64,000 nucleotides of DNA. It comes from Octopus vulgaris (taxonomy: Eukaryota). Positions 1-64,000 of the stretch are shown piece after piece. The stretch covers positions 4,712,001 through 4,776,000 of the forward strand of contig OX597837.1 in NCBI GenBank assembly GCA_951406725.2. The letters are read 5' to 3'. Both the position numbers and the translations under genes were made by a program. The notes beneath the pieces were generated by a model. That model had not been told where the DNA came from, ran no database searches, and worked only from the letters and a program-made list of their open reading frames with translations. Positions within the stretch are counted from its first letter, which is position 1. Every line of letters starts with the position of its first letter.

Positions 1-77
1 GTTCCACGCAGTGGGAATGAACCCGGAACCGTGTGGTTGGTAAGCAAGATACTTACCACACAGCCACTCCTACGCCT

Positions 78-1100
78 GATGGCGATATTGTTAGTGATGA
101 TGATGTTGATGATGATGCTGAGGCGATGATGATGCCGAGGGGAAGATGATGCTGAGGCGATGATGATGCTAAGGGTAAAGGTGTTTTTGTAAAGGATGTT
201 GATGGGGATGTACGAGCCGACGGGTTTGTGGTTGTGGCTGTCGTCGGTGGTGGTGGTAGTGGTGGTGATGGACGTAATGGTAATGGTTATGATGGTGATT
301 CTGGTTGATTCGTGATGATGATACAGACGCTACTTGTATGGGTTATGTCAGTGTTGACAACGATGGTAGCGGTGGTGGTGGAGATGATGGCAGTAATGAT
401 GATGATGATGATGATGATGATGGTTGCGATGGAATTATCGGTGGTGTTGGTTGTGGGAGTGGCAGTGGAAGTCGTGGTGGTGGTGTAGATGCTGATGGTG
501 ACGGATGTCTTGATGGTGGTGGCGGTGGTGATGATGGTGGTGGTGGTGGTGGTAGTGGTGTTGATGATGGTGGTGGTGGTGGTAGTGGTGTTGATGATGG
601 TTGTGGTGGTGGTGGTGGTGGTGATGATAGTGGTGGTGTAGATGCTGGTGGTGACAGATGTGTTAATGGTGGTGGTGGTGGTGGTGTTGTTGTTGATGAT
701 GGTGGTGGTGGTCATGATGATGGTGGTGGTGGTGGAGGTGGTGTTGATGATGGTTGTGATGGTGGTGCTGGTGCTGGTGGTGATGATAGTGGTGGCGTAG
801 ATGCTGGTGGTGACAGATGTTTTGATGATGGTGGTGGTGACGCTGCTGCTGATGGCGATGATGGTGGTGGTGTGATAGGGTAGATGGTGATGATGGCAAT
901 GACGGTTCCGACGGTGCTGATGGTGGCGACACCAATAGTTGTGGATTCGAGGTTGTGGTGGTTGTGATGGTAGTGGTGACGGTAGTGCTGGATGTGAAGT
1001 GGTGGTGGTAGTGAAAATATGATGATGATGGTGATGATGGTGGTGATGGTGGTGGTAGTGGTGTTGGTGGTGATGGTTCTGGTGACGTTAGTAGTGATGA
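78..1100. repeat. GGT/GAT trinucleotide low-complexity tract
   Basis: Degenerate (GGT)n/(GAT)n with internal higher-order duplication of GGTGTAGATGCTGGTGGTGACAGATG. Confidence 0.85.
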
Positions 1101-1556
1101 AGGACGTTGTGGTGGATGTGCGGGTGAGGGCGAGGAGCGAAGAGGGTGGCGTAATGGTGAACTTCTGTGGATTGAAGTAGGGGTGGATGGGGGAACAGTT
1201 CTCGTTGTGTTGCTATATTTGAGAACTTGAGAAAAAAAAAACTATGTCGGAGTCCTGGTGGCAGCGGCGGGGGCGGCGGCAGTGGTGGTGGGTGTGGGGA
1301 AGAAGAAGGCAGGACAGGGCGGAGTAGCTCTCAAATGAGAAATGAAATGCAAAAAAAAAAAATTCAAGAAATATTTCAGAAACTTAAATGAAACGATTTT
1401 CTTTTCTTTCATTTTTTCGTTCATTCTTTTGTGTGTTTCTTTTCTTTTTAGGTTTTAAAGGGTGGGGTGAGGGTAGATTGGGGGGGATGCGAGATGATGA
1501 AACACAGCAGTTTAGCAAAAATTAAAAAAAGATTTTTACTGGTAATACCACTATTG

Positions 1557-1625
<69 letters not shown>

Positions 1626-2240
1626 CTAATAGTACAACTAGTGCCACCAACACAACTATTAATACAACTACAATTATTACTGCTACAATTACTACTACTA
1701 CTAATACTACTTATGCTGTTAGAGTATTGCACTAGTACAGCCACCACAACCAACCACCAACATGTACTATTACCATTATTATTACTATTACATGTACTAT
1801 CACATGCACTATTACCATTAATATTCTCTTCTACTCTAGGCACATGCTCGTAATTTATTTTGGAAAGAGGGACCAGTCGATTAGATTGGCCACAGTACAC
1901 AACTGGTATTTAATTTATCTACCCCGAAAGGATGAAAGGCAAAGTCGACCTCGGCGGAATTTGAACTCAGAACGTAGAGTCACAGGAAATACCACTAAAC
2001 ATTTCACCCAGAGTACTAACGTTTTATCTCTACTCTAGGCACAAGTACGCCGGGTGAAATGCTTAGTGGTATTTCGTCTGTCTTTACGTTCTGAGTTGAA
2101 ATTCTGCCGAAGTCGACTTTGCCGTTCATCCTTTCGGGGTGGATAAGTTAAATGCCAGTTGCGTACTGGAGTCGATCTAATCAACTGGCCCTTCCTCCAA
2201 AATTTCGGGTCTTGTGCTTAGAGTAGAAGAGAATATATAT

Positions 2241-2651
2241 TCTTTACTCTTTTACTTGTTTCAGTCATTTGACTTCGGCCATGCTGGAGCACCGCCTTTA
2301 GTCGAGCAAATCGACCCCGGGACTTATTCTTTGTAAGCCCAGTACTTATTCTATCGGTCTCTTTTGCCGAACCGCTAAGTTACGGGGACGTAAACACACC
2401 AGAATCGGTTGTCAAGCAATGCTAGGGGGACAAACACAGACACGCAAACACACACACACACACAAACACACATATATATACATATATACGACAGGCTTCT
2501 TTCAGGTTCCGTCTACCAAATTCAATCACATGGCATTGGTCGGCCCGAGGCTATAGCAGAAGACACTTGCCCAAGATGCCACGCAGTGGGACTGAACCCC
2601 GAACCATGTGGTTGGTTAGCAAGCAACTTACCACACAGCCACTCCTGCGCC
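2241..2651 (-). mobile_element. SINE family A (tRNA head, CORE-like ACCTTGGGCAAG, AAAAGAGT tail), full length
   Basis: A box TGGCTGTGTGG and B box GGTTC(A/G)G; more than 20 copies or fragments in the window. Confidence 0.85.
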
Positions 2652-2926
2652 TATATATATATATACATATATATATGTACATACATACATTCATATATAC
2701 ATACACACATACATACATACATACATACATACAGGATGGGCTTCTTTCAGTTTCCGTCTACCAAATCCACTTACTAGGCTTTGGTCGGCCCGACGCTATA
2801 GCACGCTTCTTATCACATAACCATTCCTGAGCCTATCTTAATATTTATTTCAAAATGTGTCCTCGTGTGTACCGTTGGCGATTTTTTTCCTCTGTTTTCC
2901 CTTCTCTGGATCTTTCCTTCTCCTAT

Positions 2927-2961
2927 GTTTCTGACGAAGAGCTCCGCTCGAAACGTTAAAC
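2927..2961 (+). ncRNA. Minimal Penelope-type hammerhead motif
   Basis: GTTT CTGACGA A GAGC tcc GCTC GAAA CG T T AAAC, within a repeat at about 2855-3062. Confidence 0.65.
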
Positions 2962-3065
2962 CCTCCTTCTTTCCTTCTTTCCTGAGCGTCCAATAATACT
3001 ATATTTATTCCACGTCCTCGCGTTGTTGTGTTTTTTTTTGCGCTTTCTTGTTTGAATTAACTATA

Positions 3066-3098
<33 letters not shown>

Positions 3099-3121
3099 TT
3101 TTTGTGCTTTCTTGGTTGGAT

Positions 3122-3185
<64 letters not shown>

Positions 3186-3674
3186 TTTTTTTTTTGTGCT
3201 TTCTTGTTTGGATTAACTATATATATATATATATATATACATATAAAACCCTGCAAAAATGACTATCCCCTTCTTCCCCGAAATTACAGGCCTTGTGCCT
3301 ATAACAGAAAGGATGATTATTTCTACTATTATTAATATTATTGCTGTTGCTGTTGTTGTTGATAGTGTTGTTTTAAAAGAATTTCGGAAGTGTCACTGCC
3401 CAAAGATATCAATGGCAATCTCCACCCCAAAACCAACCGCCCACTCCTACATGTAAGAAAGAATCCATCCTGGCCCCCCACCCACCTCCACGCCAAATAC
3501 GCAGCAGTGTAATTCACACCAGGAAACAAGCTTTAAAATGTCTTCGTGTTAAGAATAATTAAAACAAGAACAAAACAAAAACGGAGAATACAACATGTCT
3601 GGGGTAGCATAAACAATATGTCGGTTTCAAATGGAATGTGCCAGTTCTAAGTTCCTGACACACAGACATCTTAT

Positions 3675-4289
<615 letters not shown>

Positions 4290-4518
4290 AATATATATAT
4301 ATATATGGCCGCAGTCAAAATGACTGAAACAAGTAAAAGAGAAAAGAGATATATATATAAATATATATATATATAAATATATATAGGAGATGTACTCGTA
4401 GCAAGTAATTTGATCTGAGATCGTGTGCTGAACGAAAACAATTGAAGCATGGAAGGTGTTTAAAGCCATTTAAGAAACACACAAAAGCCGTTCGATTCAC
4501 TTCAACATTTAAGTTTAA

Positions 4519-4568
4519 TTTGTCAAAATATTTTCGTCGCTAAAATGCGCGACCTGTTCACTGACAAA
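4519..4568 (-). ncRNA. Minimal type I hammerhead with G3-C8 swapped core (inverted partner)
   Basis: Minus strand reads TTTGTCA GTGAACA G GTCGC gcatttta GCGAC GAAA ATAT T T TGACAAA; loop II differs from the partner while the stems are retained. Confidence 0.72.
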
Positions 4569-4588
4569 ACTCCGTGCTGCATCGGATT

Positions 4589-4639
4589 TTTGTCAGTGAA
4601 CAGGTCGCGGTCTTAAAGCGACGAAAATATTTTGACAAA
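4589..4639 (+). ncRNA. Minimal type I hammerhead with G3-C8 swapped core
   Basis: Stem I TTTGTCA/TGACAAA; core GTGAACA; extra G; stem II GTCGC/GCGAC; GAAA; palindromic stem III AATATT; UUU site with predicted cut after 4632. Confidence 0.72.
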
Positions 4640-4737
4640 TTAAACTTAAATGTTGAAGTGAATCGAACGGCTTTTGTATGTTTATTAAATGGCTTATAAT
4701 CACCTTCCACGCTGCAATTGTAAATATATATATATAT

Positions 4738-4813
<76 letters not shown>

Positions 4814-5175
4814 TTCTGTAGAATAATATGTGATATAGCCAAATAAATTTGAAATGTTTATATTTATTTAGCATTATAATTATTCAAGTTGTATAAAAAT
4901 AGTTATTGTCTGCATCATTCGAAAGAGAAATAAATTCTGCATAAGGCGTAAAAGATAAAAATAATTTGTATGGTGTTAGCAACAAAATATTTTGTAAGAA
5001 ATAGAACTTTTATGATCGGTCTTAAATTTATGTTCGCTAGTGTCTTAATATATATATGTGTGTGTTGTGTGTGTGTGTGTGTGCGTGTGTGTATGTGTGT
5101 GTCTATGTGTGTGTGTATAAATGTGTGTGTATGTGTGTATATATTTATATTCTCGCATGATCATGTACAAACATA

Positions 5176-5752
5176 CACAGACATGCAGGAAGTAAATAAA
5201 CACCTTTAATTTTCAAAATTTCTGACCTAAGCGTCTTAATATGTTCTTAACAGTGTAGAATTTCAATGTAATTATTCGTTTTCGTTCCAGGTTCCACTAT
5301 ATTAAAACATTTGCGAAGAGTAACCATGCCACGCACAAAATATTCCGCTCAACTGTCAGATTTTCAAAGAAGTCGTATTGTTGGGCAATCTGAGGCTGGT
5401 CTTTGCCAGCGAAAAATTGCCGAAAATCTTCAGATTCCTCTTGCTACTGTTAATAGAATTATAGTGCAATTCAAAAGCCAAGGAAAAGAATCAATAGATT
5501 TTCGTCCCGACCGACCTGGGCCCTAGGAAAGGAAGCTTCGCTGTTTGAAGAGAATTGTGAAAAACGAACCCCGTTCGAAGACTTCTGACATTGCAAAACA
5601 GCTAGAAGTTAGTCCAAGAACGTGTGTTACATATCTGCATAAGCTTGGGTATTATGGACGAGCAGCTAGAAGAAAACCTCTCCTTCAACCAATTAATATC
5701 AAATAAAAAGTTTGAAAATTAAATGTGTCTATTTACTTCTTGCATGGCTGTG
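5176..5752 (+). mobile_element. Internally deleted Tc1-family DNA transposon
   Basis: About 46-bp imperfect TIRs (CACAGACATGCAGGAAGTAAATAAACAC../..GTGTCTATTTACTTCTTGCATGGCTGTG) with TA on both sides; encloses a transposase N-terminus. Confidence 0.88.
5326..5706 (+). pseudogene. Tc1 transposase DNA-binding domain remnant
   Basis: [76 protein letters not shown]; bipartite HTH and AxxKPLL motif; one stop; no DDE domain. Confidence 0.85.
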
Positions 5753-5762
5753 TATATGCATA

Positions 5763-5839
<77 letters not shown>

Positions 5840-6177
5840 GCGCACACAAATACTGACGTGTGAGTGAAGAAATTCTCTTTGAGGTTAGAAACGCAGTTGA
5901 ATTTAATGCAAATTTGTTTTTTTGAATATTTTATTTCATTAAAATTGCTGTTTTCTTTTTCTTTTCAATTGTTAACAAACCCGAAATTATTCATTCCGGG
6001 AAGATATGCAAACAAAGAGAAAAAAACGAAAATTCGTGGTTTTAAGACCAAAGTGCAGTTCCAAATCCCAAACCAATTTTCTTACACTTTTATTTCTGTA
6101 AGAAAAAAAAAAACACTTTACGCTCTCTCTCTTTCTTTCTCTATCTCATTCTTTCTCTCACTCTATCTCAGTGTATG

Positions 6178-6222
<45 letters not shown>

Positions 6223-6339
6223 TCGAGAATTGCTCGAAATGTGGAGTAAATAAAGAGCCAACAACAGATGAAGGGTCGTTCTATATGTTACTTGTCTAGT
6301 TTTCCATTTGTTTCCCTCGTTGTTCGCATATCCAGGCTT

Positions 6340-7060
<721 letters not shown>

Positions 7061-7409
7061 TTAAATTGACGTTAATAGAATGCGGTCTTAAAATTTCGCA
7101 CAATACATTAACGTCAAAACGAAGATGAGATTAATGAGCGCATCCATTTAATCTTTACAAGTTTGTCTAACGTGACATCGTCGAATATCACAGCTTTAAC
7201 AGCGGTCACTTCGATAAAACGTCCGCCATGTTTATGCCACCACAAAGTAATAAAAGAATCTCTGACTAACTGCTCGACATGCTGGAAGTAGCAGTTAGAA
7301 ATATCTCTGTTATAACTCTAGGCACAAAGCCTGAAAATTTGAATGAGAGTGTCAATCCTGTTATTCTACTTCAATGCTGAGTTGGTACCTAGCTTTATCG
7401 ACGTCGGAA

Positions 7410-7443
<34 letters not shown>

Positions 7444-7700
7444 TAAGCCCAACCACACACATATATTAACAGCCACAAGCACACACAAATTGGTGCTATC
7501 ATTGCACACATACACACACATACACACACACAGACCTGCGCGCATGCACATATCCACACTTACACACACATACATCCTCTTGCATTCTACTGTCTTTGAA
7601 AGAACTTTTTCTTCACCCATTCCCTTCTGATCATTCAAAATGTGACCGCGTGGCGATTTACAGTTGGCGATTTTTTTTCCTGCGTCTTTCCTTTTCCTAT

Positions 7701-7735
7701 GTTTCTGACGAAGAGCTCTGCTTGAAACGTTAAAC
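7701..7735 (+). ncRNA. Minimal Penelope-type hammerhead motif (same family as 2927)
   Basis: GTTT CTGACGA A GAGC tct GCTT GAAA CG T T AAAC; a G-U wobble keeps stem II. Confidence 0.6.
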
Positions 7736-8247
7736 CCTCCTTCTTTCCTTCTTTCCTGAGCGTCCAATAATACTATACTTGTTCCACGTCCTCGCGTTGT
7801 TGTGTTTTCACTATGTGTTTTCATGTTTGGATTAACTTTATATATATATTTATATATATATACACACACATACATGCCTGCATACGTATCAATGTATATC
7901 TATATATATAATATATATGTGTATTCGTGTGTGTGTGTGTGTGTGTGTGTGTCTGTCTGTCTGCCTGCTTATATGTCTGTTTCTGTGTGTGCTATCCTTC
8001 GGAAGGAGTTATTTTATCATTGACTGACTCAAGCTCAACTTTTCTCCGTTTTGTAGACAGAAAACAAGGTTTCACTATACCTTCGTCAAGCTCTAACTGC
8101 ACACTGCAGAGAAAAGCAAGTTGAAACGGAGAGAGAGAGAGGGAAGGGGAGAGAGAAAGAGGGGGAAAGAGGAAGAAAGAGGGAGAGGGAGAAGAAATTG
8201 CGTGTGATATTTGTTCATCAGTTATCTATCTACCAATAATATATATA

Positions 8248-8635
8248 TAGAAAAGAATATTCAGTTTTATTGACTTTCTTCTTTTTATGGCTTTTCTCCA
8301 CATTTTTTCATGCATCAAGCATCCGTGAGCACGTCGAGCTGTTATATACATGTCTTCATACATACGCCAGCGCCAATTTCCCACCACCACTTCTGTTTCT
8401 TTCTCCCCCATACACATTAATACACACTTATATATCTACCTATGTAGAGTGTGTAACGTTTCGAGCGGAGCTCCTCGTCGGAAACATAGGAAAGGAAAGA
8501 TCCAGAGAAGGGAAGACAGAGGAAACGTTAAACCCTCCTTCTTTCCTTCTTTCCTGGACGTCCAATAATACTATATTTGTTCCACGTCCTCGCGTTGTTG
8601 TGTTTTTTTGTGCTTTCTTGTTTGGATTAACTATA

Positions 8636-8689
<54 letters not shown>

Positions 8690-8962
8690 TTTCAAAAATA
8701 TAAGGAAAACACAACAACGGGAAATTTTACAAACGCACGCACACCCACACACACACACATATACATATAGGTAGATATATAAGTGTGTATTAATGTGTGT
8801 GTGGGAGAAAGAAACAGAAGTGGTGGTGGGAAATTGGCGCTGGCGTATGTAAGCAGACATGTATATAACTGCTCGACGTGCTCACGGATGCTTGATGCAT
8901 GAAAACATTTGGAGAAAAGCCATTAAAAGAAGAAAGTCAATAAAAGTAAATATTCTTTTCTA
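8248..8962. repeat. Inverted repeat pair with arms of about 195 bp (8248-8443 and 8767-8962)
   Basis: Arms are near-exact reverse complements, e.g. CATGCATCAAGCATCCGTGAGCACGTCGAGC and GCTCGACGTGCTCACGGATGCTTGATGCATG. Confidence 0.88.
8451..8485 (-). ncRNA. Minimal hammerhead motif, variant copy of the 2927 family
   Basis: Minus strand GTTT CCGACGA G GAGC tcc GCTC GAAA CG T T ACAC. Confidence 0.5.
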
Positions 8963-10200
8963 CTCTTGGCACAAGGCCCAAATTTTGAGGGAGGGGGCCA
9001 GTCGATCACATCAACCTCAGTACGAAACTGGTATTTAACTTATCGAGAGCGAAAGGATGAAAGGCAAAGTCGGGCATGAGTATCAAACAAAAGAACAAAT
9101 ATATTTTTTTCTCACGGGATTGTGTTAGATGTTGTTTGTTCCTTCTCGAGCCATGCCTGGCTCATAAGGGCCGGTTTCCCGGTTTCTTTGGCGTATAGGT
9201 TCATCACATGGACGGGACGCCGGTTCGTCGCAGGTGAGCTGCAAGATGCAGGAGTAAAGAGTGAAAGAAAGTTGTGGCGAAAGAGTCAGCAGAAGTTCGC
9301 CATTATCTTCTGCCGGAACCGCGTGGAGCTTAGGTGTTTCGCTCATAAACACACACATCGCCCGGTCTGAAATTAGAACCCGCGATCCCTCGACCACAAG
9401 TCCGCTGCTCTAAACAACAGGACATGTGTGTTAGATACAGAGAAGTGATGATTCGAGGCTGAAGGAAACAGATTTGATTCCAAGATATGGAAGCATAACA
9501 CAAGAAAGCAATGACCAAGAAAGGCGCATGAATTTGATTTAAAGAAAATTAGAGATCTCAGATTCTGAACTTCATGTTATGGAATAGGAATCAGGGAAAA
9601 TGTTAAATAGTATTGGAAATCAATGACTAATTCTATATATATGTGCCAACATGGATGTATGTATGTAGATTCATATAGAATATATATATATTTGATTTGA
9701 AAAACAATATCCATACATTATCCACACATGTCAAATATGTGTAGGTACGCAGATATACACGTACAAACATATATATGTTTTAGCAAAATACTGTTGCATC
9801 CATACAAATGCATGTGTATATGTGTGCGCGTGTATATATATAGAGAGAGAGGGAAAGAGAGAGAGAGAGAGAGATGGAGGGGTATATTGATAAGATATGC
9901 ACATACAGTTATAAACAACATGGTGTGTATCCCTATATACTTACAGACCGGCACAGAAATAACAATTTTAAAAAGAAATTGTCGTTTAACTACTTACACA
10001 CACACAAACACACACACATATATATATATATATACATCAATATATACATGTATATATATATATATGTATATACATGTGTATGTATATTTATGTGTATATA
10101 TATATATATACTAATATATATATATCAATGTGTATGCATATATGTAGATATATATCTATATCTATATGTGTGTGTGTGTTCGTGTGCGTGTGTGTGTGTT

Positions 10201-10239
<39 letters not shown>

Positions 10240-10870
10240 ATGAATATATGTATTTTACTTGCATATGTATACAAATTCAAAAACACTATCCTACTTACAA
10301 AGATCTACACACACATATAAGACCTTTATAGCTAAAATGTTATTTTGACATATTCCTGCATCTGTACATGAAAAAAAAATGCCATAACCAAATATAATTC
10401 AAGGTATGCGTATCTATAGATCTGCGAGTGCTTGCATAAATGATACATGCCTAAATTAAATGTGAAGGATTTATTAGTATCTGTATACTTATATACGAGA
10501 GAGCGCATGGTCTAGTGGTTAGCGAGGTGCATTCAATATCGAGTGATCAACGTTCAATTCCTGCACTGGATGGTGTATTGTATTCTTGAACAAAAGACTT
10601 CATTCCACCTTCTTCTACTATTGTTTCAACACCTGATTTGTGGAACACGTGTGCTTATTCGGGCAACGTCGAATTTTAGGAAGGAATTGAGCTAATGTAC
10701 ACCACAAATATTTCATTACCATACACAAAACATTTCTGTAGCTTGATCAGTAACAAATTGCGGACCTACTTTTCTCGGACTGCGTGAGGGTAGTGTCATA
10801 TATGTATTTATGTATTTTACATATATTTATGCATGTTTATATATTTATATGTGTGCAACTATTTGTATGC

Positions 10871-10927
<57 letters not shown>

Positions 10928-11275
10928 CATATATATATACACACGCATACGAGGGTATAGTAGAAAACACGTGTTCAAGATGCCACGCTGTGGGACTGAA
11001 CCCGGAACAATGTGAGTTCAAGCAACTATTTACCACAACTACTCTTGAGCCTATATACATACATATGTGTATATACATACATACATACATATTTTCTAGA
11101 TGGTGTAATTTAATTGTTCATTTTGAATTGAACCCGGAACAATGTGGTTCGTAAGCAACTATTTACCACACAACTACTCTTGAGCCTATATACATACATA
11201 TGTGTATATACATACATACATACATACATATTTTTAGATGGTGTAATTTAATTATTCATATAAAAGGTGTTTTTG

Positions 11276-11322
<47 letters not shown>

Positions 11323-11673
11323 TTGATATTTAAATATGTGTGTATACATATATATAATATTTAAACATTTACGTATGTATGTATGTATGTATATATATGT
11401 ATATATATATATATTTTTAATATGCTAGACCACTGGTTTTAATTGATAAATATTGATTTCTACCCTTAATTAATTTTATATAAATAAATATGTTCTCTAA
11501 CCGATAAATTGACTGCTGATAATTATTAGCTGCAGGTTAGTTTCTTCGGGTCTCAACGCGCCATAGTAAAGGCATTTGAAAGATACATTCGAATGTAATA
11601 GGTTGAACTCCACGCACGCGATACTCAGGTATCGTTTTTGCATCTAGTTCAGCAAATTGCATTTATAACGGGC

Positions 11674-11735
11674 CATCCTGACGAAGGCTACAGGTATCTT
11701 TGCGGATAATAATAGCCGAGACTGATCAGTACATG
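11674..11735 (+). ncRNA. Degenerate type I hammerhead (GAAA changed to GAGA)
   Basis: CATC CTGACGA A GGCTA..TAGCC GAGA CTGATCAG T A CATG; perfect palindromic stem III ACTGATCAGT; inside a roughly 470-nt island (11423-11890) between (TA)n tracts. Confidence 0.6.
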
Positions 11736-12379
11736 CATAAGTATTGTATTTCGTAGATTTTCACTTGTTTATTGCTTGGGTTTGTGATGAGTTTGATTTG
11801 AGAACATAATCTTTGTGGAGAATGGCGATTTGACGTCTATATCTAGCATGTTGACTGTCCGCTTTTCGTGTTCAGTCCTTAATTGGTAGATATATATATA
11901 TATACACATATAATAGTAATATGTGAATAAACATATATATGTACCCAAGAATTCATGTATGCAGGAGTTGCATTAGGAACACCAATTTTCTACCCGAGTA
12001 AGACAGTCACGCCAGACAATGTTTTGATATATGTCTATAGCTCATTCATTTATCTATTATCAATATATATTCCGTGCAGCCGCACACTTGTTCAATGTCT
12101 GCTCCTCCACCAGTTCCTTTGTTCTTTAGAGTCTATCAGTTCTGAGTTTAGTAAATTAAAATGATTAAACGAACATTCAACATTATAGACAATGGAACAA
12201 AGGAGAGGCTCTTGCGAAATTGTGCAATTACCTAGAGTAAGTCTGGTATAATTAACCTTGCGTAAGCATACAATATATCGCTTCATCGTCTCTCAATATT
12301 ATTCAACCTCCCGTCGCCTTAGTATATATATGTATAAATATAAATAAATATATATACATACGTATGTATGTATCTATAT

Positions 12380-12438
<59 letters not shown>

Positions 12439-12595
12439 GCTCATATATATATGATATACATATATATATGAAATATATTTTATATATACGAATGTATATA
12501 TATATCATATATAATCGATCCTGTAACATATATATGTATATGTATGCACACACACACATACATACACGCACACACATACACACACATACACACAC

Positions 12596-12642
<47 letters not shown>

Positions 12643-13372
12643 CTGATATATGCATATACTGGCATATATATGCATATTCATATACATGCATATGTGTATA
12701 TGCATATATATTTATAGCTATATTTACCCATCTATCCATGTGTATCTATCTATCGATCTATCTATACATATATACGCATAAATATACATACATACACATG
12801 CATACACACACATATACATGAACGCATACATGTATATATACATATATATATATATTTATATATATATATATGCAAATATCGAAAAATATGTGTAACGCAT
12901 CTATACAAATATACTTAAACGCATGGGCAATAAAACTATAGTATATATACATTTTGTTTTTATATTTTGGCTCCTAAACAAGTTATATATATATATACAT
13001 ACTTATGTATATAACCTGTATATAAATATATATATATAACTCTTATATGCATATATATATATATATTTATATATACATATATATGAATATATATGTACAC
13101 ATATATTTATATACATACACTCACACACACACACAGATATATATATACATTAGTTTTCTTACGACGTCTTAGACATTGAAGCATATAGTCAATGCGGATC
13201 AATGCCGATCAATATTTAACTTATCGATATTACCTGCTTGATATAATTAGCAGCATATCAATGTATGCAAAGATCAATACTTCTCTATTACAATATAACG
13301 CGCCAGCCCTGTCTCTTTGCCTTCTTCATATATATATATATATATATATATACGCTCATCTCTATACGAATG

Positions 13373-13418
<46 letters not shown>

Positions 13419-13448
13419 GAAGAAGGCAAAGAGACAGGGCTATGAATG

Positions 13449-13514
<66 letters not shown>

Positions 13515-13705
13515 CATGGGTATTTGAAACATGTGTCTTTGTGTTTAGTAGCGGTTATGTCAGTTTGCTTATAGGTATAATGCTAATAGTCTGGTAGTTT
13601 CGAATCGATATGTTTAGTTCTTCATTTTCTTCCCTTCTTTACGGTCAGTCATATATCGATTCTGCTCCGCCGCGTCTGTGTATATTATGGAATCGGTCTA
13701 CTTAA

Positions 13706-13749
<44 letters not shown>

Positions 13750-13903
13750 TATACACACATACATACACGGTCCACAAGCACGTCATTTCTCTCTTTCTCT
13801 CTCTGTATATATCTTTGATATGCCTCCATATCCCTATCTTTCTGTCACCCACGTATACATATATGCATATGTATATATACACATATACATATACATATAT
13901 ATT

Positions 13904-13991
<88 letters not shown>

Positions 13992-14627
13992 CAGGAATAT
14001 GTATATATATACACATATATATATATATATATATACCTATATACATACACATGGTATATATACATTTATATGATTATATATAACGTTATAAATGTATATG
14101 CATTTGTAGAAATATATATGCGCGTGAGTATATATATGTATATGTATATATATATGTCTGTGTGTGTGTATAACATATGTATATATATGTGTTATACACA
14201 CACACACATACGTAAGTGTGTGTGTGTTGTGTGTTGTGCTAAACCTAAGCCTGTCCCTGTTAAAAACCTTTCCTAGGTTTTATAATGAATTTGAATATTA
14301 CGTGTGAAACATAAATTTGACAAATGCAATAAACACAAACTTCAACTGCGTAAACATCGACGTTCTTTCGTTATTTCTAGTGAATACACTTTGGCTAAAA
14401 GGTGTCAACGTGCATCTAATGCAAGGTGTCATATGAAACTTAATAATACACCGCAAAAAACTAAATTTGAGAGAAATTTCTACAAATGAATAGCCAATTT
14501 TGGCCCAAATGATATTTTTGAAAAAGAAATAAAAAGAAATAAAAAGCATATGAAGAAAAGCAAAAAGTGAAAAGTTAAACTGAAAAATCTATAGTTCAGA
14601 ATATGTAAACATATGCCAGAACTGAAA

Positions 14628-15030
14628 GTGTGGTAAGTAGCTTGCTTACCAACCACATGGTGCCGGGTTGAGTCCCACTGCGTGGCTCCTTGGGCAAGTG
14701 TCTTTTACTATAGCCTCGGGCCGATCAAAGCCTTCTGAGTGGAATTGGTAGACGGAAACTGAAAGAAGCCCGTCGTATATATGTATACATATATGTGTAT
14801 GTGTCTGTATATGTTTGTGTGTCTGTGTTTGTCCCCCCCCCCAACATCGCTTGACAACTGATGCTGGTGTGTTTACGTCCCCGTAATCTAGCGGTTCGGC
14901 AAAACTGATCGATAGAATAAGTACTGGGCTTCCAAAGAATAAGTCCTGGGGTCGATTTGCTCGACTAAAGGCGGTGCTCCAGCATGGCCACAGTCAAATG
15001 ACTGAAACAAGTAAAAGAGTAAAAGAGTAT
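14628..15030 (+). mobile_element. SINE family A copy
   Basis: From GTGTGGTAAGTAGCTTG to the AAAAGAGTAAAAGAGT tail. Confidence 0.85.
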
Positions 15031-15304
15031 ATGCCTGCACACACATACAGACACATACACATATATATACATATATATATATTTCAAATTTTGGCACTAG
15101 GCGGAGTGAGTCGGTCGGGTAAATTGACCCCAAGGCTCAACTGGTATTTCTTTTATCGAACACGAAGCAAGAACGAAAGACAAAAACGAGCCAGGCGGAA
15201 TTTGTACACAGAACATTAAAACAGGCATGATGCATATAAGAATGTAAGAATGTAAGTCCGGCGTGTTAACGATTCTGCCAGATCACCGTCGTGAATATAT
15301 ATAT

Positions 15305-15407
<103 letters not shown>

Positions 15408-15837
15408 GTATATATATATATATAAAATACTTTCGTAGGAGTGGCTGTATAGGCACTGGAGCAGCTGTGTAGACGCGGGCGTGGCTGTGTAAGCGCAGGT
15501 GTGACTGTATTTTAAGTACCTGGTTCACCAACCACATGGTTCCCTATTTAGTCCCGCTGCATGCCATCTTGAGCAGTTGTTTTCTGCTATAGTCTGCCCA
15601 ACATCGCTCTCCAACAGTGTTTCGCTCCCCGGTTTTTCTAGCGGTTGGGCAAAAGAGCCGACAGAACAAGTGCTAGGCTTACAAAGAATAAGTCCTGGGG
15701 TCGATTTGCTCGACTAACGTCGGTGCTCCAGCATGGTCAAAGTCTAATGATTGAAACAAATAAAAAAAAAGGAATATATATATACATATACATACACATA
15801 TTTGTACGTGTGTATATATATATATATATATACATGC

Positions 15838-15886
<49 letters not shown>

Positions 15887-15931
15887 CATTTAGGTATATC
15901 GATGTATGCATACATTCATATATATATAGAG

Positions 15932-16010
<79 letters not shown>

Positions 16011-16163
16011 GACATGAATATACACATACACATATATACATAGATATACATATAGATATACATATATACATAGATATACATATAGATATACATATTGTAT
16101 ACACATAGATATGCATATATATATATAAGTATGTATCTTTGCATGTATGTGTGAATGTGTATG

Positions 16164-16212
<49 letters not shown>

Positions 16213-16696
16213 CTATATGTGTATGTGTATGTATGTATGTATGTACGTATTGGCAGAAACATAAATGTTGGTGACAAGCAAAAAAGCAACACATATATCA
16301 CGGCGTGAACACTAACGAGAGCGAGAGTTTAAATGGAGGGAAGACAGAAAAAAAAAAGTTAACGATTCCATCCCAACAAATACGTTGTTAAGAAAATTAA
16401 CCAAAAATAACAGAAATATGATATAAGCGAGTATCTACGTAGGAAAATAAAATTATTTTCAACCTGTGAAGTATCGGCTGAGAATACTTTAAAAATCAAT
16501 GAGAATTGGATAGGAAAATGAATAGTTTGACACTTTGGCTCACGTCTAGTTTATATTTTACATGAAATTTATAATCTTGTTATGCAACAATTTTTCCTCT
16601 TGTCGCAATCAGAATTTATCAGCTAAAACCGTTGGAGTTCTGAAGCTCTTAATGTGAGAAAGCTCTAGTGTACGTTAATATAGGGAATTTGTGAAA

Positions 16697-17323
16697 GGGG
16701 GCGAGCTGGCGGTGAGTACGCCGGGCGAACTGCGTAGTTGTATTTCGTCTGCCGTTATGTTCTGAGTTCAAATTCCGCCGAGGTCGACTTTGCCTTTCAT
16801 CTTTTCGGGGTCGATAAATTAAGTATCAGTTACGCACAGGGGTCGATGTATTCGACTAAATCCGTTTGTCTGTCCTTGTTTGTCCCTTCTATGTTTAGCC
16901 CCTTGTGGGCAATAGAGAAATAAGAAACGTTAGCACACCGGGCGAAATGCGTAGCCGTATTTCGTCTGCCGCTACGTTCTGTGTTCAAATTCCGCAGAGG
17001 TCGACTTTGCCTTTCATCCTTCCGGGGTCGATTAAATAAGTACCAGTTACGCACTGGAGTCGATGTAATCGACTTAATCCGTTTGTCTGTCCTTGTTTGT
17101 CCCCCGCTGCGTTTAGCCCCTTGTGGATAGTAAAGAAATAGGTATTTCGTCTGTCGTTACGTTCCGAGATCAAATTCCGCCGCGATCCAATTTGCCTTTC
17201 ATCCTTTCGGGGCATATAAACTAAGTACCAGTTACGCACTGGGGTCGATGTAATCGACTTTATCCGTTTGTCTGTCCTTGTTTGTTCCCTCTGTGTTTAG
17301 CCCCTTTTGGGTAGTAAAGAAAT
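16697..17323 (+). mobile_element. SINE family B, three head-to-tail units
   Basis: Body repeats three times with junctions near 16923 and 17140. Confidence 0.82.
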
Positions 17324-17671
17324 TAATATAGGGAATTAGTGAGGTGACGAGCTTACAGAATTTTTAACGGTGGGTAAAATACTTAGGGCCATTTCGTCCG
17401 TCTTTCATCCTTTCGCAATTGAAGAAAAAAAACTTAGGATCAGATAAACACCGGGGTTGATGTAATCTACTTTGCTCCTTCCCCAAAACAGCTGGACTTC
17501 TTTCAAAATTTGAAATCAATATATGAAATTTGGTACACTGGAATATAACAGGAAGCCATAATATCGAGCGTGGGTGAATTGATTTTAAAATGTACAAGAG
17601 ATCATAATCTATTCTCTGCAATACAGAGTAACGTGTATATAATGTATATACATACAGGTATGATATAAAGC

Positions 17672-17905
17672 AAGGCGGTGAGCTGGCAGAAACGTTAGCA
17701 CGCCGGGTGCAATGTGTAGCCGTATACCGTCTGCCGTTACGTTCTGAGTTCAAATTCCGCCGAGGTCGACTTTGCTTTTCATCCTTTCGGGGTCGATAAA
17801 TTAAGTACCAGTTACGCACTGGGGTGGATATAATCGACTTAATCCATTTGTCTGTCCTTGTTTGTCCCCTCTGTGTTTAGCCCCTTGTAGGTAGTAGAGC
17901 AATAG
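17672..17905 (+). mobile_element. SINE family B (tRNA-like head, Nin/Deu-like domain), monomer
   Basis: B box GAGTTCAAATTCC; central TTTCATCCTTTCGGGGTCGATAAATTAAGTACC resembles the Nin/Deu SINE domain; other copies at about 1825-2230, 32530-32722, 39404-39634, 50900-51262, 57210-57441 and 58220-58609. Confidence 0.82.
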
Positions 17906-18843
17906 ATATAAAGCAAGTATATGGGCACTAGCTATCTACCTTTGGATTCTTTTTCAAACCTTCTTCGCAAGGGGAAAATCATATTTAGTCCCCCTGCATG
18001 GCATCTTGAGCAGGTGTTTTCTACTATGGCCTGCCCAACATTGCTCTTCAACAGTGTTTGGCTCCCCAACATCACTCAACAACCGATGCTGGCGTGTTTA
18101 CGTCCCCGTTTTTCTAGCGGTTGGGCAAAAGAGCCGACAGAATGAGTACTAGGCTTACAAAGAATAAGTCCTGGGGTCGATTTGCTCGACTAACGGTAAA
18201 GGAAGTCAGGCTGCGTCATATTCATAAAGGACGAGCAGGGCAGGTTTTGAAAATGAAGGGCCTCTCTCTTTCGTGTCCTGTATCACAGAAGTCATAGCAC
18301 GAAAGAAGCTGATCGTATTCTTAGAAAGTAAGTGACCAGCTGACTAACGCTCATGGTATTGATTCAAGAAGAAGCTATCTTTAATATCTCTTGCAGCCCG
18401 AGGACATCATGCTATAACAGCTGTTTAACATTTCAAATGTAGGCGTGATATATCACAAAATCAACTGTGGCGAGTGACAAACTGAAAATAATTGGATATT
18501 TCGAAGAGCGACTGCACGAAAGTTTGACCCTGAATTTATGGAGAATCCCAAAAGGAACTGTCATGGAGTCATTACTGTTTGCTGTCCCTATATTAATATG
18601 GCTCAAATATACAGTTCCTTTCACTAGATATCTCTTATACTCTTTTACTCTTTTACTTGTTTCACTCATTTGAGTGCGGCTATGCTGGAGCACTGCCTTT
18701 AGTCGACCAAATCGACCCCAGGACTTATTCTGTCGGTCTCTTTTGCCGAACCGGTAAGTTACGGGGACGTAAACACACCACCATTGGTTGTCAAGCAATG
18801 TTGGGAGGAAATCACAGACACACAAACGTATACACACACATCC

Positions 18844-18879
<36 letters not shown>

Positions 18880-18914
18880 AAAATCGTTAAGATAACAAAA
18901 GAAAGAAAGAGACC

Positions 18915-18977
18915 AGATAACCGATGAGATGGTGTTGTGGATTTCCACTTCGGCATCTGAAACTCAGAGTTTTTTCT
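18915..18977 (+). ncRNA. Type I hammerhead, U4C variant (same family as 38739)
   Basis: AGATAA CCGATGA GATG..CATC t GAAA CTCAGAG TT TTTTCT; position 7 differs between the two copies (A/T), the position known to be free in hammerhead cores. Confidence 0.6.
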
Positions 18978-19002
18978 TGACTATTGAGTAATTGTAACAT
19001 AT

Positions 19003-19069
<67 letters not shown>

Positions 19070-19492
19070 TACGACGGGCTTTGGTCGACCCGACGCTATA
19101 GTAGAAGACACTTGTCCAAGGTACCATGCAGTGGAAATGAACCCGGAACCATGTGGTTGGTAAGCAAGCTACTTACTGCACAGCCACTCCTGCGCCTGTA
19201 TCGTTTATCTTTTACTTGTTTCAGTTATTAGACTGCGCCCATGCTGGAGCACAGCCTTGCGGAAATTTCACCCGAATAAGTCGATTCCAGTCAAATGAGT
19301 CGACTGTTTTTTTATAAAACCTAGCACTTATTTTATCAATCTGATTTGCCCTACCGCTAAGTTGCGGAGACTAAACATATCAACGCCTTATATGTGTGTC
19401 AATGTGTGTGTATGTGTATGTGTGTATGTATATATATGTGTGTGTGTGTGTGTATGTGTGATTGTGTGTGTGCTCGTGTGTGTTATGTATGT

Positions 19493-19872
19493 GGAAGCAC
19501 TCCGTCGGTTACACGACGAGGGTTCCGGTTGATCCGATCAACGGAACAGCCTGCTCGTGAAATTAACGTGTAAGTGGCTGAGCACTCCACAGACACGTGT
19601 ACCCTTAACGTAGTTCTCGGGGATATTCAGCGTGACACAGAGAGTGACAAGGCCGGCCCTCTGAAATACAGGTACAACAGAAACAGGAAGTAAGATTGAG
19701 AGAAAGTTGTGGTGAAAGAGTACAGCAGGGATCACCACCATCTGCTGCCGGAGCCTCGTGGAGCTTTAGGTGTTTTCGCTCAATAAACATTCACAACGCC
19801 CGGTCTGGGAATCGAAACCGCGATCCTACGACCGCGAGTCCGCTGCCCTAACCACTGGGCTATTGCGCCTCC
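19493..19872 (-). mobile_element. SINE family C (tRNA head), full length
   Basis: A box TAGCCCAGTGG and B box GTTTCGATTCC; relatives at 9125-9420, 31620-31885 and 39010-39235, all on the minus strand. Confidence 0.8.
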
Positions 19873-20370
19873 CCGTGTTATGCATGCACATGTGTATAGT
19901 ACAAACATTGACGTAAAATTTAGTATTCTGCTATAAATGAAAATTTGCAGATTGGTTATTTGGTTCCTTAGTTCGAGGTAAGGCTCATAATCTGGACGCC
20001 AAATTATGAACGTATTAACCAACTAAGAATGCGGAGTAAACAAGAAATTGAAGACGGGATAAACAAGGAAAAAACATGGGCGTCAGTAAAAAAAATATAA
20101 GAGCAAAAAATATAATAACATTAGAAACAAAGTTTTTACCGAGAGGAAGAAATACAAATGAAAATTTTATTATTTTCTTACGTGATGCGTGAAATTGCGG
20201 TGAGTTTTGTATAAATTTCTGTGTATGAGTGTAAGTGTATAAGTAGCTACACACACACACAAGTAAACATACGCACACTCATACACACACAGATACTCAC
20301 ATATACACACATACACATATTCAGAAACACACAAACACACACGCACACACGTATATATATATATACACAC

Positions 20371-20426
<56 letters not shown>

Positions 20427-20446
20427 TTATATACATATACACATAT

Positions 20447-20500
<54 letters not shown>

Positions 20501-20747
20501 TCACAATCAAGGAACGGCCATAATAGGCCATTCACCCACTAGAAATAACAGCCAAAAGCTTTAACCGCAAAATAACATTAATTCCGTAAACCAGGAGAAA
20601 ATTGAAAAACTTTTACCCTGTAATTTCTTAGACGATGCACCGTTTCATCTACCGTTTAATGGTAAGACGATTTGAAAATTTTAGGTCAGATATTGCCGAG
20701 GTAGCAAGAGGAATGCCTCGTGAAAAATATCTGTTCTGACTTGGCTA

Positions 20748-20852
20748 TTTCTTACTGATGAGTCTAAGGGCCTATGGTGGATTGGCTTGATTTAATTTAA
20801 TCAGGTTAGTTTACCATTAAACGGTAGATGAAACGGTGCATCGTCTAAGAAA
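20748..20852 (+). ncRNA. Type I hammerhead ribozyme, canonical core (491-nt repeat, copy 1)
   Basis: Stem I TTTCTTA (20748-54)/TAAGAAA (20846-52); CTGATGA (20755-61); stem II GTCTA/TAGAT closing a long loop; GAAA (20830-33); near-palindromic stem III ACGGTGCATCGT; GUC site with predicted cut after 20845. Confidence 0.88.
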
Positions 20853-21238
20853 TTACAGGGTAAAAGTTTTTCAATTTTCTCCTGGTTTACGGAATTAATG
20901 TTATTTTGCGGTTAAAGCTTTTGGCTGTTATTTCTAGTGGGTGAATGGCCTATTATGGCCGTTCCTTGATTGTGATGTTGAACGTAAAAATGGTTTATGA
21001 CTATTTAATTTTTTCCTACTAGGCCGCTGGTGGCAAAAGAATTCTACAAAATTTTTTTTGCCACCCTATATTGATTAATTATGAATTTTCTGGTTAGTTC
21101 CGTAATGGAATCGGTGGCTTATATTTATTTGCTGCCGATAAATTTGGCGCGAGTGCGACGATTTGAAAATTTTAGGTCAGATATTGCCGAGGTAGCAAGA
21201 GGAATGCCTCGTGAAAAATATCTGTTCCGACTTGGCTA

Positions 21239-21343
21239 TTTCTTACTGATGAGTCTAAGGGCCTATGGTGGATTGGCTTGATTTAATTTAATCAGGTTAG
21301 TTTACCATTAAACGGTAGATGAAACGGTGCATCGTCTAAGAAA
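21239..21343 (+). ncRNA. Type I hammerhead ribozyme, canonical core (491-nt repeat, copy 2)
   Basis: Same motif exactly 491 nt downstream of copy 1; predicted cut after 21336. Confidence 0.88.
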
Positions 21344-21565
21344 TTACAGGGTAAAAGTTTTTCAATTTTCTCCTGGTTTACGGAATTAATGTTATTTTGC
21401 GGTTAAAGCTTTTGGCTGTTATTTCTAGTGGGTGAATGGCCTACTATGGCCGTTCCTTGATTGTGATGTTGAACGTAAAAATGGTTTATGACTATTTAAT
21501 TTTTTCCTACTAGGCCGCTGGTGGCAAAAGAATTCTACAAAATTTTTTTTGCCACCCTATATTGA

Positions 21566-21627
<62 letters not shown>

Positions 21628-22431
21628 TCATAATGAAGAAGTCATACAGGCAAACAGAGACTCACATACACACACACACACACACGTATAGTATAGCTCA
21701 TTCAACGGTGGTACCCCAGCATGGCCGCAACCTTTGGGCTGAAACATTTTTAAGAATTTAAGGATTTATATATATATATATATACCTGTATATATATATA
21801 TATATATACCTGTATATATATATATTTATACCTATATGCATATTATACCTATATTTATACCTATATTTATACCTATTATACCTATATTTATACCTATATT
21901 TATACCTATATGCATAATGAATGCATATATATATATTCCTATATGCACAATGAAGAATGCTCTTCTAAATATTTTCTCTGCGTGGTGAAGGACAAATATT
22001 GCCAAATGCAGTACAAGGCATTGGTTGTCGTGGCTTCCGATCTTAAATAACAGGAAGTATTATCATATTTGTGATTTGTCTTGGTATAAAACATGTGTTA
22101 CAATAAATATTCTGCTTAATACTACAAATTTGCTTGTCAGTTGTTTGACCATAACCAGTCGATCATATCCCTTGGTGGTTGACGATATGTGCACCTCTGC
22201 TCACGAGGAGTAGTCGTGGCGGGGCATCGGAGCTATGTGTTGAGAATAATTCTTTGGGGTTTGAGTAACTCACCTCTGAAAACATAGGGAAACATCCCCA
22301 AGCAACCTATATTCAGAGACCTATTGATAGGGATGGACTACTCGACCTGACGAAAATTCTAACTGGGCTCCACCTCCAAAGTCATGTGCTGTTTATATTG
22401 ATATGAAATCCCATGCAAAATTGATGTCTGA

Positions 22432-22476
22432 CAAAAAGCTACCTTATTGGGCACAGCGCACATCTTAAAGGAACTA
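22432..22476 (+). pseudogene. Tiny remnant of another R4/Dong-like ORF C-terminus
   Basis: Translates QKATLLGTAHILKEL, compared with QKIALLGTAHILRRTL in the 57488 element. Confidence 0.55.
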
Positions 22477-22620
22477 TAATTTGTCTGAGGTCCATGTCAC
22501 TTCACAGATGAGACCTGTACATTCGGGGGTCGATTAATTAAATACCAGTGAAACACTGGGCTCGATGTAATCGATTTGTCATGGGTTAGGTCTCAAGCGT
22601 TTTCGTTTTCGTATTTGGTG

Positions 22621-22691
<71 letters not shown>

Positions 22692-23589
22692 GTGTGTGTG
22701 TATATATATATATATATGTATATATAACTAATGTATCAATGGCCGGCATATCAAAAAATACCTTTAAAGGTTAAATTTATAAATAACTTATAAAATAAGA
22801 GCAAATTCTAATGCCAAATATGCCGAAAAAAGACAAAAATTATCAAAAACCATTATAATTTATGCGTCTCGAAAGATGCCAATAGGAATTTCTAAAAAAT
22901 TCCGTTATTACCGTTTTGGTCCTAATTTTGGGGTTAATTCATAAGAACTTTCCCCTCCTCAGCGATAAATACGTAAGACATAAATGAAATACTTACTCAT
23001 ACCCATGTGTATATATATATACACGTTATATATATATATGTATATATATATATGTGTGTGTGTGTGTATGGGAGGAGCGGTATACATACATGGATATATA
23101 CACACATTTATTTAAGTATGTGCCTACGGGGGTTATAAACGGGCATGCTCGCGCACGATCGCATTGTCGATACTGTTGTTCTCTGACGACATTAATATAT
23201 CACTGATTGCCCATTCGTTGAATGTTAAATGAATGATTAGAATGAAGAAAGAAAATTTAAAAAAACATATCAAATACAAACAAAATAAGCGTTGAAAGAT
23301 GCAACGGGAGAATTGGAAATCATAAAAACAATTAACTCGATATCGCCAACTCGATATCGTTTTTTTAACGATTCAATGAGATATAATAAAATTTGTTGTT
23401 CAGGAAGGCAATTGTTTGAGAATTGTAGTCTCTCTGGTAGTTCTTTAAATCGTTATTGATCCGAGACGACATTTCTGGTAATATCTCTATGCATAGATTA
23501 ATATTATTAGAACTATTATTAGTATCATTTTTGTTATTATCATTATTATCCTTATCATCATAGTTCTTCTTCTTCTTCTTCTTCTTCTT

Positions 23590-23740
<151 letters not shown>

Positions 23741-23785
23741 CTATTATTTTCATCATCATCATCATCATCATCGTCATCATCATCA

Positions 23786-23864
<79 letters not shown>

Positions 23865-23875
23865 CATTATTATTA

Positions 23876-23913
<38 letters not shown>

Positions 23914-24524
23914 GAGCCTTCCTGTTCTTCTGGCAGCAAATTCTGGCTGTGGAGGCGCTCACTAATGCTTTCTGAAAGCATTCTTTCTACATTAATTGTA
24001 AGCAAATGACTGGTCTACAATTGCTACCTGTATTGCTCATGCTTTTGTCATTCATAAAGTGTTATGTTTTTACACCTCTATTCAAGCAACCCTTCAATTT
24101 CTGTTATTACACCACCATTCCGGCAACCCTTAATTTTCTCCCTCCGTCTTCCATGTGAGCTACAGCTTGTTCCTTCAGTCTGCAATGTAATTTTTGTTGT
24201 GGTTATTAAAACTTGCACTTAAAATCAATTTAGAATATATGCGGCACAGGATCTCTCTGATCCTGTGACATTTTCCTCACAATCCCTCTGACGCGCCAGC
24301 TGTTTCGGTGTGGTCAGACAAACACTTCATTCATTCCAAACTGCATATCATGAAATACAATACATACTTCCTCAATTTCCACATAATCCTTTCTTCCTCG
24401 CTTGTACATCTCTCATTTCCTCTGTCTTTCTCTCTCTTTTTGCCTCACGTTCACCCTCTCTTTGATTCTCTGTCTGTCTGTTTTTATGTTTGTATCGATG
24501 TATGTCAGTCTCTTTCTCTCTGTC

Positions 24525-24840
24525 CCTCACTCACTCTTTCTCTCCCTCTCTCCCTCTCTCTCCCTCTCTCACTCTTTCTCTTCCTCCCTCACTCTCTCTC
24601 TCTTCCTCCCTCACTCTTTCTCTTCTTCTATCACTCTTTCTCTTCCGCTTTCACTCTTTCTCTCCCTCTCTCACTCTCTCTCACTCTTTCTCTTCCTCTC
24701 TCACTCTTTCTCTTCCTCTCTCACTCTTTCTCTACCTCTCTCACTCTTTCTCTTCCTCTCTCACTCTTTCTTTACCTCTCTCACTCTTTCTCTCCCTCTC
24801 TCACTCTTTCTCTCCCTCTCTCACTCTTTCTCTCTTCTCT
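24525..24840. repeat. CT-only minisatellite with a period of about 20 bp (TCACTCTTTCTCTTCCTCTC)
   Basis: Unit directly visible roughly 15 times. Confidence 0.85.
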
Positions 24841-25126
24841 CTTTATTTCTCTCCACCTCCGCCTCCCTCATTCTAACTGTTGGCGCGATAACCTTTCGCA
24901 TGATCTCTTCTAACCTTAAGGCAGCGATCCTACAGAACTGTTAGCAGAATGGACACAAATGCTTCGCGACATTTCTTCAGGCTTCAACATTCAGAGTTCA
25001 AATTCGACTGCGATCGACTTTGCCTTTCAGTTTTTCGGAATCGATAAAATACATAGCGATCGAGCACAGGAGTCGATGTAATCGACTAATGCAAAGTTTA
25101 AGGTCATGTGCCTATAATAGAAAGGA

Positions 25127-25791
25127 TTATCAGCCGAGTCTATCGTTAATATCGTCACGCCCCCTTCCTTCAAACGGGAAGGAAGAGCTATTTTTATCAT
25201 ACTTGTGGCTATGGCGAAAGAATGTATCTGGTGGACGCGCCTGAAAGGATTAGAGACAAACACTTTCCTCTCTGGTCAATCTCTCATCAACTTCTTCAAA
25301 TATCACTTGAAGAGGAAAGTGGGAATAGAGAGACAAGTTTTGTCTAATGAATGTTTTAAAAAACGATGGGTGAATGTAACAAGGATGGCACGTATGAATG
25401 ACGAAGCCACCTTGACTATGATTTTATGAACCGTAAAAATTAATGCAGAGAGTTGCTTATTTCTAAAAAAAAAATATATAACATGCGACTTCATTGACCG
25501 AGGTTACCGTGGTCTTTTCTGTAGGCTTTTCTTTCAAGGGTAAACCTCACCTGCTCCCCCCTTTACACTGTATATCGACATGTCTGTGATAACGATCCTT
25601 ATTGATCGATTTTTTCTTTTTCCTTTAATTTTTATCCCCTCTTTTTGTTTTTGCTTTCCTCTTTCTTTCCTTTTACGATCCCTTTTGATCGAAAACCAAA
25701 ACCCCTTTTTTATCCCCAAAAAGAAAAGCTCTACCTTGTAATTTGTCCCGTCTCTGTGCAGCCCTGTGTGGCTAATAAAGAAACATATCTA
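25127..25791 (+). mobile_element. Tx1/L1-type LINE 3' end (ORF2 C-terminus plus 3' UTR)
   Basis: Frame reads IFIILVAMAKECIWWTRLK...KVGIERQVLSNECFKKRW, matching the AK..IW..R and F..RW motifs; stop at 25427-29; pyrimidine-rich UTR ending AATAAAGAAACATATCT. Confidence 0.65.
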
Positions 25792-26168
25792 CACTATTTC
25801 AACTGTTACGGCCTCACTGTCTCTGGTAGTAGACAACCGTTGCTAAATTTTCTGCTTCCAAATGTATAAAGTGCCGTATTCTTACAAAAAAAACCTCGTA
25901 TGTAGTGTCAGGGTCACATTTCTCTAAAAAACTATGACTGAGTGTGTTAAAAGTTTTATAGCCTCTCAATTAAATTAATGATCGTCGCCAGATTGAACCA
26001 CTCCCGTAGGAACCTATTAGCGTTGTTTCGTATTCTCTTCAATCTTGTTAATGACATTCACCGGATTTTAATAGGTTATAACCCACTCCCATAGCCATTC
26101 ATCCATACATGCATATATACATATATATACATACATTACATATATATATGCATATTCATGGATATACG

Positions 26169-26204
<36 letters not shown>

Positions 26205-26547
26205 TGTGGTTGCTTCGGAGCTATTTTTAGCACTAGAGTTATCCACATAGTGGATAACTCTCTAATAATTTATGTATAAATTTGTATTTCCTCCGTAGTT
26301 TTTTGTGCTAAGCCACTTGGTGTTAAATTGACGGTATTATTAAATTAATATCGATTTTTCACCCTCATTTATAATTTTATAAATTTAACTACGCGGCAGT
26401 CAATATTTTATTTGATGCGGCATACGTTTCCAATGGAGTCTAGGCATGCTTTTGGCGCGGAATTTGAGACATAACTAAAAATGTAATTGGTTGGACCGCT
26501 CGTGTTTTTGACGCCCGAATCGATCTAATTAATTGCATTTCTGACAA

Positions 26548-26623
26548 ACTCTACCGAAGATTTATAGATGCAAGTGTAAGTAAAACTACATATTGCATTA
26601 GTAATGAAACAATTGTATAGAGT
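26548..26623 (+). ncRNA. Type I hammerhead ribozyme, U4C core variant (493-nt repeat, copy 1)
   Basis: Stem I ACTCTA/TAGAGT; CCGAAGA (26554-60); stem II TTA..ATGCAA/TTGCAT..TAA; GAAA (26606-09); palindromic stem III ACAATTGT; GUA site with predicted cut after 26617. Confidence 0.75.
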
Positions 26624-27040
26624 CAATCTATTTTATTCGTTGTATTTCACTTTCCTTCAGTTAAATGTGTGTTGATTCTAGTTGGAAACGGATCTTCTGT
26701 GGTTGCTTCGGAGCTATTTTTAGCACTAGAGTTATCCACATAGTGGATAACTCTCTAATAATTTATGTATAAATTTGTATTTCCTCCGTAGTTTTTTGTG
26801 CTAAGCCACTTGGTGTTAAATTGACGGTATTATTAAATTAATATCGATTTTTCACCCTCATTTATAATTTTATAAATTTAACTACGCGGCAGTCAATATT
26901 TTATTTGATGCGGCATACGTTTCCAATGGAGTCTAGGCATGCTTTTGGCGCGGAATTTGAGACATAACTAAAAATGTAATTGGTTGGACCGCTCGTGTTT
27001 TTGACGCCCGAATCGATCTAATTAATTGCATTTCTGACAA

Positions 27041-27116
27041 ACTCTACCGAAGATTTATAGATGCAAGTGTAAGTAAAACTACATATTGCATTAGTAATGA
27101 AACAATTGTATAGAGT
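27041..27116 (+). ncRNA. Type I hammerhead ribozyme, U4C core variant (493-nt repeat, copy 2)
   Basis: Same motif 493 nt downstream; predicted cut after 27110. Confidence 0.75.
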
Positions 27117-27705
27117 CAATCTATTTTATTCGTTGTATTTCACTTTCCTTCAGTTAAATGTGTGTTGATTCTAGTTGGAAACGGATCTTCTGTGGTTGCT
27201 TCGGAGCTATTTTTAGCACTAGAGTTATCCACATAGTGGATAACTCTCTAATAATTTATATATATATATATATATATATATGAATATGTATAACATATAT
27301 ATATATGCATATACATATATATGTATGTATATATATATATATGTATATACATATATATATATATACACATATATTCATGTGAGTGAGTGCTTATATATAT
27401 ATAGACATAGGCATAGATATATATATATACATATATATACACATATCTATATACATATAAATATACATACATATATATATATACCAATAAATCTGTATAT
27501 ATTTATATACATACACATATATATGTATGTATACACACATATATTTTGGTAACACCTATGTATTTACTACGTAACCAAGGGATCTACACACTCATAAATA
27601 CATACACACACACCACACGCACCCATACACACGCACCTAGATATACATTTATATATAAGTATTTAAATACATAGATACATATAATACATGTAGATACACC
27701 TATAC

Positions 27706-27763
<58 letters not shown>

Positions 27764-27784
27764 ATAGATATAATTATATATATA

Positions 27785-27817
<33 letters not shown>

Positions 27818-28603
27818 ATAATTATAATAGATATAATTATATATATAATTATAATATATAATAGAGAGACAGAGGTATGACGAAGAAGACCGCTAGAGAG
27901 AAATGAGAAAATGGGAAGATAGTGTGGGCTGACGAAAAGGTATTCTAGTAGACAGACCTACTCAAGTTTATTTCTTTTAACATTTCTGAGAGCGTTTGTC
28001 TATCCGAAAGTGAAAGTGAATGACAAACGTTACTTCCAGCGATCAAGATTTCCGGTTGACTTAATATACTACGAAGCAATTACATAACTTAAAAACAGTC
28101 TCCTGTGTTTTGGAAGTAATGTACTATAGACTTTATACTAGCTTCTGAACTAATCAAACGAAATATTTTTAACGATGCTTGGATTTAAGTTGTCGGCGTG
28201 TTTAGTGTAGGATATACAGCTTCACGGATGAGAAGTAATGCAGGACATTTTGTGTTATAACATTTTATGTGATGTAACTGGTGAACGAAGCACCAGTTAC
28301 ATCTGGAGTGGCTGTGTGGTAAGTAGCTTGCTAACCAACCACATGGTTCCGGGTTCAGTCCCACTGCGTGGCACCTTGGGCAAGTGTCTTCTGCTATAGC
28401 CTCGGGCCGACCAATGCCTTGTGAGTGGATTTGGTAGACGGAAACTGAAAGAAGCCCGTCGTATATATGTATATATGTATATGTGTGTGCGTGTATGTTT
28501 GTGTGTCTGTGTTTGTCCCCCTTGACAACCAATGCTGGTGTGTATAATATAAACATGTGAATTTGATTCAAATATCTATGCGACAGAAACTTATGGTCAT
28601 TTC

Positions 28604-29018
28604 GGATCTTTTCGGTTTGAACGGCAGTTTCTTCTAGGGGTGTCATATGAAATTGCCAGTCATAATTATGACCCTAGTATCGATCTATTGCATTTCAATC
28701 TGTTTTAGTTTTAGGGTTAGGGATAGGTGGAAGGATATATCTTTTCTTCAGAAATGTATATAAACCCAATCTGTTTCTTAAACGAGGGACATATTAATAC
28801 GGCACAGAATGTTTTCACCTCAATAGACGTCATTGATTGGTTGAAATTGCAGATATTGAAGAAAAAAACAACAAATATCTTACAAACTATAGAATTTTAT
28901 CAATAAATCCAAGAGAAAAAGGTGTTTTATAAACACACTCTACCAGTATACGAAGTTTAAAAGTGTTTAGTTACATGGAAATTATTTTAAAAAACTGCCG
29001 TTCAAACCGAAAAGATCC
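28604..29018. mobile_element. MITE (non-autonomous DNA transposon)
   Basis: About 27-bp perfect TIR GGATCTTTTCGGTTTGAACGGCAGTTT/AAACTGCCGTTCAAACCGAAAAGATCC; ATTT next to both ends as a possible TSD. Confidence 0.82.
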
Positions 29019-29396
29019 CATTTATTTATTTATCTCGCCCGTCATCCGAGAAACATAAATATTTCTGAAGAGCTGGAGAAACATACTTGTCATGGGTATC
29101 GTCGAATATAATTTTCAGTACAGAATTTATCAACACCATTTAGAAATTAAAATTGCCCAGAGCATATCAGTAAAATATGATTATGTTATATTAGTGAACG
29201 ATGAAAGAAATGCTAAACAACAAATATTTTCGAAGCATAAAATAAATTATGAATTTAAAAATTATAAGCTCCAGGCCAAGACAATAGCAAATACGTCAAA
29301 TAGCCCATGGGAACGCAACAATAAACCTTCCGCAATCCTGAAGCCAATGTTAATCCCTAGTGCAAAGCAACACCAGCAATTCTCAATCTTAACACT

Positions 29397-29427
<31 letters not shown>

Positions 29428-29797
29428 ATGTACGTACGTAGATACATACTTGCTTCAGTCATTTAACTGCGGCCATGCTAGAGCGCTGTCTTGAAGAGTT
29501 TTAGGCTAACAAATCGACACTAGGACTTATTTTTTAAACCTAAAACTTTTTCAATAGGCTCCCTTTGCCGACTACACCGGCTGTCAAACGGTGACAGGGG
29601 TCCAAACACAGACCCAAACACACACACACACACACACGTATGACATATGTATACACATTTCCGTCGACCAAATTCACTCACAAGGATTTGGTCGGCCCAA
29701 AGATATAGTAGAAGACATTTGCTCAGAGTGCCACACAGTAGGGCTGAACCCGGAGTCATGCGGTTGGGAAGCAAGCTGCTTACCACACATTTACGCC

Positions 29798-29852
<55 letters not shown>

Positions 29853-29867
29853 GTATGTATGTATGTA

Positions 29868-30150
29868 CGAGGTCTGATCAATAATTATCTGAGCTGTTGC
29901 CAGAGTAACAAAGCTACAACACATAGAGTAAAGCCCACACTGACTTTAAATACTGCTGTGTAAGCACACTAAGTTTTAAAGTTCTAGCTCTCTTCCATTG
30001 TTTACAGCAGTGTTTCCAAGGATTGTGTGTAGTTTGGGATCGCCGCATTGGCCATGACAAAGAAAATTGAGCAGAGAATCTGCATCAAATTTTGCATAAA
30101 GCTTGGTAATACCTTATCAGAGGCCTACGCAAAGTTTTCAAAAAGTTTTC
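29868..30150 (+). mobile_element. Mariner-family 5' remnant
   Basis: TA|CGAGGTCTGATCAATAA TIR-like start; ATG at 30054 gives MTKKIEQRICIKFCIKLGNTLSEAYAK; cut off by a SINE. Confidence 0.75.
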
Positions 30151-30399
30151 CTTATTTGGCTGTGTGGTAAGTATCTTGTTTACGAACCACAAGGTTCCGG
30201 ATTCAGTCCCACTGCATGGCACCTTCGGCAAGTGTCTTCTACTATAGCCTCGGGCCGACCAGAGCCTTGTGAGTGGATTTGGTAGACGGAAACTGAAAGA
30301 AGCCCGGAAACTATGATAAAAGTTACAACATAACTCTCATTAAATTTAGGCCGACGTCGGCGTATCTTCTGGTCTATTAATATTCTAAAGCTAATAATA

Positions 30400-30573
30400 G
30401 GCGCAGGAGTGGCTGTGTGGTAATTAGCTTGCCTACCAACCACATGGTTCCGGGTTCAGTCCCACTGCGTGGCATCTTGGATGAGTGTCGTCTACTATAG
30501 CCTCGGGCCGACCAGACCCTTGTGAGTGGATTTGGTAGACCGAAACTGAAAGAAGCCCGTCGTATATATGTAA

Positions 30574-30615
<42 letters not shown>

Positions 30616-30840
30616 TTCTGTGTCTGTGTTTGTCCCCCCAACATCGCGTGACAACCGATATTTGTGTGTTTATTTCCCGTGAATTAGTGGCTCGACAAAA
30701 GAGACCGATACACTAAGTACTAGGCGCAGGAGTGGCTGTGTGGTAATTAGCTTGCTTACCAACCACATGGTTCCGGGTTCAGTCCCACTGTGTGGCACCT
30801 TGGCCACAGTCAAATGACTGAAACAAGTAAAAGAATAAAA
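30400..30840 (+). mobile_element. SINE family A with a second head nested in its tail
   Basis: GGCGCAGGAGTGGCTGTGTGG at 30400 and again at 30723; another head fragment at 30158-30306. Confidence 0.8.
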
Positions 30841-31269
30841 GAACACAAGAATAAAAGAATACACGAAGCCACTTCCCATCCGCAGAAAAACGAACACAAT
30901 ATCAAATAACATTAACTTGCTGAAATTCAAATATACACCGACATTTTACATCTATTTACTTGAAGCGAAAATTACAAGAACGAAGACAACGCGAATTGAA
31001 ATAGTTCAGTCATAATGCCAACATAATTCTAGCGGAACTGTTTTGATGGATGCTGAATAGCAACGTTTGCATCACTCGCATATTCTTCAAGACAGCTGCA
31101 CGAAGAGCTGAACAGTGCAGACAGCTCTTGAAATACTCGCCATTTTCAACTTGTTACTATTTAACATACTTCACTTCGTTGTTTAACGTGTCCGTAGATT
31201 CGTAGATTCGGTGGTGAAAAGGTTGTTGGCACAGAAATACTAATGTTTCTTTTTGGCCCACTCAGCGTA

Positions 31270-31337
<68 letters not shown>

Positions 31338-31403
31338 GGAAACAAATATATATATAAATCAATATGTATATATGTATATATATATATATATACACTTACA
31401 TAC

Positions 31404-31487
<84 letters not shown>

Positions 31488-31907
31488 ATAAGTATATATC
31501 TATATCTATATTTATATGTGCATGTGTGTATATACACACACACACATATATATATAAAAGTATGTAGTTTATATATACATGTATATATATATATATATAT
31601 ATACATACATATACATATCACGTGATCACGTGACCGACCAGTCCATCAGATGTAGTTACACATCGCTGGTCACAATGCGTTCGCATTGTTTTAGCCTTCG
31701 AATGACGCCACCCCGCTGGCTAAGCGAACAGGCCAACAGAAGAAAGAGTGGGAGAAATAGTGGTGAAAGAGTACAGCAGGGATCACTCCCCCCTGCCGGA
31801 GCCCCACAACGCCCGGTCTGCGAATCGAAACCGCGATCCTACAACCGCGAGTCCGCTGCCCTAACCATTGGGCCATTGCACCTCCACACATATACATATA
31901 CATATAG

Positions 31908-31937
<30 letters not shown>

Positions 31938-31939
<2 letters not shown>

Positions 31940-32142
31940 CACAATCAAGGAACGGCCATAATAGGCCATTCACCCACTAGAAATAACAGCCAAAAGCTTT
32001 AACCGCAAAATAACATTAATACCGTAAACCAGGAGAAAATTGAAAAACTTTTACCCTGTAATTTCTTAGACGATGCACCGTTTCATCTACCGTTTAATGG
32101 TAAACTAACCTGATTAAATTAAATCAAGCCAATCCACCATAG
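31938..32142 (-). mobile_element. Dispersed partial copy of the 491-nt hammerhead repeat, running into the N gap
   Basis: Reverse complement of about 20772-20976; contains the GAAA/stem III/GUC half of the ribozyme. Confidence 0.85.
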
Positions 32143-32242
32143 NNNNNNNNNNNNNNNNNNNNNNNNNNNNNNNNNNNNNNNNNNNNNNNNNNNNNNNNNN
32201 NNNNNNNNNNNNNNNNNNNNNNNNNNNNNNNNNNNNNNNNNN
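32143..32242. other. Assembly gap (100 N)
   Basis: Run of N. Confidence 1.
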
Positions 32243-32432
32243 GTGTGTGTGTGTGTGTGTGTGTGTAGAACAATGAGAATAAGTGCTCAACACCGCATTG
32301 GTGGATAAAGATATATATATTTTTTGTATATTAAGGAGACGAACACCTATTTCTCTGTGATCAGCTTGAAAAATTGTTAAGATATTTCCGGATCATGAAA
32401 CCAACGATAGCCTTAATACACAAATAATGTAA

Positions 32433-32529
<97 letters not shown>

Positions 32530-32723
32530 AAGGCGGCGAGCTGGCAGAAACTTTAGCTTCTGCCGCTACGTTCTGAGTTCCAATTCCGCCAAGGTCGACT
32601 TTGCCTTTCATATTTCGGGGTCGATTAGATAAGTACCAGTTACGCACTGGGGTCGATATAATCGACTTAATCCGTTTGTCAGTCCTGGTTTGTTCCCTCT
32701 GTGTCTAGCCCTTTGTGGGCAGT

Positions 32724-32805
<82 letters not shown>

Positions 32806-32848
32806 TCATACATACATACATACATACATACATACATACATACATACA

Positions 32849-32879
<31 letters not shown>

Positions 32880-33180
32880 GGTATCTGATAATGCGTCAAT
32901 GAGTAGAAAAGCATTCGAACGGCTATGAGAATAAACATGATGTTATAACGAAAACCACAAATCTTGTTAAATACAGCCACGAAGGGTCTCCTGGTCGAAA
33001 CAATGATTTATTCCGCCATTTATCAAACTGAAAACATGACCATTTGTCAGTTGTCTTTTGAGCAGATAACGTTCAAACCTAAGACGCTGGTAAAGAAGAA
33101 AGAAGAAAAACACAAGGGGGGATAACTCACTTTACACTAATTCCATGTCAAACTGACGTAAACAAAATTTTAGTGATTTA

Positions 33181-33468
33181 TTAAGTGTCCGGTGGTCTCC
33201 TTTTAAATTCTGACATCTCGTCCTCGGAATTTATAAACGGTTCATTGGAGGTTCTCAATTTCTTTAAGAGATATAGTTTTTCAAGTGAACATGCTGAACA
33301 GTTTTAGGACCCGATAATATAGGGTCTGGTTTAGGAGATGATTTTCCATTTGTTTTCGAAACTGATCCGTTTGTCTTTAAGTTTCCAGACTACAGCTAAA
33401 AGGACTGTTGATTGTTTCTTATCACGGTGCTTAAAATTCGAAAGATGGTTGTTATATCTGGATTTCGT
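33181..33468 (-). pseudogene. Penelope-like element endonuclease C-terminal remnant
   Basis: Manual translation TKSRYNNHLSNFKHRDKKQSTVLLAVVWKLKDKRISFENKWKIIS*TRPYIIGS*NCSACSLEKLYLL resembles the PLE pattern K.RY.NH..SF...ST.L...W.LK...W.I...PY..G...C..C..EK; two in-frame stops. Confidence 0.78.
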
Positions 33469-33922
33469 ATTATATATATTTATGCATTTTGCACTCAACA
33501 ATATTTATTGAGTAATCTTTCGTTGGCAAACCATTTTACAATGATTCACATGAACTATAGAACTCTACTCTAATAGATGTATTCATTCAATCACACACAG
33601 ATTCATATACATATGAGAATAATTCATTTTAGCTGTAGCACACGAAACAGATAAAGCTATAAATAATAGCATATCAATATTGGGTTAAAACCACATTTGG
33701 GTAGAAAAAGTCCAAGGCCGCTCGTACGTAGGATGGTTGAACCTACTAGTTACAAGCTATTGTTTATAGCCTTATCTACTTGGAGTTCTGCAATTAGAAA
33801 CGAATTATTTCTCCTTTCTGGATGTTTCAGAATCTGTATGACGTGAGTAAATATATATATATATATATATATATAGATATAGATATATAGATAGATAGAT
33901 AGATAGATTGATAGATAGATAA

Positions 33923-33989
<67 letters not shown>

Positions 33990-34121
33990 TACACGCATAA
34001 ATATATATATATACGCATAAATATATATATATACGTATAAATATAAATATTTTGGCGTGTGTATATATATATATATATATATATATGCGTATATATGTGT
34101 CTGTGTTTTATAATATATATA

Positions 34122-34192
<71 letters not shown>

Positions 34193-34255
34193 CGGTTGCC
34201 ACTACATACATTTGTTTCTCTCTCCTTGTTTCGCTCCTTGTTTTTTCTGTGGTCC

Positions 34256-34291
34256 CTTTCTGTAGAAGAGCGTAGGCTCGAAACGTAAAAG
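34256..34291 (+). ncRNA. Minimal hammerhead-like motif with A6U core
   Basis: CTTT CTGTAGA A GAGC gtag GCTC GAAA CG T A AAAG; a second copy lies at 56522-56557. Confidence 0.55.
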
Positions 34292-34379
34292 ACTTTTTCA
34301 CTTCCTGAGCGTTATACTAATACATCTGTTTGTTTTGTACACCACCTGCCTTCGTCTTTTGGGTTTTTTTGTGAATTCT

Positions 34380-34414
<35 letters not shown>

Positions 34415-35049
34415 TGTGTGTATATATGTGTCTGCGTGTATAATTATATACTGAGATGGATAGATAGAAAGAGAGAGAGAGAGATAAATAGATTTACATT
34501 TAAACTAATATACATGAGTACTGGCACATATCTTTCTCTCTCTCTCTCTCTCTCTCTCTTTTGTATATACATATATTTGCGAATGTGTGTGGGTGCGTGT
34601 GAGTATATGTATACATATGCAGACAATCACAAACACCCACGCATACACACACACACACACACACACATGTATGTGTGTACACTTGTGAAGTCACACGACA
34701 AAACACCAGCAACAACAACAACGCACACACACAACCCACACACACCTCGTTTACATAATTTTTTTTTTATTAACTTCGTTCGTTATGCTACCACAGTTAT
34801 ATTCCACCAGTAATTAACTACGCCTTGTGTTCAGACATACAACGCTAATGAAGTACAATCATAATCTACCAAGAATTTGTTCAATTTCCAACTTGATGGA
34901 AACTAAGCAATCACAGAATTTGGATAAACTCTTCGGGCAACTATTTTGGAAATTAAAAGAAAATATCGTTTTGCTGTGAAAATATTTGGAGAGAAGAATG
35001 TATAAAAACCGTACGCTTTTGAATTATATTAAAAACTATATTATTATTA

Positions 35050-35189
<140 letters not shown>

Positions 35190-35228
35190 ATTATTATTGT
35201 CGTCGTCGACGTCATCCAAAACATCATC

Positions 35229-35266
<38 letters not shown>

Positions 35267-35879
35267 GGTGAGCTGTCAGATTCGTTAGCACGCCTGACAG
35301 GAATGCTTAACGGCATGTCTTCTGGCTGTTTATGTAGGAGTGGCTGTATGGTAAGTAGCTTCCTTACGAACCACATGGTTCCGGGTTCAGTCCCACTGCG
35401 TGGCACCTTGGGCAGGTGTCTTCTACTATAGCCTCGGGCCGACCAAAGCCTTGTGAGTGGATTTGGTAGACGGAAACTGAAAGAAGCCTATCGTATATAT
35501 GTATATGTATATATGTATGTTTGTGTGTCTGCGTTTGTCCCCCCAACATCGCTTGACAACCGATGCTGGTGTGTCTACATACTAGCGGTTCGGCAAAAGA
35601 GACCGATAGAATAAGTACTAGCCTTACAAAGAACAGTCCTGGGGTCGATTTGCTCGACTAAAGGTGGTGCTCCTTTAACAATACATGCATACATGGTGGC
35701 TGCCCCTTCGTTATCGAGTATGGTCATTGCACGAAGCTTAATCAATATTGTTATCATGCAATGCCTGTGCAAGAAGATTTTTTTTAAAGTGAAGAAAGGC
35801 TGTGCACTGAGTCAATCCCACTCACTAAGCAACAGCAGTCATAATCCGAAAAGAAGGATAAGTCCACATCATCGGTAAC

Positions 35880-36250
35880 CACTGAGCCGCAGGTTTTATA
35901 TCGGAGTTATCCCAGTTACCCGAGTTACCTTCTCCTAGAAGGATGCCCTAACAAAGGCTAGGAGTCCTTCACTCCCAATGGTTTAACCGCGCGATCGGGT
36001 ATTCAGTCCGATTATTTCTATGTCCCCGCGCATGATACAGCCTTAAGACATTTATTTATTGGATTGCCGATGACACTCAAGAGTTCCTCCGCCCTTTGAC
36101 GGGTTTGGTTTTTCATCCCGCAGGGTATCCAATAATCACCCTCCTTACCAAGCCAAGCTTGGTGGGGTTGTCGGTTTAGTCGCCGACGACCCGACCATGC
36201 AACAGGTTGTACTGGGTTACATGTTACCAGTTGCACTCGAAAGTGACCTG
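35880..36250 (-). mobile_element. Possible RTE-LINE 5' UTR-derived repeat
   Basis: Minus strand has CTAGGAGAAGGTAACTC..GATATAAAACC, resembling a motif recalled from RTE 5' UTRs; no ORF. Confidence 0.35.
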
Positions 36251-36309
36251 ACATACATACATACATACATACATATATACATACATACATACATACATAC
36301 ATACATACA

Positions 36310-36403
<94 letters not shown>

Positions 36404-36421
36404 CATACATACATACATAAA

Positions 36422-36455
<34 letters not shown>

Positions 36456-36492
36456 CATACATACATACATATATACATACATACATACATAT

Positions 36493-36523
<31 letters not shown>

Positions 36524-36625
36524 CATACATAAATACATACATACATACATAAATACATACATACATACATACATACATACATACATACATACATACATAC
36601 ATACATACATACATACATACATACA
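36251..36625. repeat. (CATA)n microsatellite; (GATA)n tracts at 32434-32528, 32725-32804, 33890-33988 and 48530-48790; long (TA)n e.g. 4100-4306 and 59180-59290
   Basis: Directly visible. Confidence 0.95.
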
Positions 36626-37116
36626 AATATATATATACGACGGTTTTCTGTTAGTTCCCGATAGTATAAGTACCAGTCTCAAAACCTAAAACAAATACGA
36701 AACTGGAATCGATTAGTTCGAGTAAAAATTCCTCAACGTGGTGCCCCAGCATGGCCGTAAACAAGTAAAAGAGTAAAGAGTAAAAGATTAAAACGATAAC
36801 CGAAGCACACAAGCACGTATCCGCATCAACTGTATTCAAACATCGCTGTATTATGATCGCTTTTAGAACGTTTCTCCATCAGCTATTGACGTGAAAACGG
36901 ATAAAGTTTCACTTCTGCTTTTTCGCTTGCTAAACTATTTTGTTGCCGTTGTTCAGTTATTATTAAATCAAAAATCTGTTATTTCTTATTGTTATTGTGG
37001 AAACCTGCATTAAATTAAATACTGCGCAAGAAATGATATTAAATATGATATAATGTAAATTTAGCAATATTATATACACCAGAACACTACATAACGTTTT
37101 CCGTGCGTTTGTACGC

Positions 37117-37158
<42 letters not shown>

Positions 37159-37509
37159 GTATGATGTTTGTATATGTATGTGTACTTGTGTGTTGAGGCG
37201 GGGATGGCTATACTGTTCGCCACCGACAGTAAATGTGTTTGTATTTCAGTTGTCTTTTTGATAAATCCAAATGATATATGATTTCAAACTTTACTGTTTG
37301 TCTTATTCGTTTATTGAAATCATGTTTTAGCTTCACAAGTTGATGAAAATTGATTTCGCATTTACTCATTCACTCAAAAGGGAGAGCGATAAAGACAGAG
37401 AGAGCGAGAGAGAGAGAGAGCGATTGAAAGATAGTGCTCTCTCTCACCGCTCTCCCTCTACATACATACATACGTATACATATACACGTATATGCATATT
37501 TATATATTT

Positions 37510-37589
<80 letters not shown>

Positions 37590-37865
37590 GTATGTATGTA
37601 TGTATGCATGTATGTATCTATGTATCTATGTATGTATGTATGAATATACCAATAAAAATATCCGTATGTATATTTATTTATATATGCGCAGGAGTAGCTA
37701 TGTGGTAAGAAGCTTGCTTACAAACCACATAGTTCCGGTTTCAGTGCCACCACGTAGCACCTTGGGTAGATGTCTTCTACTATAGCCACGGTTCGACCAA
37801 AGCCGACCAAAGCCTTCTGAGTAGATTTGGTAGACGGAAACTGAAAGAAGCCAGTCGTACATATG

Positions 37866-37897
<32 letters not shown>

Positions 37898-38597
37898 TGT
37901 ATGTATGTATGTATGTATGTATGTATGTCAGGCATGTGGAAGAGAGTGTAATTCGGCAGGATGACTTAAACGACATGCAAAGGTACATGAAGCCCAGTTA
38001 CAACTACAGCCGGCTATTACCGGTAAAGGTTTTAGTTGCCAATTCTGTACAAAATATTGTAGATCTTTAGCTGGGCTAAAAAGTCACATTCGAACACAGC
38101 ACCAATAACAGTTAAGATTCGTGCAATGGCCATACTCGATAACGAGGGGGCAGCCATCATGTATGTATGTATGTATGTATGTATGTATGTATGTATGTAT
38201 GTATGTATGTATGTATGTATGTATGTATGTGTGTGTGTGTGAGTGTCTGTGTTTGGACCCCCACCATCGCTTGACAACCGATATCGGTGCGTTTCCGTCC
38301 CCGTAATCTAGCGGTTCAGTTGTTCCGTTGGACAGACTACTACAACACTCTCAAGTAGGCTTATCATGCATTTACAACATGGAGCTATTGCACAGCATTA
38401 TATCACATGCCACAAAACTAAATCAGATAGAAAGATACTGGAAGCAAATGGTTATAGGCGCAGGCGTGGCTCTGTGGTAAGAAGCTTGCTTCCCAATCAC
38501 ATGGTTCTGGGTTCATCCCACTACGTGGCACCTTGGTTACGTGTCTTCTACTATAGACTCGAGTCGACCAGAGCCAATGGGAAGTGAAAGAAGGCTC

Positions 38598-38640
<43 letters not shown>

Positions 38641-38738
38641 GTAAATTAATATGTTACAATTATTCAATAGCGAAGATAAAACTCTGAGTAATTTCCCTTT
38701 ATATAACGGTATCTTTTCATAGCGTTTTTCAGATGGCC

Positions 38739-38801
38739 AGATAACCGAAGAGATGGTGTTGTGGATTTCCACTTCGGCATCCGAAACTCAGAGTTTTATC
38801 T
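38739..38801 (+). ncRNA. Type I hammerhead, U4C variant
   Basis: AGATAA CCGAAGA GATG..CATC c GAAA CTCAGAG TT TTATCT; 6-bp stem I and near-palindromic stem III. Confidence 0.65.
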
Positions 38802-38901
38802 TGACTATTGAATAATTGTCACATATTATTTTACAGATAAATTTCCTCTATTTACATAATATTGAGATCTCTTTCTTTCTTTTGTTATTTTACCGTTTTT
38901 A

Positions 38902-38954
<53 letters not shown>

Positions 38955-39237
38955 ATACAAAGTGGGACAAGAACACAAAACATCCAGATAGACGATACAA
39001 AGAAAGCATGGATGCCGGTCCATCGCAGCGTTACTGAAGAAACAGGAAGAGAGAGTGAGAGAAAGTTGTGGCGAAAGAGTACAACAGGCGTCGCCACCAC
39101 CCCCTGCCAGAGCCTCGTGGAGCTTTTTTTAGGTGTTTTAACTCAATAAACACACACAACGCTCGGTCTGGGAATCGAAACCGCGATCTTCCGACCGCGA
39201 GTCCACTGCCCTAACCACTGGGCCATTGCACCTCGAG

Positions 39238-39272
<35 letters not shown>

Positions 39273-39648
39273 CATATATATATATATTACGGAGATGTAC
39301 TTGCATAGCAAGTGACCTGATCTGAGATCGTGTGCTGGAACGGAAACAATTGCAGCGAGGAGGGTGTTTATAAGAAACACACAAAAACCGTTAGATTCAC
39401 TTCAAGGCGGCGAGCTGGCAGAAATGATAGCACGACGGGCGAAATGCGTACCCGTATTTCGTCTGTCGTTACGTTCTGAGTTCAAATTCCGCCGAGGTCG
39501 ACTTTGCCTTTCATCCTTTCGGGGTCGATAAATAAAGTACCAGTTTCCCACTGGGTCGATGTAATCGACTTAATCCCTTTGTCTGTCCTTGTTTGTCCTC
39601 TCTGTGTTTAGCCCCTTGTGGGCAGTAAAGAAATACATTTAAATTTAA

Positions 39649-39699
39649 TTTGTCAAAATATTTTCATCGCTTTGAGACCGCGACCTGTTCATTGACAAA
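39649..39699 (-). ncRNA. Degenerate third copy of the G3-C8 hammerhead family
   Basis: Minus strand TTTGTCA ATGAACA G GTCGC..GCGAT GAAA ATATT T TGACAAA; the host repeat (about 39290-39715) matches 4386-4583 and is split by a SINE. Confidence 0.6.
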
Positions 39700-40159
39700 A
39701 CTTAGTGCTGCATCTGTTATATATATATCTGTTATATATATATGCATACATACTTATTATTCCATTGTCTACTTCGTATTAACATTCATTGAATTCATAA
39801 GCAAAAACAATGGAAAAAATTATTGTAGTGTCTTTGATTTCCAGCGAGAAGAAACCGTGCAACGCTCGTTTCATGTTCGTCGCATTGTTATAATTTTTCT
39901 GATTCAGTAATTATATTTGCTTTCTTAGGTTTTGATATGAATGTAAATCTCTTCGAATTTTCAATTATATTACTTCGAGTTATATTGACCCCACCCCACC
40001 CCCAAGTGTCTTAAGATTTATTAAGACGTGTTTCTTACAGAATCCATCTGTTTTATTTGTATTTGTATATTGCTAATGTCTGATCTTGATAAAAAGAAGA
40101 TTCTTTCTCTCGTCTTGGAAAAATGTAAATATGTTTTCTTCGTATTTAAGCATAAAATA

Positions 40160-40200
<41 letters not shown>

Positions 40201-40346
40201 ATAATTTTTCAAACTCAAAATGATGCATGTTTTAAAAATACAGGTTAGCAGTTCTTCCTGATATTTCAATACTTTGATCTTAGACCCCTTTCTTAGGAAA
40301 TTTTTGGAGAAATATTGTTAAGTGCTGACTTCTTTGTCCTATATAT

Positions 40347-40767
40347 CTTTTTACTACCCACACGGGGCTAAACACAGAGGGGACAAACAAAGACAGACAA
40401 ACGGATTAAGTTGATTACATCGACCCCAGTGCTTAACTGGTACTTAATTTATCGACCCCGAATGGATGAAAGGCAATGTCGACCTCGGCGGAATTTGACC
40501 TCAGAACGTAGCGGCAGACGAAACACCGTTAAGCATTTCGCCCGACATACTAACATTTCTTTATTGCCCACAAGGGGCTAAACATAGAGGGGACAAACAA
40601 GGATAGACAGACGGATTAAGTCGATTACATGGAACCCAGTGCGTAACTGGTACTTATTTAATCAACCCCGAAAGGATGAAAGGCCAAGTCGACCTCGGCG
40701 GAATTTGAACTCAGAACGTAGCGACAGACGAAATACCGCTAGGAATTTCGCCCGGCGTTTTAACGTT
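40347..40767 (-). mobile_element. SINE family B dimer
   Basis: Two units joined near 40555. Confidence 0.8.
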
Positions 40768-41343
40768 TCTGCTAGCTTGCCACCTTCATTAGACAGGAAA
40801 AGTTGATATTAAGAAAATATAAGTCACACTTTCTGCCTTAGGCGTCAGTCATAAATTTTGTGTCGTCTCGTTGACAATAAACTCACCAATATCGTATAGA
40901 AGAAAATCTTATTTGCCTTTATTCCATATTGGCGTCAGTTCTTCAGCTTTCGTTTAATTCTTTTTTTTTTTTTTCTGAAATATTGATGGAACGCAATCGC
41001 AAATTTAAGCCATTTTCGTAGAATGTGTAATGTTCATTTCCACACCAACGTTCGAGAAGCAAACACTTGTACAGTATAGACACCATTCGTCCCCCCACAC
41101 ACACACACACACCGCCCCATAATCATAAAGGTGAAGAGTATATATAAAGAGTATATATAAGAGGGAAAGACTCGATATTGACCTCATTTGTTCACAGGTG
41201 TTTCGTACTTTATACCTGGTCACATCCTCAAAGCTACATCGTCCGGCACACATATATAATTATGAGTGTGTGTGAGGGGGTGTATATCTATATATATTCA
41301 TCTGGTAACTGGATGCTGTGTATATGTATATATATATATTCAT

Positions 41344-41432
<89 letters not shown>

Positions 41433-41434
<2 letters not shown>

Positions 41435-41820
41435 CGCAGGAGTGGCTGTGTGGTAAAGTAGCTTGCGTAACCAACCAGATGGTTCCGGGTTCAGTCCCAC
41501 TACGTGGCACCTTGGGCAAGTGTCTTCTACTATAGCCTCGGGCCGACCAGAGCCTTGTGAGTGGATTTGATAGACGAAAACTGAAAGAAGCCCGTCGTAT
41601 ATATGTGTATATATGCGTGTGTGTGTTTGTGTGTCTGTGTTTGTCCCCCTAGCATTGCTTGACAACCGATGCTGGTGTGTTTTGCTTCGGCAAAACAGAC
41701 CGATAGAATAAGTACTGGGCTTACAAAGAATAAGTGCCAGGGTCGAGTTGCTCGATTAAAGGCGGTGCTTCAGCATGGCCGCAGTCAAATGACTGAAATA
41801 AATAAGAGAGAGTAAAGAGT
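41433..41820 (+). mobile_element. SINE family A copy, full length
   Basis: Starts right after (TA)n; complete head, body and tail. Confidence 0.88.
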
Positions 41821-41825
41821 ATATA

Positions 41826-41874
<49 letters not shown>

Positions 41875-42089
41875 TTGGTGAAATAGAAAGATGAATAATC
41901 TTGTTGCAGATTAATCAAAAGTTTAACCGATACCTTGGTAGCAAAAATCACAGCAGAAGAAAGCACGGTTGGAGGTACAACCATATGGTGTTGCAACCGT
42001 GCGTTGGTGCGGATAATTGAATTTTAATATTATTAGTGAATTGAAGAAATGGAGTTGAACGAAGATTGAACAGAAATCCTTTTATTGCA

Positions 42090-42169
42090 TTCTACACGTG
42101 TTTCGAAAGCCACAATTTACCAAATTCCGATTGAATAAGGAGACTATATTGTGTCTTTCTCTTCAGGAA
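42090..42169 (-). ncRNA. Type I hammerhead ribozyme, canonical core
   Basis: Minus strand: TTC CTGAAGA GAAAG-a-CACAA..TTGTG-g-CTTTC GAAA CACGTG TA GAA; palindromic stem III ACACGTGT; stem I only 3 bp. Confidence 0.75.
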
Positions 42170-42254
42170 GAAATAGGAATTCCGTTGGCAGAACAAAAAC
42201 AGAACAGAGGCGCAGCAAAACAAATCGAAAATAATATATATATTTATATATATA

Positions 42255-42620
42255 CTAGCAGTATCGCCCGGCGTTGCTCAGGTTTGTAAGGGAAATAACT
42301 ATAAAGCATTTTTAGAGAGTTATAGCCAAAAAATAGCAAAAAAAATGGAAAAAAATTATGGTAAATTTTTTGAGTTAAAAAAGGTGGAGTTGCGTCCCCT
42401 AGACGGTCTGTGGTTTGGGTTTCTGATTCTCGACCCCATGTCGAATTTATCGATTTTTTTCAGAACTGGGGGAACTTTTCAAAATTTTCGCTGCGTTAGT
42501 TTTGAATTATGACATTGGGCTATGTGTGTGTCAAGTTTCATCAGAATCGGTTGAAAGCCGTGGTCAGAGTGAGGGTACGAGAAAACAGACACACAGAAAA
42601 CGCACAGACAAACTGCCGTT

Positions 42621-42630
<10 letters not shown>
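42255..42630 (-). mobile_element. Non-autonomous Helitron-like element
   Basis: Terminal CTAG (42255-58) with an adjacent GC-rich imperfect hairpin, AAGTTTCATCAGAATCGG motif, CAGAC-type microsatellite and TA-rich far end; Lep1-like layout. Confidence 0.65.
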
Positions 42631-42681
<51 letters not shown>

Positions 42682-43755
42682 CATATATATACGACGGGCT
42701 TCTTTCAATTTCTATTTACCAAATCCACTCACAAGGCTTTGGGCCGGTCAAAAGCTTCTTGCCACTCAGCCACACCTACGTCCGTGCCTATATATGTGAG
42801 TGCTCGCCTGGGTACACATGAGTATGTTAATGTTTGTCTCCGTCATCGCTTGACAACATACAACTCAGCAGCTCAACCAAATTGACAAAAGGTGTCCGAG
42901 ACTTCAAACAATTAAAGCATGGACGCATTTCAATAACTAAAAAAAGCGCAAATTAAACTTTTGCCTTCATTGAGAATATACAGTTTGGAACTAAATGGCA
43001 AAGTATTTTTTATTTTATTTTCATGTTCTTTGTTTTATTTTTTTATTTATTATTTTTTTTTTTTTTGGTTCTTTTAATGTTTCAAGAAGTTTTGCTTAGC
43101 AGTAGTCCCCCGGTAGCAATCTGTATCTTTTCGCAAGTAAAACTAATGATGGATGATATTATAAATATTTAACATCGTTTTCAAAGCTAGCTCTCAACAT
43201 AGTAACATTGAATTGAACTTAAAAACAACTGTTTTTATTTTATAATAGAAAATACGAAATGTTTTTTATTTGTCTCTGTAGTTCATAATTGCTGGAGACG
43301 AAACGTATAGCGTTGCTTTGCTTTCATCAGAGATGCAGTTATGCTTCGAAATCTAAGAATTAACTTTTTCCCATCGTATCGCAGTTTTTTAGATACAAAC
43401 ATTATATATTTTGTTGTGTCTGGGGAGAGTCATTTTCTTTTAGTGCCTTATTATTTAACACACTCACCGGTAAAATTTCCACTCTTTTCTTATTTTTATT
43501 TTCCTAAAATTTTCATTGCGTCTTGCAACCTTTTCAATAGTTTTGACTCTGTCCGTTATTTACACTGCGTTCCTTTTTGTTTGTTTGTGCGCATGTGTGT
43601 GGGTCAGTGTGTGTGTGTGTGTAGCTATACATGCATGCACGTACGTATGTATGTGTGTGTGTTTGCATGTGAATGTATGTATATATGTGCGTGTATGCAT
43701 ATGTATTATGTATGTATGTGTGTGCATCTGTATGTACGTATCCTGCATATTTGTG

Positions 43756-44072
43756 AAGGCGCGTGGCTTATTGGTTTGGGCATTCGGCTCACGATCGTAA
43801 GGTTGTGAGTTCGTTTCCCGGCGACGCGTTGTGTCCTTGAGCAAGACACTTTATTTCACGTTGCTCCAGTCCACTCAGCTGGCAAAAATGAGTTGTACTT
43901 GTATTTCAAAGGGTCAGCCTTGTCACTCTCTGTGTCACGCTGATTATCCCCGAGAACTACGTTAAGGGTACACGTGTCTGTGGAATGCTCAGCCATTTGC
44001 ACGTTAATTTCACGAGCAGGCTGTTTCGTTGATCGTATCAGCTGGGACCCTCGTCGTCGTAACCGGCGGAGT
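43756..44072 (+). mobile_element. SINE family D (tRNA head, TGTGTCCTTGAGCAAGACAC domain)
   Basis: A and B boxes present; 3' half shared with 19493-19675; diverged copies at about 46585-46910 and 10500-10790. Confidence 0.78.
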
Positions 44073-44974
44073 CTTTTTTACGTATCCTGCATATTTATGT
44101 GCTTGCCTGTCCGTGTGTGCAAACCAAATCCAAAAACAAAATTATATATTTTATTTCTTGGTAACAATATATACGGATCACACGGGCTCAAACACACAAA
44201 ATGTACTGACTATATATGTGTGAACAAGTTAAATATTATTGTATATTTTAACCTTTTTAACCAACGCTGTTTAGTGTGTCTCTATTTAAATAATTTCAGC
44301 TTGACAAACCTTTGAATCCGCTAGTAAGTTTATTATTAGCTGTTTAAATAAAAGAACTGCAATCCTTAGAAGGTAATGAACGTTGGATTCGGTCTCCGTA
44401 GCAGTTAAAACGTAAGGATGCAGAAGCACGTATTAGATGACGCCATATTCAGTGATGTGTTTTTCACATACGGTGTCTAACATTTACTTTCTCTCTCGTG
44501 ACAATTTTTACAACGAAAGTCTTTCCATGTTTGTATGTGCATGAATATATTAAATATAATTGTGCACACTCGTGTTTTAGTAAATGCAGTTTAGTTTGCC
44601 TCTAATGCATAGACACACAGACACACAAACACACACAGACACACAAACACACACTTACATATATACACATAAGTGGGGTGTATTTGTATATCACTTCTAT
44701 TTCTTAATTTTTATAAATCTTCCACTGAGGAGGGAGCCGGTTTCCAACAAAGATACAAGACTCCATTCCATCTTTGTGGTGTAGTTAACACACACACAAG
44801 TTCACATTTGGAACTTGAGAAAAGTCTTGCATATTTTTACTGTTCCCCTCACAGATTGCACTTGTAATGTACGAATACCGCTATGTAAACTACGAAATGT
44901 CGTAACTTCCAGAGCTTGTTCTAAATTCGGTAGAAAATCAGTCCACACGCTCAGACACACACACACATATGTGT

Positions 44975-45022
<48 letters not shown>

Positions 45023-45761
45023 GGAGAGAGAGAGGAAGATAAGGAGAGAGATACATAAATATATTTTTATTCATGTATATGAATATGTATGTTATATATG
45101 CTTATAAAACATATATATTCATATATATATTTAATATAAATAATATATATATATGTATATATACATACGTATACGTACATACTTACATCTATACGTATAT
45201 ATATAAATATATATAAGCATATATGGGCACAGGACGTCATGAAACGTGTACAGCAAAAAACGTACGAAAGACACAAATGGAAAACAAAACATACATAAAC
45301 AACTACCTTTCATCAGTTGTTGGCTGTTTTTCTAGTCTCGTATTTCGAGCGTTTAACAACAAGATACGCTTTCGATAAAACAGTTGCTCCCGCAAAGCAA
45401 ATTAAATGAAATTTGGGATTTTGCAGAGGGTCAAAATAGGTAACACAAACAGGACAGTGAAAACAAACAGGAAGGGCTGCTAAGCCTAAACGAGGTTGTG
45501 ATGGCGAACGCGTAAATCAAACTAAGACAGGAGACAAACAAGGACACGTCTTCTTTGTTCCAGCTACAACGGAAAGAAAGAAAGATGGCCGATGGCCACA
45601 TGGGAGCCACGTGAGCAATACGGGAGGAATGAGGGAGAGAGTGACGGAATAATAGGATAGAATAGTGAGAGAAGATGAGGTGAAAGAATAAAAGAGAGAA
45701 AAAAGAAAGAGTAAAGAGATCGTATAGAGTGCGCATATGTATATAAATATATATATATATA

Positions 45762-45817
<56 letters not shown>

Positions 45818-46142
45818 TAAAGTAACAAACTGAGGAGAAGATACCCTTCAAAGGGGTGTGTTAAACATCCAATTCATTGGTACTTCGATTGGATACCATA
45901 TAAATATTGGTATAATTCAATAATAAAGATAAATTAAATATATAGATTTTCTATTGAGATTCAGTAATTTATTTATATTACAATATCACATTAAATATTA
46001 GGAATATAATATATAAATAATTATTTATATAGTATTATGTTATGTTTTATTTTATATATTATATTCATAGTATTTAAAGTAATATTGTAATATAAATAAA
46101 TAATTGAATGTCAATAGAATATCTCTATATTTCATTTATCTT

Positions 46143-46178
<36 letters not shown>

Positions 46179-46337
46179 AGTGTATGTATGTATGTATGTG
46201 TATGTATACATATATTATCATAAAACAAACGAAGGAAAAATTTCCTTCAAAGCGAATTTTTATTTTTCATATTATATTATAATGTAAATAAATAGTTAGT
46301 TTGTCAATTGTATTTCTCTATTTCATTTATTATTTGA

Positions 46338-46384
<47 letters not shown>

Positions 46385-47021
46385 TGTTTGTATATATATG
46401 TATATGCATATATATAGAGAGAGTTATGGTATATTCTGTTAAGAACGTAGTGGAGTATAGTATAGAGTTCGTCCACCTTCAGAGTTCACCCTGTGCCATC
46501 CAGTAGTAGTATTATATGTAATCGACTGGCCCCCTGTCCAAAATTCTCGGGTTTTGTGCCTGCAGCAGAAAAGAATATTCTGTGGAGTGATGTGGTTTAG
46601 TAGTGAGGGTGTTCATCTCACGTTCGTAAGATTGTGAGTTCGAAAACCGGCGGTGGGTTATGTCCTTGAGCAAGACACTTTATTTCACATTACTCCAGTC
46701 CAATCAGCTAGCAAAAATGAGCAGTACCAGTAATTCAACGGGGTCCAAGCCTTGTCACATTCTGTGTCATGATGAATCTCCCTGAGAACGACGTTATGCA
46801 TACGCGTGTCTGTGGAATACTCAGCCACTCGCACGTTGATTTAAGAAGCAGGCTATTCTGTTGATCAAGTCAACTGAAACGCTCGTCGACGTAAGCGACG
46901 GAGTGCCGGTTATAATATTCTGTGATAGTTCTTTCTACGTAGGGCACAAAGCCTGAATTTGGTAGGGAAGGGGAATATCCAATTCCATCGACCCCAGTGC
47001 TTAACTGACACTTATTTAATC

Positions 47022-47432
47022 GGCGAGCTGGCAGAAACGTTAGCACGCCAGGCGAAATGCATAGCCGTATTTCGTCTGTCGTTAAGTTCCGAGTTCAAAT
47101 TCCGCCGAGGTCGACTTTGCCTTTCATCCTTTCGGGGTCGATAAATTAAGTACCAGTTACGTACTGGGGTCGATGTAATCGACTTAATCCGTGTGTCTGT
47201 CTTTGTTTGTCCCCTCTGTGTTTAGACCCTTGTGGGTAGTAAAGAAATAGGTATTTCACCCGTCGTTACGTTCCTAGTTCAAATTCCGCCGAGGTCGACT
47301 TTGCCTTTCATCATTTCGGGGTCGATAAATTAAGTACCAGTTACGCACAGGGGTCGATGTAATCGACTTAATCTGTGTGTCTGTCCTTGTTTGTCCCCTC
47401 TGTGTTTAGCCCCTTGTGGGTAGTAAAGAAAA
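47022..47432 (+). mobile_element. SINE family B dimer
   Basis: Two units joined near 47250. Confidence 0.8.
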
Positions 47433-48374
47433 ATATTTAATCGACATCAAAAAGATGAAAGGCAAAATCGACCTTGTCGGGATATGATCTAAGACTGTAA
47501 GGAAACGATAGAAATACTGTTAAGTACTTTGTCTGGCGCACCAACGATTCTTCCAGCTCGTCGCTTTCAATGTTCTGTAATAATGCCACTCTTCCACAAC
47601 CATAGAATGTAGCAGAGCTTGATGAATCCTATTTGTATCCCCATGAACAAAGCAATTAAATTAAGCATTCTTTAAATTCCATAGGCAGATTGACGATTAT
47701 TATACGAAGTTGCGTTAAAAGGGATCTATGTGTCAGCATAAAATCCCATTACATTCCTAGAAGACGTTATGGCGGTAGGTGGTTTCAAAGTTCCATTACG
47801 TAATAAAACAGCTATAAAACTTCTTGGAGATGAACCTATAAAAAGTTGCCATTCCATTTACAACGTGCCTTCAATGGACTTGTTAAAAGTCCATTAATGT
47901 CATCGCAATAACAGAGAGAATTATCCATCTTGAAATAAACTGCCAAATCAAAATTTAGCTTTATACAGTAATTCATTATAATATTTTCTTCAAGAAAAAG
48001 GCGATGAGCAGGCGGAATTGTCAGCACGCTTGGAAAAATGCTTAACAGCATTTTGCATTTATGTTCTGCGTTCAAATTCCGCCGATGTCGACTTTACCTT
48101 TCATCCCTTTCAGGGTCGGTAAAATAAGTAACATTTGACAACAAGGGCCGATTTAATTAACTTACTCCTCCCCCGAATTTTTTGGCCTTGTACTGAAATT
48201 TGAAACCAATATTTTCTTCGAGAAAAACGCGGCCAGCTGGCAGAATCGTTAGCACGCCGGGCGAAATGCTAAACAGCATTTCTTCCGTCTTTACGTTCAA
48301 ATTCCCCTGATTTTGATGGAATTCTACTAAATGGCCTGTCACTTATATATACACACATACACACATGTTCCGTG

Positions 48375-48437
<63 letters not shown>

Positions 48438-48530
48438 GCTCTTAGCCAGAAAGGAAAAGGGCAAAGGGAAAAGTTCAAAGAAGGAAAAAACTCACCAACA
48501 GCACGTGTGTAGTTACATTGCTGAAGTAGG

Positions 48531-48667
<137 letters not shown>

Positions 48668-48719
48668 GGATGGATAAGATAGGATAGGATGGATGGATGG
48701 ATGGATGGATGGATGGATG

Positions 48720-48786
<67 letters not shown>

Positions 48787-48791
<5 letters not shown>

Positions 48792-48912
48792 TGTTTCTTT
48801 ATTAGTCACACAGGGCTGCACACAGACAGGACAAAATTACAAGGTTGAGCTTTTCTTTTGGGGGTAAAAGAAGGGGGTTTGGTTTTCGATCAAAAGGGAT
48901 CGTAAATGGAAA
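48787..48912 (-). mobile_element. 3' tail fragment of the same Tx1-like LINE embedded in (GATA)n
   Basis: Reverse complement of about 25665-25791; GATA repeats on both flanks. Confidence 0.75.
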
Positions 48913-49071
48913 GATAGATAGATAAACTACTGGCACTGAAAATGATATTAAAGGCTTCTTTTTCTGCAACAAAATCTGCAAACTACTTCTGTACAGATTT
49001 GGTGAGGAACCCATGGTTTGCATTGGTTACTTATAAGATAATCAATATATATATATAAGATTTGCTGTATA

Positions 49072-49480
49072 GGCGAAGGCGTAGCTGTGTGGTAAGAAGC
49101 TTGCTTTCCAACCACATGCTTCCTGGTTCAGTCACACTGCGTGGCACCTTGGGCAAATATCTTCTACTATAGCCTCGAGCTGACCAAAGCTTTGTGAGTG
49201 GATTAGGTAGACGGAAACTGAAAGAAGCTTCTTGTGTATATAAGTATATATCTATGCGTGTGTCTTTGTGTCTGTTTCTCCTCCGCCCCTGCCACCACTT
49301 GACAACCGCTTTTGATGTGTTTAAGTTCCTGTAACTTAGAGGTCCGACATAAAATACCGATAGAATAAATACCAGACTTTACAGAAAATAATAAATACTG
49401 GAATTCAATTCATACGACTAGAAATACTTCAAGTCAGTGCCCCAGCATGGTCGCAGTCAGATCACTGAAACAAGTAAAAA
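49072..49480 (+). mobile_element. SINE family A copy, diverged
   Basis: Colinear with other copies; similar diverged copies at 55320-55680 and 61690-62040. Confidence 0.78.
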
Positions 49481-51898
49481 AAGAAAATGTGTTATCGTTG
49501 TGATGTTGCTGTAAAGTTGCCACAAACACATCGATCAAAAAGGTCAGTGTTTTTTCTGGGGTTTCTTTTTTCATTTCCTATGTACGTTTACAGCTTAGTT
49601 GGAATATGTCGTAACCTTAAAGAAAATATGCTTATAAAAACAATACTGTTTTTTAAATCAAATTATTGACGAATTTAGTAGCAAATTTGAAGATAAGACC
49701 TTAAAATGCCTAAACCGAATATTTAATTATATGGAAGGCAAAAAACGAAAAATTTAAAATAAGTAAAGACATTTCAAAAAGAAAAAAAGCATGCATCTGT
49801 GGAAAACCTAAAGGTAATTTCAGTGCAAAATGGTTTTAAATGTAGTCAAAATATCATCTGATAAAAATTACCTGTTGACTTCTGTAATCAAGACCTATCA
49901 CACCCATTCACCTCAAGCGGTACGTTTTGCTTTTTGTTTATTTTTTTGTATTTTTTCTTTCTTCTTGAAGTTCACGCAGTTTATTCACCAGCTTCTAATT
50001 GGCTATTCAAAAGAATGTCAACTTCTTACACATTCGTAAGGAAACAACAAGTCTCCTTCTTTCTACATGACTTATTCCCTCTTCAGCTTTTGCCGAATTT
50101 TCAAGGGAAATTCTTCTCTCTTTCTCCGACAGTTTGTCACCTTTACTTATCTTATATCTCCTCTCTTTTCTCTGTTGCGGTTGGATCTGGGGAACAGCTA
50201 ATCATCATATTGGTTTGGTTTCAAATTCTGGTACAAGGCCAGAAAATTCGGGGAAGAGTGTAAGTCGATTAAATTGACCCCTGTGCTCAACTGGGACTTA
50301 TTTTATTGACCCCCAAAAGGACGAAAGACAAAGTCGACCTCAGAGGAATTTGAACCCAGAACGGGCGGAATACCATTAAGCACTTTGTCTTGCATGCTGG
50401 CGATTCTGCCAGCTTACCGCCCTATGTTATTGAATAAATATTGGTTTCGAATTTTGGCACAAGGCCATCAATTCCCAGGGTGGTAGTGGTGGTAGTAGTA
50501 GTGGTGGTAATGATGATGTTATTGATTGTAGTATTGTTAGTGTTGCCGAGGTGATAATAGTGTTATTGTTGCTATTTTTGCTGGTAGTGTTGGTGTTGGC
50601 GTTGTTGTTGCTGTTGGAGGTTGCTACGGTGGTGTGGTGGTGGTGGTGGTGGTGGTGGTGGTCATCGTCGTTGTCGTGTGTTTTTGTTTATTAATTGTTT
50701 CTTCACTGTATCGCCGTTAGTAAGGTCAGCAAAATGCCGAATTTCCGTGACAGCCTTGTTTGCTATCGGCGTTCATATTGTCATCGCCGACGCGAGGAAA
50801 TTGTATGTCATCGTTTAACCCCAGTCTATCTTTCATTGAGCAAACAACCTACGATCTAATAACAATCAGCCCATCATTTTATACACAGTCTATCTTATTT
50901 CTTTATTGCCCACAAGGGGCTAAACATAGAGGGAACAGACAAGGTCAGACAAAGGGAGTAAGCCGATTGCATCGACCCCAGTGCGTAACTGGGGTCGATT
51001 TGAACTCGGAACGTAGCAGCAGACGAAATACCTATTTCTATTTCTTTACTATCCACAAGGGGCTAAACACAGAGAGGACAAACAAGAATAAACAAACGGA
51101 TTACGTCGATTATATCGACCCCAGTGCGTAACTGGTACTTATTTAATCGACTCCGAAAGGATGAAAGGCAAAGTCGACTTCGGCGGAATTTGAACTCAGA
51201 ACGTAGCGGCAGACGAAAATAACGCTAAGCATTTCGCCCGGCGTGCTAACGATTCTCCCAGTTACTATCATTTCATCATTTTATACACAACCTGCCTAGG
51301 GCTACACAATCCAGTAAATAATTCTTTTTCTTTAAGAAAATAAGGTTTAGTTTATGACAGATTTCATAACTTCTGTTTCTAGCACGGGAAACGACCTAGC
51401 AAGAGGATCCTTCTTTGGTTCACGCTGTGTTTGGTTGTCGATAAATGAGATTATTCCATTATAGTTATTTTGAGAAAAGATGATAACAAAACAAAATATA
51501 TATATATATATATAAAGCACGTTTTCAAAAAAATATTCTAACAAAGATAACTAAAATTGGTTTATTTCGTTTCGCTGCTGTTTTGAGCTTGGAATAGTTC
51601 TGCTGTGAAACAACGTTAACATTCATATTTTAAAGGGATAAAAGCTGGTTAAATAACAAAAGGCGGAGGGGGGAGGAGAAAAAAGTCATCAAATAGAAAT
51701 AAAATAAAATAAAATAAAATAAAATAATCAAAAGTTACTGAAGATAATTTATTCACAACAGGATTCATATCTTTTAATACTTTCACTTTCGCTTTCAGAT
51801 TAGCGTGAATCGCGATCTTTATGAAAAGTGAAACTAAATAAATTGAATAAATAAATAAATAAAATAACACTGATACTTAAAACATCAAAATAATAATT

Positions 51899-51947
<49 letters not shown>

Positions 51948-51967
51948 CAACAACAACAATAATAATA

Positions 51968-52034
<67 letters not shown>

Positions 52035-52065
52035 TGATGATGATAATAATAATAATATGATGATG

Positions 52066-52113
<48 letters not shown>

Positions 52114-53723
52114 GATAATTATAATAATAATAATAATAATGATATGCAAATAATTGATAAATGGGAAAATATCATTTATTAAAGAATTAAAAATATTCTG
52201 TGCATAAGCCTCTATATGGAATGTCTTTTTTTTTATTGAGAATAATAGATATTCAATCAACATCCTACGTGGGAATTGCTTCCCGAGTTCTTTTTATTTC
52301 TTTCATTCTTCTTATATTTATTATGCAAATATAGCATTTTAGGAAATGGAAATGTTTCATAGAAGCGCAAAGATTTAAAGAGATAAGTAGTATTTGGAAT
52401 GATAACTCATAGAATTCTTTCCGACAGTTCGTTTGATGCATTTTAAATCATGTTCATCGTTTCCCAAAGTAAAATAAATGAAACAGAAACTGGATCAACC
52501 GACATATTAACCCTATACAAAACACCTGTTTTCTAATTAAGGAAACTGAGTTTTTTTTTTACTTAAGGTAAACGAAAATCCTTTGTTATTTTTTAGCTCT
52601 TTCGGTATGTCCTTATCTGAAAATATTTCTTCTGCTTGTTGAAACCTCCCAGCATATGCATTGACATATTCTTTCCTGTTTTTTCTTACCTTTGTATTCA
52701 ACACTTTCTACCTCTCAAGATCTTTACTGTCAACTTCATCACTTTCGTGTTTGACTAATTTCCAGAGCAAGGAGAATCACATCTCGTATTCGAAAATTCC
52801 GTTTTTCTGCAGGTTTGGCAATGTCGTATCAAACAAAGTTGAGTTTTTTTATTCGATTTATTTTTAAGATCATAGAAAGATATATCAATCTCTTCAAGCT
52901 ATTCACGCCACTGTATTTGTTTATCTATAAGTAGTTTTTCAATGGTGATGTTTAAAATGGCTACTTGTCAGAAGAACTTGTCACCGTGGAGCAGCATAAG
53001 TGAAAACATGCGACAAATTACCATATTCCTTGCGGTTCCTGACAGTATCCACCTTAAACACCTTCTGCTATATAATCCAGTAAAAGAAGATGCAAACAGG
53101 TTAGGGTTATTGCCTATTATAAAGAACGCCTCTGGTATGATAGAATAACAAGAAACAAGTTTTTACTTCGTTTATTTCTTATTTCTCTATTACCCACAAG
53201 GAGCTAAACAAGGACAGACAAACAAGGACAGACAAACGGATTAAGTCGATTACATCGACCCCAGTGCGTATCTGGTACTTATTTAATCCACCCCGAAAGG
53301 ATGGGAGGCAAAGTCTCCCAACCAGAATATCACTGTTATTCAATAGAACTGTACCGATTAAAACAAACGCTTCTCACAGTTTTCTTTTTTATTTTTCTCT
53401 AATTCATTTCAACAATGATTTCACAAATATTTGTGCCGTTTTCAGATACTTTCTTTCAGTTTTTTTTTTATAACATATGTAATTTATCATTGTTCATAAT
53501 CTATTTTAGTATGTAATCATATTATTAGTTAATTCATTATCTTATTTAATCTATTTCAATAATCGATTTGAGGATGCACAGTCTACAATTTATTACATTT
53601 TTATTATCTATTTTATTATTTAATTACCTAGATTATTATCTAATTTAGTTCTATAATGGATTAATAAATATTTTGTATCTTACTCCAATATCGTAATTAT
53701 TTTGAAAATGTGCATATCATCTA

Positions 53724-53784
<61 letters not shown>

Positions 53785-53790
<6 letters not shown>

Positions 53791-54033
53791 TCCGCCTTAG
53801 CGAAGATGGAGGTATTATTTTCAGTCGTGCTTGTTTGTTTGTCCGTAGACAAGAGAGACCTGAAGAACCGCTGTATGGATTCGGTTGAAACTTCCAGGGA
53901 TGTGTAGCCTCGTGAATGGCACGAACGGATTAGATTTTGGGATCGATCCGATATCGGACAAGGATTCTGGATTATTTTTCCGTTTTCTTGAATTAATTTT
54001 CGAGAGCGGTCGGGTTCATTTTTTAGTATTCTC

Positions 54034-54035
<2 letters not shown>
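53785..54035 (+). mobile_element. Helentron-associated (DINE/HINE-like) element, 5' portion
   Basis: Starts TTACCTCCGCC (complementary to the GGCGGAGGT subterminal repeat near 6650); GTTT microsatellite; sits in (TTA)n. Confidence 0.55.
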
Positions 54036-54072
<37 letters not shown>

Positions 54073-56521
54073 TGCATATTTGCTGCGAAATACATCGGAA
54101 GTGTTTTCGAACGCTCCAAGTAAATTCAGTTCAAAATATTTATTTACACCAGGATTGGTGTTGTTTTACAATATTCATTTCATTCTAAGTTGTTAATAGA
54201 AACACCAGGAACCTGTAACTGGTTTTCTATGGTTGTTTAGCCCCTAGAGTGGCCATATTCATCTCACCAAATAATTTCGGTGAGCGTTTAACTTAATTGA
54301 ATCAAATATAACACAACAAAATGGCGTAACGCGTCTTGAAAGAGTTGAGGAAAGATAAAACAACTCCTCCTACGAACATGACAACAGCTAAAAATTCTCA
54401 CCACCACCCGTTACTGGCAACAATACGGGGGAAGAAGAGGAGGAGAAAAACAAGACTGTCCCGGTACAAAGTCCACCTAACAGTAAGAACAACAGTAGCA
54501 GAAACAGCATCAGCGGTAGCAACGACAACAGCAACTGCAATAGTGACAGCAGCAGCCGCAGCAGTAGTAGTAGTGACAGCAAGAACGACCACGAAAAAGA
54601 CAGCAACTGCAGCGTCAGTAGTGATAGCAACAACGAGAGCAAAAGTGACAACAGCAACAACAATTAATCCAATACCAGGAACATCGACAAGAACAACGAC
54701 AACCACAACGGCGGTAGTAGCAGCAACAACAACAACGAGAACACTACCAACAGCAAAAGCCCATTCGCAGCAGCAGCAAAGAAGAAACAACGCTTTACAG
54801 TGGACCTCACAAATAGGGAACAGATTCTAACGCAAGCATGGAAACTAATTAAACAAGAGAAAAGGTGGGCCAGTCTAACTATTTCCGTCAGAGGCAATTG
54901 AAGCAGTGGAGAACGGTGCTTTTCAGATGCATTCCAGCTGACACGAAATGAGCGGCTTTAAATAGCTCCAGTAGATATTGAGGCGGTGCTGAGATGCGTC
55001 AGAAATAACATCGAGTACATAGCGAGGGCAAACAATATGGCGCCATTTCCGTGCTGTTTAAGTTAGAAACCCTCGCTATGAAACGTTCAGTGACCTGTTG
55101 CAAAACCAGCAAAGTCATTATGCACACCTCCCACATAGAGGAACGTACAGCACGTGTCTGCATCCCTAAGATCCCACCAGGACTTGATATTTGGTCGCTT
55201 CTGGGATAAGAATACAAACAGTTATTAAAAACATGAATATAAATTATTAAAATCCTTTACAGCTGTTTCAGCCTATAGATAATAGCAACTCATTGTGCCT
55301 ATATATGTATATATATATAGGCACAGGTGTGGCTGTATGGTAAGAAGCTTGCTTCCCAACCAGTTGGTTTTGCGCTCAGTCCCACTGCTTAGCATCTTGG
55401 GCAAGTCTTATATTATAGCCTGGGGCCAACCAAAACTTTGTGGGTGGATTTGATAGACGGAAACTGAAAAAAGTCGGTCGTGTGTGTGAGTGTGGGGGGT
55501 GTCTTTGTGTCTGTCTCCCCATTGCCACTTGACAACCGGTGCTGGTGTGTTTACTTCCCCATAAATTAGCAGTTCGACAAAAGAGACCGATAGCATAAGT
55601 ACTAGGCTTAAAATAAAAAGTAAGTCCTAAAACCCTTCAAAGCGGTGCTCCATCATGGCCGCTGTCAAACGGCTGAAACGATGTATCGAAATGTTGTACA
55701 AATATTATATTTGCATAATGGTTTCTTATTTAGGCACATTGACACCAACTTTGGTGGCAGAGAGAAACGTCTATACCATCAACCTCCAACTTGGGCTTTA
55801 AACCTCATCGATCGCGAAAGGATGAAAAACAAAGCTGACCTCTGCAGTATTTGAACACAGTAATAAAGATTCGCAAGCAAAGATCTTACCGCACGGCGCT
55901 CCTACAATTCTGCCAAACAAACCACGTTATTAAATCATAACTCCAAATGATTAACCACTTTAAAAATCTTCTGAATTATTTGAAAATTGAAATCTTTTTA
56001 CAAATGTTACATTTGCATGATAAAAACCGAAACCATTTCTAAAACGCAATGTTAGTTGAATATATATGGTTCTTAAAGCAATTATAGCTTACGCATATTT
56101 TGGCTTCTACATAGAATATTTTAAATTCTTCTATAATAGATACTTCAGAAATTTCTCCAATATTTGCATATCATAATTTCCTCTCTTCATTCTTTAAACA
56201 TTGCGTAATACTTACTCTTTTCCGCATTCACTTGTTTCAGTCATTTGACTGCGGCCATGCTGGAGCACCGCCTTTACTCGAACAAATCGACTCTATGACT
56301 TATTCTGTGTAAGTCTAGTACTGATTCTAGCGATCTCTTTTGCCGAACCACTAAGTTACGGGGGTGTAAGCACACCAGCGTCGGTTGTCAAGTGATGGTG
56401 GGAGGACAAACACAGACACACAAATATATACATACATATCGTTAGCCACTACACACATTTCTTCTCTCCTTTTTTTCTCTCCTTGTTTCTCTCCTTGTTT
56501 TTTCTGTGTCCCTTTCTGTCC

Positions 56522-56557
56522 CTTTCTGTAGAAGAGCGTAGGATCGAAACGTAAAAG
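56522..56557 (+). ncRNA. Minimal hammerhead-like motif with A6U core (copy 2)
   Basis: CTTT CTGTAGA A GAGC gtag GATC GAAA CG T A AAAG; host repeat about 56440-56655 matches about 34195-34385. Confidence 0.5.
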
Positions 56558-57441
56558 ACTTTTTTCTATTCCTGAGCGTTATACTAATACATCTGTTTGT
56601 TTTGTACACAACCTGTCTTCGTCTTTTGTTTTTTTTTTTCGTAAACTCTCCTTATATATATATATACGACGGGCTTCTTTCAGTTTCTGTCGACCAAATC
56701 CACTCACAAGGCTTTTGTCGGCTCCAGGCTATAGCAGACAACACTTGCCCAAGGTGCCACGCAGTGAGATTGAACCTAGAATTATATTTGTCGAATTTTT
56801 TTTCTTTCTTTCTTTCTACTATAAGCACAAAGCTTGAAATTTGTGGGAAGGAAGCTAATTGATTACATCGACACTAATATACAACTGGTACTAACTTTAT
56901 CGGCCACAAGAGGATGAAAGGGTGGAATCTGAACGCAGAACGTAAAGCTGAAAGAACTGCCGATTAGCATTTTCATCCGGTACGCTAACGATTCCACCAC
57001 CTCGCAGCCTTCAGGTATGTTATATTCCTTTCTGCTATAGGCATAGGGCCTGAAATTTTAGGAGAAAGGGTTAGTTAATGTCATCACACACACCCCTGGT
57101 GCCCTCTCCCCCCTCCAGTGCTCAACTAATTTTATCCAGCTCCATAGGAAGAAAGGTAAAGTCTACCTTGGCGGGATTTATACACAGAACGCAAAGACAG
57201 ACGAAATACCTATTTCTTTACTACTCACAAGGGGCTAAACACAGAGGGAACAAACAAGGACAAACAAAGGGATTAAGTCGATTATATCGACCCCAGTGCG
57301 TAACTGGTACTTAATTTATCGACCCCGAAAGGATGAAAGGCAAAGTCGGCCTCGGCGGAATTTGTACTCAGAACGGAACGGTGGACAAAATACGGCTACG
57401 CATTTTGCTCGGCGTGCTAACGTTTCTGCCAGCTCGCCGCC

Positions 57442-57487
<46 letters not shown>

Positions 57488-57490
<3 letters not shown>

Positions 57491-58171
57491 GAAATATTAC
57501 AAGTAACTGCAGAATATGTGGAGATGGACAAGAAACAATAAATCATATTATCTCTAGCTGCCCAGTCTTGGCTAAGAAGGAATATATTCACAGACATGAC
57601 AGAGTTGGAACCTACATACATTGGAAGCTATGCCAACATTATGGAATAACAACAGAAAAAAGATGGTATAGGCACACACCAGAAAAGGTCACAGAAAACG
57701 AGAAAGCAACCATACTCTGGGATATGCCGATACACACAGATAGAGAAATTAAGGCCAACAGACAAGATATAGTTGTCAGAGATCATGAAGAAAAAAAATG
57801 CTTTCTAATTGATGTATCAATACCGGCAGATGACAACGTGTCTCTAAAAGAAATGGAGAAACTCTCAAAATACAAAGACCTGGAAATAGAGGTAACTAGA
57901 ATGTGGAACCTGAAAACAGAAACAATTCCTATCATAGTAGGCGCATTAGGCATGATAAAAAAATATTCAGACAAATACATAACAAAAACACCAGGACTTA
58001 CAAACACATATAACATACAGAAAATTGCACTACTAGGCACTGCACACATCCTACGCAGAACACTTTCCATACAATAACCATCAGAGCATCACAACAAATC
58101 ACAGCACATACCCAAGGCACACAGAGCTGCGCTCGGTAGTGAAGTGAAAGCACACTATAAAAATAAAACTA

Positions 58172-58174
<3 letters not shown>
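57488..58174 (+). mobile_element. 5'-truncated R4/Dong-clade non-LTR retrotransposon (CCHC knuckle, restriction-like endonuclease, 3' UTR)
   Basis: In-frame CRICGDGQETINHIISSC from 57508, then RHD, RQDIVV, LIDVSIP, EKLSKYKDL, PIIVGALG, QKIALLGTAHILRR; stop at 58075-77; (TAA)n on both sides. Confidence 0.92.
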
Positions 58175-58215
<41 letters not shown>

Positions 58216-58993
58216 CCCTTTCCACTAAAAGCACAAGGCCTGAAATTTGTGGGGAGGGGACTAGTCAATAACAGCGACTTCAGTATTTCACTATTACTTA
58301 ATTTATCGACCCCGAAAGGATGAAAGGCAAAGTCGACCTCAGTGGAATTTGAACTCAGAACGTAAAGACAGACGAAATACCTATTTCTTTACTACTCACA
58401 AGGGGCTAAACACAGAGAGAACAAGCGATTAAACGGATTAAGTCGATTACATCGACCCCCAGTGCGTAACTGGTACTTAATTTCTCGACCCCAAAAGGAT
58501 GAAGGGCAAAGTCGACCTCGGCGGAATTTGAACTCAGAACTTGACGGCAGATGAAATACGGCTACGCATTTCGCCCGGCGTGCTAACGTCTCTGCCAGCT
58601 CGCCGCCTTCATACTTTCATACTTGTATTTACCGTAATTTTATCAAGTAACCCGCAATAGTAAAGGTAGGGAGGTACCCAGACTTTTGGATATGAGTGGG
58701 TGTAGTCGTGAAAATCGACCTTCGGTTCTAAATATGTATTCCTTTCTATGGGCCTCTGATGAGAAAAAAGTAAATATTAGCATCGATGGAATTTGAACAC
58801 AGGACGAAAAGGATCGTTTTAATTTTATTTCGCTTCTGTATTTTGTTTTATAACCACGGCATATAAATGTATGTGCATGTATAGGTTTACACACACACAA
58901 TTACACATACACACACGGATCGCACGGACACACATACACACAACAGAGAAACATCTGCGTACCAACGTACTCACAAACGCACACACACACACT

Positions 58994-59028
<35 letters not shown>

Positions 59029-59066
59029 TTACATACTAATACACTCACATATATATATACATATAC

Positions 59067-59113
<47 letters not shown>

Positions 59114-59174
59114 TACACATATATACACACACGCATATACATATATATATATATATACACATGTACACACACAC

Positions 59175-59293
<119 letters not shown>

Positions 59294-59302
59294 GCATATA
59301 CA

Positions 59303-59376
<74 letters not shown>

Positions 59377-60156
59377 CGCATATACATATATGTATATATA
59401 TATAATATATATACATATACGTATATCTACACATCCATCCATCCATCCGTCCATCCATCCATCCATCCATACATACATACATACATACATACATACATAC
59501 ATACGCCAAATATAAGTTATTTTTTTCTTAGCCCTGTTTCTATGCTGTTGGGAGCAGGAAGAATTTAAATTTGCAACTGCTCACATCGTTCTACAAGTAA
59601 AGAGAACAAAAATATTTTTCCATATCCTTCGTGTACCGAAACGTAAAAAAAAAAAGTTTAAAATTTGCTCGTGGAACTGCGATGGACGAAAATAATTTGA
59701 AGGGAAATGAAGAGATACAAAGAAACTGCAAAGACTTGAGATGGAGAGAGTGATGATGTTGGCGATGGAAAGAAGCTGAGGGAGAGAAAGAAGCGGACTG
59801 AGTTATCGATCAGCATAATAGAGACGTATATTTGGGAGGTCACAGAGTCCGTAAACAACTTATCAATAACAATATATCGGTTTGTGTTTTTGTGTATGCA
59901 AGTTTATCCACCTTCATGTTTATGCATTCACACATATATTGAACGAATTGTTTTGAAAAAAAAAAAATTCAAATGCTGCTATGCATATATTCACACACAT
60001 ATATATACACACACATACACACACACATACACGTACACACATGTTACATGTATAACGCTAGGTCCGTGTATATTCAAGCACAAGTTCGCACACTCATGCA
60101 TACACACGCACAAACTCATAGATATATACATAAGGATATGTATGCGTATATGTATG

Positions 60157-60197
<41 letters not shown>

Positions 60198-60307
60198 GGA
60201 ATAGTTAAATAGATATATGCATATATATATACATATATATATGCATATATATATACATATATATATGCATATATGTATATGTATATATATACATATATAT
60301 ATATAGA

Positions 60308-60355
<48 letters not shown>

Positions 60356-62542
60356 TGTATGTATATATATATATGTATATATATATATGTATATATATAT
60401 GTATTTCTATGCATATATATATATGTTTATATATGCATATATATATATATACATATAGATATATGTATATATATGCATATATCTATCTATGTATATATAT
60501 GCACATATACATATATGTATATAAATGCATATATATACATAGATAGATAGATACATACATACATATATACGTACATAGATACAGACATTCACACACACAT
60601 ATATATGTATGTGGGGAGGGGTGAAATTTTATTTTAACAAGAACTGCAACAGAGATTATGCATCAACACAATTCTAAAAAACTTACTTCCAAAAAGTTCG
60701 TGTGGTGCTATGTTATTGTTTAAAGAGTTTATTTATATAATTAATAATTTTGGACTTAAGAAAATTACACTGCAAATTTTTGCAATTTTTTTTTCAAATA
60801 CACACACAAACACACACACACACACGTACATATATGTGTATGTATGTCTGTATGTGAGTGTATGTAGTTGTTAGTCAAAACCCAGTAAGTAATCGACTGT
60901 ATAGTGACGGTGTATAATCTACTCTAATGGCGATCGCAATAGCAAGCGATTCCCAAGTATCGGAGTTTCATGTAAAGTTTATATTATTAATGGTTCCCAC
61001 TCATCAGATGTAGGTACGCACGGAATGATTCGCAGTCGAAATCTGCCTAACAAAATGGCTGCTACGGAACTCCTTTCTTCCTATACGTATGTCTATACCT
61101 CTCTAGCTCGCTCTCAATCTCCTTTTGTTCCCTCTCCTTTCCTCCCGCTCTGAATCCTTTCTTTACTGTACACTTCTCTTCATACGTATTCTGTTCTTTC
61201 TGAATTTGGTTACCAAACTGACTTACTCCTATCAAGACAGATAACTTTTCTCGTTTTCTCTCCCAAGCATAGATTTAATCAGTTACGCCCATATTTACCG
61301 TATTTAACGACATGTAGGATACCCAAGGTACCACGCAGTGGGACTGAACCCGGAACCATGTGGTTGGGAAGCAAGCTTCTTATCACACAGCCACTCCTGC
61401 ACCCCTTTGAGTTTCGGATATATGATTTTACGAAGGGGAGGTTAAAAGCTATGTACTATCACGACCTACTTCGACTACTGCTATCCGTGACTCCAAACGT
61501 CCTCTACTGTCTCACAAGATGTGTCTCTCTTTGTAAGAATTCGATAAATCCATCTTAACATCCCATATGTGTGTTATCGTCTATCACTACCACATAAATA
61601 GTTGCAAGTTATCGATTGCTCTGCACAAACAAATCTATATTCAAACACTTTACTGTTATGAGCAGACGTGGATGTGCTTTTTTCTGAAACACATGGTTCC
61701 AGTTTCGGTCCTTCTGCGTGTCACCTTGGGAAAGTGTCTTCTATTATAGCCTTGGACCGACCAAAGCCTTGTGAGTGGATTTGGTAGACGGAAACTGAAA
61801 GAAACCCGTCGTATATGTATGTGTGTGTGTGTGTGTGTCCTCCACCACCGCTTGACAACCGGTGATGGTGTGTTTACGTCACCGTAACAAAGCGATTTTG
61901 CAAAAGAAGCCGATAGAATAATACTAGGATTAAAAACTAAATAGTAAATCCTAGGGTCGATTCATTCGACTAGAAATACTTTAAGGCGATGCCCCAGTAT
62001 GGCCGCAATCTAATGACTGAACCAAGTAAAAGATAAAAGATATTTTCGTTTTTGTACATCAACGCTCATGTTCGTTGGCTTTTCTATTGCTGAGCCTTCC
62101 CATTTTAAAAGAGAATGAGATGATTTTGAAGAACATCTGTGACTGCTAATCCTAGAACGACGAACGACAAGGTAAATACCCCATCGTTTGGCTGATTTGC
62201 ATATAATTATTCAAGTATGATATTATTTACGTATAATATTATTGCGATGTTAAAGTTTGACATCAGTTATGTGTTCAATTTGACATTAATCTGCTCTGCA
62301 CTATGCAATTCAATCAAGCATTAATATTCCAGCGTGAGAAATATGTAAATTATAAACGTAATCTAGATGTTCCTTGTGCAAATTCTTCATATCTGAAATC
62401 CGTGCAGTTTTCGAGTTTCTGCATTGCAAAAGTTTACCCTTCTCATATAAGCATTAAGATACGGGTATATCTATGACCGCAGCACATTTGAGCAAACGCT
62501 TGCTCCATCATAGCCAGAATAGGGATAAACATCCACTATACT

Positions 62543-62705
62543 TGCGCAGGAGTTGCTGTGTGGTAAGTAGCTTGCTTACCAACTACATGGTTCCGGGTTC
62601 AGTCCCGCTGCGTGGTACCTTGGGCAAGTGTCTTCTACTATAGTCTCGGGCCGACCAAAGCCTTGTGAGTGGATTTGGTAGACGGAAACTGAAAGAAGTC
62701 CGTCG

Positions 62706-62765
<60 letters not shown>

Positions 62766-62958
62766 TCCCCACAACATCGCTTGACAAGCGATGCTGGCGT
62801 GTTTATGTCCCCGTAACTTAGCGGTTCGGCAAAAGAGACCGATAGAATAAGTACTAGGCTTACAAAGAATAAGTCCTGGAGTCGATTTGCTCGATCGACT
62901 AAAGGCGATGCTCCAGCATGGCCACAGTCAAATGACTGAAACAAGTAAAAGAATAAAA
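62543..62958 (+). mobile_element. SINE family A copy, full length
   Basis: Complete head, body and tail. Confidence 0.88.
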
Positions 62959-63344
62959 GGGTATATATTTTTTTCATGAGGTAAAATATTTACAAAGCCA
63001 ATGGGTTTCTCTTTTGCTAATCATGACTAAGAAATTAATGACATTATTACAATTTCAATGTATCATAAGAAGTTTTTAGTCCATGCTAGGAACAGAAACG
63101 TTGTTTCGTAAATGAATCCGTAGCGAAATAAATCTAAGGGGAAGTAATTAGTGATTATATATACTGTGGTAAACGTTCCGAGAAATCGTCTCGCATTGAC
63201 GACAAACGTGTAAATGCAGAGATTAGATCGGTTAACGTAATTTTGTCAGCACCAGCGCAGAGTTTATTCATTGTCGACCATGAGCTAAACAGCAGCAGAT
63301 ACTACAACTACTACTACTTCTACTACTACTACTACTACTACTAC

Positions 63345-63375
<31 letters not shown>

Positions 63376-63376
63376 A

Positions 63377-63444
<68 letters not shown>

Positions 63445-63642
63445 CATTATTATTATTATTATCATCATTGTCTTTATTCTAACAATGATCGCATTAATTC
63501 TTTTTGTTTTCTTGTATAATATTTCCAGTGCTTGGAATTCTGTGATTCGTGCGATACACCGTTGATTCACAAATACTTCAAAACTCCATAGTCGTCGTTG
63601 GCACGCTATAGTAGTAGTAGTAGCAGTAGTAGTAGCAGCAGC

Positions 63643-63694
<52 letters not shown>

Positions 63695-64000
63695 ATAGTA
63701 GTAGTTGTTGTTGTTGTTGCTGCTGCTGTTGCTATATCTGTACATCATATGTAACAACGAAAAAGTAAGCCTTGTGTTTCCGACGTAAAAGGAAAACAAA
63801 AAAAGTCAAAAAATTTATCTGTCAGAGTTTGTCCTTCTTTTGCCAAACACAATAAAACTTCATAAGCCGCCATTTGTTTTGTTAATTTTCATCTTTTAAT
63901 CACTTTGTTGTTCTCGTTATCATCATCGTCCTCGTTGTTGTTGTAATTTTTGTTCTTGTGGTTGTTGTTGCTTTTGGTTTTAATTATCCTCCCCAGTCAA

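Follow-up and report, generated by a model that had tools for sequence, protein, structure and literature searches.

The question raised by this locus is what kind of element a short tandem repeat with ribozyme motifs represents, and how it was inserted and multiplied. Self-comparison of the window (the whole 64,000-nt stretch of DNA analysed) showed a period of 491 nt starting at 20666, as the initial annotation had claimed, and the period-to-period repeat spans 417 nt with two mismatches (20737/21228 and 20953/21444). The array therefore amounts to 1.85 units, so the near-identity of the "two near-identical units" described at first stands, while the second complete unit does not. The direct arm on the plus strand consists of a first period (20666-21156), whose unit position 1 at 20666 is an arbitrary 5′ truncation point, and a partial second period (positions 1-417; 21157-21573). 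The element itself begins at 20499, since an inverted copy of unit positions 146-312 on the minus strand (20499-20665), identical over all 167 nt to 20811-20977, adjoins the tandem. This inverted arm had been missed, as had the (TA)n tracts into which both outer ends pass (20352-20498 on the left and 21574-21627 on the right). A second copy of the family is present at 31938-32142 (minus strand) as a single arm ending in (TA)n and stopped by a 100-N assembly gap (32143-32242). The repeat search across the whole window was dominated by microsatellites. Other repetitive features of the window are tandem copies of 184-217 nt dispersed repeats (16721-17323, 40350-40754 and 47067-47431), which we take to be SINEs, and a 218-aa stop-free stretch with a cysteine-histidine motif (57421-58074) that presumably resembles the C-terminus of a non-LTR retrotransposon protein.

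Scanning both strands of the 64 kb identified exactly two canonical type I hammerheads, with cores at 20755 and 21246, which agrees with the one canonical GUC hammerhead per unit noted initially. The same scan returned the annotated cut positions, after 20845 and after 21336, at which cleavage itself is predicted. The first putative ribozyme (20747-20853, plus strand) comprises a stem I of 8 bp rather than the 7 bp first given (20747-20754 with 20846-20853), a core (20755-20761 and 20830-20833), a stem II of 5 bp (20762-20766 with 20825-20829) and a stem III of 4 bp (20833-20836 with 20841-20844); the second occupies 21238-21344 on the same strand. In each period the core is intact, the triplet is GUC and the 4-bp stem III has a palindromic loop. 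The stem II region is indeed large, but its supposed 58-nt loop resolves into stem II, opened by a G-U pair, then an internal loop, then a 19-bp helix (20774-20792 with 20799-20817). Pair 10.1-11.1 is G-U, not G-C, in the window hammerhead. The Rfam model Hammerhead_1 matches both motifs at 22 bits (E 0.02), compared with a gathering score of 34 bits, and at the gathering threshold Rfam has no match anywhere in the window.

The predicted monomer between the two cuts (20846-21336, plus strand) is a putative 491-nt RNA that carries neither of the two variants private to the window locus. In the circular unit the longest ATG frame is 66 aa and is shifted by a 1-nt deletion in 4 of 18 aligned units; the statement that the monomer has no meaningful ORF thus holds. 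The monomer folds well beyond its shuffles (z = -5.7 as a linear and -4.1 as a circular molecule; 30 shuffles). Its lowest-energy fold is non-catalytic, with stem I extended over the core and the core paired with the cleavage strand; the catalytic fold is less stable by ~3.8 kcal/mol, and the gap is 1.7-3.2 in four other subfamilies. The ribozyme alignment has 97.6% of its cells paired, with compensatory changes in 1 of 37 pairs and covariation not above that of shuffles. Across 18 aligned units, from loci mostly picked by the core pattern, the core is invariant except at N7 and H17; in sequencing run X16, which was not picked by the motif pattern, the differences avoid the invariant core among the matches listed. 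From the motifs we infer that the 491-nt RNA would cleave itself at the hammerhead sites, although the folding favours the non-catalytic conformer.

We next consider the family across the 2.8 Gb assembly. The motif pattern with an intact hammerhead core has 2,432 genome matches and its reversed control has 0, which, together with the monomer z of -5.7, shows that the motif is not a product of chance. The first 100 matches listed come from 38 loci; by extrapolation, the genome would hold roughly 900 of them. The similarity search proposed earlier as a check of copy number revealed a dispersed family, with at least 224 matches at 93-100% identity among the matches listed (best 40 of 817 candidates scored). 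Identity between subfamilies falls to about 90%, and they differ at N7 (where each of the four bases occurs), the cleavage base (either C or A), pair 10.1-11.1 and loop III, and one compensatory pair in stem II varies between them; each subfamily change is fixed in all units of that subfamily's arrays. That the sibling copy in the window stops at an assembly gap could point to an assembly artefact, or the array could be plain satellite DNA. We find either hardly credible: the two units differ at 2 sites, arrays in the same phase are present on many chromosomes, and contigs from 4 of 4 sequencing runs examined, one of them possibly the source sample, bridge the unit's end-to-start junction. Two of these runs (X19 and X20) are labelled as other organisms, and single contigs in them span that junction; the family may extend to relatives, or these runs may be contaminated or mislabelled.

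The unit shares the sequence traits of non-LTR retrozymes. Its 491 nt lie between tens and about 1000 bp, its arrays reach about 18 units, each unit holds one type I hammerhead with a conserved core, no coding or LTR structure was found (judged by reading frames), and the dispersed copies have target duplications longer than 4 bp (14-15 nt at 4 loci). In the accessible text of the two main sources (PMC7229834, Cervera and de la Pena 2020; bioRxiv 10.64898/2026.07.22.740005, Li, Clavereau and Pollet), metazoan non-LTR retrozymes are likewise AT-rich non-coding tandems with one type I hammerhead per unit, a structured monomer, large target duplications and co-occurring Penelope-like elements. 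The preprint, so far as its accessible text goes, gives units of 51-972 bp, within which 491 nt is ordinary; unusual unit length, hinted at by the earlier remark that described animal units are mostly shorter, was rejected as a distinguishing feature. The 491-nt family differs from published retrozymes in its 19-bp extension of stem II. Circles are demonstrated for the retrozymes in the accessible parts of both sources, whereas a 491-nt circle is here a prediction; according to the preprint text available, 1 of 9 retrozyme dimers was cleaved and 8 of 9 were not. Taken together, the sequence evidence identifies the 491-nt element as a real, young, non-coding mobile repeat of a known kind, the non-LTR retrozyme. 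The initial view of a young element is thus upheld: the tandem family is dispersed and non-coding, and each of its units holds one type I hammerhead.

To describe the insertions, we examined 75 loci (the window, the 39 best by similarity and 35 picked by motif in map order) with about 1.2-3.7 kb of surrounding flank. Fifty were simple two-armed copies, 20 were one-armed and 5 were complex. Two-armed copies have their arms head to head with both 3′ ends outward, and the arm 3′ ends cluster at two unit positions, site A (~311; 20976 in the window) and site B (~417; 21082), which bound a 106-nt "tail" (20976-21082, plus strand). One end at each site was found in 45 of the 50 simple two-armed loci, with no A+A and no B+B pair and with one atypical end in the other 5; the motif-picked sample in map order gave 20 of 26, again without same-site pairs. 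The window copy is a typical case, with an A arm of 167 nt (the inverted arm) and a B arm of 908 nt (ending with the second, partial period); the sibling arm at 31938-32142 ends at site A. Even two nominally one-armed loci (L035 and L179) have an opposite arm of 13-16 nt, which is of the other type. The target duplications, 14-15 nt long and overlapping the terminal AT of the element, were readable at 4 loci, in targets that are not pure (TA)n. At the junctions of the 50 loci, the arms overlap by 1-5 nt in 22 cases and by more in 4, meet bluntly in 7 and are separated by a gap or insert in 17. Of the 45 A+B loci, 22 have two arms of more than 491 nt each, and in 43 the B arm is longer than 120 nt and hence reads through site A; the longest arm of all loci examined reaches about 18 units. 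Near-identical young copies have multi-unit arms on both sides, with random 5′ ends and fixed 3′ ends. A further region (L172:2492-3942) holds two separate two-armed insertions about 500 nt apart, both A+B. Sites A and B would be two start sites of reverse transcription, and their strict pairing strongly suggests that one complex primes both target ends, using one site for each.

An inverted 5′ arm, a one-sided tail and an AT-rich target thus occur together with A+B ends in 45 of 50 loci, and the accessible text of PMC8557442 and PMC3846280 presents insertion into (TA)n, an inverted arm and a one-ended tail as standard for Penelope-like elements. The unit might therefore be an ordinary pseudo-LTR (pLTR) of a coding Penelope-like element, present as truncated copies, all the more as Penelope-like coding sequence lies within 7 of the 75 fetched stretches. 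Yet these coding matches fall outside the elements, and the two that were inspected belong to independent insertions, each having 3′ ends of its own. In 75 of 75 loci the unit passes only into itself, the inversion junction or flank; no same-strand motif pair at coding-element spacing occurs among the first 100 motif matches listed; and the window has no Penelope-like protein match. The initial annotation had named as refuting the case in which the unit is found only as the terminus of coding Penelope-like elements, and this case was not encountered in the 75 loci checked. Since no copy in these loci runs into a coding frame, we classify the element as a non-LTR retrozyme rather than a Penelope pLTR, and consider the pLTR reading very unlikely.

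The likeness to endonuclease-positive Penelope-like elements (Neptune, Poseidon and Naiad) is nevertheless close, as these also have a head-to-head inverted 5′ arm, partial tandems, a tail at one end, (TA)n targets and two internal start sites in the accessible text of PMC8557442, PMC3846280 and PMC11167929. In vitro, the Penelope-like protein cuts and extends both strands and is a predicted dimer, uncleaved RNA is its main substrate, and synthesis begins at two internal sites, the same for both strands, whose spacing corresponds to the tail (PMC11167929, accessible text). Unlike these elements, the 491-nt family has no coding frame, its hammerhead has a stable 4-bp stem III instead of the minimal dimer type, and its tail of 106 nt compares with about 26-40 nt in the four coding Penelope-like families of this genome and with the published Penelope tail of 30-40 bp, often at one end only (PMC8557442 and PMC3846280, as far as accessible). 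The two-site footprint is shared, so that the 491-nt retrozyme bears the Penelope footprint without a coding frame, and its regular two-armed shape makes insertion by Penelope-type enzymes highly probable. A comparable two-ended event is L1 twin priming, in which both target ends prime and a head-to-head inversion with microhomology results; there the position of the second site varies and the arms have no overlap, whereas the 491-nt family has two fixed sites and the same sequence is copied into each arm, often repeatedly. In the accessible text of PMC8557442, the Chlamys MRC1 type is likewise non-autonomous and Penelope-like with multicopy head-to-tail insertions, but it resembles its autonomous partners at the 3′ end and belongs to a group without canonical hammerheads, whereas the 491-nt family has no detected partner homology in 50 loci. 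The retrozyme papers, in their accessible text, link retrozymes to Penelope-like elements through co-occurrence and phylogeny, and here the link is made through insertion anatomy; inverted arms and two fixed 3′ ends are not described in the main texts of PMC7229834 and bioRxiv 10.64898/2026.07.22.740005.

Candidate enzymes are encoded in the same genome. A GIY-YIG family search (best 150 of 6,136 candidates scored) and three protein searches (best 150 scored of about 17,000-18,000 candidates each) led to four young Neptune-type families with intact frames of 781, 811, 784 and 775 aa and ends in (TA)n; the clade was assigned by the zinc-finger motif before the GIY-YIG domain, following the accessible text of PMC8557442. 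In all 8 two-armed Neptune-type copies examined, a short end is paired with a long one, the two lying about 26-40 nt apart. The 491-nt unit has no DNA homology to 50 Penelope-like loci, and in the four families sampled (L195-L199 as far as the comparison was listed) neither homology nor a 106-nt tail was found. Two candidate matches were rejected as partner homology: 53 nt in L073 are a stray retrozyme fragment, and 42 nt in L092 (E 0.015) were treated as chance. A relaxed-core hammerhead scan found no monomeric motif in the pLTRs of the Penelope-like elements examined. One young Neptune-type element (L153:1088-6310 and L140-L154) has a 479-aa upstream frame overlapping the 781-aa RT/GIY-YIG frame; the upstream frame belongs to no known family, with one weak Pfam match below cut-off, and the pLTR holds a possible U3-A8 minimal hammerhead, seen by eye. 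The three further families have many copies at 99-100% identity, with intact frames and many of them two-armed. A different canonical type I hammerhead lies near a GIY-YIG fragment (L074, minus strand, scan position 2572; the same region as L159), and possibly represents a third family.

The window holds a second tandem family. At 26205-27264 lies a 493-nt retrozyme-like unit in 2.15 copies with (TA)n flanks, and it has no significant similarity to the 491-nt unit. Its hammerhead-like motif, for which cuts are predicted after 26617 and 27110, has a minimal palindromic stem III and a U4C change in the core. The motif has 250 genome matches, and other subfamilies retain the canonical core. The 493-nt family has its own two end sites about 108 nt apart, and its two-armed loci are A+B in 16 of 21, with no same-site pair and 5 atypical. 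As judged from sequence, the two-end rule is general for the 491-nt family, the 493-nt family and the four Neptune-type families. Among the first 100 matches listed, read by eye, copies with U4C stand in same-strand tandems in 31 of 60 cases versus 2 of 40 for the canonical core. U4C reduces hammerhead activity in vitro (PMC3088659, accessible text). A weaker ribozyme may thus lead to longer arrays; age or loss of the pattern are alternative accounts.

For the insertion process we propose the following steps. The arrays seen in the sequence, whose 491-nt units each contain a type I hammerhead and lack a conserved frame, would be transcribed, cut to monomers and ligated to circles, by analogy with known retrozymes. 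A Penelope-like RT/GIY-YIG protein, probably a dimer, would make cuts staggered by 14-15 nt in (TA)n, and both 3′ ends of the target would prime at the internal RNA sites A (~311) and B (~417), one each. Both cDNAs would circle the same circular template, displacing each other, so that arms can exceed one unit, and the cDNA ends would join head to head, often via 1-5 nt microhomology. We are strongly confident that a Penelope-like RT-endonuclease primes both strands and that the cDNA ends join. Points that count against the scheme are the non-catalytic lowest-energy fold, covariation no higher than in shuffles, the 8 of 9 retrozyme dimers that stayed uncleaved in the preprint, the use of identical start sites by both strands in vitro (PMC11167929, accessible text) and the shorter tails of the Penelope-like families sampled. 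With regard to the template, we lean with modest confidence towards the circular monomer. Circular templates have already been proposed for Penelope-type tandems, and retrozyme circles as templates of Penelope enzymes are a hypothesis of the same sources (PMC4209133 and PMC7229834, accessible text).

A serious rival, although an unlikely one, keeps the same two-site priming and takes as its template a linear multimer, uncut or partly cut, with a ribozyme that is slow or only makes 5′ ends. It is favoured by the non-catalytic lowest-energy fold, by the use of uncleaved RNA as the main substrate in vitro (PMC11167929, accessible text) and by the weakening U4C change in the array-forming subfamily of the 493-nt family. 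Such a template, however, could not yield daughters exceeding their source in length, yet arms of about 18 units occur, and the subfamily changes are fixed in every unit of their arrays. Contigs cannot tell an RNA circle from a DNA tandem. The arms of one locus differ by a median of 0.25% versus 1.4% to other loci; in 32 of 43 loci no arm is closer than the partner arm, in the other 11 a foreign arm is, and in the motif-picked loci the partner arm is strictly closest in 9 of 16. Private SNVs, judged as private among 75 of roughly 900 loci, include 16 fixed within their locus, 8 of which (in 7 loci) are carried by all pieces that cover the position in both arms; such fixation across the two arms requires a bottleneck of one unit, which also speaks against the linear multimer. 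The remaining private SNVs are 104 singletons and 14 common to only some units, for which one pure circle does not account; variants recurring in subsets of units, as in L053, L056 and L057, would fit the linear multimer.

The 14 subset-shared variants in long arrays would also fit a reading in which the initial insertions were short and grew by template jumping between linear monomers or by later unequal exchange or gene conversion. The one-armed array of about 18 units at L053:492-9468, in which whole-monomer haplotypes recur non-adjacently when read by eye, suggests a mixed template pool or local exchange, and local amplification is favoured by the preprint (bioRxiv 10.64898/2026.07.22.740005, accessible text). 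We nevertheless consider growth after insertion or by jumping improbable, as none of the 288 aligned arm crossings of the predicted cut site has an indel at positions 176-185, which argues against end-to-end jumping, and as young, near-identical copies carry more than one unit in each arm, their 5′ ends being random and their 3′ ends fixed. At L031 both arms stop exactly at the first base past the predicted cut, which a linear 5′ end would explain, and 15 of 120 5′ ends lie at positions 180-205 (p 0.002 versus uniform, uncorrected), as if the template were sometimes opened at the predicted cut site. A second peak of 12 ends at 381-405 indicates that 5′ ends accumulate elsewhere as well as at the cut site. 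Overlap alone is no proof of a circle, since a coding element (L171) likewise has long arms that overlap. Taken together, a non-autonomous Penelope-like retroelement of the non-LTR retrozyme kind is, in our moderately confident judgement, the best overall explanation of the 491-nt family.

Merely as another retrozyme, the 491-nt family is ordinary; it is a known kind with variant features, namely a long tail, an extended stem II and an unusually clean mechanistic footprint. The family, its 106-nt tail and a counted two-end pairing were not found in the main texts of the open literature searched, and the origin of tandem and inverted Penelope-like insertions is called undefined in the accessible text of PMC8557442. 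Here hundreds of young copies of a short non-coding RNA bear the complete Penelope footprint, with strictly paired start sites. This footprint gives exact predictions of start positions, stagger and strand pairing, and with a 491-nt substrate and four candidate enzymes in the same genome, the circle model is testable in the existing in vitro assay. As a tentative and still somewhat doubtful reading, we suggest rolling-circle reverse transcription, in which one ribozyme-made circle on a Penelope-like dimer would be copied from two starts 106 nt apart onto opposite target strands, the two active sites pursuing one another around the RNA until the circle is reopened by the ribozyme or the cDNAs anneal. 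If this is true, ribozyme strength would set array length, and a single process would jointly explain why Penelope-like insertions are tandem, inverted and tailed on one side.

Follow-up and report, generated by a model that had tools for sequence, protein, structure and literature searches.

In the genome of Octopus vulgaris, a short array of 493-nt tandem units carries hammerhead motifs with C instead of U at core position 4 (U4C). What kind of element is this array, and from which template was it copied? We analyzed the locus within a 64,000-nt stretch of contig OX597837.1 (the window), together with its relatives in the genome. The array represents a single insertion of a non-LTR retrozyme family that is young, dispersed and non-coding and has a derived core variant. 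Our best reading, to which we give a probability of roughly 0.65, is that the retrozyme was copied by a Penelope-type reverse transcriptase (RT)-endonuclease from a unit-length, probably circular RNA of a predicted slow-cutting U4C ribozyme. The retrozyme class is already known and U4C was previously known from a viroid; the derived C4, the within-family selection test and the recurrence count are what is added here. In our literature search, neither this family nor a retroelement with U4C came up in any paper; supplements, such as the hammerhead lists of PMC8557442, may contain such cases.

Architecture of the array

The array comprises 2.14 units of 493 nt. Comparison of 26205-26766 with the sequence 493 bases further on gives zero mismatches over 562 comparable bases, and TRF reports a period of 493 with 2.2 copies at 99%. 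These results bear out a sequence-only reading of the locus, which had described about 2.1 identical units and two hammerheads with predicted cuts after 26617 and 27110; the locus thus contains exactly one cut-to-cut monomer. Its features are as follows.

26205..27259, + strand: retrozyme insertion, 2.14 × 493 nt; main arm, which stops at fixed end A
26193..26204, - strand: probable inverted second arm, 12 nt, short, with end-B sequence running into (TA)n
26548..26623, + strand: type I hammerhead 1, with C4 at 26555, a long stem II that has U-U at its base, a palindromic stem III and a predicted cut after 26617
27041..27116, + strand: type I hammerhead 2, 493 nt downstream, with C4 at 27048 and a predicted cut after 27110
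26618..27110, + strand: complete cut-to-cut monomer, predicted circular RNA
26235..26261, + strand: 12-bp hairpin, copy 1
26728..26754, + strand: 12-bp hairpin, copy 2
27221..27259, + strand: 12-bp hairpin, copy 3 (27221-27247), then fixed 3' end A, about +146 to +152 from the cut
26308-26380, + strand: tail motif, first copy
26801..26873, + strand: tail motif (GCCAC..GGTG hairpin ..CACCCT), with fixed 3' end B at about +253, near 26870
26113..26196: (TA)n-rich left flank, presumed target
27257..27860: (TA)n-rich right flank, presumed target
20499..21571: 491-nt relative with canonical U4 and two arms, end A on the minus arm and end B on the plus arm

As read from the sequence, each tandem unit carries one type I hammerhead. 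In the first, stem I pairs ACTCTA (26548-26553) with TAGAGT (26618-26623), and the core CCGAAGA (26554-26560) is followed by a 45-nt stem II, GAAA (26606-26609) and the palindromic stem III, ACAATTGT. The canonical CUGANGA core is absent, C4 being found in 125 of 126 covered units, and the expectation that a strict CUGA search would miss this motif proved correct. Neither hammerhead reaches the Rfam gathering score in the 64-kb window or E ≤ 10 in 26200-27270. Rfam also overlooks the canonical hammerhead of the 491-nt family, and its failure on both hammerheads is likely due to the long stem II. Since searches that demand CUGA and Rfam both overlook such motifs, hammerheads in such genomes are undercounted. 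A weak CTGAAGA..GAAA match that lacks stem II, at 29059-29172, is probably due to chance.

The 12-bp hairpin, present three times, has a z score of -5.07. The array holds no open frame of 100 codons and the 493-nt unit no RT or GIY-YIG ORF; mapping of the ends over family loci revealed no LTR-type termini. Penelope fragments near a few family loci are, where read, separate insertions. Elsewhere in the window, tandem pairs of 184-217-nt SINE-like repeats lie at 16721-17323, 40350-40754 and 47067-47431.

A dispersed family with a derived C4 core

The 493-nt unit is dispersed across the 2.8-Gb genome (179 matches from the 40 scored of 2,148 candidates). A hammerhead pattern with core position 4 left free has 143 exact matches and its reversed control none, which shows that the motif is not a chance occurrence; position 4 is C in 99 of the 100 matches listed. 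The single U4 copy is a CpG-type change, found in 1 of 65 loci at a rate like that of other CpGs, and is therefore uninformative on selection. The 143 matches, together with a comparison of 16 relatives, establish the dispersed family with conserved stems I and III that had been proposed. Substitutions private to one family locus amount to 0.24% per site, and divergence is 0.5% within arms, 0.75% between arms and 2.6% between loci. The 74 loci analyzed combine 40 (the best-scored 40 of 2,148 candidates), 25 from the core-pattern list and 9 chosen by post-cut or tail sequence independently of the core, a sample biased toward young, long copies.

The nearest family (497 nt, 89% identical) has U4, as do all further relatives; the 493-nt family is counted as a non-LTR retrozyme variant despite C4 because these nearest relatives have U4. 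In a midpoint-rooted tree of 45 rows, made without a clade test, all eight rows with C4 make up a single clade (100/100) inside the U4 families. Patterns that require U4 (109 and 198 matches) supplied most of the U4 rows; hammerheads from the core-blind tail-motif sample are likewise U4. Because the C4 family nests among U4 relatives, C4 in the 493-nt family is, on sequence comparison, a derived state.

The 493-nt unit had been judged unlike the 491-nt family and the common size of about 490 nt constrained or inherited. Overall alignment of the two units is indeed poor (z 2.4), but they have the tail motif and the layout in common. The tail motif, with 6,089 genome matches and none in the control, occupies the same place relative to the hammerhead and the ends in both families. 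Unit lengths of tail-motif families are 490-494, 497, 523-530 and 534 nt, so the two-base likeness reflects common descent within this range rather than a strict limit: inheritance stands and tight constraint does not. Stem I and N17 of the 493-nt family (26548-26623) equal those of a distant 525-nt family (L158, L271), the remainder being more like the 497-nt family; recombination, convergence or a retained state could account for this. At another locus (L171, G000:C3:48820500-48830400), two inverted arms of the 525-nt family enclose an LTR-type retroelement whose frame has 886 codons.

C4 recurs elsewhere in the genome. A second CCGAAGA hammerhead, at 38739-38801 of the window, belongs to a pattern with 4,137 matches, C4 being present in 100 of the 100 matches listed; at L343 (G000:C1:57207500-57217400), this second U4C hammerhead is part of a 2.58-kb tandem unit that contains a Penelope-like frame of 717 codons, which has a weak GIY-YIG match (E 0.018) and 23% identity to the RT core of a 781-codon Penelope frame (E 2e-5). 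Whole units of the 2.58-kb element form tandem arrays on both arms, and its size and (TA)n context presumably recall the Hydra clade. A third hammerhead family, with core CCGACGA (L105:200, L337-L342), has C4 in 40 of 44 matches. The derived state was established for the 493-nt family, and the other two C4 hammerheads are counted by the presence of C4. The recurrence of C4 in unrelated elements may mean that slower cutting is favored.

The identical core change is known from a viroid hammerhead, where U4C lowers in vitro activity considerably (PMC3088659, citing the original work), which counts against our best reading, and where function in vivo is kept (PMC3088659). The same source describes U10.1-U11.1 as tolerated in hammerheads. 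What differs here from the viroid case, as that source presents it, is that a whole genomic family has C4 fixed, and that at least two further, unrelated hammerheads of this genome carry it.

Insertions have two fixed 3' ends and scattered 5' ends

We classified 116 arms in the 74 loci: 56 end at A, 51 at B and 9 elsewhere (107/116 at A or B). End A lies just after the 12-bp hairpin, about +146-152 from the cut, and end B after CACCCT, at about +253, roughly 105 nt away. The 5' ends of arms are scattered round the whole unit, and the family displays both variable 5' truncation and an inverted 5' arm. A search for circularly permuted copies, as had been suggested, thus gives a split outcome, with permuted 5' ends but 3' ends fixed at two sites. 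Likewise, the array had been described as starting and ending around the hairpin: its end at 27259 is the fixed family end, whereas its start is one of many scattered 5' truncations.

Among 38 head-to-head pairs, 34 are A+B, one is B+B and three include an unclassed end (p 1e-9 on 34/35). The 491-nt family obeys the same layout in 40 loci, with A at +131, B at +237, 24 of 28 pairs A+B and none A+A or B+B. Junction reading places most arms in (TA)n, a sequence in which target duplications are unreadable. In the window, the reverse complement of the left junction (26193-26204) corresponds to the unit at end B, and longer end-B arms occur at other loci. Because its right end is A and its left junction reads as 12 nt of inverted end B, the window copy probably fits the A+B rule with a vestigial 12-nt second arm. 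The sequence-only reading had overlooked both this short inverted remnant and the two-end rule.

The 5' ends are not enriched at the predicted cut (3 of 116 within 4 nt, 1.9 expected), which counts against our best reading; the 491-nt family has 4 of 69 there (1.1 expected, p 0.03), two of the four from one locus. At one locus of the 491-nt family (L324, G000:C14:56932500-56936800), the predicted cut is the exact starting point of both arms, which may be a trace of cleaved RNA. In five further loci (L009, L028, L311, L315 and L316), arm 5' ends lie about 9-13 nt upstream of the cut, on the 5' side of stem III, and the inverted arm of the second U4C element (window 38640-38700) also stops about 9-13 nt upstream of it. 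These stops possibly reflect RT stalling at a folded, uncut junction, in a sample part of which was chosen for ends there.

Probable Penelope-type copying

The genome has intact 781-codon RT+GIY-YIG Penelope frames, and two of its RT+GIY-YIG Penelope families end in (TA)n with two ends each. All three inverted pairs of the 781-codon family follow the two-end rule, and 11 of 13 resolved inverted pairs of the second family combine a short and a long end, 36 nt apart, in agreement with the Penelope tail described in PMC8557442. With a Penelope protein in vitro, extension occurs on both strands of the target, from two internal start sites in the RNA, which yields a tail (PMC11167929). Features described for Penelope-like elements in PMC8557442, PMC11167929 and PMC4209133 and common to the 493-nt family include 5' truncation, partial tandems, an inverted 5'-truncated arm, a tail at one end only, (TA)n targeting and a hammerhead near the 3' end. 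These parallels make it very likely that Penelope-type proteins move the 493-nt family.

The family also differs from these elements as described there: it has no ORF, its hammerhead is full-size rather than minimal, no pLTR homology was found among 30 GIY-YIG loci, and its tail of about 105 nt exceeds the 30-40 nt given in PMC8557442. The tail length counts against our best reading, as do two sequence comparisons. The 493-nt unit has no sequence match in those 30 GIY-YIG loci, a subset of the genome's families that includes the 781-codon family; and end-motif comparisons with the second Penelope family reached p 0.02 in 1 of 40, and not for the 493-nt unit. This second family (L172:3320-4715, G000:C12:50055319-50056714) has 3,137 candidates and, by eye, a minimal hammerhead-like motif with U3-A8 in its 3' part; 14 of its longer stretches hold no intact frame. 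A 14-nt resemblance of its long end to retrozyme end B (CAATTTTCTCACC) failed a shuffle test.

Metazoan non-LTR retrozymes, as described in PMC7229834 and bioRxiv 10.64898/2026.07.22.740005, have the same non-coding tandem units with one type I hammerhead each, low GC, no LTR features, a highly paired predicted monomer and a short palindromic stem III. As in this genome, they are reported to coexist with Penelope elements, and the U-U at the base of stem II has a counterpart in axolotl HHR_Amex2. Set against these descriptions, the 493-nt family has a fixed U4C core and a 45-nt stem II; its 493-nt unit, here a predicted circle, exceeds the invertebrate circles of about 170-400 nt and falls within the 51-972 nt of the preprint. 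Two fixed 3' ends and two-armed insertions are not part of the retrozyme descriptions in the sections consulted of PMC7229834 and the preprint. Both sources propose, without showing it, that Penelope-type elements mobilize retrozymes, and PMC8557442 calls the role of the hammerhead in Penelope-type elements unclear.

Circular template or uncut multimer

The predicted circular fold of the monomer 26618-27110 has -130.5 kcal/mol, with 65% of bases paired (z -5.0 versus 40 shuffles). Over the 16 relatives the hammerhead stems covary, with 91.8% of cells paired, far above slid controls; 10 of 24 stem pairs changed on both sides, and stem III is invariant. Within the family, variants present in at least three loci keep predicted pairing in 15 cases and break it in one, and private variants keep it in 30 and break it in 58 (p 8e-6); restricted to transitions, the kept:broken counts are 15:0 for spread and 30:23 for private variants (p 8e-4). 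At one stem II pair, 36 loci have U-A and 29 have C-G, and none mixes the two. The predicted RNA fold is under selection after C4 fixation; catalysis is a separate question. Two results count against our best reading: the local hammerhead fold does not exceed shuffled sequences in stability (z -1.45), and the depletion of private changes at core, stem I and stem III positions (3 versus 6.7 expected) is not significant (p 0.09).

Of the 116 arms, 89 cross the cut site, 33 of them by more than one unit, and the longest measures 3,499 nt; the templates were thus circles or uncut multimers. The sequence-only reading had claimed more than two laps of reverse transcription round a circle, which these crossings and the common haplotypes render plausible, but an uncut multimer leaves identical marks. 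An alternative that we consider possible, if rather unlikely, therefore retains the same Penelope-type copying and holds that the C4 ribozyme is dead or nearly dead, the template being a linear multimer, transcribed through a tandem source array and left uncut. It would account for arms that mostly cross the cut site and never pile up there, and what is selected in the fold could be RT binding instead of catalysis. Hammerhead mutants had no effect on Penelope insertion in vitro, for which cutting was dispensable (PMC11167929), and eight of nine tested Xenopus retrozymes gave no cleavage (bioRxiv 10.64898/2026.07.22.740005); both findings count against our best reading and suggest that cutting may be unnecessary. 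A dead ribozyme agrees less well with the 31 core, stem I and stem III positions, where no variant is found in at least three loci (0/30, but p 0.15), and with the compensatory stem II change, which arose within the C4 family.

Haplotypes bear on the same choice. In most loci one haplotype runs across all units and both arms, which favors one template molecule per insertion. Against the uncut multimer, 11 locus-private variants are present in all covering units, some on both arms. Many haplotypes have spread, that of the window being common to loci on two other chromosomes, and the multimer would need many source arrays. One locus (L184, G000:C17:37328500-37335000) departs from this pattern: its 7-unit arm shifts stepwise between two haplotypes, and both arms begin with the same one. 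This mosaic suggests a switch of template from one RNA to another, or else a mix in the assembly; not every insertion would then come from one molecule, which counts against our best reading.

The stretch was found in 19 of 24 runs, none of them on record as RNA. In run X1, which is only guessed to be RNA, one 523-nt contig (493+30), identical to the window unit and at a depth of 135.5, closes on itself, as would a DNA dimer; an end-A junction contig has a depth of 5.0. Run X9 yields a 523-nt contig with 11 differences. The single clean haplotype in X1 is odd for DNA of a polymorphic family, a hint that we do not count as evidence. C-to-U editing at C4 received no support, as another letter at this position occurs in none of four runs. 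Overall, we judge it probable from the sequences that the 493-nt family is copied from circular RNA.

Other routes to a tandem array

Local tandem duplication, or satellite growth by unequal crossing-over after insertion of a monomer, has been proposed for vertebrate retrozymes (bioRxiv 10.64898/2026.07.22.740005). Here it is very unlikely, given arrays that are short, dispersed and non-integer with fixed ends on both arms, and identical haplotypes on different chromosomes. Helitron-like elements have a fixed 5' end, a single hairpin-defined 3' end and AT-rich targets. A rolling-circle DNA element of this kind, with the terminal hairpin as its 3' signal and an incidental hammerhead, would explain the perfect hairpin about 10 nt before end A, the AT-rich targets and the tandem arrays. 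The combination of a fixed 5' end and a single hairpin-defined 3' end is absent in the 116 arms, which have two alternative 3' ends and head-to-head A+B pairs, and the hammerhead stems covary; this explanation is largely refuted and less probable still. An assembly artefact or single-locus sequence, which identical units with microsatellite flanks could have suggested, is practically dismissed by copies at dozens of loci, each with its own junctions, and by the unit's presence in contigs of four runs from four studies, one possibly the assembly's source.

A proposed cycle and its implications

Returning to the likely copying of a predicted slow-cutting retrozyme by a Penelope-type protein, we propose a cycle that would start with transcription of a copy bearing two hammerheads. 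These would cut, probably as a dimer via the palindromic stem III, and the 493-nt monomer would be closed to a circle. The RT+GIY-YIG protein would then nick both (TA)n strands and prime cDNA internally at two sites on one and the same RNA, the first (A) behind the 12-bp hairpin and the second (B) behind CACCCT. Each cDNA would be of variable length, often several laps, and the two would be joined head to head, one of them being very short in the window copy. In this cycle, C4 would reduce cutting enough to preserve whole templates without abolishing it.

We tentatively suggest that U4C is a repeatedly selected throttle: three unrelated hammerheads might have fixed C4 since slower or protein-dependent cutting would keep circular or multimeric RNA whole for a two-site Penelope RT, an idea that we consider possible but rather unlikely. 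If it is true, C4 and U4 sister families would form a natural matched pair for the role of hammerhead cutting in the Penelope cycle. The 493-nt family offers a short substrate in which two start sites are mapped, and its U4 sister is 89% identical, which permits direct comparison of cutting rate, circle level and priming.
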